Origin: Callorhinchus milii | Lineage: Eukaryota | Direction: 5' to 3' | Assembly: GCF_018977255.1 (NCBI RefSeq) | Contig: NW_024704743.1 | Coordinates: forward strand, 22,508,001-22,572,000 | Length of the DNA stretch: 64,000 nucleotides | Shown here: one piece after another, positions 1-64,000 of the stretch | How the letters are laid out: every line of letters starts with the position of its first letter | Numbering within the stretch: position 1 is the first letter of the stretch | Notes under the pieces: model-generated | Told to the model about the DNA's origin: nothing | What the model saw: only the letters and a program-made list of their open reading frames with translations | Databases searched by the model: none | Program-made: the position numbers and the translations under genes

Positions 1-500
1 ACTGGCAGGATAAGAATAAACAACCTTTCCTTTCTTACATCCATGAAGTAATTATCTCACATAAAAAGAATAATAAAATACAATCTGCAGATTTGTTATA
101 GAAGACTTTAACATAATATTGATTAAAACTTGAATTTGTTATGGACAAAGATCTTCAACAATCTTTAGCTACAATGACAAGTCATCTTGACATTTTTCTC
201 GTTACATCACCATTTTTAACCATTAATCAAAATGGTGTCTAATCGTCATAAGCATTTCTTAACCATTGATTAAAATAATTATTTCGACTACATGGGTTAA
301 CATATTCACAATTTCAATTATGAAGCGGGATTACATGTGTGTATTATATTATATATATATATAGATTTGTTTGGGTGCGCACACAGATGGCCACACACAA
401 ATTTGCACTCTTCTGTAATATGGCAAGGCACACATTGTGCTTTTAAGAGTTAGTTTTGCTGTTCAAAGTTGAACATCTATAATAATCCTGGCATTTGATA

Positions 501-819
501 TAATAATAATACTAATAATAATAATAATCCTTGCATTTGATATAGCGCTTTTCACGTCGGGAGGACGTCCCAAAGCGCTTCACAGAATATACTGTAAAGT
601 GAATTGACTGTATATTTGTGGGTGAAACGCAGCAGCGAATTGCGCACAGCAGTGTCCCACCAACACTCGTGGATTGAAGTGACCAATTTTTTTTTCTTGA
701 GGGATTATTATTAGGTGTGTGGAGTAAGGAAATTTGCCGAAGGTTTCACCCTGCTGGGAATCAAACCCAGGTCTCTCACTCGAGAGGCGAGTGCTCTAAC
801 CACTGAGCTACAGGACTCC
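501..819 (-). mobile_element. tRNA(Ala)-derived SINE, short subfamily
   Basis: Reverse complement gives head GGAGTCCTGTAGCTCAGTGGTTAGAGC (A box), B-box-like GGTTTGATTCC, Deu-like core GTGGGACACTGCTGTGCGCAA and tail CAAATGCAAGG(ATT)n. Confidence 0.9.
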
Positions 820-1469
820 ACAAATATTCTAAGGAAGTCTAAAATAGGCACAAAAAAGAGATCTTTTCTCTATCCCAAAAGTCGATGGACGCACCTCTGA
901 TAATTCAGCACTCACTAGACATTTCACTGGACTGTCAGTCTAGACTATTAATCTCAAGACCTAATATTGGGCTTTGAGCTCACAACCTTCTAACCCAGAA
1001 GTCAGGGAGGAGCAATTCCTACTGAGCCACACTGATTTCCTAAAATACTAGAAAATCAGCACTAAACATTTAAACATTCCATTAGAGCGTAATCTTAACC
1101 AAACAGTTGTTTTCTTTAAAATAGGCAAGACACATTAAATGACTAAGAGCCTGAACAACAAAGTCAGCAACAAAATTCATTGTCACATCTTAGGGATATT
1201 GATCAGATCCACTGGCATATCAAAAACTACCACATTTCATTTGGTTGTCAGTCTGGTGAAGGAACAATATTATTGTAGCTTATATATGTATTAAATTTAA
1301 TTAGCTGAAATACTTTTCAAGTTCTGAAGCAGAGATTTAACACACTTTAAATAGAGAAATGTAGGCCTGGAATAAAGAATTGATCAATCCGAAACACTTG
1401 TCCAAAATCTAGAAAATTTAAATTGGTTGATCTGCAGATGAGAGTTCAGGACTTGCTGCTACCTTCAGC

Positions 1470-1528
1470 ACCTTAACACGTCATGTTGAATGTATTAGTA
1501 CCTTAACACGTCATGTTGAATGTATAGT
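1470..1528. repeat. 30-bp tandem duplication ACCTTAACACGTCATGTTGAATGTATTAGT
   Basis: Two adjacent copies differing by one base. Confidence 0.9.
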
Positions 1529-2407
1529 CAAGCAGCTGTTGCTTGATTTGCTGTCCAATAACTGTCATTGAGTGACAAAATAGTGCTTGATTGCCATTTC
1601 TTTTGTGTAGCTGATTGTTATACAGTGCAAATATAGCTCCACAGATCACGCATCAGTGTAGATAATTGTGTTTCTTACCATTCTCCGTTCCATTCACTAA
1701 GCAAAATTGTTTCTTTTTTAAATGTTTTGTAAGTGTCTGTGAGAAGTGGGTTCCTATTACATAACTTGCTTCTCATTCATTCTTTCTGTCATTTTTGACG
1801 GTTTTAAGACTTTTATCTGAATATTTATTACCCTGCAATTTATCAAAAATGAGTCATTGTGTCTTGGATGGGGAATGAACAATCTACAGTAGGTCAACCC
1901 ATCATTGTGGTCACAGGCCTTCACGGTTCATCGGTGAAGTAGAATCTATGTTATACAGAATGTCAGTGTCATACAGAATCTACTTATAATGATTTTTTTA
2001 GCTTTATAGTTTAAGAATCTGACCAAGTCTGCTTTTCTCCATTTTTCTTCCATTGACCGTCTCCGACACTACCTCACCCCAACACTCCAGATGATAGAGT
2101 ACTCTGCAGCTCATCTTCTGTTAATCCTCACCATCCTTTGTGAGCCCATCGCTCCCACCCTCACTCAGCTCCATTGGATCCCTGTCCCCCAGCGGATTAA
2201 CTTTTAAGATCAACATGCTCGTCTACAAATGCCTTCACAGATTGCACGACCCTATCTCTTGTGACCCTTCTCCCCTAACCACATCCTCTGCTCTACCTGC
2301 ACGCTCTTGACAAACGAGCCTTCAGCAACTTTATCCCAATCCCTTTGGAACTTTCTTTCAATATTACTCCCTCTCACCTTTTCAATTGAACCTGAAGACC
2401 TGACTCT

Positions 2408-2731
2408 GATAATAATCCTTGCATTTGATATAGCGCTTTTCATGTCGGGAGGACATCCCAAAGCGCTTCACAGAACACACTGTAAAGTGAATTGACTGTA
2501 CATTTGTGGGAGAAAGCGGCAGCCAATTGCGCACAGCAATGTCCCACAAACAGTCGTAGATTGAAAATGACCAATTTAATTATTGTTTTTGATTTTTGGA
2601 GGGATTATTTATTATTATTAGGCGTGTGGAGTAAGGAAACTTGCCCAAGGTTTCGCCCTGACCTGCCTGGAATTGAACTCAGGTCTCTCACTTGCAAAGC
2701 GAGTGCTCTACCCACTGAGCTACAGGACTCC
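2408..2731 (-). mobile_element. tRNA-derived SINE, short subfamily
   Basis: Near-identical to the 501-819 and 10177-10503 copies. Confidence 0.9.
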
Positions 2732-3777
2732 ACAAATTGTGATTGTGCTTTAAACCACATTCATCCCCGGCTTCAAATAGTGACATAAATTTCAATTACA
2801 GCAAAATGATTATGTAGGGTAGAGTAACGGTGTGTGATTGATTCACTTGCAGCTTGGGAAAAACAATGACCATAAATAAAATAAACTAGAAACATTGCAT
2901 TGGAAAGAGGGTGGAAGACAGACATGAACTAAGATTTTTTGGGTTTGATATAATGCATTCTCATGTCGCCAAAATGTTTCACGGATATACTGTAGAGTGG
3001 TGTGGCTATGTATTTTGTGGGCAGTTTATCAGGCAACAAGTCTTTAACTTTGTTTTGTACACGAGTGGGAGAGAGATCCTAGAAGAGTTTACCTGAATAT
3101 GGATTTGTATTCAAATCTTGGGTTTTGGATGAAGTTATGAGTCGAGTGGGATGGAAATATTTTACATGAAAGGGCACTAAACTTGAAGGCAGGTTTAGCA
3201 ATTGTTGAGTGATGGAAACTTTATTTGCGATTAGAAGATTAGAGAGGTGTATGATGTATACAATGGAGCCATCAAACATAAGATCTTGGAAAGACTTGAA
3301 AGTGACACGATGTACCTGTCTCTCTGAGAAATTGAGATTGATGAAAGTGATTGTATTTAAAATTTGGACATAACAATGTACTGTAGCACTCAATTTAGAG
3401 AATGGCAGGGTTGGGAGATCAGAGGTAATAATAATCCTTGCGTTTAATATAACATTTATAAAATCTTTGAGACGTCTCAAAGCGCTTCAAGGAATATTTT
3501 GTAAAGCTGTGTAGTTTATGAGCGAAACACAGAAGCTAATTGCAGAGTGCCACAAAGAGTTGGGGATTGAGTGACCAAATTTAAAAGTGACCAAAGCTAG
3601 GGTGGGGAAGAGGGATGAAGGCCATAGAGGAGTTTCTTACTTGGGAAAGAGGGAGCTTGCTGTGAGGAAATGCCACGTCACTCGATGGCTGCCCTCAGTT
3701 TTTCACCGGGGCAGCCGAGGGAAGCTTTGATCATCTGTCCTGATAGTGAACCACAAGACGCTGCCCTCATTTTCCGC

Positions 3778-3958
3778 CTGTCTTTCTCTTTCTCTGCTCT
3801 CTCCCTCCCTCTTTCTGATTCTCTCACTCCCATTCTCCATCATGCTCTCTCATTCACTCTCTCCCCCTTTCTCTGTCAATCAGTCACTCTCTCCCCTCAC
3901 GCTCTCTTCCCCCTCTCACACACTCTCTGATCTCTCACCCCACACAAACACACACACA
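3778..3958. repeat. CT-rich low-complexity / (CA)n tract
   Basis: Degenerate (CT)n then (CA)n, read directly. Confidence 0.85.
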
Positions 3959-3959
3959 T

Positions 3960-4150
3960 CCCTTCAAAATAAATCAAAAAAAATTTGGTCACTGAATCCA
4001 CGACTGTTTGTGAGACACTGATGTGCGCAATTGGCTGCCACATTTTGCCGAAAAAATGTACAATTCACTTTACAGTATATTCTGTGAAGCGCTTAGAGAC
4101 ATCTTGAAGATGTGATAAGGTGTTGTATCAAATGCAAGGATTATTATTAT
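3960..4150 (+). mobile_element. 5'-truncated SINE (core and tail). Similar partial copies at about 3427-3590(-), 13750-13850(+), 42291-42385(-), 44060-44150(+), 45054-45146(-), 49975-50150(-), 50630-50770(-), 53545-53660(+)
   Basis: Shared CAATTCACTTTACAGTATATTCTGTGAAGCGCTT...CAAATGCAAGGATTATT motif. Confidence 0.8.
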
Positions 4151-4518
4151 AACTATCTGGCAGCAGCATGAGCTGGCGGTTGGAAGGACACAGTGGGTGA
4201 GGAGACCTGCGTGCCTTCCCCTCAGCACCAGAGGGATTCCCTAACAGACTGCAACGCATTGTGCTGCGGGGCGGGGAAATAATGTCGCCCATTGCTTAAG
4301 TCTGTCAGAGAGTCCCTCTCGAGCTGAGGGGAAGGGAAGCAGGACTCCTAACCAACTGCATCCTCCCAAGTACTGGCTCCTGATGCTGCCATGAGAGGAA
4401 GGTTGGCGAGGGAGGGAATGAACGAGTGGGCTGGATGAAATCATCTCCGGGCTGGATGCTGCCTGCGGGCCAATGGTTGGACCACCTTGATTAAAGCTAT
4501 TTCGCCTTTTTTTGGTAG

Positions 4519-4676
4519 ATACTGGTTTAGGATGGCAAGGACCAAGGTCTCGTTCAGCTGAACAGCTGAAGAATGGAAATGTGTGCTCTTCACCTTTGAT
4601 GCCTTCTAGCAATGTAAACATTGTATGGTCTACAATACCTGATCAAGTCACCCTAGGTCTACATCAGCCCCCAGAG
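4519..4676 (+). CDS. OSBPL10: ORP10 linker exon (xTGLGWQGPRSRSAEQLKNGNVCSSPLMPSSNVNIVWSTIPDQVTLGLHQPPE); absent from ORF track
   Basis: Acceptor ttttttttggtag at 4517-18, donor GAG|gtaaga at 4677. 158 nt, open frame, ends in phase 0 matching the next exon. Peptide resembles ORP10 LGWHGSKSHSTEQLKNG...NITW. Confidence 0.85.
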
Positions 4677-5884
4677 GTAAGATGAATAAGCTGTTACACT
4701 GTGAGCATGTAAATAAAGAATTTTGTTTGCTGTTATTTTGATTTTAATCATGATTTCCTTGTACCCTTAAATTAAAATTGGAGAAATTAAGAATATAGTT
4801 GAATTGTGATTTAAGCAGCAACAACAGCTACTTGCATTTAACTAACACACTTCAGGTAGAGCATCAGAGGATTTTTGAAGAGAGGACGATGATGAATTTG
4901 AAAGGGAGAGGAACATTGCTGGATTGTAGAGAAAGTTTGACAGCATTCACAAGCAAAGGGGTTGGGTGGGGGCAGAAGCTAGGTGAGAAGTTGAGTCAAT
5001 AGGAGTTGGTGGGTTTCATATTGGAGATGAAGGTGGAAAGGGATGATGGAGAAATGGGACAAAATTGTGGAAAGCATGGTCAGTTGAAGAGGTAGGGCGC
5101 TGGGGGAGGAGGAAGATAGTAAAATAATTGTTGGATTTAACATAGCACCTTATGTTGTTGAGATGTCTCAAAAGCACTTCACAGGATATACTGTAGAGTG
5201 TAGTGACGATTTTGAAGGTGAAGGTGGCAGTTGATTTGCGGACAACAATGTCCCACAAACGCCCTGAAGAGAATGATCAATTTTTATCTATGGGATTGTT
5301 GGCCAGGACATCAGGAGAAACTCTCTGCTCTAGGAGTTGCAGCTGGGTGAATTTCATTGATTTTTGGCCGATGACCTCTTCACATTTAGAGTTGAAGGAG
5401 CTTTAAGGGGAGCGTGAGAGGAGATGACCAATGGTGGAAGAGAATAGCTTGGCGATGTTTTTGGTCTCCAGGATGAGGTTTCGTGTCAGAAAGAGTGAGG
5501 TGATCTTTTCTGGGGGAATAAGGCAGATAGATTTGGCAGTGAACCTTGATGCAGTTTTTAATCCGGCCTCCGTGACCCCATCACCCCCACCCTCGCCGGG
5601 CTCCAATGGTTTCCCATCCCAAGATTAATATTTGAAGGAGTAGGCTGCTGTCCCGTGGGGAAATGGCATGGATGGCAGGTAGTTGAATGAGAAAACACAT
5701 TTGTGAAAGAAGACTATGAAGTGACGGAATCAATATTGATTATTTGAGGAACAAGTTTGGGGTCTTGCTAACAAGTTTACGATTATTTGACTTTTCCAGC
5801 AACTGGTTTGCAGATCAACTGGAATGCTATAAGGAAGTGCCAGTTTTGTGTCCCATAAGTGTAAATACCTTATCTGTTTTCGTC

Positions 5885-6903
5885 TTGTTCGACCCTCAAC
5901 TGACCTCTCTCCTCCATATCCATACCATGATCTGTTCTGCCTTCCCCCACCTCCGCAACATTGCCCGACTCTGCCACTAGCTCACCCTCAGGGCGCCAAA
6001 ACCCTCATACATGCATTTGTCACCTCAAGGCTCGACTACAGAAACGCTCTCCTTGTCGGCCTCTGCAGCTCTTCCCTCCACAAGCTGCAGATCATCCAGA
6101 ATTCTGCAGCTCATGTTCTCTCCCGCACCAGGCTCTGACCCCATCACCCTCGCCCGGCTCCAATGGTTTCCCATCCCTCAGGGGATAGAATTCAAAATCC
6201 TCGTCCTCACTTTCAAGGCCCTTTATGGCCTTGCCCCCTCCTACATCTCTGCCCTGCTGATCCCCTATCAACCTATAATAATAATAATAATCCTTGCATT
6301 TGATATAGCGCTTTTCACGTCAGGAGGACGTACCAAAGCGCTCACAGAACACACTGTAAAGTGAATTGACTGTATATTTGTGGGCGAACGCGGCAGCCAA
6401 TTGCGCACAGCAATGTCCCACAAATAGTCGCAGATTGAAAATGAAATGAAAATATTATTGTTTTTTGTTTTGGAGGGATTATTATTAGGCTCTGTGTGGA
6501 GTAAGGAAACTTGCCCAAGGTTTCGCCCTCTGCCTGGAATTGAACTCGGGTCTCTCGCTTGCAAAGCGAGTGCTCTAACCACTGAGCTACAGGACTCCGT
6601 CCACTCCCTCCGCTCAGCAGGCTCTGTCGGTGGCCGGGCTTTCAGCCTCTCTGCCCCCACTCTTTGGAATTCCATCCCACAATCCCTTCACCTTGCTCCC
6701 TCTCTTGCCTCCTTCAAGGCACGACTCAAGACCCTCCTTTTTGACCGTGCCTTCAGCCGACCTCCTACCCCCTCTACCCTTCCTTATCCCAACCCTGTCC
6801 TCCAGGCTCGGGTCCTGATCCCTGACTGTTTCAGCGCCTTGGGATACCCTCCCGACGTGAAAGGTGCTTTACAAATGTAATTTTGTTGTTGTTGTTGTTG
6901 TTA
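5885..6903 (+). mobile_element. L2-clade LINE 3' fragment (interrupted by SINE)
   Basis: Translates HAFVTSRLDY, LQIIQNSAA, LQWFPI, FKILVL, GGRAFSLSAPTLWNSIP; ends in AATGTAATTT(TGT)n. Confidence 0.9.
6275..6598 (-). mobile_element. tRNA-derived SINE inserted into an L2 fragment
   Basis: Full head-to-tail copy; flanks rejoin as L2 sequence colinear with the uninterrupted copy at about 12240. Confidence 0.92.
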
Positions 6904-7584
6904 TAAGTGGATTTTCATAGGTGTGTTGGGACAGATGGGGGGGTGGGAGGGAATTGCAAAACTACCTGGTGTAATAAGATGTTGCAAAACATCTGGACAT
7001 AGGATCTTACAAATGAAATGGTGGCTCTTGCTAATTTATAGCAGCTCACTGAAAGTGAGGCATGGGCAAGTAACCAAACCTTTAAACCAATCCAGAGTCT
7101 AAATGTTCTTTCTATAAACTAGCAATACCTTTTACTATTTTTATCCATAATTTTTGCCTGATCAAGTGTGTGCACTAATTCAAGACTCATCAATGGGCAT
7201 TAATTAATGGGTATTTACAAAACAGAGTTTGATAGATAAATGCAAGGTACTACATATAGGATCCAAGCATAGGAAACACAAGTACTCCATAGATGGGATA
7301 ATCATGCCAATGGGGAAATTGAAAGAGATCTAGGGATGTCAGTTGACTCATCGCTCCCAATGTTCACTATGGTCAATGCGGTTTGAGGCAGCAACAAACA
7401 AGGATTTGGGGCTATATTACTTAATTATTTCAGTACAGATCCTCAGATGGCATACTCGGGCTATACAGTGCTCTGGACAGACCAGACCTTGAGTACTACA
7501 TACAGTTCTGGGCAGCCTAGGCCCTAGAGACAGTGCAGTGGAGAGAAAGAGGATGATCCCCAGTGTTAGAGGAATGAGCTATGA

Positions 7585-8292
7585 CCTGGGCCAATAGAAA
7601 AATGTGGACATTTTTGCAAACAAAATTGCAGTGAATCTTGTGGGGGATTGTGGAGGCCTTTCTTAAACTTTTCGGGGAAATTGTTGGGGCTGATTGGTGC
7701 TATTGGGTACATTTTACTTCTACATTTTTTCTCCTTATTGATAAAAGACTAAACATAAGGAAATAACACATTTTATTAATTGTTTCTTTAACAAAGACTG
7801 AGTGGCCATTTTGTATGGGTGTGGGCAGAGGGGGGCACTAGTGAGGCTACCACCTCCTGGATCTCTCTCACACACACTCACGCGCAGAGAGAGAGACACG
7901 CGCAGAGAGAGAGACACGCGCAGAGAGAGAGACACGCGCAGAGAGAGAGACACGCGCAGAGAGAGAGACACGCGCAGAGAGAGAGACACGCGCAGAGAGA
8001 GAGACACGCGCAGAGAGAGAGACACGCGCAGAGAGAGAGACAGAGCGAGACATGCGCACTCACAGTCACCGATAATCACAACAGCGGGGCCTCTGAGTGT
8101 AGACCATATACCCTTTGCACCGCACTGTGCATGCGCATCCGGAGCCGCTTCGCCCACAGTGACATCGGGTAAACAGCGCGAGCGGCCCACGGGCCAGAAA
8201 CTGCATTTGTGGCAGGGTTTGTAGTGGACGACGAGGTCCATTGTGGCAGAAAATACGGGAAAGGTGTGACCGCACTTTTCTGTTGGCCCAGG
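7585..8292. mobile_element. Non-autonomous DNA transposon, 23-bp TIR, 6-bp TSD (CTATGA)
   Basis: Left TIR CCTGGGCCAATAGAAAAATGTGG versus reverse complement of right end CCTGGGCCAACAGAAAAGTGCGG (20/23). CTATGA at 7579-7584 and 8293-8298. Confidence 0.85.
7879..8040. repeat. Minisatellite (CACGCGCAGAGAGAGAGA) x9
   Basis: Nine perfect 18-bp units read directly. Confidence 0.97.
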
Positions 8293-9214
8293 CTATGAGA
8301 AACAACTAGACAGGCCAGGACTCTTCAGTCTTGAGAGGGAACGACTCACAGAGGTGTAAACCCAGATCAATACTTTGGGATCCACCAAGACAGTAGAATA
8401 AAAGGACATGAGTTCAAAGGCGTAAATGTTATTTTCAGGGCAGATGCTAGGAAGCTTTTCTTCATTCAGTGGATAATTCTAGCAGTAATTTGCACCTTTT
8501 CATGTCATCAGACATCTCAAAGACATCAGACATCAGACATCTCTCTTCACAGGATATACTGTAAAGTAGATTGAATCTGTTTTTTGTGGGCATAATTAAT
8601 GACTAGATCAGGTTATCAGTTAGAGTGTTTGAGGCCAGAACATTCAACTCATTTGAAAAGCAGTTTGATGCTGTGATGGGGGTTGATAGGATGGATATTG
8701 TGGAAGAATGAGATCAGATAAGCCAATAAGTCTTCTTATCCAACAACAATTTGCATTTTTATAGCGTGCTTCATGTGGAAGCATCACAAAGCTCTTAAAC
8801 TCCAAGCCAGGCAGCACAAATGTTAATGGAGACCGACTCCCGAAATTATCATAGGTGTCAATCATGATGGTCTCCTTGCTAATGGTGTGTTCAAAGCCCT
8901 CAAGCCATTTGGGGTGCAAACATTGGTCTGGAAATCTTTTTGAAGATATTAAAAGGCTCAGTGTACTGTTGGCTTTCTAACATTAAAATGTTAAAAACAG
9001 TATTGGTTGTGTTGTTTGGCTTGGTACAAAGTGATGTTGAAAGGAATGTTAACCAGGCACTCAGATAAATGCAGTTAAACTTCTAGTAAATTTCAGTGCC
9101 AGAATGTTACTTTCTCAAAGATGGTATTTGGATTTTAGCTTGGCTACCGTCAGTATGAGCTGTGATGAACTGTTCATGTTCCTAATATACGTAAATTACC
9201 TTGATTCCTAAATT

Positions 9215-9650
9215 CAGTGCAAGGTAGTTATATTTGCAGATGTTAACCAAGCTGGGGACGGACAGACTGTGGAATCTGAGGAAGCAGCCAAGGTCTTGCA
9301 AAAAGAGATCTAATATGTACCTGGCCTGATCATTGGAAAATGTAATTTAATACAGATAAATGCAAGGTATTTCAAATAGGAACTAAAAATAGCAGGAATA
9401 TGTACTTTATAGCTGGGCTAAAACATGCTGAGGGGTGAGTTGAAAGTGATCAGGGTTTCGTCATGTCTAAACAGTGTGAGTAACAATAACCAAAACAAAC
9501 AGAAGCTTTGCTTAACCAATTAGGTTCTGATTTCCAGATGTCATGTTTGGCCACAGGTAGAGTTGTGTCTACAGTTTTGGTTGCACTCACATAAGAATAG
9601 TCCATGAACAGTAAGGAGGAGAGGCATGAGGATGATCTCCAGTTTCAAAG
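9215..9650 (+). mobile_element. Degraded CR1 RT fragment. CR1 3' fragments also at about 14200-14460(-), 17740-17920(-), 21085-21395(+), 29415-29630(+), 37765-37970(-), 47370-47490(-)
   Basis: TTTGCAGATG..ACCAAGCTGGGG (FADDTKLG-like) and TTTAATACAGATAAATGCAAGGTA (FNTDKCKV). Confidence 0.65.
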
Positions 9651-10176
9651 GGATTGTTTTTAAAAGTGGAGTTTAATATAACATATAACTCTCACTTAAT
9701 GTTGTTGGATATGAAAGATTTGAGGATATTTATTCATGTTATAATAATAAATAAAAATATTTATTATTATGTTCTACAAAATAGCAGCTACTTGTATTAT
9801 AGCACCTTTCACATAAGGATAAGCCTTAAAAGCACTTGCAAAATATAATTGCTAAGAAATGAAATTAATCTTGTTGTGTAGACTATAGGCAGCTTACCTG
9901 TACCAGCAACATAAACAACAAAGATATGAGGGGCCTATTAATTTGAATTTGGGATGTTGAGGGAAATATAAACTGACATCCCAAAGCAGTGCTAGAGGCG
10001 TGTTGCATTGTCGGAAGTGCTGTCCCTCAGATAAGACATTAAACCGGGGTCCCATCCACTTGTACAGGTGGATATTAAAGATCTTGAAAACAGAACGGAG
10101 TTTCTGCTGGTGTCCTGGCCAATTGTTTCATGGTAATTACTGTGCACAAATTGGGCCACCATGTATGCCTAGAAAT

Positions 10177-10503
10177 AGTCCTGTAGCTCAGTGGTTAGAG
10201 CACTCGCTTTGCAAGTGAGAGACCTGAGTTCAATTCCAGGCAGAGGGCGAAACCTTGGGCAAGTTTCCTTACTCCACACAGAGCCTAATAATAATCCCTC
10301 CAAAACCAAAAACAATAATAAATTGGTCATTTTCAATCTACGACTGTTTGTGGGACATTGCTGTGCGCAATTGGCTGCCGCGTTCGCCCACAAATATACA
10401 GTCAATTCACTTTACAGTGTGTTCTGTGAAGCGCTTTGGGACGTCCTCCCGATGTGAAGCGCTATATCAAATGCAAGGATTATTATTATTATTATTATTA
10501 TTA
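10177..10503 (+). mobile_element. tRNA-derived SINE, short subfamily
   Basis: A box TAGCTCAGTGG, anticodon loop TTTGCAA, B box GTTCAATTCC, (ATT)n tail. Confidence 0.92.
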
Positions 10504-11504
10504 CTCCTGGAAAGTGCTTTGAGACGCTTTGATAACATAAGGTGCTATAGAATGCAAGGATTATTAATGATTGTGATTATTTTTGTGCCTGAAATTGGGT
10601 TTTCCCAAGGCAATAATGGATTTATAATTGCGAGAACCAATGATTAGAAGTAGTGCACAGATGGTAAACCTGAAAAAAATGCTGTGAAAATTGTTTATGG
10701 AACTTTGCAGGTGCAGATTAGCTGCTGTGTATGCCTACGTGACAACATTTACTTTCATTCCAAACCCATTTTATTTGTAAAAGGCTTTGAAACTATCATA
10801 TGGAAATATAACAATTTGCACTTCTCAGAGCTCTTAACAGTGGGGGAGCTTGACTCCGAGCCAGGGGAAGTGGGGAGGTGGCCATAAGCACGGTCAAAGA
10901 GGAAAGTTTTCAGGTGGGACTTGAAAGAGGGGAGAGGGGGGGCAAGGCGGAGGGATTGAGGGAAAGTGTTTCAGAATTTTGGGGCGTAGTGGCTGAAAAC
11001 ATGACCTCCGATGGTGGGGTGGAGGGTGCGGGGGATGAGCAGTTGAGCGCCGGGTGGTGGAATGAGGAAGTCGGAGAGGTAGGGAGGTGTCAGGGAGTGA
11101 ATGGATTTCACTCCGTTGGAGGGCGCTATATAAGTGCAAGTTGTTGTTATATTCCATATCATAGTGTATAAATATGGTATATAAATGCAAATTATAAGAA
11201 ATTATTACTAATCTCTTCAAGGAGTTCACAATCATTAGGTGAAAAATATACATATATATTTATAACCAAAAATCAACCATTATACTATAGACCTCAGCAG
11301 TACCCCAACACACACTCTCTGGTCCCTAAGCCTTGGCTCTTTCCAACCTGCGCCTAATACTTTCTGGAATTAGGTAAACAGGAGACGTCCCTCCAGGGAG
11401 AGAATGTGCATTCCATTCCAACGGTCTATCTGAATTTCCATGTATAGGTGGGATGCCTGGAACTCTTGTGTGTTTGATTTGGATACTCTTAAGCATGGTG
11501 AAGC

Positions 11505-12590
11505 ACTGTCTCGTGCGGCGTTCCTCAGGGCTCTGTCATCGGTCCCCTCCTCTTCACCTTCTACATGTGACGTCATCCGCAGACATGGGGTAAATTTCCA
11601 CATGTATGCAGATGACACCCAACTCTACCTCTCTCCCTCCACCCTGAAGTCCAGGACGACTGGCGTCCTGACTGACTGACTGCCTGTCCGACATCACGTC
11701 CTGGACGAGGGACAACTTTCCCTAACTCAACGTCAGCAAGACCGAGGTTCTCCTGATTGGCTCGCGCCAGCGCCTTCGCACCACAGGCGCTGGCAGCATC
11801 AGCCTCCACGGCTGCACACTCAACCTCACTAAGCCAGTCAGGAACCTGGGTATCTTGTTTGACCCTGAACTGTCCTTCTCCCCCACATCCGCGCCATGAC
11901 CGGCACTGCCTATCACCACCTCCGCAACCTTGGCAGACTCCGCCACTGCCTCACCCCTCAGGCTGCCAAAACCCTCACCCACGCATTCATCACCTCAAGG
12001 CTCGATTACAGGAACTTCCTCCTCATCGGCCTTCCCAACTCTTCCCTTCACAAGCTGCAGATCATCCAAAACTCTGCAGCTTGTGTACTCTGGCGCACCA
12101 GGCTCCGTGACCCCATCAGTCCCACCCTCACCCGAATCTACTGGCTCCCCATCCAAGAGCATCGAGTTCAAGATCCTCGTCCTCACCTTTAAGGCCATCC
12201 ATGGCCTTGCCCGCTCCTACCTCTCTGACCTGCTGCCTCCCTACCAACCTGCCCGCTCCCTCCGCTCATCAGGCTCGGTCGGGCCTGCTCCATGTCTCCT
12301 GCCCTACCATCGGTGGCCGAGCTTTCAGCCTCTCTGCCCCCACACTCTGGTACTCCATCCCACGGACCCTTTGCCTCGCTTACTCCCTTGCATCCTTCAA
12401 GGCTGGTCTCAAGACCCTTCTCTTCGACCGTGTCTTTGGTCTCCCTCCCACCTCTCTGCCTTCCCTCACCCCTCTGCCTTCCCTCACACCAACACCACCC
12501 CATGCTCGGGCCCCGACATCTGACTGTTCAGTGCTATGGGACATCCTCCCGATGTGAAAGGCGCTCTATACATGTAATTTTGTTGTTGTT
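11505..12590 (+). mobile_element. L2 LINE 3' ~1.1 kb (RT YADD motif to tail), frameshifted
   Basis: [23 protein letters not shown], (TTG)n tail. Confidence 0.92.
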
Positions 12591-14874
12591 GAAGGGTTTC
12601 CTTATGTGTCAGACACCCGGCTGACCAAAAAGGAATCAAGCCCCATCATCATACTCTATGAAATGTTGTATTACATTTAACCATCAGATGGCACTACACA
12701 CAACAAATTATTTAAAAATAAGCATGTTTTAGAAGTCATAAAATGTCAGTTTTACAGAAACTTTAGTGCAATTTTGCTTATTTTAAATATAGCTTTTTTC
12801 CCCTATCTATCACTGCTATCAAATTGCAACAAATATTAGTATACATTATCACTTAGAAATTAGGGAAGTCCATTTTCATTTGTATTAAATAATGTATCTA
12901 TCACCAACTCACCCACAAAGTTAAACCTACTGAATTGCTTTAGTGTACTTTTTTAATGCGGTCCCTGTTTGTATGACTTGCATGTGTTTTTAACTGTGCA
13001 ATTGATAGATAATTGCCATGATATTGGAAGCAATTCATCAAGAAAAGTATAAACTTCCTGCGTCATCCAAAGCACTTTTAATGCAGCAAAAAACAAGCTC
13101 AATATGATTCATACCCTCTATATTTGCACTTAGTGAGTATGAACCATGTTCCTGAAATTACCTCCTTGAGTGCTGTCTGGATCAGAGCTCCAGCATGATT
13201 CATCCCCATTTGAAATCTTTTCTTTCTACTTTCCATTTTGTGGAAGGAGAAACTTTCAAGTTTGCTTTTCTAACGATATTTTTAGCATAGTTGATAATTG
13301 CCATACAGGTTGTTGGTTTTTTTATGCGTCAAAGAAGGAAGATTGCTCATAAATGTATGTATTTGTTGGTACTGCTGGAGGTCCAACGGTGTTCTGGCCA
13401 AATAAACTTGTCCAAGGCATGGGAAGTATTAAAATTGGAAAAACTGCCTTTTATTGAGCTTCATTGCAGTATTGCCTCTGAGGTTTTGGACATCTTCCGA
13501 CATTTTTAAATATTTGCCCTTTGGTAAACTTTAGAGGGTTGGACCTTATTCTTCTCCCACTCGTAGTGTAATAAGCAGCTGCAGTGTGCACTAAATGGAT
13601 TAAACTGGAACAAATTATTTGGTTTCCAGCTGATGTTTTGACCGCTATTCCAACCTTGCTCTTTCTGAATATAGCCTTGAGTGTTATTGCTAAAATCTAT
13701 GCTTGTCCCCTTCTGTGATCTTAACTGGTTTACTGGATGTTCGATCTGTGTGTTTTGCCCACAAAATACACAGTCAATTCACTTTACGGTATATTCTGTG
13801 AAGCGCTTTGAGACATGATAAAGCTATTTCAAATGCAAGTATTATTATTATAATTAATGTAACAGATTGCTGTGAAATGCTCAAAGTTTTGATGTTTGTG
13901 AATCACCCTTATGTCAGCACTAATATAGCAAAGTTCGGTAAGTGGTTGCAGCTGATTGACACACTTCCAGTTATTTTGCCTGCTGCACAGTGTTGGTACG
14001 TGTACGTGGCCTATTGTTTCCATATAAATTGTATTCAAAATTAACGGTGCGTAGATATAGCCTTAAATTGGATAATTTGTTGTTGAGTTTTTATCAGTGC
14101 CAGCATGTGGGCTGACGGCTACTTGGCCACGCAGATGCTGTGGTAGCGTCTCAGTCTAACCATTTTGCGCTGTGCATTTATTATTGTTGTCAGAAAATAC
14201 AAGAGGGGGTATGAATCTAGAAGGCCATTCAGCCATGATCTCACCTTTCCACACTACTCACTCATCCCATTTCAGCATCGAGTTATTTCTTAAGTGAGTC
14301 TAGCATTCTGCCCTCCATCCTTTCCCTTACTGGTAAGTGAATTCCAGCTGATAATATTCCTCTGTGGAAAGAAATGCTTCTTGGTGTTTGCCCTGAAATT
14401 GCATTCCTAACCCTGAACCTGTATCCTCCTGTCCTGCTAGCTTGGCGTATCTTAAGCAATGTTTTGAGTTTGCTTTTATTCTATTTAGTATTTTTTGGTA
14501 TGAAGTCTCTTCTGAGTCAGAAGCACTTTACCAAATGTAATGAATATTACACTAGGGATTATTATCCATACTGCGTTTCTCTGCAATATGTCTAGGGTTT
14601 GAGCCACTCCCTTGGTTTGGCCTTGGTACACTGTAGTACTAATAGTCTATACACTTGATATAGCTTTATCACGTCTTTGAGATGTCTCTCCACCTAGATA
14701 CATCCAGTGGGTGGCCACTGTACAGCCTGAGCATGCTTTTTAGTGCTCTGAACTGATTAATCAACGTTCTGTTACGGTTGTTTATTGACTTGCGCTATTT
14801 TGACATGGTGAGTAGTAATATTTAATAATAATGATCCTTGCATTTGATATAGAGCCTTATTGCGTCATCACAAT

Positions 14875-15123
14875 GTGGAGTCCTGTAGCTCAGTGGTTAG
14901 CGCCTTGCAAGTGGGAACGATTCCCGGCAACAAGAAAGGTTGGACATGTTTCCTTGGTCCCTCAATCCATGGCTGTTTGTGGGACACTGCTGTGGGTAAT
15001 CGGCTGCCGTGTTATCCCACAAAATACACAGTCAATTCACTTTACAGTATATTCTGTGAAGCGCTTTGAGATGTCTAGAAGATGTGATAAGGCGCTCTAT
15101 CAAATGCAACGATTATTATTATT
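14875..15123 (+). mobile_element. Degraded, internally deleted tRNA-derived SINE
   Basis: Head GTGGAGTCCTGTAGCTCAGTGGTTAG plus core and tail, with deletions. Confidence 0.8.
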
Positions 15124-16701
15124 GCATTTCCAAGTGCTTCACAGGATTTTACTGTGAAGTGTAATGATAATATGTATAGACAGATGTGGCAGCCAATTTA
15201 CGCACAGCAAAGTCTTGCAAATAGCCATCAACTGTGTGATCAACTTGATTTGAGGGATTGTTGGCCAGAAAGTTTCATTTGATTTTTCTCTTACCACTGT
15301 TGTGCTGATAGTTAACCTCAGATGGTACTGAAACAGATGACTCCATTGGAACCTAGGAGTTTAACTGAGGGGGAATAATCAAAATAGACAGTGGTCTACA
15401 CCCATTTTAGGCAAATAATACTTCTCAAGCAGCTACCTGAAAAGCACAAGCTCCAAACATTAACGTTGAATATTGTGAACATAATAACATAATTTAATGA
15501 TATGCAAAATGTTATACAGAATTGATAGCATAATTCTTTAGTTGTAAGACAAGATACCTGATGCATATGAAATTTCGTATTATTAATTCTTACCACTGCA
15601 GACCTAACACAAGTTTGTATAAATAGGGGAGGGGGAGACTTGTGGGTTGTTGTGGCAGTCCTGCATAATAAAATATGACTGCAGTTAGGCTTGCAGTACT
15701 TTAAACTCCCTAGTTTATGGTTTTATTATACCTTTGGAAAAGCATGATAACCTCGGTATTTCACAACAATGAGGACTCACTCAAGTATCGCATACAGTTA
15801 TCACATGACTTAACATAGACGGCGTTTGGTATTCAGCCCAGTTTCTGTGAGCATCTCAGAATTCCACTGTGCTTGTCTTCTTCTTTTATGTTGATGCAAA
15901 AGACGATTTATGCTGTCCTCAGTGGTAAGTACAGAGGTGGGGGGTGGCGGGGGGGGGTGGGGGGAACTGAAGGTGGTTTATTCAGCAGAGGATTTTTTTG
16001 GGGTATTGTTCCTCCTTATTTTGCTTTAAAGCTTAAAAACCGATGTCATTTTGCAATTGATTAACAACAATGTTGGGATAAGTTAATTTAGACCTGCCTT
16101 AAGTTTTTTTTAAAAAACATTTTAGCTGCGACCTGTATTGATTTTACTTTTCATCGGCTGATTATTTGTTGATACTGCGAGCCTGAATGATGTGCTTAAT
16201 GTTTTCAACGCCTAAGTGGATGCCTGGATTTTCGTGAGAGGATACTTGTCTTTATTTGTTAAGTGTGAATTTTCTGTGGAGGTATATCAGGTGAAGTTGT
16301 TTGTGATACAAGTGGTTTAAACAATGGTTTATGTGTCACTAGATTCCTTTCTGTGGCAGCTTCTGGACTATTGAATCTTAGCACATTGCTGCCAATGAAT
16401 TATATCGGTAGTTACATAAGAGTGCTGCCTTCATCCGTTTTTCAAAGTGCTGTACATTTCAGCTCCAGTACTAAAATCTTTGGTTATTCCATAATTTTGC
16501 CCTGTGGAAAGCAACATTTCAAAAATGTACTTAAGGGGGAGCATGTTGAATATTGCTACATTAATGAATATCATATTAGCCCAAGTATGAGGAACAACTT
16601 CAGAAGCTGGATAAATATGCAACTCGGCACATTGTGGAGTTTTTTTTTAATGCCGCAGGTCTTTTTCCACCGATGCTGACTAGTGGGGCTGGAAGATATT
16701 A

Positions 16702-16877
16702 GAGTAAACTGATAACTCATCACTCCAAGGGTATAGGGCTCAGTGATGAATTATCTTGAGTGGCGAGTTAGGTTTGTGTATAAATACATAAATAAATGTG
16801 GTCGGAATATTGACAGCATGCTGATTTAAGTGGTAGAGACAAGTTAAGAACGGGGTCAAGTAATCAGGAGTTTACTG
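16702..16877. mobile_element. Second copy of the 178-bp MITE, opposite orientation
   Basis: Interior is a diverged reverse complement of 47720-47840 (GAGTGGCGAGTTAGG...ATAAATACATAAATAAATGTGG); ends GGAGTTTACTG|TA. Confidence 0.8.
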
Positions 16878-18299
16878 TACGTCCCTAACCCTCAAAAGTT
16901 GCTTTTCTGACCTTGACATGATGAATGAGAGAAGCATGGATGGCTTGCCCCATAATGTTTTCTCACTGAGGAAGCGTTTTACTGCACTAAACCTAATCCA
17001 AAGATTTAACTTTGATTTTTTTTCCCCAGCGGGAAAGGAAAATTTACAATCCCCTTTTTGTGTTTGTTAGGCGTTCCTGTCAAGATCAGGAACTTGCTTA
17101 TCGGATAATATTATGGATTCAAAACCATCCCAACACTTGGCATATCTCACTGAAGCACTGGAAGTCATGAGTTAATGAGGGATATATGTGCAATTGTTGT
17201 AGGGTATGTGACATAAGATGTGTTATGTTGGTTTGTGGAGATGCAAGGAGAAGGTTCTCATTATCTTTAACAAAGTATGGCAACCTATAGGAATGCAACA
17301 GCAATGGTCTCAACAAGTTTAGAGTGTTTCATTCGGAAGGTGTGGCCTGTTACGGATGTTGCTACACATTTTGGGATATAACCCAGCAACAAATTGTATT
17401 TCAGTTTAGACAAAGGGATTGCAGGAATCTGCATCATTTCGGAAAGATCAAACGGCTTGCTGCATCAGCAAAACATGCATAACATGAATGATCCAACATC
17501 TGATGTAGTGAGAAGTTCATAATGTAAAGTGATGTTTAGGATTACATGCACTTGATCATTTCTAAAAATATCCCAGCATAAAATGTAATATTGGTGGGCA
17601 TAAAATATTTTGGGATATACCTTCATCCCTAAATAAATGCTTTTTATAAATCATTAATGATTTTTAGGTAAACGTCTGTTGCATTGAGGTTATCCACTGT
17701 TCAATTTTAGCAGGATTTTAATTGCAGGACACTTCACTATCACAGAACCGTTGAAAATGACAGCACAGTTGTCTGTGCTGACTCTTTGAAAGAGCAATCC
17801 ATTTAGTCTCAATTGCTTGCATTTTCACCATACTCTTGCAGTTATTCCTTTTTAGAAATCTGTCTAGTTCCCTCTTGAAAACTAATATGGATCCTGCCAT
17901 GATCACCTCACCCGATGTAACAAATCTCTCCTAATCTCTCTCTTTGCTGCCTTGCTAAATACTACGACTACTAGTTACAATTGGACAGTTAACTCTATAT
18001 TTTATGGTATATATAAAAGAAAAGCAGGAATGTAAAATAATAAAACCCCATGAGACTTGAATATTCCTTATTGTAGCATTGAACACAATGAAAATTACAG
18101 CTGAATAAGATGTCTGGATGGGCATTAACACTTCCATCATACCGCTGCAGGAAAGAATTTTCATCGGAAATGTAATATGGCAGCACAAGAATATCATACT
18201 CCAGCTACATGCTGCAAAGAAAAGATGTCTCAAGGTTTTGGAGGTTGGCAACAGGCTATCTCTGATATCTGGGATATCCAGTTGGCTGCTGCCCTCATC

Positions 18300-18745
18300 A
18301 ACAGCAACAACAACATTTCATTTATAGAGCGCCTTTCACGTCGGGAGGACGTCCCAAGGCGCTGTACAGTTGAGTCAGGACCCGAGCAGGGGGGAAATGG
18401 TCAGGGTGAGGGGAGGGAAGGGAGGGAGCGAGGAGGGGGTAGAGAGTCGAGAGGGGAGCTGAAGGCACGGTCAAAGAGAAAGGTCTTGAGACCGGCCTTG
18501 AAGGAGGAAAGGGAGGAGGCGGCGAAGGCACTGGGGGATAGAGTTCCAGAGCCTAGGGGCTGAGAGGCTGAAGGCCCGACCACCGATGGTAGGGTGGTTG
18601 GGGCGGGGGATGTGGAGCAGACCGGAGCCAGAGGAACGGAGGGTATGGGCAGGTAAGTAGGGGGATAGTAAGTCAGAGAGGTAGGAGGGAGCAAGGCCGT
18701 GAATGGCCTTGTAGGTGAGGATGAGGATCTTGAATTCATACTTTT
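18300..18745 (-). mobile_element. Young L2 3' end
   Basis: FKILILTYKAIHGLAPSYLS...GGRAFSLSAPRLWNSIP; (CAA)n tail at the left end. Confidence 0.9.
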
Positions 18746-18894
18746 GCTGGATGTCAAGATTGCATTTGCATAGCCCTTTCACCTTCCATGTCCCTCAATT
18801 TCATATGCTGGAATGATAGTTGCTGCTGATTTCAAGGACATGTCAATTGCACTATTTGTAATATTGTAAAAATGAAGGACATCTGTCTGAATCG

Positions 18895-20990
18895 TGGGAG
18901 GGCGACCGAAGGCACGATCGAAAAGGAGGGTCCTGAGACTGGCCTTGAAGGAGGCAAGGGAGGAAGCTGACGTTCAGTTGGAGAAAGTTGTCCTTCGTCC
19001 AGGACTGATGTCGGACAGGCAGTCGGTCAGGACGCCAGTAGTCCTGGAGTTGAGGATGGAGGCAGAGAGATAGAGTTGGGTGTCATCTACATACATATGG
19101 AAATTTACCCCATGTTTGCGGACGATGTCAACAAGGGGGAGCGTGTAGAGGGTGAAGAGGAGGAGACCAAGCCCTGAAGAACACTGCACGAGACGGTGCG
19201 GGGGCTGGAGGAGAAGCTGTTTGCTGAGATGAAGTGGAGGCAGTGTGAAAGGTAGGACCTGAACCAGTCAAGGACAGAACCTTGAAGGCTGAGGTGGAAG
19301 GAGAGGCAGTGGAGGAGGATTGAGTGGTCCACGGTGTCAAAGGCGACAGAGAGGTCGAGAAGGCAGAGGGAGCCCTAGTCGCACATGGCCAGGATGTCAT
19401 TTGTAACCTTGACCAGAACAGTTTCCGTGCTGTTGGCAGCATGGAAATCCGATTGGAGGGGCTCATGGAGGGAGTCGGATGAGAGGAAAGAGCGAAGCTG
19501 GGAGGCAATGGCTCTCTCAAGGACCTTAGACAGGAAAGGGAGGTGGGATATGGGCAGGCAGCTGGATAGCTGTGATGGGTCAAGGGTAGGTTTCTTCAAG
19601 TGGGTGATAGTGGCTGTTTTGAGGGGGGTAGGAACAGTGCCAGATGACAGGAAGAGGTTGATGATGTCGGCGATTAGTGGGGCAAGGAGGTGGAGCTGGG
19701 ATTTAAGGAGAGGGGATGGGATCCAGGGAGCAGGTGGTGAGCTTCATGGAGGATATGGTGGTGATGACAGAGGAGGGGGTGACAGGTTCAAAGGTGTGGA
19801 AGGAGGGATGGGTAGTGGTCGGAGTGTGTGGGGGTGGGTAGGGAAGGGGTGGAAGTTGGGAGGGCAGTGGCAGCTGAGCGGATTCCCTCGATTTTGGACT
19901 CGAGGAAGTCCAGCATTTTCTGGTAGTCGGAGGAAAGAATCTGAGAAGTGTGGCGGGGAGGGCAGAGGAGCAGGTTGGTGGTGGAGAACAGGAGCCTGGC
20001 AGAATTAATCTGGAGTAGAAGGACGATTTGGCCGAGGCAAGAGTAGGGCGGTAAGTTTTGATGTGTTCCAGCCAGATGTGCTGGTGGACCGTTAGGCCAG
20101 ATTTGAGCCAAGTGCATTCGGCAGCCCACACCTGGCACTTGAGCGAGCGGAGGTGGCTGGTGAATTAGGGTGAGGATCGGGAATAGGAGGCAGTTCGGGG
20201 GGTGATGGGGGCAAGGGCATTGAGTGTTGTGGAGAGGATGTTGTGAAGGAGAGTTAACGCAGAGGATGGGTTGGTGGGGGAGGTGGTCCAGAGGGGGAGG
20301 AGTTCAGAAGACTCCAGGGCAATGGAGAAGGATTGTGGGGAGATCTTCTTCCACAGGCGGTAGGAGATGGTGGTAGGTTTGGAGGCAGTGGGGAGAGGGA
20401 TATAGGAGTTGAGGGAGATGAAATGGTGATCAGAAATGGCCTTGTCGGTGATGGTGACATCCGAGACGCTGAGAGATCACCAGGTCGAGCGGGTGGCCGT
20501 GAACGTGGGTAGCAGAGTGGATGTGGAGGGAGAGGTTGAGAGAGGAGAGGAGAGCGGAGAAATCTGAGGCGATGGAGCAGGAGGGGGTGAAGTGGAGGTT
20601 GAAGTCGCCTAGGATGATGAAGCGGTAGGAGCTTCATCAGATGTCAGAGATGAAGGTGGGGGAGGATTTTGGGAGGTGGTAAATTAGGAGAATTTTTAGT
20701 GAGAGATGGGAGGGATGGTAGAGGGCAAGGTGTTCAAAAGAGGGAAATAAACCGGCGGAGTTGGGGGATAGGGCAAGTGACACCCTGGAGGTGAGGGCCA
20801 CCCCACCGCCACGATGGTTGGTGCGTGGGGCATGGTGGTAGATATAGCTGGATGGTGTGGCCTCAGTGAGGGGGAAGGTGCCACCTGGGGTGATCCAGGT
20901 TTCCGTGAGGGCCATATTATCAACATTCTCATCGAGGATGAGATCATTGACGGCCAGGGTCTTATTGCAGATGGAGTTATATACACAGAA
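18895..20990 (-). mobile_element. L2 LINE ORF2 remnant with APE endonuclease and RT N-terminal part, internally deleted
   Basis: NSICNK...MALTETW...HAPR...GGGVAL (APE), LDPIP, KKPTLDP...[44 protein letters not shown] in shifting frames. Confidence 0.92.
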
Positions 20991-22898
20991 GTCACTGGGA
21001 ACACCCAGCAGGTCAGGCAGCATCCATGGACAGAGGAAAATGAGTTAGCATTTCAGGTCTATGACCTTTCGTTCTAACAAAAGAGGTCTTTAAAATTATG
21101 AGGGGTTAAAGTCAATGGGGTGAAGTTATCACTGGTCAATAAATCCGTGACTTGAGGACATCAATGTAAGATAGCTAACAAATGGGGAAGTTCGGAGAAT
21201 TTTTTTGGTTAGGATATGGAATGCTCGGCCGGGAGCGATGGTTGAGGCACAATCCATATTAGCTTTCAAAAGGGAACAAGTTACATATCTAAAAAGGAAC
21301 ACACTACACAGGTAATGGGAAAGGGCATGTAAATGAGACTGAAAGGATTGCTCTTTATAGAGCCAGCACAGACACGATGGGCTGAATGTCCTTCTTCCTC
21401 TTTGACTACCTCGGTTACCTCCCCTTTCTCCCCAGTTCGGTGTCAAACCCTGTCATTGTTAAGTGCTCCGAATCGCTGCCCTGCGGGAAAGATGCTATAT
21501 AAGTACAAGTTGTTGTTGTTGTAAATTTCCTTGTTTCTAGTGGTCGAGGTTGGGAACTCGTACATATGCTTCAAATTTGCATCACTCCTCTCAGTTGAAC
21601 ACTGAACTTTAGGTTTTCAAAACACTCTCAAACCGTAATGTTCAGCTGCTTTGCATTATGCACGAGTGTGCTGAGTGAAGTCCTATTGTGTGCCTAATGC
21701 TTTAAAAAGAGTTTAAAACATTAGGGAAGGGTGGGGAGAAGAAATAAGCTACTTGGTTGAGAGAATAAACAATGGTTGAGAATATGTCGTATAACACTCC
21801 TGGATTTCTGGGCAATGTGATGTGGCATTGAATGTGTTTCCGAATGTTTTCAGAGCTTTTTTGTTGGGCGTTTTTTCCATGTGAGAGTTTGAAATAGAGA
21901 CTGACTCAACCCTGGGCATCTCCGTCCATTTCTCCCTCATAATTTAATGATCACATTAAAATGAGAGAATGCTACAGCACAGTAATGAACTGTTCAGTGC
22001 ACTAAGTTGGCATTGGTAGTTTTCTTTGCATGAGCCAATTGGCCATCCTTTACTTTTAGAAGAAAACGGCAATGACCGAGGTCAGAGAGCAGGTCCACCG
22101 ACCTGACCTTTTGACCATCATCAGGTCATGGTGGTCAGAGATGAGGGGAGTCCAAATAGAATAGAGAGAGATTCTGTGTCCCCCAAACAGACCTTAAAAT
22201 AATTTGAAAAATATGACTGATGCTCTAATTATAAATCCAGTTTGCCTGCATGTTTTCTAAGCCTCTGATATGCTATTGCGTTTTTTTTTGGCAGAGAGTG
22301 ATTAAACTTGGAAGTGTTATATAATTTTCTGCAGTTTTGCTCCCTGTTTAATTTTTGATATTTTGAGTGGGCGGTGTGAATAAATGTCAGTGGAAATGAA
22401 TAGCGGTTCAAAAAAATCTCCTGAAGGTTGTGTACGCTTTATTGACACTATTGTATTGATCACTGCTGAATGACAGCAGCATCCATTTAACTGTTCATTC
22501 CATTAAAAGCCCTTTCATGCCTGGGCAGCCAATTTAGGGTTACAGTTACACGCCTTTTCTTAATGAAAAAAAATCGGTGCGACGGTCAGCTTTTCGAAAC
22601 ATGTTGAAGTGCTTAGCGGGGGAAAAAAGAATTACTGGGATTTTTGCAAATCTGATGCCCACGTGTGCCAACAGATGTTCTCAAACTTGCTTTTAGAAGA
22701 AATTGTTTCAGACTTACCCACATGGACGTGCTTGAGAGCCTCCTGCGATTGCTGTTTGTAATTAAGGCTGTGAATCCCGAGGTCATGTGACTATGAATGA
22801 AAAGGATGGCTTCACATTTGATTGACTTCACAATCCAGTGAAGGGGAAAATAAAGGAAAAAGCCAGTAGTCAGCTCAGAGTGGGACTGCCGCCAGCTT

Positions 22899-22991
22899 AT
22901 GTGTCTGCCGTTAGTAAACTCATTGACAGTACCTGCAATTACAATGAGGTCGAGCTGGATGAAAAACAAAAGGGTTTTGCAGCCGTGCAGG
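22899..22991 (+). other. Candidate alternative first coding exon (MCLPLVNSLTVPAITMRSSWMKNKRVLQPCR)
   Basis: ATG 22899 and ATG 22944 (ACAATGA) in one open frame ending at a strong AGG|gtgagc donor in phase 0, 249 nt upstream of the phase-0 acceptor at 23241. Confidence 0.4.
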
Positions 22992-23240
22992 GTGAGCTCT
23001 CCACCTTTCATTTGCAGTACAGTGGTTGATGTAGTTAACAGAATAATGGAGTGTAGAGACTTACTTAAAAGAATATTCCTTGAATACTATTCTTTAGTAT
23101 GTTCAACGAGAAATACAGCACAATAGAAGGAATAAAGCAAATGATTGTTCCTTCAAAAGTAGCAGTACTATGTTGACTGACTGAAGGGTTTTTCTTCCCC
23201 ACTCCACTTAAGTTTTAATAATTCAATGTCATTTTTCTAG

Positions 23241-23387
23241 CATCAAGCTCCCGAGGTGATAAATCCTGAAGATGAAGTGACAGACACTGAAGACAATGTA
23301 GAAGAAGACTTAGGAGTTATGGAAGATCAACGTAGTGTAATCCTTCACCTCCTTTCTCAACTGAAACTCGGCATGGATCTTACCAGG
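23241..23387 (+). CDS. OSBPL10: ORP10 exon ([49 protein letters not shown])
   Basis: atttttctag acceptor, AGG|gtatgt donor, 147 nt, phase 0-0. Carries the [10 protein letters not shown] start of the ORD. Confidence 0.93.
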
Positions 23388-24264
23388 GTATGTAATCAAA
23401 TCGAGGATAAAGCTGGTGAATTTAAAAGTGATCGACATTGACTGATGCATCTTTTTTTGTACATTATTTCATATAAATTGTTTTGGACAGAAATCAAAAA
23501 ATGTTCAGTCAGTTTAACTTTGCCACGCAGGACCAGGTGCACAAGCAATTTAAATTTGCTACATTTAAATCGAGATCGTACATCTCCAATCTAACATCAT
23601 AGTTGTATTCTACATTCCCTGAAAGTAATAAGAAAAACTGAATGACAGTAACTGGAAAACCACTGCTCTAAATGAACAGTAATCAGCCAGTTATACAACA
23701 GCATTTTGTGAGCACTTGTTCTCTACCATTACCTACTGCATGCAGCACTCGTATGCATCTTTAATATCAGCCATTTCAAAACCTTTTAAGCAGGATTCTG
23801 TTGTGTACTAAGCTGGTTAAATGTAGTTATAAGCCATTTAGTGTGAGGTTTTATTGTTAACAGTTGCTGATTATTTTTTTAAGCTAATTTTACCCCGTTG
23901 GGTGTTGCACTATTAGCATACCATGTAGTAAACAAAATTAAGCATATTCAAACACAATTCGATACTGAAAATCTACAAGAAGCAGAAACAATGATAAGCA
24001 CAAAATCTTTGTGGAGCATCTTGTAGTGCTTTGAAAAGCTCCAGGATGGAGATGCTATGCTGCATTTCAGGCAGTTCATGTTGTTTTATGTCTGATGTAC
24101 AGCAATTAAGCATTGTTCATGTGCTTTTCCACACTGCCCAATGATTCTCTGTGTGCAGTACACTCCAGCCTGAAGGAACAACAACAGTTTGCACTTGTAT
24201 TGCGCATTTGAGTAGGAGGGAAAATGTCTCAAAACGCCTCAAAGGAATGTCGAGTACTGTTAGT

Positions 24265-24690
24265 CTGACAGTCGGTTGTGCTCTCGCCTCTGAGTCAGAA
24301 GGTTGTGGACTCAAGCCTCATGTTGGGACTTTGAAATCATAGTATAGGCTGACACTCAAGTACGTTGCTGGGGGTGGGGGGGGTGTTGGAACTGCTGTCA
24401 GATAAGATGTCAAACAGATGTCCCATACACTTATTCTGGTGGACATTAAAGATTTCAATGTACTTATTTGAAAAGTGAAGGGAGTTTCTCCTGGTGTCTT
24501 GGCCGACAGTTCCTCCAGATAAAATTGTTCGTTCACATCAAAGCTGTTTGTAGGACATTGTTGTGTGCAAATTCGCTGATGCTTTTTCCTACAAATACGC
24601 AGTACAAATACAGATATACAGAAAATCCTTTGAAGCACTTTGAGATATCCTCCTGATGTAAAAGATGCTATATGAAGTGTGAGGATAATT
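24265..24690 (+). mobile_element. Older DeuSINE (SacSINE1/AmnSINE1-like). Related copies at about 9990-10165(+), 33700-34020(+), 38345-38735(-), 39140-39600(-), 53050-53240(-), 54770-55485(-)
   Basis: tRNA-like head CTCGCCTCTGAGTCAGAAGGTTGTGG then Deu-domain motifs GGTGGACATTAAAGAT and GGGAGTTTCTCCTGGTGTCTTGGCC; family name from memory. Confidence 0.65.
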
Positions 24691-26234
24691 ATTTTTGGGT
24701 AGCATATTGATGTTCTGCTAATAAAGCACTTGGAGAAGCAGGAAGTGGCTAAACTGCATGGTACAATACAACTCCTTTATAATGCATTAGTTCAGTTCCA
24801 TAAAATCGCTAAGTGTATTATAACTGAATAACTTAAGTCAGTGCTTTTGCACATGTATGCAGAAAGCCAGACGGTTTTCTGTGATTAAAACAAAATGGCA
24901 GACTTCGGAACATTGGGTTGCTGCTGATGTCATTTCACATGTGCAATGAGCAACTATTGGCAACCCGATGACCTGAAGGTTGGCCGTTTCTTAGCACACG
25001 AATAACTAGTTGGCGTTTTGAAGTGAGATAATATTATTTGAACTGAGCTGACTGGATCTCTACTTGCATTTTGGATTTTTTGCTAAGTAAATGTTAGGGT
25101 TCACACCCCAATTGCACACTATAATCGAACCCTCAATATAACAGGGTTCTATTCTATCACAGAAAGGTGCCTTTATTGACCAAATGTAGTTTAATCACGT
25201 AATGCTTTCATTGGGTGGTTGGCTATGTTTATCTTGAGATTACCAAACAGCATGGAATTTTAATCAAGCTATGCTTTGATGATTTAATTCGTCAAGTGGG
25301 CAGTAGAAAATCAAGTTGAGTTTGCACCTGGTGCAAAATAAAAAATGAATACCCTTTTATAGTATAATTCTGGTGGTGACAGCAGCCTGACATAATGTAC
25401 AATGAACAACAAAAAAAGCGGCCTACCTTTAAATGACTGCGATTGAATCATTTTGGCTGCTGGATCCTCTTTTGGCAGTTCTGCTACTCCTGGTAGCTGA
25501 CTGCATACACAGAATTTTTGGGATTCTTTTATCTCGATTACCTAAATAACGGAGGTTCAGACCCAAAGAAAATATCAGGAGCATAGTCTCAGGATTTCAG
25601 CCTGGCCTGTGGGAATGCAGAATGAAAAATGGAATACTCCCAACATTTTTAGCACTGCTACATGAGTGTTATTTGTACTGCAACTAGTGGCCTAATATAA
25701 AAGCAGCATTAGTAATAAAAACCCCTGTTGCAGTATGTATAAAGTTTGATGCAATTTCAGTTAAACTATGGCTTACATAGTTGATTTCTTTTAGCTCCAT
25801 ATAAAATGTGAAGTTGTCTGATGTTTGTGGAAAGCTCTGAATTTAATGTCTGGGTGATGAATCAAATGTATCTCTGAAAATGGTCTATCTGCAAAATTAA
25901 GTCTGAATACTAGTACCATCAATAATCTTTACTTTAAACTTTCTCGGTATACAGTAGAATCAGAGGAATGGATAGCCGGAAATTCACAGCAATACAATGA
26001 GTGTCTGATAAAAGAATAAGGATGGGGGAGAACCATGGCTGTCAGAATCTGTGCCTATAATAGATGTTGGTGGAAACCTAATTGCGCTAGATAGAAGGGA
26101 ACAGTCAGAGATGGACTCCTACAACTACATAATATTATCATTTCTTCCCACTCTTCTGTGGGAGCAGAATTAATATTGCAACAAACATTATTAGTAGCAT
26201 AAAACTACTGCTACTGTCTCACGACGGTCTAAAC

Positions 26235-26580
26235 CCAACAACCACAAATTACATTTGTATTGTGCCTTTCACATCGGGAGGATGTCCCAAATCGCTCGAC
26301 AGTCAAGCTATGGACCCGAGCTGGGCGTTGGGATCAGCAGGGGAAGGTTTTGAGACAGGTCTTAAAGGAGGCAAGGGACGGGGGGCGAGGCAAAGGGACT
26401 GTGGGTTGGAGTTCCAAAGGGTGGGGACAGAAAGGCTGAAGATCTGACCGCCGATGGTGGGCCAGGCCGGCAGGAGACGTGGAACAGGCCAAAGTCTGCC
26501 AAGTGGAGGGAGCAGACAGGCCGGTTAGCAGATCACAGAGGTAGGGAGGAGCAAGGCTGTGGAGGGCTATGAAAGCGAGC
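26235..26580 (-). mobile_element. L2 3' fragment
   Basis: ALHSLAPPYL and SFKTCLKT motifs plus L2 tail. Confidence 0.8.
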
Positions 26581-26864
26581 TCACGTTCCCTATTAGTCAG
26601 TGAACAATCCAACACTTGGTGAATTCTGCTGCTCAGTGAGGAGGAGCTCATATCTCAGGATCAACAGGCGACGTTGCTATGAATGTTTGGCTGCCACAAA
26701 AGACTACTGACGTTTTCTCTATTTTTATCTAAATCACTTGTTTGCATTGGCTGCTGGTGTCGCATGATTTCTAGAACCCTATTTCAATCTCTGGTGATTA
26801 ATTTCTTTACATTTGGAGGACCTGAAGTGGCTTCCTTTTCCTCCACCTGAGGTTTCCATCACAG

Positions 26865-27110
26865 AGAGGATCCTGGTCCTCACCTTCAAAGCCCTCCATG
26901 GCCTTGCTCCGCCTCACCCCCTCCCTTGCCTCCTTCAAGACCTTCTCAAGACCCACTTCTTCGACCATGCCTTCAGTCACCCCCCCCCCCCCCCACCCAC
27001 TCCCCGATCCTAACCCCCAGCTTGGGTCCGAAACATTGATTGTCCAGGGCCTTGGGACGTCCTCCTGACGTGAAAGGTGCTATACAAATGTAATTTTGTT
27101 GTTGTTGTTT
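26865..27110 (+). mobile_element. L2 3' fragment, internally deleted
   Basis: ILVLTFKALHGLAPP joined to the 3' UTR and (TTG)n tail. Confidence 0.8.
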
Positions 27111-27493
27111 CCTTCATGCTTAGTTGATATAAGTCTTGCCCCATTTCACTCTTTCTCCCTCATCTCAAAATAGTGACAAATTCCTCTTTGTCTGGGCCTT
27201 CTTTCCCACCATCCACTACAGCCACCAGATTGTCTTCCTTTCTGCCACCCATGTTTGAGGATCAGATGCATTTTTACTCCATTCTTAATTTTCTGGTTGG
27301 ATCAGTCTCTCTCTAGCTCCTTTCCATAGATTGCTGCTCCCTAGATACTTTCTCTTGCAATTACATCACATTTCATGTCTCTCATCTGCCTCCACGGCCT
27401 GTGGTAGAGGCAGAACCAAATTTCTAAGGTTCTGTGGTCTGAAACCCTTTAGGTATTCAGATGACCTGCCTCTAGTGTGCTATTCATTTAAAC

Positions 27494-27865
27494 GTGGAGT
27501 CCTGTAGCTTAGTGAGTGGTTAGAGCACTCGCCTCGCAAGAGAGACGACCTGTGTTTGATTCCCAGCAGGATGAAACATTGGTCAAGTTTCCTTACTCCA
27601 CATGACTCTGTTTACCTAGCAGTAAGTAGGAACCCAGTTGTTAGTCGAACGCTTTTCTGGGGGTAATAATTCCTTCAAAATAAATTTTAAAATAAATTGG
27701 TCACTCAATCCACGACTGTTGTGGGACACTGCTGTGTGCAATTGACTGCCACGTTTTGCCAACAAAATATACAATCAATTCACTCTGCAGTATATTCTGT
27801 GAAGCGCTTTGAGAGGTCACAAAGACGTGATAAGGCGCTATATCAAATGCATGGATTATTATTAT
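27494..27865 (+). mobile_element. tRNA-derived SINE, long subfamily
   Basis: Same head and tail plus extra central block CTCTGTTTACCTAGCAGTAAGTAGGAACCC. Confidence 0.9.
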
Positions 27866-30639
27866 GTACTAATTATATTTATATACTGATTATAGTATGG
27901 TCATATCTATATTGATGACCCCCACCTCCCAGGCACTGTCCCTCTCTTTCTTTCATTCTGGCCAAGACCATTCCAACCAAGCCTGGTGCAAGTTTATTCG
28001 GGGAAATTTGTTGCGGAATTTAGTCCAGGGGTTCACACGATGGCTTAACTCTTGAGATGCTATCACGTTTTCTACAGAATTTAGTATTTCTGACATTATG
28101 TACAGCATCTAGGAGCAAATATAGTTTTTCACTGTGGTGCTGTTGAGGCCAAATCAAGAGAATGTTTAATGACAACTGGAAGCAGTACTGCGATGACCTC
28201 AACATAATGGTACAATAACAATAAATAACAAGCGAGGGTCCATGAAGCAGAATAACTGTGCTTGGTACAGACAGGTGTAGGTAGATCACTTTCTGTGGTT
28301 CATTAAGTAATTTATTTCAGGTATTGCAGTGGAATATAATTCACCTAAAGTACTTGTATAATTCTGTCATAGCTGTTATTTGTTATTGTTTTCACGTAGG
28401 GCTTCATTTATAGTCCTCAAACTATATTTTGCCATCACTAATAGCCCTCAAACTGCATTTTTCCCAGCGCTTGGGGACATCCTCCCAACGTGAAAGGCAC
28501 GATACAAATGTTGTGTTGTTGTTGCCTCACATTTTTCATATTTATATTGAAATTTTCTAAAAAGCAGCTTCAGCTAATCCAGTTACAGTGGAGCTAAGAA
28601 ATGGGGCTAATGTTTTGAAGGTACTGTACCTAAATTGCAGTAAAACATTGTGGTCCATTGTGCACCATGTGTATTAAAGGAATTACAGGTGCTTGTGATT
28701 ATGTAAATAACCATTGAAAGGATGGGTCAAAAATTACCCAGTAAATACTCTGGATACTAATCAAATAATTAAGAGCACTTATAATTTTCTCTGTATACTT
28801 GCTTCTACCCATTGTGCATAATACACTGCTGCATAATGGTCTTCACTGTATGGTTGTTTAATCTATTTAAAAAAGTGATCCAATAAGTATTGACAGTATC
28901 CTTTTTATATGGATTGAGGATTTTTTTAAAGGTCTACCTTCATTTTAATTCAAATCTGTCAACAGCATTTTAAACATACAATGTTTCAGCTATATCTCTA
29001 TTTCCTTTCAAGTGCAGAAAATTGATGGATTGTTTCAAAATCAAAGAAAAATCCCTACTTTTTAAACAAAAACGAGTAAAAGGCAAATTCTTCCTTATTT
29101 GTTTAAGCTCCACGTAGCTGTATTATCTACTGGNAAAAAATATGCAGGCTGACTAACACTTGCTGTTTACAAACTTCCTAGGATATATTGCAATCTTGGC
29201 CAAATGGGTTTCTGGATTCTTATATAAGCTCGTTCTGATCAATACTCTAATTAATTATTTTTCTCTCATCGTTGACAACTGGTTTGATACCTGCGCACCC
29301 TAAAATACGTCCACTTCACTGGTATTTTTAAATGCATCTGTAAAGCAGATATTCGTTAGAAGGTACTTTTTTTTTTCAGGTGACTTTCAATTTTCCAAAA
29401 TTGATTAAAAGGTCCTGATAGAGTTGTTCAAGATTATGAAAAGATTTGAGAGGATGGATGATGATAGGCTGTTGAGAATGGGAAAGGTCACTGCCAGATG
29501 CTGTGGTTCATGCATATAACTTCAATGTACTCGGGAGAAAACTTGATGAGTACATAGGAAGAATAGAGCAGTATAGGAAGGATTGTGTGGAGTGTAAACA
29601 TATGCACAGACTAGTTGAGCCGAATGACCTAAGATACAACTCTTAAGTGTTCAGTGCTGCAAAAATGATTGAAATGCACTTATGTTCACCTGTGTTTGAA
29701 ATGGCAAGCTTTGTGATTTTAGCTGGTTAAACTCAAGCAGCACTCCCAATGCACACTTTGGGATCCCCAAACCTTGACTTTTTCCAACCTGCATGTAATG
29801 CTTTATGAAATTAGATAAGCATCCTTCTGAGGAGGAAGATCACAACATTACAGATGTGGGACATTTTCATGTGTATAGACATGAAATAGACATGTGTACA
29901 GACACAGGCTATAGACATGGCGGTGATGTCAAGACATTCCTGTGTGCAAACTATTAGAATTTTTTTTGATGATTTTTGCTATACAATAAGTGTAATAGAG
30001 AGTGGGAGATGTGCCTGAAATTTAGACATTGAGGCTTTCAGTTCCCATTTCCAGGAATGGTCTAAAAAGCTTGATGAACATTCTGTATCTGCTCAGAGGG
30101 AAACTGTTGTCATGGCTCCACCAACTTCAATCACAACACTGCTCAGTCTCAAGCTTTCAGTCACTCTTTGCCTATTAAAGAAAGTAGCTGGTGTAAATCT
30201 TTGAAAAGGGATTGCAAGCCTCTGTCTCGCTTAGCCATCTGAGCACTTTGAAGTAGACAGACGTTCAGTATCAAAAACACTTTCCAATTCTAATTGCTCT
30301 TCTCATTCCCAATCTTCACCATGATGAGTTCATACTTTTTTTCAAAATAATGTACTTCATCCTGGATAATAGTTTCATCTCATCCTTTGTGTTTTTCAAG
30401 CATTCAAATTCCTTCACCCCCTTACTTCCCCCCCCCCACCCTCCATACACATGCACCACACATGCATACAAGCAGCATTAAAGTAGTTTGTCTCAGCCAC
30501 ACTGAAGTGTAAAGATATAGATAGGCTTCATTCATAGGCTTGCCAATAAGTGTGCATGCACCAACGGGTCAAGATACATTGAATTGCAGGAAACATAGTC
30601 TTGATCTGTCATTGCATGCACACTTACTGGTTGCAGTGA

Positions 30640-31560
30640 AGAACAACTACAACTTGCATTTATATAGTGCTGTCCTGGCACGTGTGATGGAGGGGGAGGT
30701 GACCGTAACCACGATTAAAAAGGAAGGTCTTTACACGGGATTTGAAGGTGGGGAGGGAGGGAGGGAGCAAGTCGGAGTGATTGAGGGAGAGAGTTTCAGA
30801 GTTTCTGAATGCAGGGGCTGAAGGCACGGCCACCGATGGTGAAGCAAAGGGGATGAAGGACAAATACGAGGCTGGAGCCGGCCAAGGGAAGACTGCGAGT
30901 GGGGAGGTTAGCAGGTCAGATAGGTAGGGCCTAGCGAGGGCATGAAGGAATTTGGAAACGAGTGAGAGAATCTTGAACTTGATCCGTTTGGTAATTGGAA
31001 GCCAGTGGAGCCTGGCAAGGACTGGTGTAATGGGGATATGGAGTTTTATCCGGATGAGTATGCAGGTGGCGGAGTTTTGAATTAATTGGATTTTGCATAT
31101 GGTGAAGCTGGAGATGCCAGTGAGGAGGGCATTAGAATAGTCCAGCTGGGAAGTGACGATAGGTGTCAACGAGGGTTTTGGCTGCATTGGTTGTGAGGTA
31201 CGGATGGAGGTGGCCAATGCGTTGGAGGTAGAAAAAAGCAATCCTGGTCAGCGAACGAATGTGTGGTAGAAAGGAAAGCTGGAGATCGAACCTGATGCCT
31301 AAGGTGCGCACAGGTTTGGAGAGCCTGGGGAGGTTGACGAGTTCAGACCCGCAGGAGAGAAGACGTTGACGGGAGCCAAAGAGTATGGCTTCCGTCTTGC
31401 TGACATTCAGCTGCAGGAAATTTGCGCTCATCCAAGCCTTCGTGTCCGCCAAACGAGGACAGGACATCAGCGGACTGGGAGTCGCAGCCAGAGGAGGAGA
31501 GTAGATTTGGGTGTCATCTGCATACATGTGGAAGCTGACCCGATGTCTGCGGGTGACATC
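30640..31560 (-). mobile_element. L2 LINE 3' fragment, second subfamily
   Basis: FHMYADDTQIY, FLQLNVSKTE, QLDYSNALL, LHWLPITKRIKFKIL. Confidence 0.9.
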
Positions 31561-34500
31561 GCCAGTAGGAAGCATGTAGAATGAACACTTGCTGGCTGCA
31601 TTGAATTCCTCATGCACAAGAGGGAGGTTTTACAACTAAGAGTATCTTTCCCATTGAAACAAAGAGACCACATTTGAATACATTGGTCATTTGCTTATGT
31701 AAGAGTTAGACCTTCAATGGGGGTGATGAGGGGTGCTCTGGCATATCTGTCTCTCTGCTCCTGTCTTCGATCTTTGAGTGATGCCCAGAAAAAAACATTT
31801 AGAACCAGGTTTTTCCATAGCCAGCAAGAAATCACTAAGTATGGTTACCAGGGTGAGAGGTCGGTATGATAGGTTTAGTTACAAACTTTTGGTGTCTTAT
31901 CTTTGATTTTTCAGAACACAGTATTCAGAATATTGACCATCTCCTTGTTGATTGTGATGTCAAATAGCATATCTTATATCTGTCTCTGGGCCGGTGTATG
32001 ATGAGATTTTATCCCCAAGATCCACAAAAGCACTGATCCTCAAACCTACCTCTTTCTTGGGAGGAAGCATTTGAGATGTATGTAGTCGGGATAACCCACA
32101 AATCTTCCATCCTTATGAGAACAAGAAAGTAGTAGCTGTAGAATCCTGAATTCTTCTCTTTTGCCTCAGAATTGTTCTTGCACCTGCACAGCTAACCGCT
32201 CTTACAAACAACTGAGTGCTCTCCTTATTGCTCTAAGAATGCCCAGTGTACTGAAATAAATGCAACCAGGATATATCATTTCAGGTCAGCACAGTTAATC
32301 CGCTGATTTTGGGTGATGCTTGGAGGCAATTATAAGACCACTTTATTTTTACCCTAAAATCCAATTTCGCTAATTGACAGTATCAAAGTTTACACATCAT
32401 ACTTATTATTTTACCATTTGATAATAGTACATCTTTTATTGATATACCAAGAGTTTTGTTTTTTCTATATAAATAGACTTAGAACAAGAAGTTACCATTT
32501 TATTTGGCATAGCATCTTTCATATCAGAAAGATAACTCAAAGCTTCACAAGATTTACTTTAAAGTGTAGTGACTAATATGTCGGAGAATACGGCAGTCAA
32601 TTCGTGCATGGTAATTTCCCGCAAACAGCCACAATTTGAACAATTGTATTGGGAGTTGGAGGATTGTTGGCCAGGATGTCGGGAGAAATTCCCTTCTGTT
32701 TGTTGAGTATGCATGTCTAGGCAGCTTATTTGTTTTCTATGGGAACAAAACGTTATGTAAATCTATTAGAAATCAGTGATAAAATCAGGTTGCTGATTGC
32801 ATCTTCATTTATCTCCTTAATGGTCATTGAAGAATGTTGGCACCCTTACAGCAGCTGCCTTGTAGGCCAACTAATGTTGTAGGCACCAAAGATGTTAACA
32901 ACTTGGAGTAACACGCATACATTTTTTTTAGTATTATTGCCTTCAACTGATCGTTCAGGACAATTAGTGCTTCTGTGTAGTTGGCTATAACATTTTCGGA
33001 CACCAAATTCTCACTTCCAATTCTTCCGTTGGTTTAGTAATTTATGTGGAGGCTGAATAAATAAGGAAGTATGTTAGATTATCAATCATAGATATGGTTT
33101 TGTCTTCCTCATTGTTTCACTATAGTTTACTGTCTACATACAAAAACTCATCCATTTGTACTCCTTAGTTCTCTTTATGATTTGGGGCAACTTGGAACTT
33201 TCTGATTATTTTGACTTGTGTGTTGCATTCTGTCATTGTTCTTACTTAGTCTTTCTACCTCTTCTGGTCTAAGAGCTAAGGCGTGGGTCAAGATGATACC
33301 TTGTATGCAATGGATGTGGGGAAGAGCGTCTCACCAAGATGGCTACAGATGACACAAAGTTCTTAAAGGGAGAGTGCCCCTAGATTTCCCCCCATATGGA
33401 TGACAAGAGTATTCATTTGTATGTGGAGGTTGAAATGCTTTCAATGAATGAGGGAGAACATATCTATGGTAGGTAATCTAACGTTATTCTGTAAATAGTT
33501 TTTGTAGGATTAAAGAGATGATTGTGTTGCACACTACCTGGGATATTTCATTTGAAATATCTGAAACAATAGTTCTGAAAATTAATTTTGTCATTGTGCT
33601 TAATCTGATTAATGGAGTTGAAAAATTGTTTCTCAGGAAAGCGTTACTTTTTTCCTCAAGAGAGGAAAAAGCTCCTCGCAACATAAATGGTGTCAGCTTT
33701 GTTCAGCATTGCTCAGATCATAGCCCTCCTGCCTCTGGGTCAGTAGGTTGTGAGTGCCAGCCCATATTGGGACTTGAAATTCCGGTGGTTTATGTCTTTC
33801 AGTTGAAACGTTAAAAACAAAATAGAGTAGAGAATGTTTCCTGATATCCTGGCTAACAATCCTCTCGATTAATCGGTCACTTCATGGCTGTTGTTGGGAC
33901 CTTGCTCTGCACAAAATGGTTGCGTGTTTGCCTACAAATACAATAACTGTACTTGACAACATTTATTGTCCATGTGAAGTGCTTTGAGACGTTTCAGTAT
34001 GTGCAATGAATATTTATTACTTAAACTGCATTTTCTGCAGAAGAATCCGTGTATGACACGCAGATTCCCAAGACACCCAACTCTGACCCATGTGCAGAAA
34101 GCGCTGTTTATGTCATGAGGCATTCTTTCTGGTAATAAAGTGTCAACACACTCCTGCTTTCCTGAGGAACAATTTTTCAACATCACTGTCGCACATTAAG
34201 CTTCAGTAGTGCTGTCTAAACATGTGATGTTAATTGTTCCCTAACAAAAAAATATTCAGACCTTATTCTTTAACAGTTATAACCGTTTCAATTTATCACT
34301 TTGACATAACTACATAAAACAATATGCTTATGATATTGAGAGATCCTGTATAAGTGCACTTGGCAAAGGTGCCATGCTCTAGGATGTCTTAAGTGTAATA
34401 TTCATCTGATAGATTAAAGCCAAATGGAATTTGAATGGGCAAGCTATGTTGGGTCAGTGGATCATTAAACATTCTGACGTGACACATTGGACTTCATGTT

Positions 34501-34751
34501 TGCAAAGCTGCTTACACAGGATTCTTACAAACTGCCATTAATGTGCATTTATATTTCATTTCAATCATAGACTGTGGATTATTCTTTTTATCACTAGATC
34601 ATTGATGCTTTTTAAGCTACAGTTCATAGCCTTCACTTTATGCCCTTTTCTTGTCAAAATTGCTTCTGAATTTCTGTTGCCATAACAATACCAATAGTAA
34701 AACACCTTTTGTTCTAAAAGTGATTTTTTTTAAAAAAAGCAACTAGAAATG

Positions 34752-35342
34752 CAGTATAACTCGCATAAGTCTATCCTTTATAAATCATAAAATCGCCTAA
34801 GACGTACATTCACCCAAGTCCCATTCAGTTTCCTATCAAAACCACTTAGATTTCCTTGCACGACTTGTATTAATCACCTTCTAATTCGTAAGACTGCTCC
34901 CCGATCCTCCATTATTCCTGCACTTATCTGCTGCCTTGAATCGCGGGAAATGACATCCTGATCGGTTGACGCATGGGGATTTACTGTGTTGAATTGTGGG
35001 AATCGTTGTCTTGATCAGTTGAGGCATGCGCAGAAGAACTTCATTTTCTGTGACTCAATGCGATTCCAATGCTTGCTGATAAGTGTGCATGCGGTGATGG
35101 GTCAAGCTGCGTTGAATCGCGGGAAATGCAGTGTTGACCGTCATCGCATGCACACTTACCAGTTGCGGGGATAAACTATTGCATGTGCACTGACTCGCTG
35201 CATTAACTATTGCATGCGCACTGTAGACTTATTGATTAAATTGATTTTCCACTACTTATACAGTTTGCCTGCAACTCGGATTTTGTGTAAGTCTTATTAA
35301 ATTTTATGGTCCTGACTGATAGGACTTATGTGAGTTTTACTG
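34752..35342. mobile_element. Tc1/mariner (Tigger/pogo-like) MITE, ~590 bp
   Basis: Left CAGTATAACTCGCATAAGTC-TATC versus reverse complement of right end CAGTAAAACTCACATAAGTCCTATC; TA on the right flank, TG on the left. Confidence 0.75.
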
Positions 35343-38300
35343 TATGTAATTGTAAATAGTAAATTTATAAAATAGTGAATATTTTCTCCAGAAGACTTTG
35401 AGTTCACAAAAAATATATATTTTCACATCATTTAAAGAAACAGTATTTTGATCCTGAGGTTTTACTTTACTCTCTGTTTTTAGTCTTGATTTTTTTATTG
35501 TCAGAAGGTGCAACTCAATGTTGGATATTCCTGCATTTATTTTCTAATTTTTTTTTCCCTCCTGATTTTTGATCCTTTTTTCTGATAGGCCGGCATTATA
35601 TTTGTCCTTGTTTAATATCACTAAATGAGAAAATGTTTAACATAACAAGTTATTTTAAAACATTTATACCACTCGTGTTTTATTAGAATCTCAGCACAAG
35701 AATAACTTGATGAAAATCTGTATAGTATGGACAACTTGTTAGATCTTTTCTTCCATAGAATTGCCTGCTGCATTTACCAATATTTGGCCACCACACTTCC
35801 GATAATGAAATATGACCTTTTTGTTTCACTTAGTAGTCTAAAACTTCTACTAATCTCCGAAATTATCCACATTGGTTTATTTTATAACTTTCCACTATCA
35901 AAGAGACCCTCAGAAAGCTCTGAACTTTTTCCTGAATTGAAAAACAGAAATGTTGGTCAGGCAAACGTATTGACAGAAAAGGAGCTAAATATAATTTATA
36001 GCCAAAGTAACTTGGATTTATTTTTAAAAATTATGGCATCTTTAAAATATTTGGTATTGAACTTTTTTTTAAAAAAAAAGTACCACTTTATCCTACTTGA
36101 ATTTTACATGTTAAAATTCTTGTCTGAATTAGACATTTACTGTGCCTCCTTTGGAAAAAAAAACATTTTCTGTTCTTAATGATGCAGAAAGCACATTACA
36201 CACAACTATCTTCACCTTGTTCATGTGGCTAAGCCAGAAAACATCCTCTGGGAGGCAGCCACGTTAAGGTGTACCTTTATTCATTAATTGTCCATTTAGT
36301 ATTTACATCTGGAATATCGGAAAACAAGGAATAATTGCAAGGATGTAATCTAATAAGGATTCATGTCCTCATTTGGGAGTGAGGCTTTCTGTATAAATGC
36401 CCTCAGAATCCCTTGATTGGAATACAGCCTTGAAATAAGTCCTGTATATTATGAATCATATATGCTGGACATTTTATTTATAGTTGTTGTTAGCATTTTG
36501 AGATTAAGAACATTGTGCAGTATTTAGTTCATATTTGTAGCCAATTTTTTTTGTAATTCTTTTGTGTTGATTTGTTTTTGTTTTGTGGTAAACTTGACAG
36601 TTGAGAGGAATGCAATATAAAGCTCACTAGAGATTATTGATGTCTTGGGTATGTCACTATTACTGGTTTAGAGTACATAATCTGCAGTTGATTGCGTTTA
36701 AATGATATGTCCAGAATATGTTAGTACTTTTATGATATATATGTGTTTTGTGCTGTTGTCTGTCTACTTCACTTTAGATTGTGTACATATCCACTTTTTT
36801 CCCCCCCACTAATCTTGTCTAGTTTCACAATAAACACTACTACAACCATCACTACAATCCTGTAACTGGCTTTGTTTCTTGTAACGTGAGAAATCTGGAG
36901 TGCAGAAATATTTTGCTGAAACATTTTAAGATTGCATACATACGACAAAAGCCGTTTATAAAAAAAAAAGCTCATCCAGTAGCTTAGTGACTGACGTCTG
37001 TACTCCAAATCATGACCAAACGATTATCAAATTGACCTTTAATTTCTGGTATAGGTTTGCTAATCGTGTTGCCGGGAGAATTGCTCTCAGAGTGGGTGTT
37101 TTTATTTTTGTGCAGATTTGACCATTTGTAGTCGATCAATTGAGCTGCAGACATTTTTTGGAGAGCTGAAGATAAACTGATTAAATGTTAAGTAAAAGAA
37201 AAAAGAATGCATTTTAATAGAACCTCATCACATTGAATGCCTTGAAGCATATTGTATGTAATTATTGTCGAGGGCAGTGACTGTGTTTGAAGGCAAGCAC
37301 AGCAGCATGGAAAAACAGCTGGACAGTGGAAAAGATGTCTGCGGGATGCTGGCCTACGTAAAGAGTTCTATAAATGCAAATTATCAGTTCATACCAGCCA
37401 TTTTCAAAATTATCATCTAAAATTACTTTTAAAATAAATAATAATCCTTGCATTTGGTATAGAACCTGAGAATGTTTAATAGTTATTTGTCTTCTGAGAT
37501 GAGAAAATATTCTGCTTAACAGAAATGTGTTGGTAATTCACTGTCTAGAATCTAGAATATTCACTATATAGAAATTGAAGGCTTTGCTGTACCTTGCCAC
37601 TACTTTAGGCAGTTGTTAGCCTTTAGTGAATGGACTGTTCATTCTGCGTCAGCCTTAAGAAAACAAACTAGTTGTGCCATTAAATGTATGTAGTCCCAGG
37701 TGAGATAACTAGACATCAGTGAATATATGCAGAGATATGCATATGTATCATAGTAATTGCAACATAGGAGGAGGCAACTTGACCCATAAACCATAAAATG
37801 GTATAGCTAATCCAATGGACCAATCTACTTAAATCCTATTTCCCAGGTCTTACCCCATACCCTTTTATATTTTTCCTCTGCAAATGTTTATTAAATTCTC
37901 ATTTGAATATTGTAGTGTCAGACTCTTTTTTATAATTCTCTGCCTATTCTAGGAATGTTCCATTGTTGAGCCTCCATTTTTTTTAGAGAGATTCAAGGAT
38001 TATTTTATTGTTCTGGAGTCGTATTGGTTGCCACTACACCCACTTCTAACATATGTAATTCTACCAATATATGTTTAAAGAAATTGGTTTGAGGTGATCC
38101 TTGTTAAGTTGAGTTTGTATATAAATTGAAAGTAATACACATAGTTATTAACCAACTGTAATAGAAACTGGCCCACTTGACTTTGAAAGTCAACATCAGA
38201 CTAGAATGGTTGAATTTGAAAAGTGATTAATCATTAAAGAGTTTCTCTTACATTAGAAAATGGGTACTATTGCTAATATGTTGATCACTGTGAACTGTTT

Positions 38301-40523
38301 CAATTCGGTGTCATTGCTTCTTATTTAAGATATTAGAAAGAAAGAACTCACATTTTTATTATAACTTTTCACATCAAAACAGTGTTTCACAGTTATTTAC
38401 TGTCAAGTATAGTAACTTGTTTGTATAGACAAAACCCATAACCATTTCCACAAATAGTCATGAGGTGAACCACGAATTAATCTGGAGGATTCTTGGTCAG
38501 AACATTAGGAGAAATCTCCCTTTTCAAATAGTGGGATATTTACATCCACCTGAAAGGTAGATAGGATCTTGGTTGATCATTTCATCCNAAAAACAGAAGA
38601 CAATGCAGTATTCTCATCTCTGCGCTGGAGTTTCAGCCGAGACTATGAACTAATTTGCTTCCCGATTTCCCAGCTTGAACTTGCCACCTTGTCTCCCGGA
38701 GTTAAAAGTGCTATCAAATGAGCCAAACTGACTCCCATCATCTTTCTGAATTAAGGTTCTACTATACCATCAAATGTATTTCCTGCGAAGTTATACTCCA
38801 TGAAAATAGTGATTTCACTAAAATTCTGATACAGCTGATAATGAAGGATTGTTTTGGTGCTCTATGATCTTAGTTCAACTTGTCAAAAACTGACAATCAC
38901 ACAAAGCCCGTAGACCTGGACTGGACTAACAAAGTTTCATTCATGATATTGAAAAGATGCCCGAATTACAAAACAAGTACATTCAGAAATTTAAACTTCC
39001 CATTATATTTGAGCTTGAACGATGCAACTCTTCAGAAAATCACTGATATTAATTATAAGAGTTATCTTTATAAGAGTTATTAAGATATCAAAGAGAAAGC
39101 AAAGACCTATTATTGTCATAAGATAATTCTGACTAGAAAAAAAGTTGTATTTTTAAAGTGGCTCATCACATCACAAATCATTTCACAAGTAATTACTGTC
39201 AAGCATAGTGTCTTTTTGTACGCAAATGTGACAGCCATTTGTGCATGGTCCTACAAACAAACAGCCAAGAAATGAAGTGCCAATTAATCTATCTGATGGA
39301 TTGTTTTATACATGTATAGAACAACTACCTCTAGATAGGAGATAGAGATTTGGATATGGGGTTGAATAGTCAGGTGTGGAGCGGCTGCTAGAGAGGAGGA
39401 CGTGAGTGAAACTTGTCTTTTCAAGTCCTGTCATGGGATTTTAACATCTGCTTGAACAACAGACAGGACCTTGGTTTAACAACTCATTCGAAAGGTAATG
39501 CAGGACTCCCCGCTAGACTAAGAACACAATTCCCAACATGGGGCTTGAACCAATAATCTTCTGACCTAGGTGAATCATACTGTTCCAAACTCACTGACAT
39601 AGGAATTGGCATCAAAAATGTCACTTGTGGACAGGAATATAATATAGCATTTACTCATTGCACCACTTCAATTTCCTTTGCTGCAATGCACGTGGGACAC
39701 TAATTTTGGAGAACTCTAGTTCATTCGTATCTCTCTGATTCTTACAACATATCTAGTTACATATTTTATCTTAAATCCTTTGAGCGTTTGCATATACAGT
39801 ATATGCATCTTTTCCAGTACTTTTCAACCAAATTTTACTATTAAAGAACTTCTATTAAAACAAAATAGACTTCATCACAAGTTTATCAAAAAGGTGAGTG
39901 GAAAACCGCGGTGCTGGTGTAAAAGTGGATTATTATAAGATTTTGTATAATTGGCACTTCTTGCCTCGATGTGCTCAAAAAACTTAAAATACTCACCTCC
40001 TCTTCATGAAAACCTCAGCTGTTGCTGAAATTGGAGGTGACATCAACAAGCCATATGCTGAATGCTTCCAGTGACTCAGTTCTAGGTGATGTTCAGCACA
40101 TGACTTTCACATAAATTCTTGCTCTTTAAGTGGCTTATGAGAGTGTGCTCTGATTCATCTGGATTTGTGGTTAAAAAGGGACAGTGGTTACAGAGAGGGT
40201 GAGCTCCAGCCTACACTGATCTGTTACAGAATATTCTACCAATTTGCGTGTCAATTTGCCCAAACCCTACACATAAAAAGGAACCAAGGGATTAAGCAGT
40301 AGGTGTTGAGTAAACCTGGTTGCGGCATTAGACTTGAACATCAAGATAATCAAATATTAGCTCTGTCCTGTACACATCCTCCATCTGAAGACAGATGTCT
40401 GTCGAATAGCTAATGAGGATCTCTGAGGCTTGTAACAACAGCTGCTGGAAGGTATTAACTGGAGGCGTGAACATATGCTCATATATCCAGGACTTGGTAT
40501 CTACCTTATCCTTGCATTTGATA

Positions 40524-40838
40524 TAATAATAATAATCCTTGCATTTGATATAGTGCTTTATAGAATATATTGCTAAGTGAATTGACTGTATATTTTGTGG
40601 GTGAAACACAGCAGCCAATTGCACACAGCAGTGACTACATTTTTTCTGATTTTTTTTTGAAGGGATTATTACCCCGGATAAGCGATCCGCCAATCGACTA
40701 ACAATTGGGTTCCTACTTACTGCTAGGTAAATAGAGACATGCAGAATAAGGAAACTTGCCCAACATTTCGCCCTGCTGGGAATCAAACCCAGGTCCTCTC
40801 GTTTGCGAGGCGAGTGCTCTAACCACTAAACTACAGGA
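40524..40838 (-). mobile_element. tRNA-derived SINE, long subfamily
   Basis: Contains the reverse complement of the central block (GGGTTCCTACTTACTGCTAGGTAAA). Confidence 0.88.
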
Positions 40839-43800
40839 TTATATGTTTAACACCTTTCCTTGATTCTTGTGCAGAGAGATAAGCAAGCTCTATCTCCAAC
40901 TGGTGGAATCAAAGCTCAGTTTGGTGAGGTGGTGTTGAGCGGGAGGGGGGTTAAGCAAGGTCTACTTCAAGCTGAGCTGACTTCAAGGTGAATGAAATGT
41001 TCTTGGTAATGGAATGTTGGAATCAAGCCAACCCTCAGTGGTGGTCTCGGTTGTCCAATTTCTGAGCCAGGTAAGTGTGCAGCGCTTTCAAGTCACTGCT
41101 ACTTCCCGACCAGCAGTGGTCTATAATCAGCAGTGGCTCGTTGGTAGAAGTCAGACTGGGGGCAGTGATTCCTCCCACTTGGTTCCTGTTAACCCTGCAA
41201 GCCCAACCTTTAACAAGTAGAGTAATCCTACCTGGACAAATAGCTGGAAGCTTGTCAAGCAGTACTCCGAATAACAAGCTTTGCAGTTTTAGTTGCTTAT
41301 CCTGTTTGTGTTAGTTTTCTTGCTCAAGATTTCATTTGGATTGCTCTAATCAGCATTTTTTTACACACACACTCTTGCCATCTATTCTATTGCTCTTGTC
41401 TTACAGTTTCTCATTAATGCCAACCGACTAACCTCAGTTTGAGGGACCAGAACAATAAGTGAATTAACATTAGTGTGAGATTAAGGATCATGTGTAAGAA
41501 CAGTGATGAGAAATTGAGTAATGAAAGCAATAGGTAATTCAACATAATGGTAAATTGCAAGCTAAGTGAGACTGATAATGAAAAATAGAGGGAGAAGAGC
41601 AATTGGTGAATTCACACCCGCCAGAAATTGTGAAAATGAGATGCTCAGCAAAGACCTGGAAGCAAAAGATTGCCGAGCTACAAAAACACCAGCTTGCATT
41701 TATATATCCTCCCCTTCATGCGGGGTATTCTCGGAGCTAGCGATCAATCAGCGGTGGACAAAGTAGAAGCAGATAAACCTGAGGAAACAAACTCATTAAT
41801 CACAGAACAAATGATTTAGTAGTCAATAAAGTTATTAGAATGTCATGTGTTGGGAAAATCCAATACATCAAGTTGTTAAAAAGAATCGTTTGATGCCAAT
41901 ATCTTTTTGGAAAGGCATAGAATCAATATTGTAGAAATAATCAACAACCCAAGGTGCGTCATGGATTCTGTTGAAATATTGGAGTAACCTGGAAAAATCA
42001 AATAATGATCCATATATAACCTGCGTTTGTGATAGATTAACTTTTTTAAATAGAAAATGAGTATTTACTAACGTTTTTTTGACTCGAAAGTCATTGCTTT
42101 TATATATTTTAATGGTTTGAAGGTACTTTGTCCTTGAAGTGTTAACCTTGTCATTGGAGGTGTTCTTTGATTAGGAATATCAAATAATGTTAATAAGACA
42201 GCCATGTAAAAGAGGTGGTAGTGATGAAACTTACTTTGCAAAAGTTTCTTCTTAGGAAGAAACAAAGGGGAACAGAGGTTTCCTCATTTATAATAATAAT
42301 CCTTGCATTTGATATAGCGCTTTATCACATCTTCGAGACATCTCAAAGCGCTTCACAGAGTACACTGTAAAGTGAATTGACTGAATTTATGACTGGTTTG
42401 CTACCTATGGTCTGAAAGAAATGAAGATGAGTATTTGGGAGCACTATATAATGGCACAGGAAGGGAAAGGTTACATGGTTCTGTCTTGAGAAAGTCGTTA
42501 AGGGACAGTCATCCCTAGTACTTGTTGGTGTGCTGATGACTGTCTAAATGACATGCAGAGGATGGTAACTTCAGAAGACTGAGGAAAACTATGCCTAAAG
42601 GTGAGCAAATTGTAAGTGTCTGCTTTTCGTTTTACATACAAGGTCTTATAGATTCTCTCAAATTATCCTTTAAGACCTTTTATGGATTCTGAGAAGAAGA
42701 ATGAAAAATGCAAAACCAAATAAGTGTTTTGTGAACCGATTGCTCTGTGAATTCATATAAACTGTTAGCAGATTTGAATTGTAGAATTATTTATTTTGTT
42801 TAAAAAAGCAGCAGTTTAGATGTGATAGTTGTATTTTGGTTTTTAGTAAGCGGGGCACAGTTGGAGGTCGCTATTACCAGTGAGGTATTCTGTTATGTAC
42901 CTTTTTAATAAAAAAAGAGTAACTTTCAGCTAATGTATTTAAATAGAATGTGTATTACATTTCATATATTTATGAATAGCCTTCTGAAACCTAAATTACA
43001 TTTTCAAGAAGGATCATTGTAGACTGGCAATTACAATCGGATACGTTCTTGAGTTGAACCACATGATGATATTACACACCCAGTTGTTACTCGTGTGACC
43101 TTTTGTGTGCAGAATGCAGTGCTTTTGGGCATTGCTTACAGAATTCATTTTTCAAAAGTTTATTCAAAATTTCATTAAAGTGTATCCGACGGATGTTTAA
43201 ATGAACATTTATGATGACCTTTATGGAAGCTAGCTATATTAGAAAGTTCCATTAATGTATTATTGGTGTATTCAGGAGATGAAAAATGACACACAGATCA
43301 ACCTTTTAAGAGTTATTGACCCAGCACACAAAAATCAGTTTGATTAAATTTCACCTTTTTGAAGTCTAACCGCAGCAAATCATTCATAGAATTAAACAGA
43401 ATAATTAAAGCATTATTAGCAGTGATAAATCACAGCTAACATATTAAAAATGCAAATAATAATAAACATGCATTGTGGCACCACCATAGTTCTTTATTGT
43501 GATTCAGTTGACAGTAAAATAATATTTAGTGGCAAAAAGATTTCACACCAAACATTCAGATAGCAGCAGTATTGATCTTGTTCATTTTAGTTTACAAAAC
43601 ATTGTTTTGTTGATGTTAGTAGTTACTGCTCTTTGCCTTTTATTTCACTAACATTTTTGAGAAAGCTGTGATGCATGTTTCACTGTAGTGGTCCTTGTCA
43701 GTCTTGCATATTTATTTAATTTGCTCGCCTTAGCCAAACTGGATTATGTCCGTTTATAAATTCAGAACTGCTACCTTACTACTGTATTAATTTTCTTTAT

Positions 43801-46800
43801 GAATTGTTCTTTTTCATCCATATATTTTTGTCCTTGAAAACATAAACCTGGTAAATTAAACCCTGGTATAACATACAAGGTTCAAATGGCTACCATTGAG
43901 TAATAAACCAGCATCCTTTCATGACTTTAGTGCATTGTGACAGCTAAATTCATTCACCAGACCGAAAGAAACGATCAGAGAATACTGTACAAATAAGTTG
44001 GCATATGTTGAAATAAAACATAAAAATTACATTTCATAGCGTTTGCACACAAGCCATTCAGTCAATTCACTTTAAAGTATATTCTGTAAAGCATTTGAGA
44101 TGCCTAGAAGACGCGAAAAGGCGCGATATCAAATGCAAGGAATATTATTATAGTTGCCACTTTACCAGCCAAAACACTTATCAGAACTGCTCCCCAATCA
44201 ACAATCTCACCATTTACTGTACATGCTTTAGATTACCGTTCTTCCAGCAAAATGGCCATATGTTGCTTGTAGCATAAGCTTCCTTCAGTGAAGTAAAGCT
44301 CATTGAGAGCTCCAAAACTCACATTCTCTGTCACTAGCCTTCACCTGACCATCACCCCAGCCTCATCAAGCGCTCCTGCTCCTTGTCCTTCTTCCTCTTC
44401 AAGATCCTGTTGCTGATGCTCAAATTTCTCTTAACCCACATCTGCAATCTCCTCCAGTCCATTTCTTCCACAGACTCCCTTTGTTCTGGAAATTCAGGTC
44501 AGCTACATATTCTTCATCTTCCCTGACCCACTGTTGGTGGCTGAATCTCCTCTCCCCCCGGAACATCCTTACAAAATTCCTTTGAGACCCTTTCTTCCAA
44601 CTACATAAAAGCCTATTTTCGTTGCCTTTGGTCACCTTCCCTCTCCCTTCTCTTCCTACTTTGCTCATTGTCCCACACCACCCAAGGCTCTGCGATCACC
44701 CCCATCTTGCCAGACTCTGTTGGCTCCCAAACCCCCAGGAGATCAACTATAAGATCCTCATCCTTACATTCAGTGCCTCCATGGCCTAGTCCCACCCTAC
44801 CTCTAAGAATTCCTTTAGTGCTACTCCTCCTACTTTGACTTAATTTATATCCCGCACCCACTGTCCCACCATCGTCCATCTCACCATAGTTACTCAAACC
44901 TAACCTTCTCCAGTGGATAAAGCATGTACTTTAACTCCAATATGAGTAAACATGTGGTCCACACTTAATGCCAAAGGGATAGATCCCAATGAGAAGCCAC
45001 CTTCCAGAGTTTGAATAACAAAGTGAAGATATTTGAGAATCAAGTTTCTTTTATAATAATAATCCTTGCATTTGATATAGCGCTTTTCACATCTTCTAGA
45101 CTTATTAAAGCGCTTCACAGAATGGACTGTAAAGTGAATTGACTATATTTGAAGCTCAGTAGGATGGTCCCCCGACAGCTCTTTAATTGTGCAAAACTGC
45201 TTCACCAAGTATTTCTTTAAATTTAAATTCTGCTCCCCTGAAAATTGCTTTTGTAAAATAACACTGGAAATGTTAACATTGACGGTAATAGAAGTAACAA
45301 AGAAATAGACTGCTGCGAGCCTGAGTAACTGAAGCTCGCCCACTCCCCTTGCACAGTTAGCAAAGTGGTTGTAAAAAGTAATGTAAGAAATATTTAGACC
45401 TCACACCTCGCCTTTACACAGTCAAACAGCAGCTTGAGCATCAAACCTCCTGGCACCTTTCTTGCCGAAATCTTTCTTCCATCTGCTCTCATCTTCTGTT
45501 CTGTGCACCTCCTCATCTTGGGCAACTTTAACCCCTCGCTCTCTCATGTCTGCCTACTTTGTGCCCTCCTCTCCTCCTTCAAATTAGTTTTCTCAGGCTA
45601 TTCCTTTACCTCTCTCACCTTCCGTACTGCCTCCCTGCTGCCAAGCCCTCTACCATTTTCTTCCATCCTTGGAAAAAATATACTTCATTATGCCCTCACA
45701 AATGCACTCCAGTTTTCCGAACTTCTCCCTCTCTGGCCTCTGCTTATCTTGACATCAACGCTTCTATTGAGCTGCTCAATAACACCCTTGAATCCATCCA
45801 CATTCCCCCACATCCCCATTAAATCCTGATCTGCTTTCTATCGCCCAACCTCCCCAGTCCCTTGTTTCCCGCCTCCAAACCCAAATTCAAGGCAGTCATA
45901 GAGTCAAAAATCAACAAAACCCAGTCAGCTGCTTCTGCTTCCTCACCCGCTTCAAGTTGCAGGTAATTCACTTGCCCATATCATCTTTCCTGCTTGATGG
46001 ATCTTTGCAGCCCCTGTTATCTCCTGCACTAGTCTCTGCAATCCCATTACCCCCATTCTAACCTGGCTCTCTCTTAGCCTTGCCGACTCCATCTTTGTAC
46101 AGTGCTTTGAGGCGCTTTCTCTATTTAGAAGTATGTGCAAATTGTTACAGTTCAGTTGTTTTGGAAAAGATTTTACTCTGATAACTTCTAATACCTTAAG
46201 GAAGCTCCATGCAGGTACACCCTGATACCTATCCCAAAGGGTGAGACCGAGGGTTTCAGTTGCCGCATCTGGTTGCAGTTTTCAGTTAAAGCAGCAGTTT
46301 TTATATTGCGTCAGTGTGAAAGTAAGTGCACCCTGCCAGTATTTGAGAATGTCCTCTCTATTATTAAACTTTCCCAAATGTTGGCATAATTGTATTCCTT
46401 TCATTGTGATTAGTGCAAAGCTCCTGGAGACCCAGCTTGTCAGTGGGGAAGACTGGTCAACCAACTATGAAAGGATTGTTTGGGAACGATCCTCTCAGCC
46501 TCTTTCAGACCAGCAACAATCCTCAAACTCATTACCGAACAATCCTGCAGACCAGGTTCTTGGTTGTTACTATTCTCTCAGGAGGAAGTGAAGGGATGCA
46601 AGTCAATATTTATGCTGTTATTGTTTCTTTTCTGCTGATATAGCTTCAGATTAATTGTCTTGGCTGATATTTTTCCTACTAGAACTGAAGGGAACATAAG
46701 GAATTTGGAATGCAATACAGTATTAGGTTGTATTAGGCAGATCTCATGGCCCTAGAGAGTGATGATGGAGATAAGCCTATTGGAAGTTAGCCTAAGAGAA

Positions 46801-47695
46801 GGAAACATGTTTTTTTGACACACTTACAAGGGGTACTGTGCCAGAAACCATAGCTTTGGTGGCAATATAAGGTTCTAACATGAGGAGATTCACAAATAAT
46901 GACCAACTGGTACCCAGAAGTGCGACCTATCCTGTGAGAATTCTACAGACACAAGATCATGCACAAGTGCTGTTGTCACTGCTGTGAAATCTGTCACGTA
47001 ATGTCAATCAAGGAAATTCTCTGCACCAGACACTTTCTGTTATATAAGTGTGGCCATATTTAATTATAGATCATTGATTGTACACTAGAATGGATTTCTT
47101 GAGCAATGTCATTACACAGCTCTCATTCTCTCGTGATGCCTCGTTGGCCCTGCTTATTCCTACTCCCTTTCTCCAAAACTCCCATTAAAATCCAGTCGCC
47201 TTCCCCCAGGAAAGAAATTAACTACTTTGTACAAGCTCAAATAAAAACTATTCTTTCCTCCCTGTTATCAACAAAAAATACATTTCACATTGTTCTATAA
47301 CACACACACACATACAGAACACTGTTAACCCCTTCCCTCCTCCCACCTTACCACCACACTGTTAACCAACTCCCCCGCAATTTCCCCATAGCCTTGCAAA
47401 TTTTTTCTTTTCAAGTATATGTTCAATTCCCTTTTGAAAGTTATTATTGAATCTGCTTCCACCACCCTTTCAGGCAGTGCATTCTGGATTGTAGATAGCA
47501 CACACAAGTACAAAAATGGGTTTAACACAGGCCCTTTGACAATAAGAGCCCGGATTCAAAATGTAGAATATTTGATTTTGTTTTTTAAAAAACTGCAATG
47601 CAATCACTAAAATTGAATGGCATTCAGAATTCTGGTCAAAGTTTGGCTTTAGGTTTGAGTTATTAAACCAACATGATCTGTGAAAATATTTCATA

Positions 47696-47873
47696 CAGTA
47701 AAGTCCTGATAACTCATCCCTGGCTTAACTTGTCACTACTATTTAAATCATCATGCTGTCAATATCCTGGCCACATTTATTTATGTATTTATACAAATGC
47801 CTAACTCGCCACTCTGGATAACTCATCACTGAGCCCTTTTCCCTTGAAATGAAGCGTTCTCAGGAGTTTACTG
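47696..47873. mobile_element. Tc1/mariner-type MITE, 178 bp, TA TSD
   Basis: TA|CAGTAAAGTCCTGATAAC ... GTTCTCAGGAGTTTACTG|TA (16/18 TIR match). Confidence 0.85.
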
Positions 47874-48019
47874 TATTTTCTTTTGCTATTCCCATATATA
47901 TGCTCTGTTTCACTCTTCTCCGTGGATTTAGATATGTGAAAATTGTTGTAACGTAATTAGAGGTTTCAATAGGTTAAAAAATGCCACTTCCACAAATGCC
48001 ATCAAATTGCGGTTTCTAC

Positions 48020-48480
48020 ATCCGTATCCTCATCCACACCAAACTTGGCACCCCCATCACCCCAGACCTTGCCGGCCTCTATTGGCTTCCTGCTAGAATG
48101 GATTGATTTCAAGGTCCTCACACTCAAAAATCACATCATGCCCTAGCAGCTCCCTGTCTCTCCAGCTTGCTAACATGCCAATCCTCTGCCCGACTTGGCC
48201 TTATGCGCGTCTCCGACCTCTCTGCTCCACCATCAACACAATGCCTTCTGCCATTAACCCCCAAGTCTCTGGAATTCCCTGCTGCAACCCCTCTGCCTTC
48301 CCCCTGCACCCATCCCCCTCCCTTGCACATCTTCAGATGGCACCTGAAGACTTCCCTCTTTGACCCTCTCCTACAGTCACCCTCTCCTTTCTCCGTGGCT
48401 TGGCATCAAAATACACCATTGTTCAGCACTTTGAGACGTTACCCTACATGAAGGGTGTTATATAAATGCAAGTTGTTTTT
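48020..48480 (+). mobile_element. Degraded L2 3' fragment. Others at about 2085-2400(+), 10805-11100(-), 44300-44900(+), 45430-46130(+), 59030-59300(+), 59920-60210(-)
   Basis: C-rich L2-like sequence ending in ATAAATGCAAGTTGTT-type tails. Confidence 0.65.
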
Positions 48481-49443
48481 GTGCATTTGTTAAATTGCCG
48501 TGCCGGATTATATTCCTTCCCCCCCAACCCAATTTTATTCACATTTTGAATTCTCACTCTGATTAGGTGTTGGGACCACTATCTTACCTATAGCTAACCC
48601 AAATGCACAACATGAATGTATAAATCCAGTTAGTGAACTTCAACAAGTTATTTAATTGTAAAGTATGTAAGAACAGGAACTGGCTTTTTTGCCCCATTGA
48701 GCCTGATCCATCATTTTATTAAATCACACCAGGGAAGAGCCTGCTTCTGTCTTTATCTGGAGGACCCAGATTTTTAAGCGGCACTCTATTGGATAATGTT
48801 CATGAGTAGAAAACCTGGTAGATATTTTCTTCTCCCCTTCCTGCTATGTCACTATTATTGCCCTGTCTTGAGATCAGCCAACTTGGCACACAATCGAGAT
48901 CTGGATTAAAAACTGGGATCTTCCAATTCTGAATAGTTCAACACTTCAGTGAATGTGGCAGCTGAGCCATTGGAGTCGTGTAATTCTTATATTTTTTAAT
49001 AAAGATTCTGCAGAAAACTTTGGACACTATCTTCTCCTTTGTAGATCACTATCGGAAATCTCCAATATGTGATCCTAAAGATTTTTTATATTTTAAAAAT
49101 GAAAATCACAGTTTAAGAACATAATATTGGGTGAAGGAAACTAAGATGAGCAATATAGTATATTATACACACAGATATACTATATATGCTTGATTTATTT
49201 TCTCTCTTATCGTCCATGATGAGCATAAGTTTACTCGCTAGAAGCAGTTTATGTTGTAAGGTCCTTTTTTTCTGGTGTCCTGCCAGAAGGAAGGAAGCAA
49301 CTATGAACACAATATTAATTATTGTACATTGAGAGATTCAACTATTAAAATGAAGGTTAAAGACTTCTATGTAAAGTTATCCAAAAATATTTCTGCTAGT
49401 CGTTCAGAAGAGGCTGAATAATTTCTCCTGTTTTCAAACGCAG

Positions 49444-49939
49444 GTGGTGCTTCCAACATTTATCCTGGAGAAGAGATCATTGCTGGAAATGTATGCAAAT
49501 TTCATGGCCCATGCAGACATGTTTGTGTCAATCACATCAGGTACCACACCCGAAGACCGAATTATCCGCTTTATGGAATACTACCTGACTGCTTTCCACG
49601 AGGGACGAAAAGGAGCAGTTGCAAAGAAACCCTACAATCCAATAATTGGAGAGACGTTTCATTGCTCTTGGGATGTGCCTGAGGAAAAAGTGAAAGCCAA
49701 CAAGGCTAGCAACACTTTAGCTATTGCCAAGGACAAACCCAAGCCCCAGGCCTTGGACTCCAGCAAGGACCAGACAGATTGCTATAGAGTGAGATTTGTA
49801 GCCGAGCAGGTTTCCCACCATCCACCTGTTTCAGGTTTTTACTGCGAATGCAAAGAGCGGAAAATTTCTGTGAATGCACATGTGTGGACCAAGAGCAAAT
49901 TCATGGGAATGTCCATAGGGGTCACCATGGCAGGAGAAG
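49444..49939 (+). CDS. OSBPL10: ORP10 ORD exon ([17 protein letters not shown]...EQVSHHPP...GVTMAGE)
   Basis: aaacgcag acceptor, GAAG|gtatga donor, 496 nt, phase 0-1. Contains the OSBP signature EQVSHHPP. Confidence 0.96.
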
Positions 49940-52900
49940 GTATGAGCAATTCCCAATCCATTTATTGTTTATTATAATAATGATAATAATCCTTGCATTT
50001 GATATAGTGCATTATCACATCTTTGAGACGTCTCAAAGTGCTTCACAGAATCTGCTGTAAAGTGAATTGACGATATTTATAGACGAAACGCGGCAGCCAA
50101 TTGCGCACAGCAATGTCCCACAAAGAGTCGTGGATTGAAGAGACCAATTTATGCCACAAAGGAACCCCGCTATTAAGCGATTGTTGGGATCCAAATATGT
50201 CAACCTGTGTTATAATGCAAAATAGCTGCCACTGATCAATACCTCCTGGTTTGTGGCAATGTAACTGGGTTGGACTGCTAACGTGTGCAGAAAACCTGAC
50301 CGTTATCGTGATGAACAACCAAACCTCCTTGCGCTATTCTTGTGATAATGGTACATTCATTCATGCATTGATGTCACAAAATGTCAGGGTCCATCACCTG
50401 CCCACCCTATAGAAGTGGCAGTGCTATACTGAAGGCTGCTATAACAGGGTTCACCAGTATTTAAGTGCACTACAGTCAACTGTTTATTATTAGTATAATA
50501 GTAGTGTTATTAGAGATTAATATGAGGCTTTTAAAGCCAATTTTAGCCTCCGTTTGAACAGTTAATATCAAAATCCAAGGTAATGTTTGTTTGGGTTTAG
50601 TTCATTATTTAAATAGGTAAAAATCTTTATAAAATCCTTGCGTTTGATATAATGCCCTCTCACGTCATTGAGTCATCTCGAAGCACTTCACAGGATACAC
50701 AGTACTGAAAAGTGATATGACTCTATTTTGTGGGCGAACTGAGCAGCAAATTTGCACACTGCAGTGAATAATTTGTGAAGGAGACATTTGTACCGATTCC
50801 TGACTTAAAAATAAATCTGAGTTGTGTAAGAACAGCAGTCCTGACACTTTAAGCAAAGAATACCTTCCGTGCAAGTTTAAAACATAATGCAAGCTGAATC
50901 AGTGGTAAAATTTTCCATAAATATTTGAAACAAATTGATTTTCTTATATGTAGATTATGCATCATTGCTTTATTTTGCTCAAACCTTGTTTCTAAAGCAG
51001 TGGATGTAACACAGTAACTTTCAAACAGTTAACAAATACTCAATGTTGGACAGAGATAATTCAGGAAGAACATTCTTCACATTGCTATAAAATCTGGCTT
51101 CTGCTTGCATTGAACCCCTTTTTTGCTTCACTCACATAAATTTGCCAAAGGTTCTGCCCACTCACTGTTGGTGTGAATTGTGTTCTCTGTTGGAAAACCG
51201 CTTCTGTGTCTGCAACTGAAAAGCAGAATATGATTTTAATAACAAATTAACGGTGAGCTAATGAGGGAAATGAATTTGTGTTAACTCTTTTATCAGTTTA
51301 TTGCCATCCCAGCAATTGTGGCTCATATACACATTGTACAAAACACGTTAAACATTCATGCATATATAAATTTATAATTTGTGCAGATTATAATCTATAT
51401 AACAATGAGATAACTTCCAATACTACTTCAAGGTCGTTGGTTAACTAAAGTCTAACCCATCAAAAGTAGGAAACCATAAACAACGTAATGGTCAGTAATG
51501 CTAAGTTTCGTTCCCTCACTCCTCTCCATAGCATTTCTTAAAAAGTACCTCTTCCACCACACTTTTGTCTCTGACCGCGCTTTTGGTCATCTTTCCCCTG
51601 CTCAGCCCGTTCACCTCTCACACTCAGTTTTGGTGCCCAGCTGGCATTGTCAAGCTCTTTGAGACGTTCTTGTGATGTGAAAGAGCTATATAAATTGTGT
51701 TGTATATTTTGTGTAGAATAAACGTCTACTATATCCAGTGAGATCATAAAGATGGGAACATAGGATAGAAAATGCACAGAATAGAAAAAGAACAATTGGA
51801 TCTCAGTCACAAGTTTATTTCTTTTTAAACTCTTACACGACTTTTCAGCAGTTGAATTTGTAAATAGCTATCTAATTCCCTATTGAATTTGCCACAATTT
51901 GCCTACACAGTATGCTTTCATTGAATAATCTAGTCCACGGATTCACCACTCTTGTCTAAAATAATTAAGTCTGAGGAGTCTCGCATCTGAGGTTTGAGAT
52001 AATATTCATAAAAACACTTCAACTTCTCGATCTCTCCAACGTTAATTTAACTTGTATTATTTCTTTAAACTTGTATGGAAGGTTTTCGTTGCTTAAAATG
52101 CCAAGACTGCTGTCATTACATAAGGATTATTCTTTATTATTATAAAAGTTTACTATCCTCCTGGGGTGTGGGGGTGTTGGGGGTGGGGGTCGGATTCAAG
52201 TGGAGGGGGGTTGGTTGCTGAACCTGCTCCAGGGTCATGTGTCTGCCAATTGAATAGTTTTTGACTAGTTATTTTATTTCCCAAACATTGTTGGCTTTTT
52301 AAAAGAGAAAATAAATTTAAATTATTACAGGTTGTGCCTTCTAGGCATTTGTGTCTGGGGGGAAATGCATGATATGACAAAGTGATGTGCATCGGTCTCC
52401 ACTGATGATCAAGGCTGATTCTTAAGCATGTTAATTAGATCATCCGTATGTTCATTTTCTCTCCATATATCTTTTGATATTCACATTATTTTTGCGTAAA
52501 TAGTGTGGATTTTAAATTCAAGCTAGAACACTGTAGCATTATTCTCAGAATGCAGCTCAAATTACATCTGATTGATGAGCAGACAAGCTAAGCTGCGTTG
52601 AAACAAATTCTAAATAATGAAACAGTTACGATGGGTTAAACTAATGTCTACTTGTTTACCATTTAGTAATAATCGTCATCATCGGAAGAAACTCCCTTCT
52701 ATTTTCCAATAGTGTGATGAGATTTTTAACGCAGGGTGCAGGTATACTTCCACTGTGAAACTCCAGTATGTAGTGAGTCAATGCCGACATCACGAGGGGA
52801 CTAGGAGTTACGGTGAAGCAGGTAAAGCTGCTGCTCACTAAAATGACTTGGCCCGGAACGAGCAGCCCTACACTACTTGCGGCAGTCCTTCCTAACAAAC

Positions 52901-55719
52901 GTACAGCCCCAACCTGGGCAGAGACGGTTAGCTGGCAAGGCCAGAGAGAGTCAGTCTATCAGTGAATCCATTGACTCACAAACACGCACATTTAGTTGGA
53001 TGAATTTTGGACCTGTTTCCCCTGCTTCCGTGGGGATGAAGGCCTACACTAAAAGTCTACCTGATCTGGCAGATGAGATCTTGGTTTAACACCTCACCTG
53101 AAGTACGGCACCTCCAGCAATGCTGCAATCCCCAAGCAATATCTGGGAATGTCAGCTTAGATTGTGAGTTCCAAGAGCCGATGTGAAGCTTGACCCTACA
53201 ACCTGCTGTCAGAGGCTACCAACTGAACCAGGCTGACACGCAAGTTAGTCTTATTTAAGTCAAGATTCCCTTTTATGTAACTATCAGTGGAGGAGGAGGT
53301 GGGTATGGACTCTCTTTTATATGGATCGCCAAATATAATTATCACCAGCAATTCCCCCCGGAATGCTGGAGATGATTGGGAGGTTTTGCACTCCATTCAG
53401 CATCTGCTGAGGCTGTTCAGCGGCTGGTGGAATCTGGAAATTGTCTGCAGGTTTGTTAAAACAAGGCCTCTGTTGATCTTATCCCATCAGAAGTACAGTA
53501 GTGACACAGGTTTGAGTGGGGAAATTCTCATACTATAGAACTACAAATATTCGCCCACAAACATAGTCAATTCACTTTACAGTATATTTTGTGAAGCGCT
53601 TTGAGACGCCTAGAAAACGTGAAAAGCACTATATCAAATCCAAGGATTATTATTGTTATAACTATTACCCCCAGCTCGAGTCCAAGTCCCTGACTGTCCA
53701 GCGCCTTGGGATGTCCTCCTGACGTGAAAGGCGCTATACAAATGTAATTTGTTCTTGTTGTTATTACACAGTTGTACTTGGGGTTTAGAATGGGCAACAC
53801 AGCTAAGTTCTGAAGTGGGTTTAGATATCCTAAAGCAAGTTGATGCCTTTCTTTGTGTGTTTTAAAATCCAAATTTACCATTTTTTTTTCAGTGTCCATG
53901 ATATTTATGTGCAGCTGGGACTTTAGCTGGCAGGGTTAACAGGAGCTGAGTGGAAGTTCAGCTTCAAGGAGACCCGGCTTACCTCTCCCCCACAAGGAGG
54001 CTAACCAGAAACCTGCTTAGCTGCCAGTCCCACAAATATGCTCAAAAGCCAGTTCTAGTATTGTGTTGTAATTGCATATTCGCAGGACTGGCAATGAAGC
54101 CAAGTGGGTTTGCTGATAGAAGAGTCAACAGCAACAAATTTGTATTCATATAGCGCCTTTCATGTTGGAAGGACTTCCAAAGCTGCTTGGTAATCTTGGC
54201 TTGGCACTCGAGCTGGGGGTAGGAGCCAAGAGGGGAAGCCAAGCAGGAGGGGATGTTGACCAAAAGTGCGGTCAAAGATGTTAAGAGGATGTAATAAGAA
54301 TAATACTTCTTGTATTTAGTATAGTACCTTTCACGTAGGGAAGCGCTTCACAGGATATATTGTAAAGTGTGTGTTGTGGGTGAACATGTTTCAAATGCAA
54401 TCCTGTTTTTCACAAATTTACCTATGCTTTTTGGCGTAAAGGTTTTCCCCCTATTTTCTCCTGTTTTATGGTAGAAATAATAAACCCTGGAAAACAAAAC
54501 ATACTCAGGCATTTTGTGAATTTAAAAACTGAAATTAATGGTCCTTGATAATAGTGTATAAGACATCTAGTGTGTACAACCTCATTAATCTTGAAGGTAC
54601 TTAGTGTTGTTAAATATTGTTAATGTCAAAATATAGTTATGACAGCACCGCAATTATTTACCAGAGCTGTTCACCCTGAAGAGAACAATCTGTTCAATTA
54701 TTTCCCTTTTGTGAAGCCCTTAATGATGTTAATTGGAAATGCGCTGAAGAAATGTTAATGTTTACTGTATAATAATCCTTACATTTGGTATAGCTCCTTA
54801 TCACATTGGAAGGGCATCTCGAAATGCTTCACAGGAATTACAGTGAAATGGAGTGACTGCTTCACTGTAGGCAAACGGGGTGGCACAAATGTGCAGAGTA
54901 ATGTCCCACAAACAGCCATGAAACGAATGACCAGTTTTATTTGGGGGTTTGTTAGCCAGGACACCCACCAGGAGAAACTCCCTTCTCTTTTTGAATACAG
55001 TAATGACCCCATCCCCAACCCCAGACTGGGCCTGAAACAGTTTTTTTTTTACAATACCTCAGGCCTGCCCGCGTATAGACTCCCGCTAACTGCCCACTTC
55101 TCCTAGCCTGTGCTCCTGCCTCACTGTTCTTGCTGGCCAGGGATATCAACTTTGACTCAGATTCAAGATATCTTATTTGATACCTTCTGATCGCAGGATT
55201 CAAACAATTATAATGCAATTATCCACCCCACCACACCCCCAATTGGTCCGGCCAGCTGGGGTTTTAGCGTATTTCCATGGGATCTTTAGAATCCACCTGA
55301 ACAGGCAGAAGGGACCTCGGTTTAACATCTCATCTAAAGGGCGGCACCTCCAACAGTGCAATACCCCCATCCCCAGCACTGCATTGGAGTGTCACCTTAG
55401 ACTACGTGAGTTCAAGCCCGACAATGAATTTGAGCCCACAGCCTTCTGACTCCGAGGTGAAAGTGCTACCACTGAGCCAGGATGACACACATGATTCTGT
55501 GATAGAGATCTTGAAGCATAATGTATATATATATATTGCTGGCACACAATTGAACAAAAAAAAGTTAATATTTCTTGGGTTTGCTTTTTTTTACACAAAA
55601 GAAAGATGTGTACAGAAAGGTGTGTGTAAAAAAAAACAAGTACAGTGTAAATATACTGGATAATTTGTCCTTTTCATTTCTTGGGGTAACGAGAGAAGTA
55701 CTAGTAGAGTTATGTATCG

Positions 55720-56076
55720 TATTGGTCAGACTACTCAGGTTGCAAACGAAAGGACCCGGGTTCGATTCCCTGGGAGGGCAAAACCTTAGGCAAGTTTCCT
55801 TACTCCACATGCTTCTGCTTATCTACCAGTAAGTAGGAACCCAATTGTTTGTCGATTGGCAGATTGCTTTCTGGGGGAAATAATCCCTTCAAAAATAATA
55901 ATAATAATTTGGGCACTCAATCCACGACTGTTTGCTGTCCACAATTGGCTGCCGCCTTTCACCCACAAAAATATACAGTCAATTCACTTCACAGTATATT
56001 CTGTGAAACGCTTTGAGAGATCGCAACGATGTGATAAGATGCTATATCAAATGCAAGGATAACTATTATTACTATT
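55720..56076 (+). mobile_element. tRNA-derived SINE, long subfamily
   Basis: B box GGTTCGATTCCC, central block, tail ending about 85 nt before the exon acceptor at 56160. Confidence 0.85.
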
Positions 56077-56159
56077 TCTGTTTCACGTGACTCGATGATA
56101 CGTTTTGCACCAAACCTTGTCACTACCCACTTTCATTAATCTTTTCTTGGTTTATCCAG

Positions 56160-56346
56160 GTGTCCTTTTCCTTGGTGAACACGAAGAAGAATATGTTTTC
56201 ACACTGCCTTGTGCTTATGCACGATCCATTTTAACAGTGCCCTGGGTTGAACTGGGGGGTAAAGTCAGTATTAACTGCGTCAAGACTGGCTATTCTGCTA
56301 CTGTCACATTCCACACCAAACCATTCTATGGAGGGAAGGTACACAG
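56160..56346 (+). CDS. OSBPL10: ORP10 ORD exon ([36 protein letters not shown]...KPFYGGKVH)
   Basis: tttatccag acceptor, CAG|gtaata donor, 187 nt, phase 1-2. Confidence 0.95.
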
Positions 56347-56608
56347 GTAATAAAAAAAATGTTTACTCTCCACTGAAGCAAATGCATTTTGTTTGGGTTG
56401 GAAAAACGATCCTTGTTGTAAATAATGCTAACCTTTGCATATTTGAGGTGCTTATTGAATTGTAGTTGCCAATTTTTATGGGAATATAATTTACTAATCC
56501 AGCACTTCACGTAATTTTCAGGTTTAGTGTAAATAATGATGCTGTTTTGCATGCTTTTTTGGATCATAATAATACTTACATTTGACATAGCACCTTTTGC
56601 ATCAGGAG

Positions 56609-56929
56609 TAATAATAATAATAATCCTTGCATTTGATATAGCGCTTTTCACATCTTCTAGACGTCTCAAAGCGCTTCACAGAATATGCTGTAAAGTGAAT
56701 TGACTGTATATTTGTGGGCGAACGCGGCAGCCAATTGCACACAGCAATGTCCCACAAACAGTCGTGGATTGAAAATGACCAATTTATTATTGTTTTGTTT
56801 TTTGGAGGGATTATTATTAGGCTCTGTGTGGAGTAAGGAAACTTGCCCAAGGTTTCGCCCTCTGCCTGTAATTGAACCCAGGTCTCTAAATTGCAAAGCG
56901 AGCGCTCTAACCACTGAGCTACAGGACCC
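56609..56929 (-). mobile_element. tRNA-derived SINE, short subfamily, nested in an older SINE
   Basis: Full copy; flanked by an older SINE tail (56567-56605) and head (56930-57055). Confidence 0.9.
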
Positions 56930-57196
56930 CAGCACTGCATTTGATGTGTCAGTCTAGAGACCTAGACTATATGAATTCAAAGTTCTATTATGGGGCTTGA
57001 TTCCACAAGCTTTTGACTTGGATGCTGGAGTGCTACCCACTGAGACAAGCTGATACATTGCCAGGCACTCTCATTCTCCTGGCGAAAGAGCAGTGTCTCG
57101 CAGCAAACATGTTTTCCAATGAGATGCTTGTACAATTGAACCTTAATGCTATAAAGATCAGAAACTCACAAAGACGTGCCAGATTCAGAGATCAAA

Positions 57197-57565
57197 AATA
57201 ATAATCCTTGAATTTGATAGAGCGCCTTATCACATCTTCTAGATGTCTCAAAGCGTTTCACAGAATATACTGTGAAGTGAATTGACTCTTAGTTTTGTGG
57301 GTGAAATGCAGCAGCCAATTGTGCACAGCAGTGTCCCACAAACAGTCGTGGATTAAGTGACCAAATTTTTTTTTAAAAAAAGGAATTATTAACCTTGGAA
57401 AAGCGATCGGCCAATCTGCTCACAACCAGGTTCCTACTCACTGCTAGGTAAACAGAGGCATGTGGAGTAAGGAAACTTGCCCTATGTTTCGCCCTGCTGG
57501 GAATCAAACCCAGGTCCTTTCGCTTGCGAGGCAAATGCTCTAACCACTGAGCTACAGGACTCCAC
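57197..57565 (-). mobile_element. tRNA-derived SINE, long subfamily
   Basis: Full head, central block and tail. Confidence 0.9.
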
Positions 57566-59662
57566 CACTAATGAAGTAGTTCAAATTGTACATACTTTGT
57601 GGTAACTAGAGAATCAACACTGAGGTCTCTGAATTAATGTTTACTTTTATTAAAAAAAAACTAATCCTGTGTTTCAGATAGGGAGTTCAATAAGTCTTCA
57701 TCATCCTATACAGTTGAGGTATAAAGGTGAAGCCAGGTACTTACACCAAAGAGACGTGCTGCTCTTTGCTCTGAAATCATCTGGTGGCTAATAGATCTGC
57801 TCTCCTTCCAGCTTAGACTTAGAAAGATCAAAAAAGGGGCATTTTTTTTGTTTACAGCAAGGGGAGGGGAAACTGAAGAAAACAACAACAACAAAATTAC
57901 ATTTATAGAGTGCCTTTCATGTCGGGAGGAAAATGTTGACTAATTCAAAATATGATTCATGAAAAAGATTCCGTTAGAGTAACTCGAGTCAGTGGAAGTA
58001 AAGCAGGGCTACCATTTATACATCTAAGGAAATTGGAGTTTGCTTGGTGTTTGCTTTATCCGTTTGCTGCCGATGACCATAAAAGTAGGTGTGATTTTCA
58101 ACGAGCATCTTGTGATTCACGATAGGATTGTGATAGTGAAAGGAGAAATGGCACCGGGGAATAAAATGGTATTGCATTGTACGTATTAATGCTATTTCCC
58201 ATTGAGTTTGTTCTGGGATAGGATTCAAGGACAGTCTCAACTTCTTCCTCTTTGTCCGCTCTTTCAGTCATCTTTCCTCTCCACAACCCCTCGGCTCCCA
58301 CTCCCAGCTCATGTGGTAAACCAGTATTTTTAAGAGCCTTGTGACTTCCTCCTGATATGATAGATGTTATGCAAATGTAAGATTGTATTATTTTGTGCCA
58401 GTTTCTAACATTACATTGACATATCTGTTCAACACTTATTTTTTGCTGAACTTAGCTTAAATAGTTAAGGACCTGTTCTTAGTTAGACATCCCTGTTTAC
58501 TTTCTAACATTGAGTCCTGGGCACTGGCAGCAACAGGGAACCACTTGCCTATGCATGAACCCACACCTGAGCAGTTTGTTATAACTTGTAACCTGTTTTC
58601 TAGCAGACCTTGCCTGGGCTTTGGAGGAAGTCTGGTCAAGCAGGATAGCAAAGCACAGCCAACATGGTGTGCAGTAACACCATCTTGTTCATATTGCAAC
58701 CATTAGAGGTAGTGCCGTAAACTAAAGTGTCCATTATAGATCTTGGAAAAGGATTCCGCTTATATTTAGATTGATTCAAATTTAGGTTGGGGTAAAATGG
58801 AAAAAGAGAGCTGGGAGTTTCGGTACGTAGTGGTGGAACTATGTTTGAAAGCTTCCTTTAACGGAAAATTTATTTTTAAGGACATACCCAACTCTAGCAG
58901 AAAAAGGGCAAACCATTCACTCAGACCCCTGTATTTAAACAAAGCCTGATTAATAGCCTGATTTCCAGGTTGTTCGGTTGCAGCTGCCTTTACTTCTTGT
59001 GCAGGATACTGTACATGCAGAAAGCACGGCTGACGTCACCCACAACCTCCGCTGGGCTGGCTCCGGCCTTCTGCATGTCCCTCGTGAGCTCCGTTCCACC
59101 ACTACGTACCGAAACTCTGGAACGCTCTTCCTCTATCCCTCCCCCTTGTCCCTTCCTTCCCTGTCTTCAGGTTGCGCCTGAAGACCTTCCTATTCGACCG
59201 TGCCTACAGTCACCTCCCCTCACCACGCAGCTTCCGCCACTGTCAAGGGTTCTGTGTTGCTAACCTGCTAAAGGGTGCTATATAAATGCAAGTTGTTGTT
59301 GTCACATCTTTCATGAAGTGATATCAGTAACTTGCGCATAGAAGTGCCACCACAGACACTCGCTGTGTCACTGATGTCACTTGTACGTGCAGCTTTGGAG
59401 GAAGAGACCTTGGTGGCAGTCTGATGACTGGATGTCGGCTATTTTTTATTGGGGGAAGCCAGACAGTCTGTGCAGGAAGTGCCAGGACGTGAGTTGAAAG
59501 TTAAATAAACTGCTGGCGTCTATCTACATTATGTATGCTCTACAGCAATCTTTGTCGTGATCTGAATGATGTCCTCTTTCAATCTGTTTCCACCAGTGAA
59601 AAATTTTGGTTACTACTCGGTACTTCTTAACTTGTCCTTCTTAACTTGTCCTTAACTTGCAG

Positions 59663-59845
59663 AGTTACAGCCGAAGTGAAGCATAACCCCACAAATACTA
59701 TTGTATGTAAGGCGCAGGGTGAGTGGAATGGAACCCTTGAATTCACATATAGTAATGGGGAAACCAAAGTGATTGAGACTACCAAACTGCCAATAATAAG
59801 AAAGAAAATACGGCCCGTTGAAAAACAAGGGCCATTGGAGTCTAG
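59663..59845 (+). CDS. OSBPL10: ORP10 ORD exon ([24 protein letters not shown]...KQGPLES)
   Basis: cttgcag acceptor, TAG|gtgagt donor, 183 nt, phase 2-2. Confidence 0.95.
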
Positions 59846-60763
59846 GTGAGTGCTGGCACTCGTTCTATTTTGATAAACACATCAGTGTTGCTGAGCTCCA
59901 TCAGGCGTTTCAGGTAACAATAATTTGTACTTATGTAATACCTTTCGAGTAGGGAGAACGTCTCAAAGCGTTTTACACAGATGGAGTGGGAGTCTGAGCT
60001 AAGAGTGAGGTGGAGGTAAGGGGAAGAGTCTGAATGCACAATCAAAGAAGTTATTAACTTGTTCGTCGGGGAGTTCCAGAGGGTTGGGATAAAGTAGCTG
60101 TAAGGTGATGATTTGGAGAAGGCGGGGGTGTGAAGCAAATCAGTGTTGGCAGAATAGAGGAAGTGGCCAGGAGAGAAGATTGCAGATGGAGGGTGGAGCA
60201 ATGCAATGGAGGCATTTACCTGTTGGCAAACCTTCTCAGTATTCTACCCCTATTTACACACATCTCGATCTTTCACTAAAATTCGCAACTATGAGAATAT
60301 CATGTTCTTAAGCTATTCCAAACTTCCCTCCAGATCAAACTATCTGGATTTGTCCTATTTTCATTGATGCTCTTGAAATACTGCTTCTTAATTCTTAATT
60401 CTGACCCAAGGATTACATTATACAATCAACATTATGCAATCGACATGTAGTGTTTTCTATGCATGTATAGGTATGACATCAGCTATGACATTCACTAATA
60501 TTGCACTCGTAGCACCTCTCTTCCCATAACACAGTATTTTTCTAGTTTTTCATAGATCTTGACTTGTTGCCCTTATAAATGTTTTGGAACGACAATAATG
60601 TTGTGCCTCTGGGCTATTCCACAGAAGACTGATTTGAAGTGAAACTTAAAATGGAGTGAAATATGTTTTTGGGTGGCGGAAGGCAAACTTAACATTTGTT
60701 TTTTATTTGATCTGAAATACTGGTCACTGAATTCCTGATCAGAATAATTATTTTCCTCTCCAG

Positions 60764-60917
60764 ACGCTTATGGCAGCATGTGACAAATGCACTGAAAGCT
60801 GGCAATATCGATGCAGCAACTGAGAACAAGCACCTTCTTGAGGAGCGACAGAGGGCAGAGGAGAGGCAGCGAGCAGCTTCAAGTACTGTTTGGAAAGCAA
60901 AGTATTTTCTAAAAGAG
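60764..60917 (+). CDS. OSBPL10: ORP10 ORD exon ([31 protein letters not shown]...WKAKYFLKE)
   Basis: ttttcctctccag acceptor, GAG|gtaaaa donor, 154 nt, phase 2-0. Confidence 0.94.
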
Positions 60918-61660
60918 GTAAAAGAAAAAAGTCCCTTTAACTTAATATTTCTGATAGTATATTCTGCATAAGCCACACTTACAGTACGAGCAAATGCAAC
61001 AAATCAAATCCAGAATTTGGGTGGGGAAAGTGCAGTGTTTTCCAAACATTGTTCATGGATGTGGTGCAGTGGACTTTATGAGGATTCCTAAGATCCTCCC
61101 TTCTGGGTTCCAGAATCGATTCGTTACAATTTAAAGTTTATCCTTTAACAAAAATGTTGTTTTTGTTGTATTTTTTTAGTCATTAAAATCTACTTACTCT
61201 CTGCAAGGGACCAATTACTTTTCTATGAACTTCTCCATCAATGCTACAATATCTTTAAAGAAATGATCATCATTTTTTCCCAGTAACCATTATTAATGAA
61301 TACTGTCAACATCTCCTTTCCCGGCACAGAGGTTCTGTTTTGCTAACGTGGGTTGTGTTCATGAAATCTTTCCTCTAACTCAACTGTAAAGCTAACATTG
61401 GACACAGAATAGGAAAGGTTGGGGTATTTCATACTTTGTCACAGAAAATATCATAAAGCCTTTTTGTGGGAAACTGAAACTTTTTACTGCATGTGATTCT
61501 GCGGCCTTAAAAAAATGGTAAAATAAATTTTCAATTGCGATGTCATTTATTTGATCTTCACTTGTGAGAATGTTTTATTGAATGCTGTAAAGTCTCTATT
61601 GTTGTTCCTACTGCACCCAGTTGTGTTGCTGATATAATTTCTTTTCAATTTCTGTAATAG

Positions 61661-61705
61661 GGAGATGGTTGGATATACTATAATCCTCTCTGGAAGATAC
61701 AGTGA
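61661..61705 (+). CDS. OSBPL10: ORP10 last coding exon (GDGWIYYNPLWKIQ*); absent from ORF track
   Basis: ttctgtaatag acceptor, phase 0, TGA at 61703-61705. GDGWxYxxPLWK is the typical ORP10/11 C-terminus. Confidence 0.92.
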   Translation, partial: GDGWIYYNPLWKIQ

Positions 61706-64000
61706 TGGCAAGCTGAGTTTACCTTTTGCCACCTACCTCAGATTTCATCCGTTTTACAAGTGTCATCTGCAAATAATTCTGAGGTGATGTTGAAACAACA
61801 AATACTGAATCTGGAAAGTGACTTCTCTTGTATAAAATAAACAAGAGGTTGTACAGAATAAGAAACTATATTGTTAAAGGGACATAAAATAGTTGCGGGT
61901 TCACAAAAAGAAATTTGATTGCAAAGTTTATTCAGGAATCTGTCTGCCTGTATATATGTGAACCCTGCATTGAAATGTTAATGATGGATGAAAAAAATGT
62001 TATTTTAATGTTTTAAGATTTTATATTTTTCACTGGTGAGGACTCTTTTTGCACCTAGATAAAGAAATGTGGCCGCTGGCAAATGTCAGTGTGGTCTTCT
62101 ATACATTGTAGGATTTGTGTGCATGGCACACAAGGCATTGTCAGGCATTGTAAGGCATTGTCAAAGTGTTTTAACGAAGGGTGGTGGGCAACACATTTTG
62201 CAAAACAGTTGAGCTAAAAATATTTCCTGCAATGGCAACACTACAGACAATTTTCTTGCCCCCCACCCCTTTACAGAATGTGTGGACCATTTACTGAAGT
62301 GACCTTCTTCATTTGCACACTTAATGTTGTTAGATGTCGTTTGTTTCATGAACTATTTTAAATAATAGTGGTTTCAAAACTCTACTGTGTATCTTCTGAG
62401 AAACAAATACATTTATACCAAGTGTTCATAACGATATTACATGAAAACAGTACACATTAGCTAAGTGAAAAGGTTTTGTGTAACCGATGTGTATAATCAG
62501 CATCACATAGATTCACTAAGATATGAACAATAGAAAACAAACTTTATAAAATTTTGGCATTGATTTATTTCCTCAAATCTTTATCATTAAATTCTTTCAA
62601 CCTGAGAAAAACACTACTATACATAACTGGACTGTTTAACTTTGTATTTTAACATTTTAAAAGCTCCTCCATTGTTGTGCTGTATAAAGGCATTGTTCAG
62701 TGTAGTACTAGACCATGAAGATTAGTCGCTGATCTCAGTCTGGGTAGTAGTTAGAACACTACAAATTCACCTCAAACCCTGGGCTAAGGAGGTGGAATAT
62801 CAGGCAGGTTTCTCATTCTTGATCGCTATCCAAATAGTGCTGCTATAAAATATGATTGTTGGGTAAAGGACAGGATTAGGTTAACTGTGATGAATAGCCT
62901 GCCAACAATAACTGGCAAGGCTCACCCTGAGATATTGAGAGGAGAGGAGGAGGGAAAAGGAGAATTAAAGGGGATGTTTTTGATTTTTTGAAAAAATGAA
63001 AAAAAAATTATCTGAAATTAAAACAGTCAAATGTTAACATGGCTTATTTGGCTTTTGTGGATTAAGTATTGTTTATAGTTTGGTATTCATAAACACTTTT
63101 AACAGATGACACCTGTACAATGAAAGATTCTTCTTTCTGTTTCCAAAAGTAGGCATTCTACCCACTTGGGTTCTGCGCACTCCTCACCTCACCAGTATAT
63201 GCACAGATTGAACTCCACGTGCTCCCACCCACGCAACAAGCACAGTAATGATTTTAGTGGTAACCAGTGCCAACCTATTGCCTGATCACTGTATGCACTT
63301 TGAGTAGAACATGTATTCTTCTGTGTACTTTGTCTTTTTGCCAACATTAATGTTTGATTCACAACATGCACTGTGAATATTAACAGTGGAATCACGCGAA
63401 AATATCCAAGCCATAACCAAGATAAGGTGTAGAGCAGATGTTCTTATTCTAAGGCAGGTTTCCTTTAAGTTTGGGGTTAAAAGTGTACACTTTGGATTGA
63501 ATTGGATCACCATTTGAAATATTTCCCCATGGCAGCGCCTGGAAAATGTAATTGTGCTTATGTATTGTTTCCAATGATTCAATTCAGTTTTCAAACTTGG
63601 AGAAAACCACAGAAGTAGAAATTGCCTTCAGTTGATTTTTTCATAGAGAGTATTGCAGTAGTCGAGAAGTCATGTTGAAAATCGCAGAATAATATGAGAA
63701 AATAATTACTTAAATCTAAGTGTATCATCATTCCAATCCCTCAAAGTGCTACAGTGGAGATTAGAGGCAGATGGAATGGAAGAGGCAGCATGAGTAATAT
63801 TCTAAATCTGATTTTTCTCAAAGCTAAAATAATTATAGTCTCTTTTGAAAAACAATTATAGAGGTGACCTTTCGTAATGCTAAATGGAATTGCTTTCTAC
63901 TGAACTTGTAGGAGGAAGGGAAGGTTGGTTTCTATGCCACAGTGATTGTCAAGAGTGAAAAGCCACAGCAATGTTGTATTAAATTGTTTGGATTTCAGCC
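61706..64000 (+). other. Probable 3' UTR of OSBPL10 (end not defined)
   Basis: Follows the stop codon; AT-rich and lacking the young SINE/L2 copies seen in introns. Candidate poly(A) signals: AATAAA 61836-61841, ATTAAA 62586-62591, ATTAAA 63978-63983. Confidence 0.55.
62670..62930 (+). mobile_element. Ancient SINE remnant (AmnSINE2-like) in the putative 3' UTR; second copy at about 48735-48975 (-)
   Basis: GCTGATCTCAG...CTACAAATT..CCTCA...CCCTGGGCTAAGGAGG...TGATCGCTATCCA; matches the reverse complement of the 48.8-kb copy. Family name from memory. Confidence 0.5.

Follow-up and report, generated by a model that had tools for sequence, protein, structure and literature searches.

ORP10, the product of OSBPL10, has been described as a protein of PH domain plus ORD which, where the ER touches the Golgi or endosomes, depends on both the PH domain and ORP9 to function. 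In the accessible portions of three reviews, short forms are given for ORP1, ORP4 and ORP9 only, and ORP10 appears as PH plus ORD (PMC8264513, PMC7385082, PMC12833988). The question raised by the present locus is whether this gene also yields a PH-less short ORP10 from an alternative first exon inside one of its introns, driven by an internal promoter possibly under MiT/TFE control, as an original prediction had proposed from the DNA alone. The sequence analyzed is a 64-kb stretch of Callorhinchus milii (GCF_018977255.1, NW_024704743.1, 22,508,001-22,572,000, forward strand), hereafter the window, within which all positions below are numbered.

The OSBPL10 locus and its candidate first exon

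Judged by its sequence, the gene in the window is OSBPL10, encoding ORP10 (subfamily VI). In a search with an ORD exon of the window, shark and ray ORP10 came first, at 85% identity, and the top named matches were all ORP10. In a tree that included P0243 and left out P0025, P0235 and P0236, the window is sister to four elasmobranch (shark and ray) ORP10s, the group of all five having support of 100/99 and that of the four elasmobranchs 90/90. The PH exons of OSBPL10 fall upstream of the window, and seven exons of the gene were mapped within it by tblastn, all on the forward strand. The last upstream exon of long ORP10, a linker exon missing in the short form, lies at 4519-4676 with AG/GT ends. 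It is followed by the first shared exon at 23241-23387, which carries the acidic D/E tract and the ORD lid and reaches high contig depth in all four sequencing runs examined; by an ORD exon at 49444-49939, assigned from sequence as well as tblastn, with EQVSHHPP and a 12-residue motif; by further ORD exons at 56160-56346, 59663-59845 and 60764-60917; and by the final coding exon with the stop codon at 61661-61705.

The coding part of the candidate alternative first exon occupies 22944-22991 on the forward strand and comprises 16 codons, MRSSWMKNKRVLQPCR. The elements from which this exon had been assembled were all found in place, namely ATG 22899, ATG 22944, the donor AGG/GTGAGC after 22991 and the acceptor before 23241. 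Removal of the putative 249-nt intron between them (22992-23240, forward strand), defined from sequence by the donor GTGAGC and the shared acceptor, with no joint seen in contigs, leaves a phase-0 join from 22991 to 23241 that keeps the frame. The frame is closed upstream by an in-frame stop, the stop-to-stop stretch being 22854-23126. Translation had been proposed from either ATG, and the second is the one that stood: ATG 22944 has A at -3 and is backed by relatives, whereas the upstream in-frame ATG (22899-22901, forward strand) has a weak context, with C at -3 and T at +4, and was rejected as the main start because relatives resemble the window only from Met 22944 on.

On a simple matrix the donor at 22991 scores 8.1, and the six true donors span 6.8-10.5. 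Equally strong GT sites number 14 among the 1083 in the intron; three of these have an ATG in frame that is preceded by a purine at -3, and of the three the 22991 donor alone yields more than three codons. The chain 22944-22991, 23241-23387, 49444-49939, 56160-56346, 59663-59845, 60764-60917 and 61661-61705 is open for 419 aa and is 78% identical to two short fish ORP10s, P0010 and P0035.

The block around the exon had been called repeat-free, and 21375-23240 is without a match elsewhere within the window, a comparison that is less than a full repeat screen. Farther upstream, an 18-nt unit forms a perfect tandem array of 9.1 copies at 7879-8042, and the minus strand of 19200-21245 holds broken reading frames with strong GC skew, which we take to resemble a LINE endonuclease region.

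Conservation of the exon in fish and in mammal-type models

A search with a single ORD exon gave, among the matches listed, two 422-aa ORP10s, one from lungfish (RefSeq isoform X2, P0010) and one from a blenny (P0035), both of which start MRSS-F and join the same exon as in the window. A profile built from those N-termini (best 120 of 485 matches) brought in records from goby, plaice, halosaur and gar, two from Fundulus, and the second of two proteins derived from Logan contigs, and a wider profile search (70 of 70) added P0198, starting MRSSW. The first 40 residues of P0010, used as a query, gave only three candidates. The exon-peptide motif occurs in 11 of the 265 collected proteins, and lungfish, gar, a halosaur and percomorph fish all keep the peptide ahead of this shared exon. 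Among the matches listed in these searches (120 of 2700, 120 of 485 and 70 of 70), none is a copy from a shark, ray, coelacanth, amphibian, reptile or bird. The supporting records are mostly gene predictions, in frame by construction; one gar model, P0166 (1678 aa), fuses OSBPL10 with GADL1 and is probably a joined prediction of adjacent genes.

Scored against seven fish exon peptides, the window 12-mer at 22944 ranked first among 2398 ATG-started and 127,924 six-frame 12-mers (25.7, the next 18.0); five of the seven had been chosen with a pattern knowing the window peptide, and P0010 and P0035 were found blind. The likeness to relatives begins exactly at Met 22944, and in all six records that extend upstream the residue before Met is E, A or V, that is, G at -3. 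Loss of the ATG frame in relatives had been named as an outcome that would speak against the exon, and what was found is that peptide and frame are both kept among fish.

Two of the fish records come from assembled contigs: P0114 is a 414-aa ORF on a single Logan contig of 2858 nt, and P0126 a 419-aa ORF on one of 2167 nt. Both span this exon through the ORD and group with gobies in the tree. An ORF running from the exon to the ORD on one contig of such length implies spliced RNA. Both were called from the second Met, so that their 5' ends are unseen.

Two further models, P0250 and P0248, which we take to be mammalian, carry a form of the shared exon whose highest scores, within the set of named rows, are with ORP10 of birds and turtles. 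P0250, which presumably contains an Alu-like translation, places a 13-residue piece, M-R-W-S-W..., ahead of the shared exon, and the lungfish piece also has 13 codons; P0248 reads the same DNA in a shifted frame with a later donor. Pfam gave no match in either model, and the Atlas gave no usable match for P0248. A single DNA string accounts for both models across 58 nt; of about 100,000 random pairs, one agreed across 13 residues. The core common to this DNA and the window, 22944-22964 on the forward strand, agrees, within codons 2-7, at 14 of the 17 bases that can be determined (p about 1e-6). First positions are kept in 6/6 cases and third positions in 5/5, against 3/6 for second positions. 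Since all three changes fall on second positions, the mammalian constraint may lie on the DNA and not on the peptide, and the pattern appears to fit a DNA-level or shifted-frame constraint better than an ATG protein frame. Coding use of the exon in mammals is rated a little better than even.

Transcript evidence, rival readings and promoter motifs

For Callorhinchus milii, 13 sequencing runs were found, none of them recorded as RNA; four were examined, as assembled contigs only, so that their RNA status is a guess and uncovered stretches carry no evidential weight. The canonical join from 4676 to 23241, and with it the long form from the same gene, is present in contigs of three of the four (X1, X3 and X5), in which the 3' end of exon 4519-4676 matches loose contig ends before 23239; the start of exon 49444 likewise matches loose ends after 23389 in X1, X2 and X3. 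The junction from 22991 to 23241, proposed as a check on the short form, is absent in contigs of all four. If made in this species, the short isoform is at most minor in the examined samples. The claim of a PH-less short ORP10 accordingly stands in part: peptide and frame are conserved and other fish have annotated or contig-derived short proteins, but the RNA joint was not seen in its own species.

Low-depth contigs do cover the block, at 22443-23225 in X1, 22410-23005 in X2 and 22686-22900 in X3. The X2 contig reads through the donor by 14 nt, and that of X1 covers most of the 249-nt intron. This cover, of depth 2-4.5, was discounted as promoter evidence because other intron stretches, at depth 2.9-7.9, are equally deep or deeper. 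The start of the next intron (23388-23700) reaches 7.5-7.9 in X1 and X2, above the block upstream, which fits pre-mRNA or DNA background. One low-depth X2 contig carries a 7-nt insertion and a 1-nt deletion at 22551 and 22566, either an allele or an error.

These observations bear on what the conserved stretch is for. It could be a regulatory element or non-coding leader in which the sequence around the ATG is preserved as DNA, with little or no short protein made here and perhaps likewise in mammals. Such a reading, which we consider distinctly unlikely, draws on the first and third codon positions kept and the second changed against mammal-type DNA, on the other frame and later donor of P0248, and on the contigs, in which no spliced joint was seen and the block has low-depth unspliced cover in three of four runs. 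It is harder to reconcile with fish peptides that vary conservatively (W/F, S/T), with an exon that keeps its phase while ranging from 13 to 18 codons in most records and reaching 24 in one, the lungfish and mammal-type exons both having 13, or with ORFs of spliced length on Logan contigs. The shifted frame, 'EVEL', was rejected as coding in the window: it has no ATG and, across this donor, reaches a stop after 25 codons. Pure coincidence, a chance ATG-donor pair beside chance promoter motifs, is very improbable and largely refuted. The 14 donor-like GT sites of the intron and the chance frequency of CCAAT, CACGTG and the 8-mer M-box leave room for it, yet the peptide tops 127,924 12-mers, two fish peptides had turned up at protein position 1 in a blind search, and the mammal-type DNA identity of 14/17 is hardly accidental.

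The exon might instead serve mainly as a cassette, or as a hybrid of first and internal exon, lengthening full-length ORP10 by about 17-32 residues where the linker meets the acidic tract. Two Fundulus models, P0122 (residues 322-338) and P0123 (390-407), do have it as an internal exon in which a single additional residue precedes the Met, and from these sequences the exon may be a hybrid in teleosts. In the window, open in-frame AG acceptors occur upstream at 22862, 22880 and 22895, but their 15-nt tracts contain 1, 8 and 6 pyrimidines, where the real acceptors of the gene have 10-12; moreover, a cassette would have no need of an unvarying Met preceded by a purine at -3, and the lungfish, blenny, goby and P0198 records start at the Met of the exon. 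We rate mainly internal use as quite improbable. Eleven ATGs lie in 22470-22806, and together with the poor acceptors they favor first-exon use with transcription starting downstream of about 22810. Taken together, the exon is real and anciently conserved, and an ORD-only ORP10 most likely begins with it. As far as sequence can tell, it is conservation, not the motifs, that settles the case.

The promoter motifs had been placed correctly: CCAAT at 22529-22533 (forward strand), CACGTG at 22660-22665 (assigned to neither strand) and GTCATGTGAC at 22782-22791 (forward strand). CCAAT, with 1.4 expected per 500 bp, and the CACGTG E-box, which lacks CLEAR flanks and is seen five times against 6.3 expected per 64 kb, are both at chance frequency and were rejected as promoter evidence, as was CpG enrichment (o/e 0.68, only seventh among the window's 500-bp bins). 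GTCATGTGAC, 153 nt before ATG 22944, is an M-box/CLEAR-like candidate MiT/TFE site. The 10-mer GTCAYGTGAC occurs once in the 64-kb window against 0.11 expected, for a motif chosen after the fact, and the 8-mer M-box/CLEAR core three times against 4.25. A perfect palindrome, TCACGTGA, at 56083-56090, 70 nt before the acceptor of exon 56160, is a reminder of chance occurrence. The motifs by themselves prove little.

According to the title of one paper (PMC7806166), tfec reportedly specifies iridophores. The M-box within the candidate site, TCATGTGA at 22783-22790, is given as bound by MITF in the portion of PMC6355916 available. In a table of PMC3706446, zebrafish osbpl10 is enriched in iridophores (18.67 RPKM versus 0.26, 0.55 and 0.08), and according to the accessible text of PMC7307565, one of four comparisons on TFE3-fusion sarcoma shows OSBPL10 raised 138-fold over skeletal muscle. 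The iridophore and sarcoma signals are gene-level hints, and neither names a promoter. One good motif and this indirect expression in other species make MiT/TFE control of the candidate promoter through the M-box possible, though rather unlikely. A broader scenario, in which jawed vertebrates including humans inherited from their common ancestor a MiT/TFE-switched internal OSBPL10 promoter supplying a free Osh6p-like PS/PI4P shuttle to lysosome-rich or pigment cells, and which would explain the iridophore and TFE3-fusion sarcoma signals, is more doubtful still and must be called unlikely.

The predicted short protein and its place among known ORPs

The most likely course of events in Callorhinchus milii would begin at an internal promoter with a probable start between about 22810 and 22940. 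Once spliced from 22991 to 23241, the transcript would be read from ATG 22944 to give a protein of 419 aa, made up of a 16-aa tip, the acidic D/E tract, the lid and the full ORD. The join falls at residue 373 of the long shark form P0001, past its PH domain (84-177 by Pfam) and its helical linker (about 248-309); the short form is without PH domain, helical linker or FFAT and retains the acidic lid motif. Pfam finds Oxysterol_BP alone in P0010 and P0035.

Within the 419-aa chain, LPTFILE, a mark of PS carriers, stands at residue 68, where it aligns to Osh6 and ORP8, and EQVSHHPP, with its tandem His, at 186. The acidic tract has a net charge of -12 over residues 17-45 and aligns with the D/E motif of Osh6 ahead of the lid; it is also present in paralogue-like matches and is therefore not special to the short form. 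The N-terminal tip of the window protein is basic, at +5. A conserved Cys as lipid anchor was rejected, the Cys being present in the window but in only six of 12 relatives. The structural model of the lungfish protein is of moderate quality (pLDDT 63.7) with a disordered tip; its best structural matches are ORP8-ORD and Osh6, the latter with a TM of about 0.67-0.71.

How such a protein might behave can be approached through the published properties of its parts, each taken from sections of the sources cited. ORP9 binds the ORP10 linker, the isolated ORP10 ORD is cytosolic, and the human ORP10 ORD exchanges PI4P and PS once artificially recruited (PMC8624802); recruitment to TGN and endosomes needs the PH domain (PMC8693358). 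Having neither a PI4P-binding PH domain nor the linker for ORP9 and ER contacts, the short form should be untethered. The D/E motif lets Osh6p leave anionic membranes, is present in ORP10 and absent from ORP5/8, and was suggested as not critical in tethered ORPs (PMC6718676); an untethered short form would explain its retention, although paralogue-like matches carry such a tract as well. Short ORP10 may then resemble yeast Osh6p in its action: a PS/PI4P exchanger without a tether, which the acidic lid motif frees from anionic membranes and which an adaptor or the basic tip directs to its target. Given that the isoform exists, this analogy is about an even call.

If the short form is real, it would be spared by knock-outs aimed at 5' exons, and both forms would be counted by 3' probes or C-terminal tags; the exon supplies exact primers and an N-terminal peptide for testing. 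A literature search, with most subscription journals outside its coverage, found no paper that deals with this exon or with how it is conserved. The title of a 2005 paper by Fairn and McMaster (PMID 16234851) is said to name human 'ORP10S', implying a short human ORP10. PMC5344536 mentions 'ORP10S' once, and the word 'isoform' is absent from PMC5344536 and PMC13081691. Databases already contain models of a short ORP10, and ORP10S may be an older name for it.

Its closest counterparts are lungfish P0010 and blenny P0035, which share the first-exon peptide and join of the window (422 versus 419 aa, 78% identity); these are database models, on which the literature search gave no functional study, whereas the window exon belongs to a cartilaginous fish that branches outside sharks and rays. 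Like ORP1S, ORP4S and ORP9S, short ORP10 would be a PH-less product of a long ORP gene. It differs from ORP9S, which retains FFAT, and from ORP1S, which has a cholesterol/PI4P-type ORD: short ORP10 lacks both FFAT and linker, and its pocket is of the PS type. A nearer functional parallel may be Osh6p and Osh7p, ORD-only PS/PI4P exchangers of similar length with a D/E-rich stretch before the lid as in short ORP10. Those two are separate yeast genes with about 29% identity to short ORP10, for which orthology is not claimed, and Osh6p is aimed by Ist2p. Osh6p has been called unique among such exchangers, in the available part of PMC6718676; were the present reading correct, a short ORP10 found from cartilaginous fish to lungfish, and perhaps in primates, would be an untethered PS/PI4P carrier built like Osh6p.
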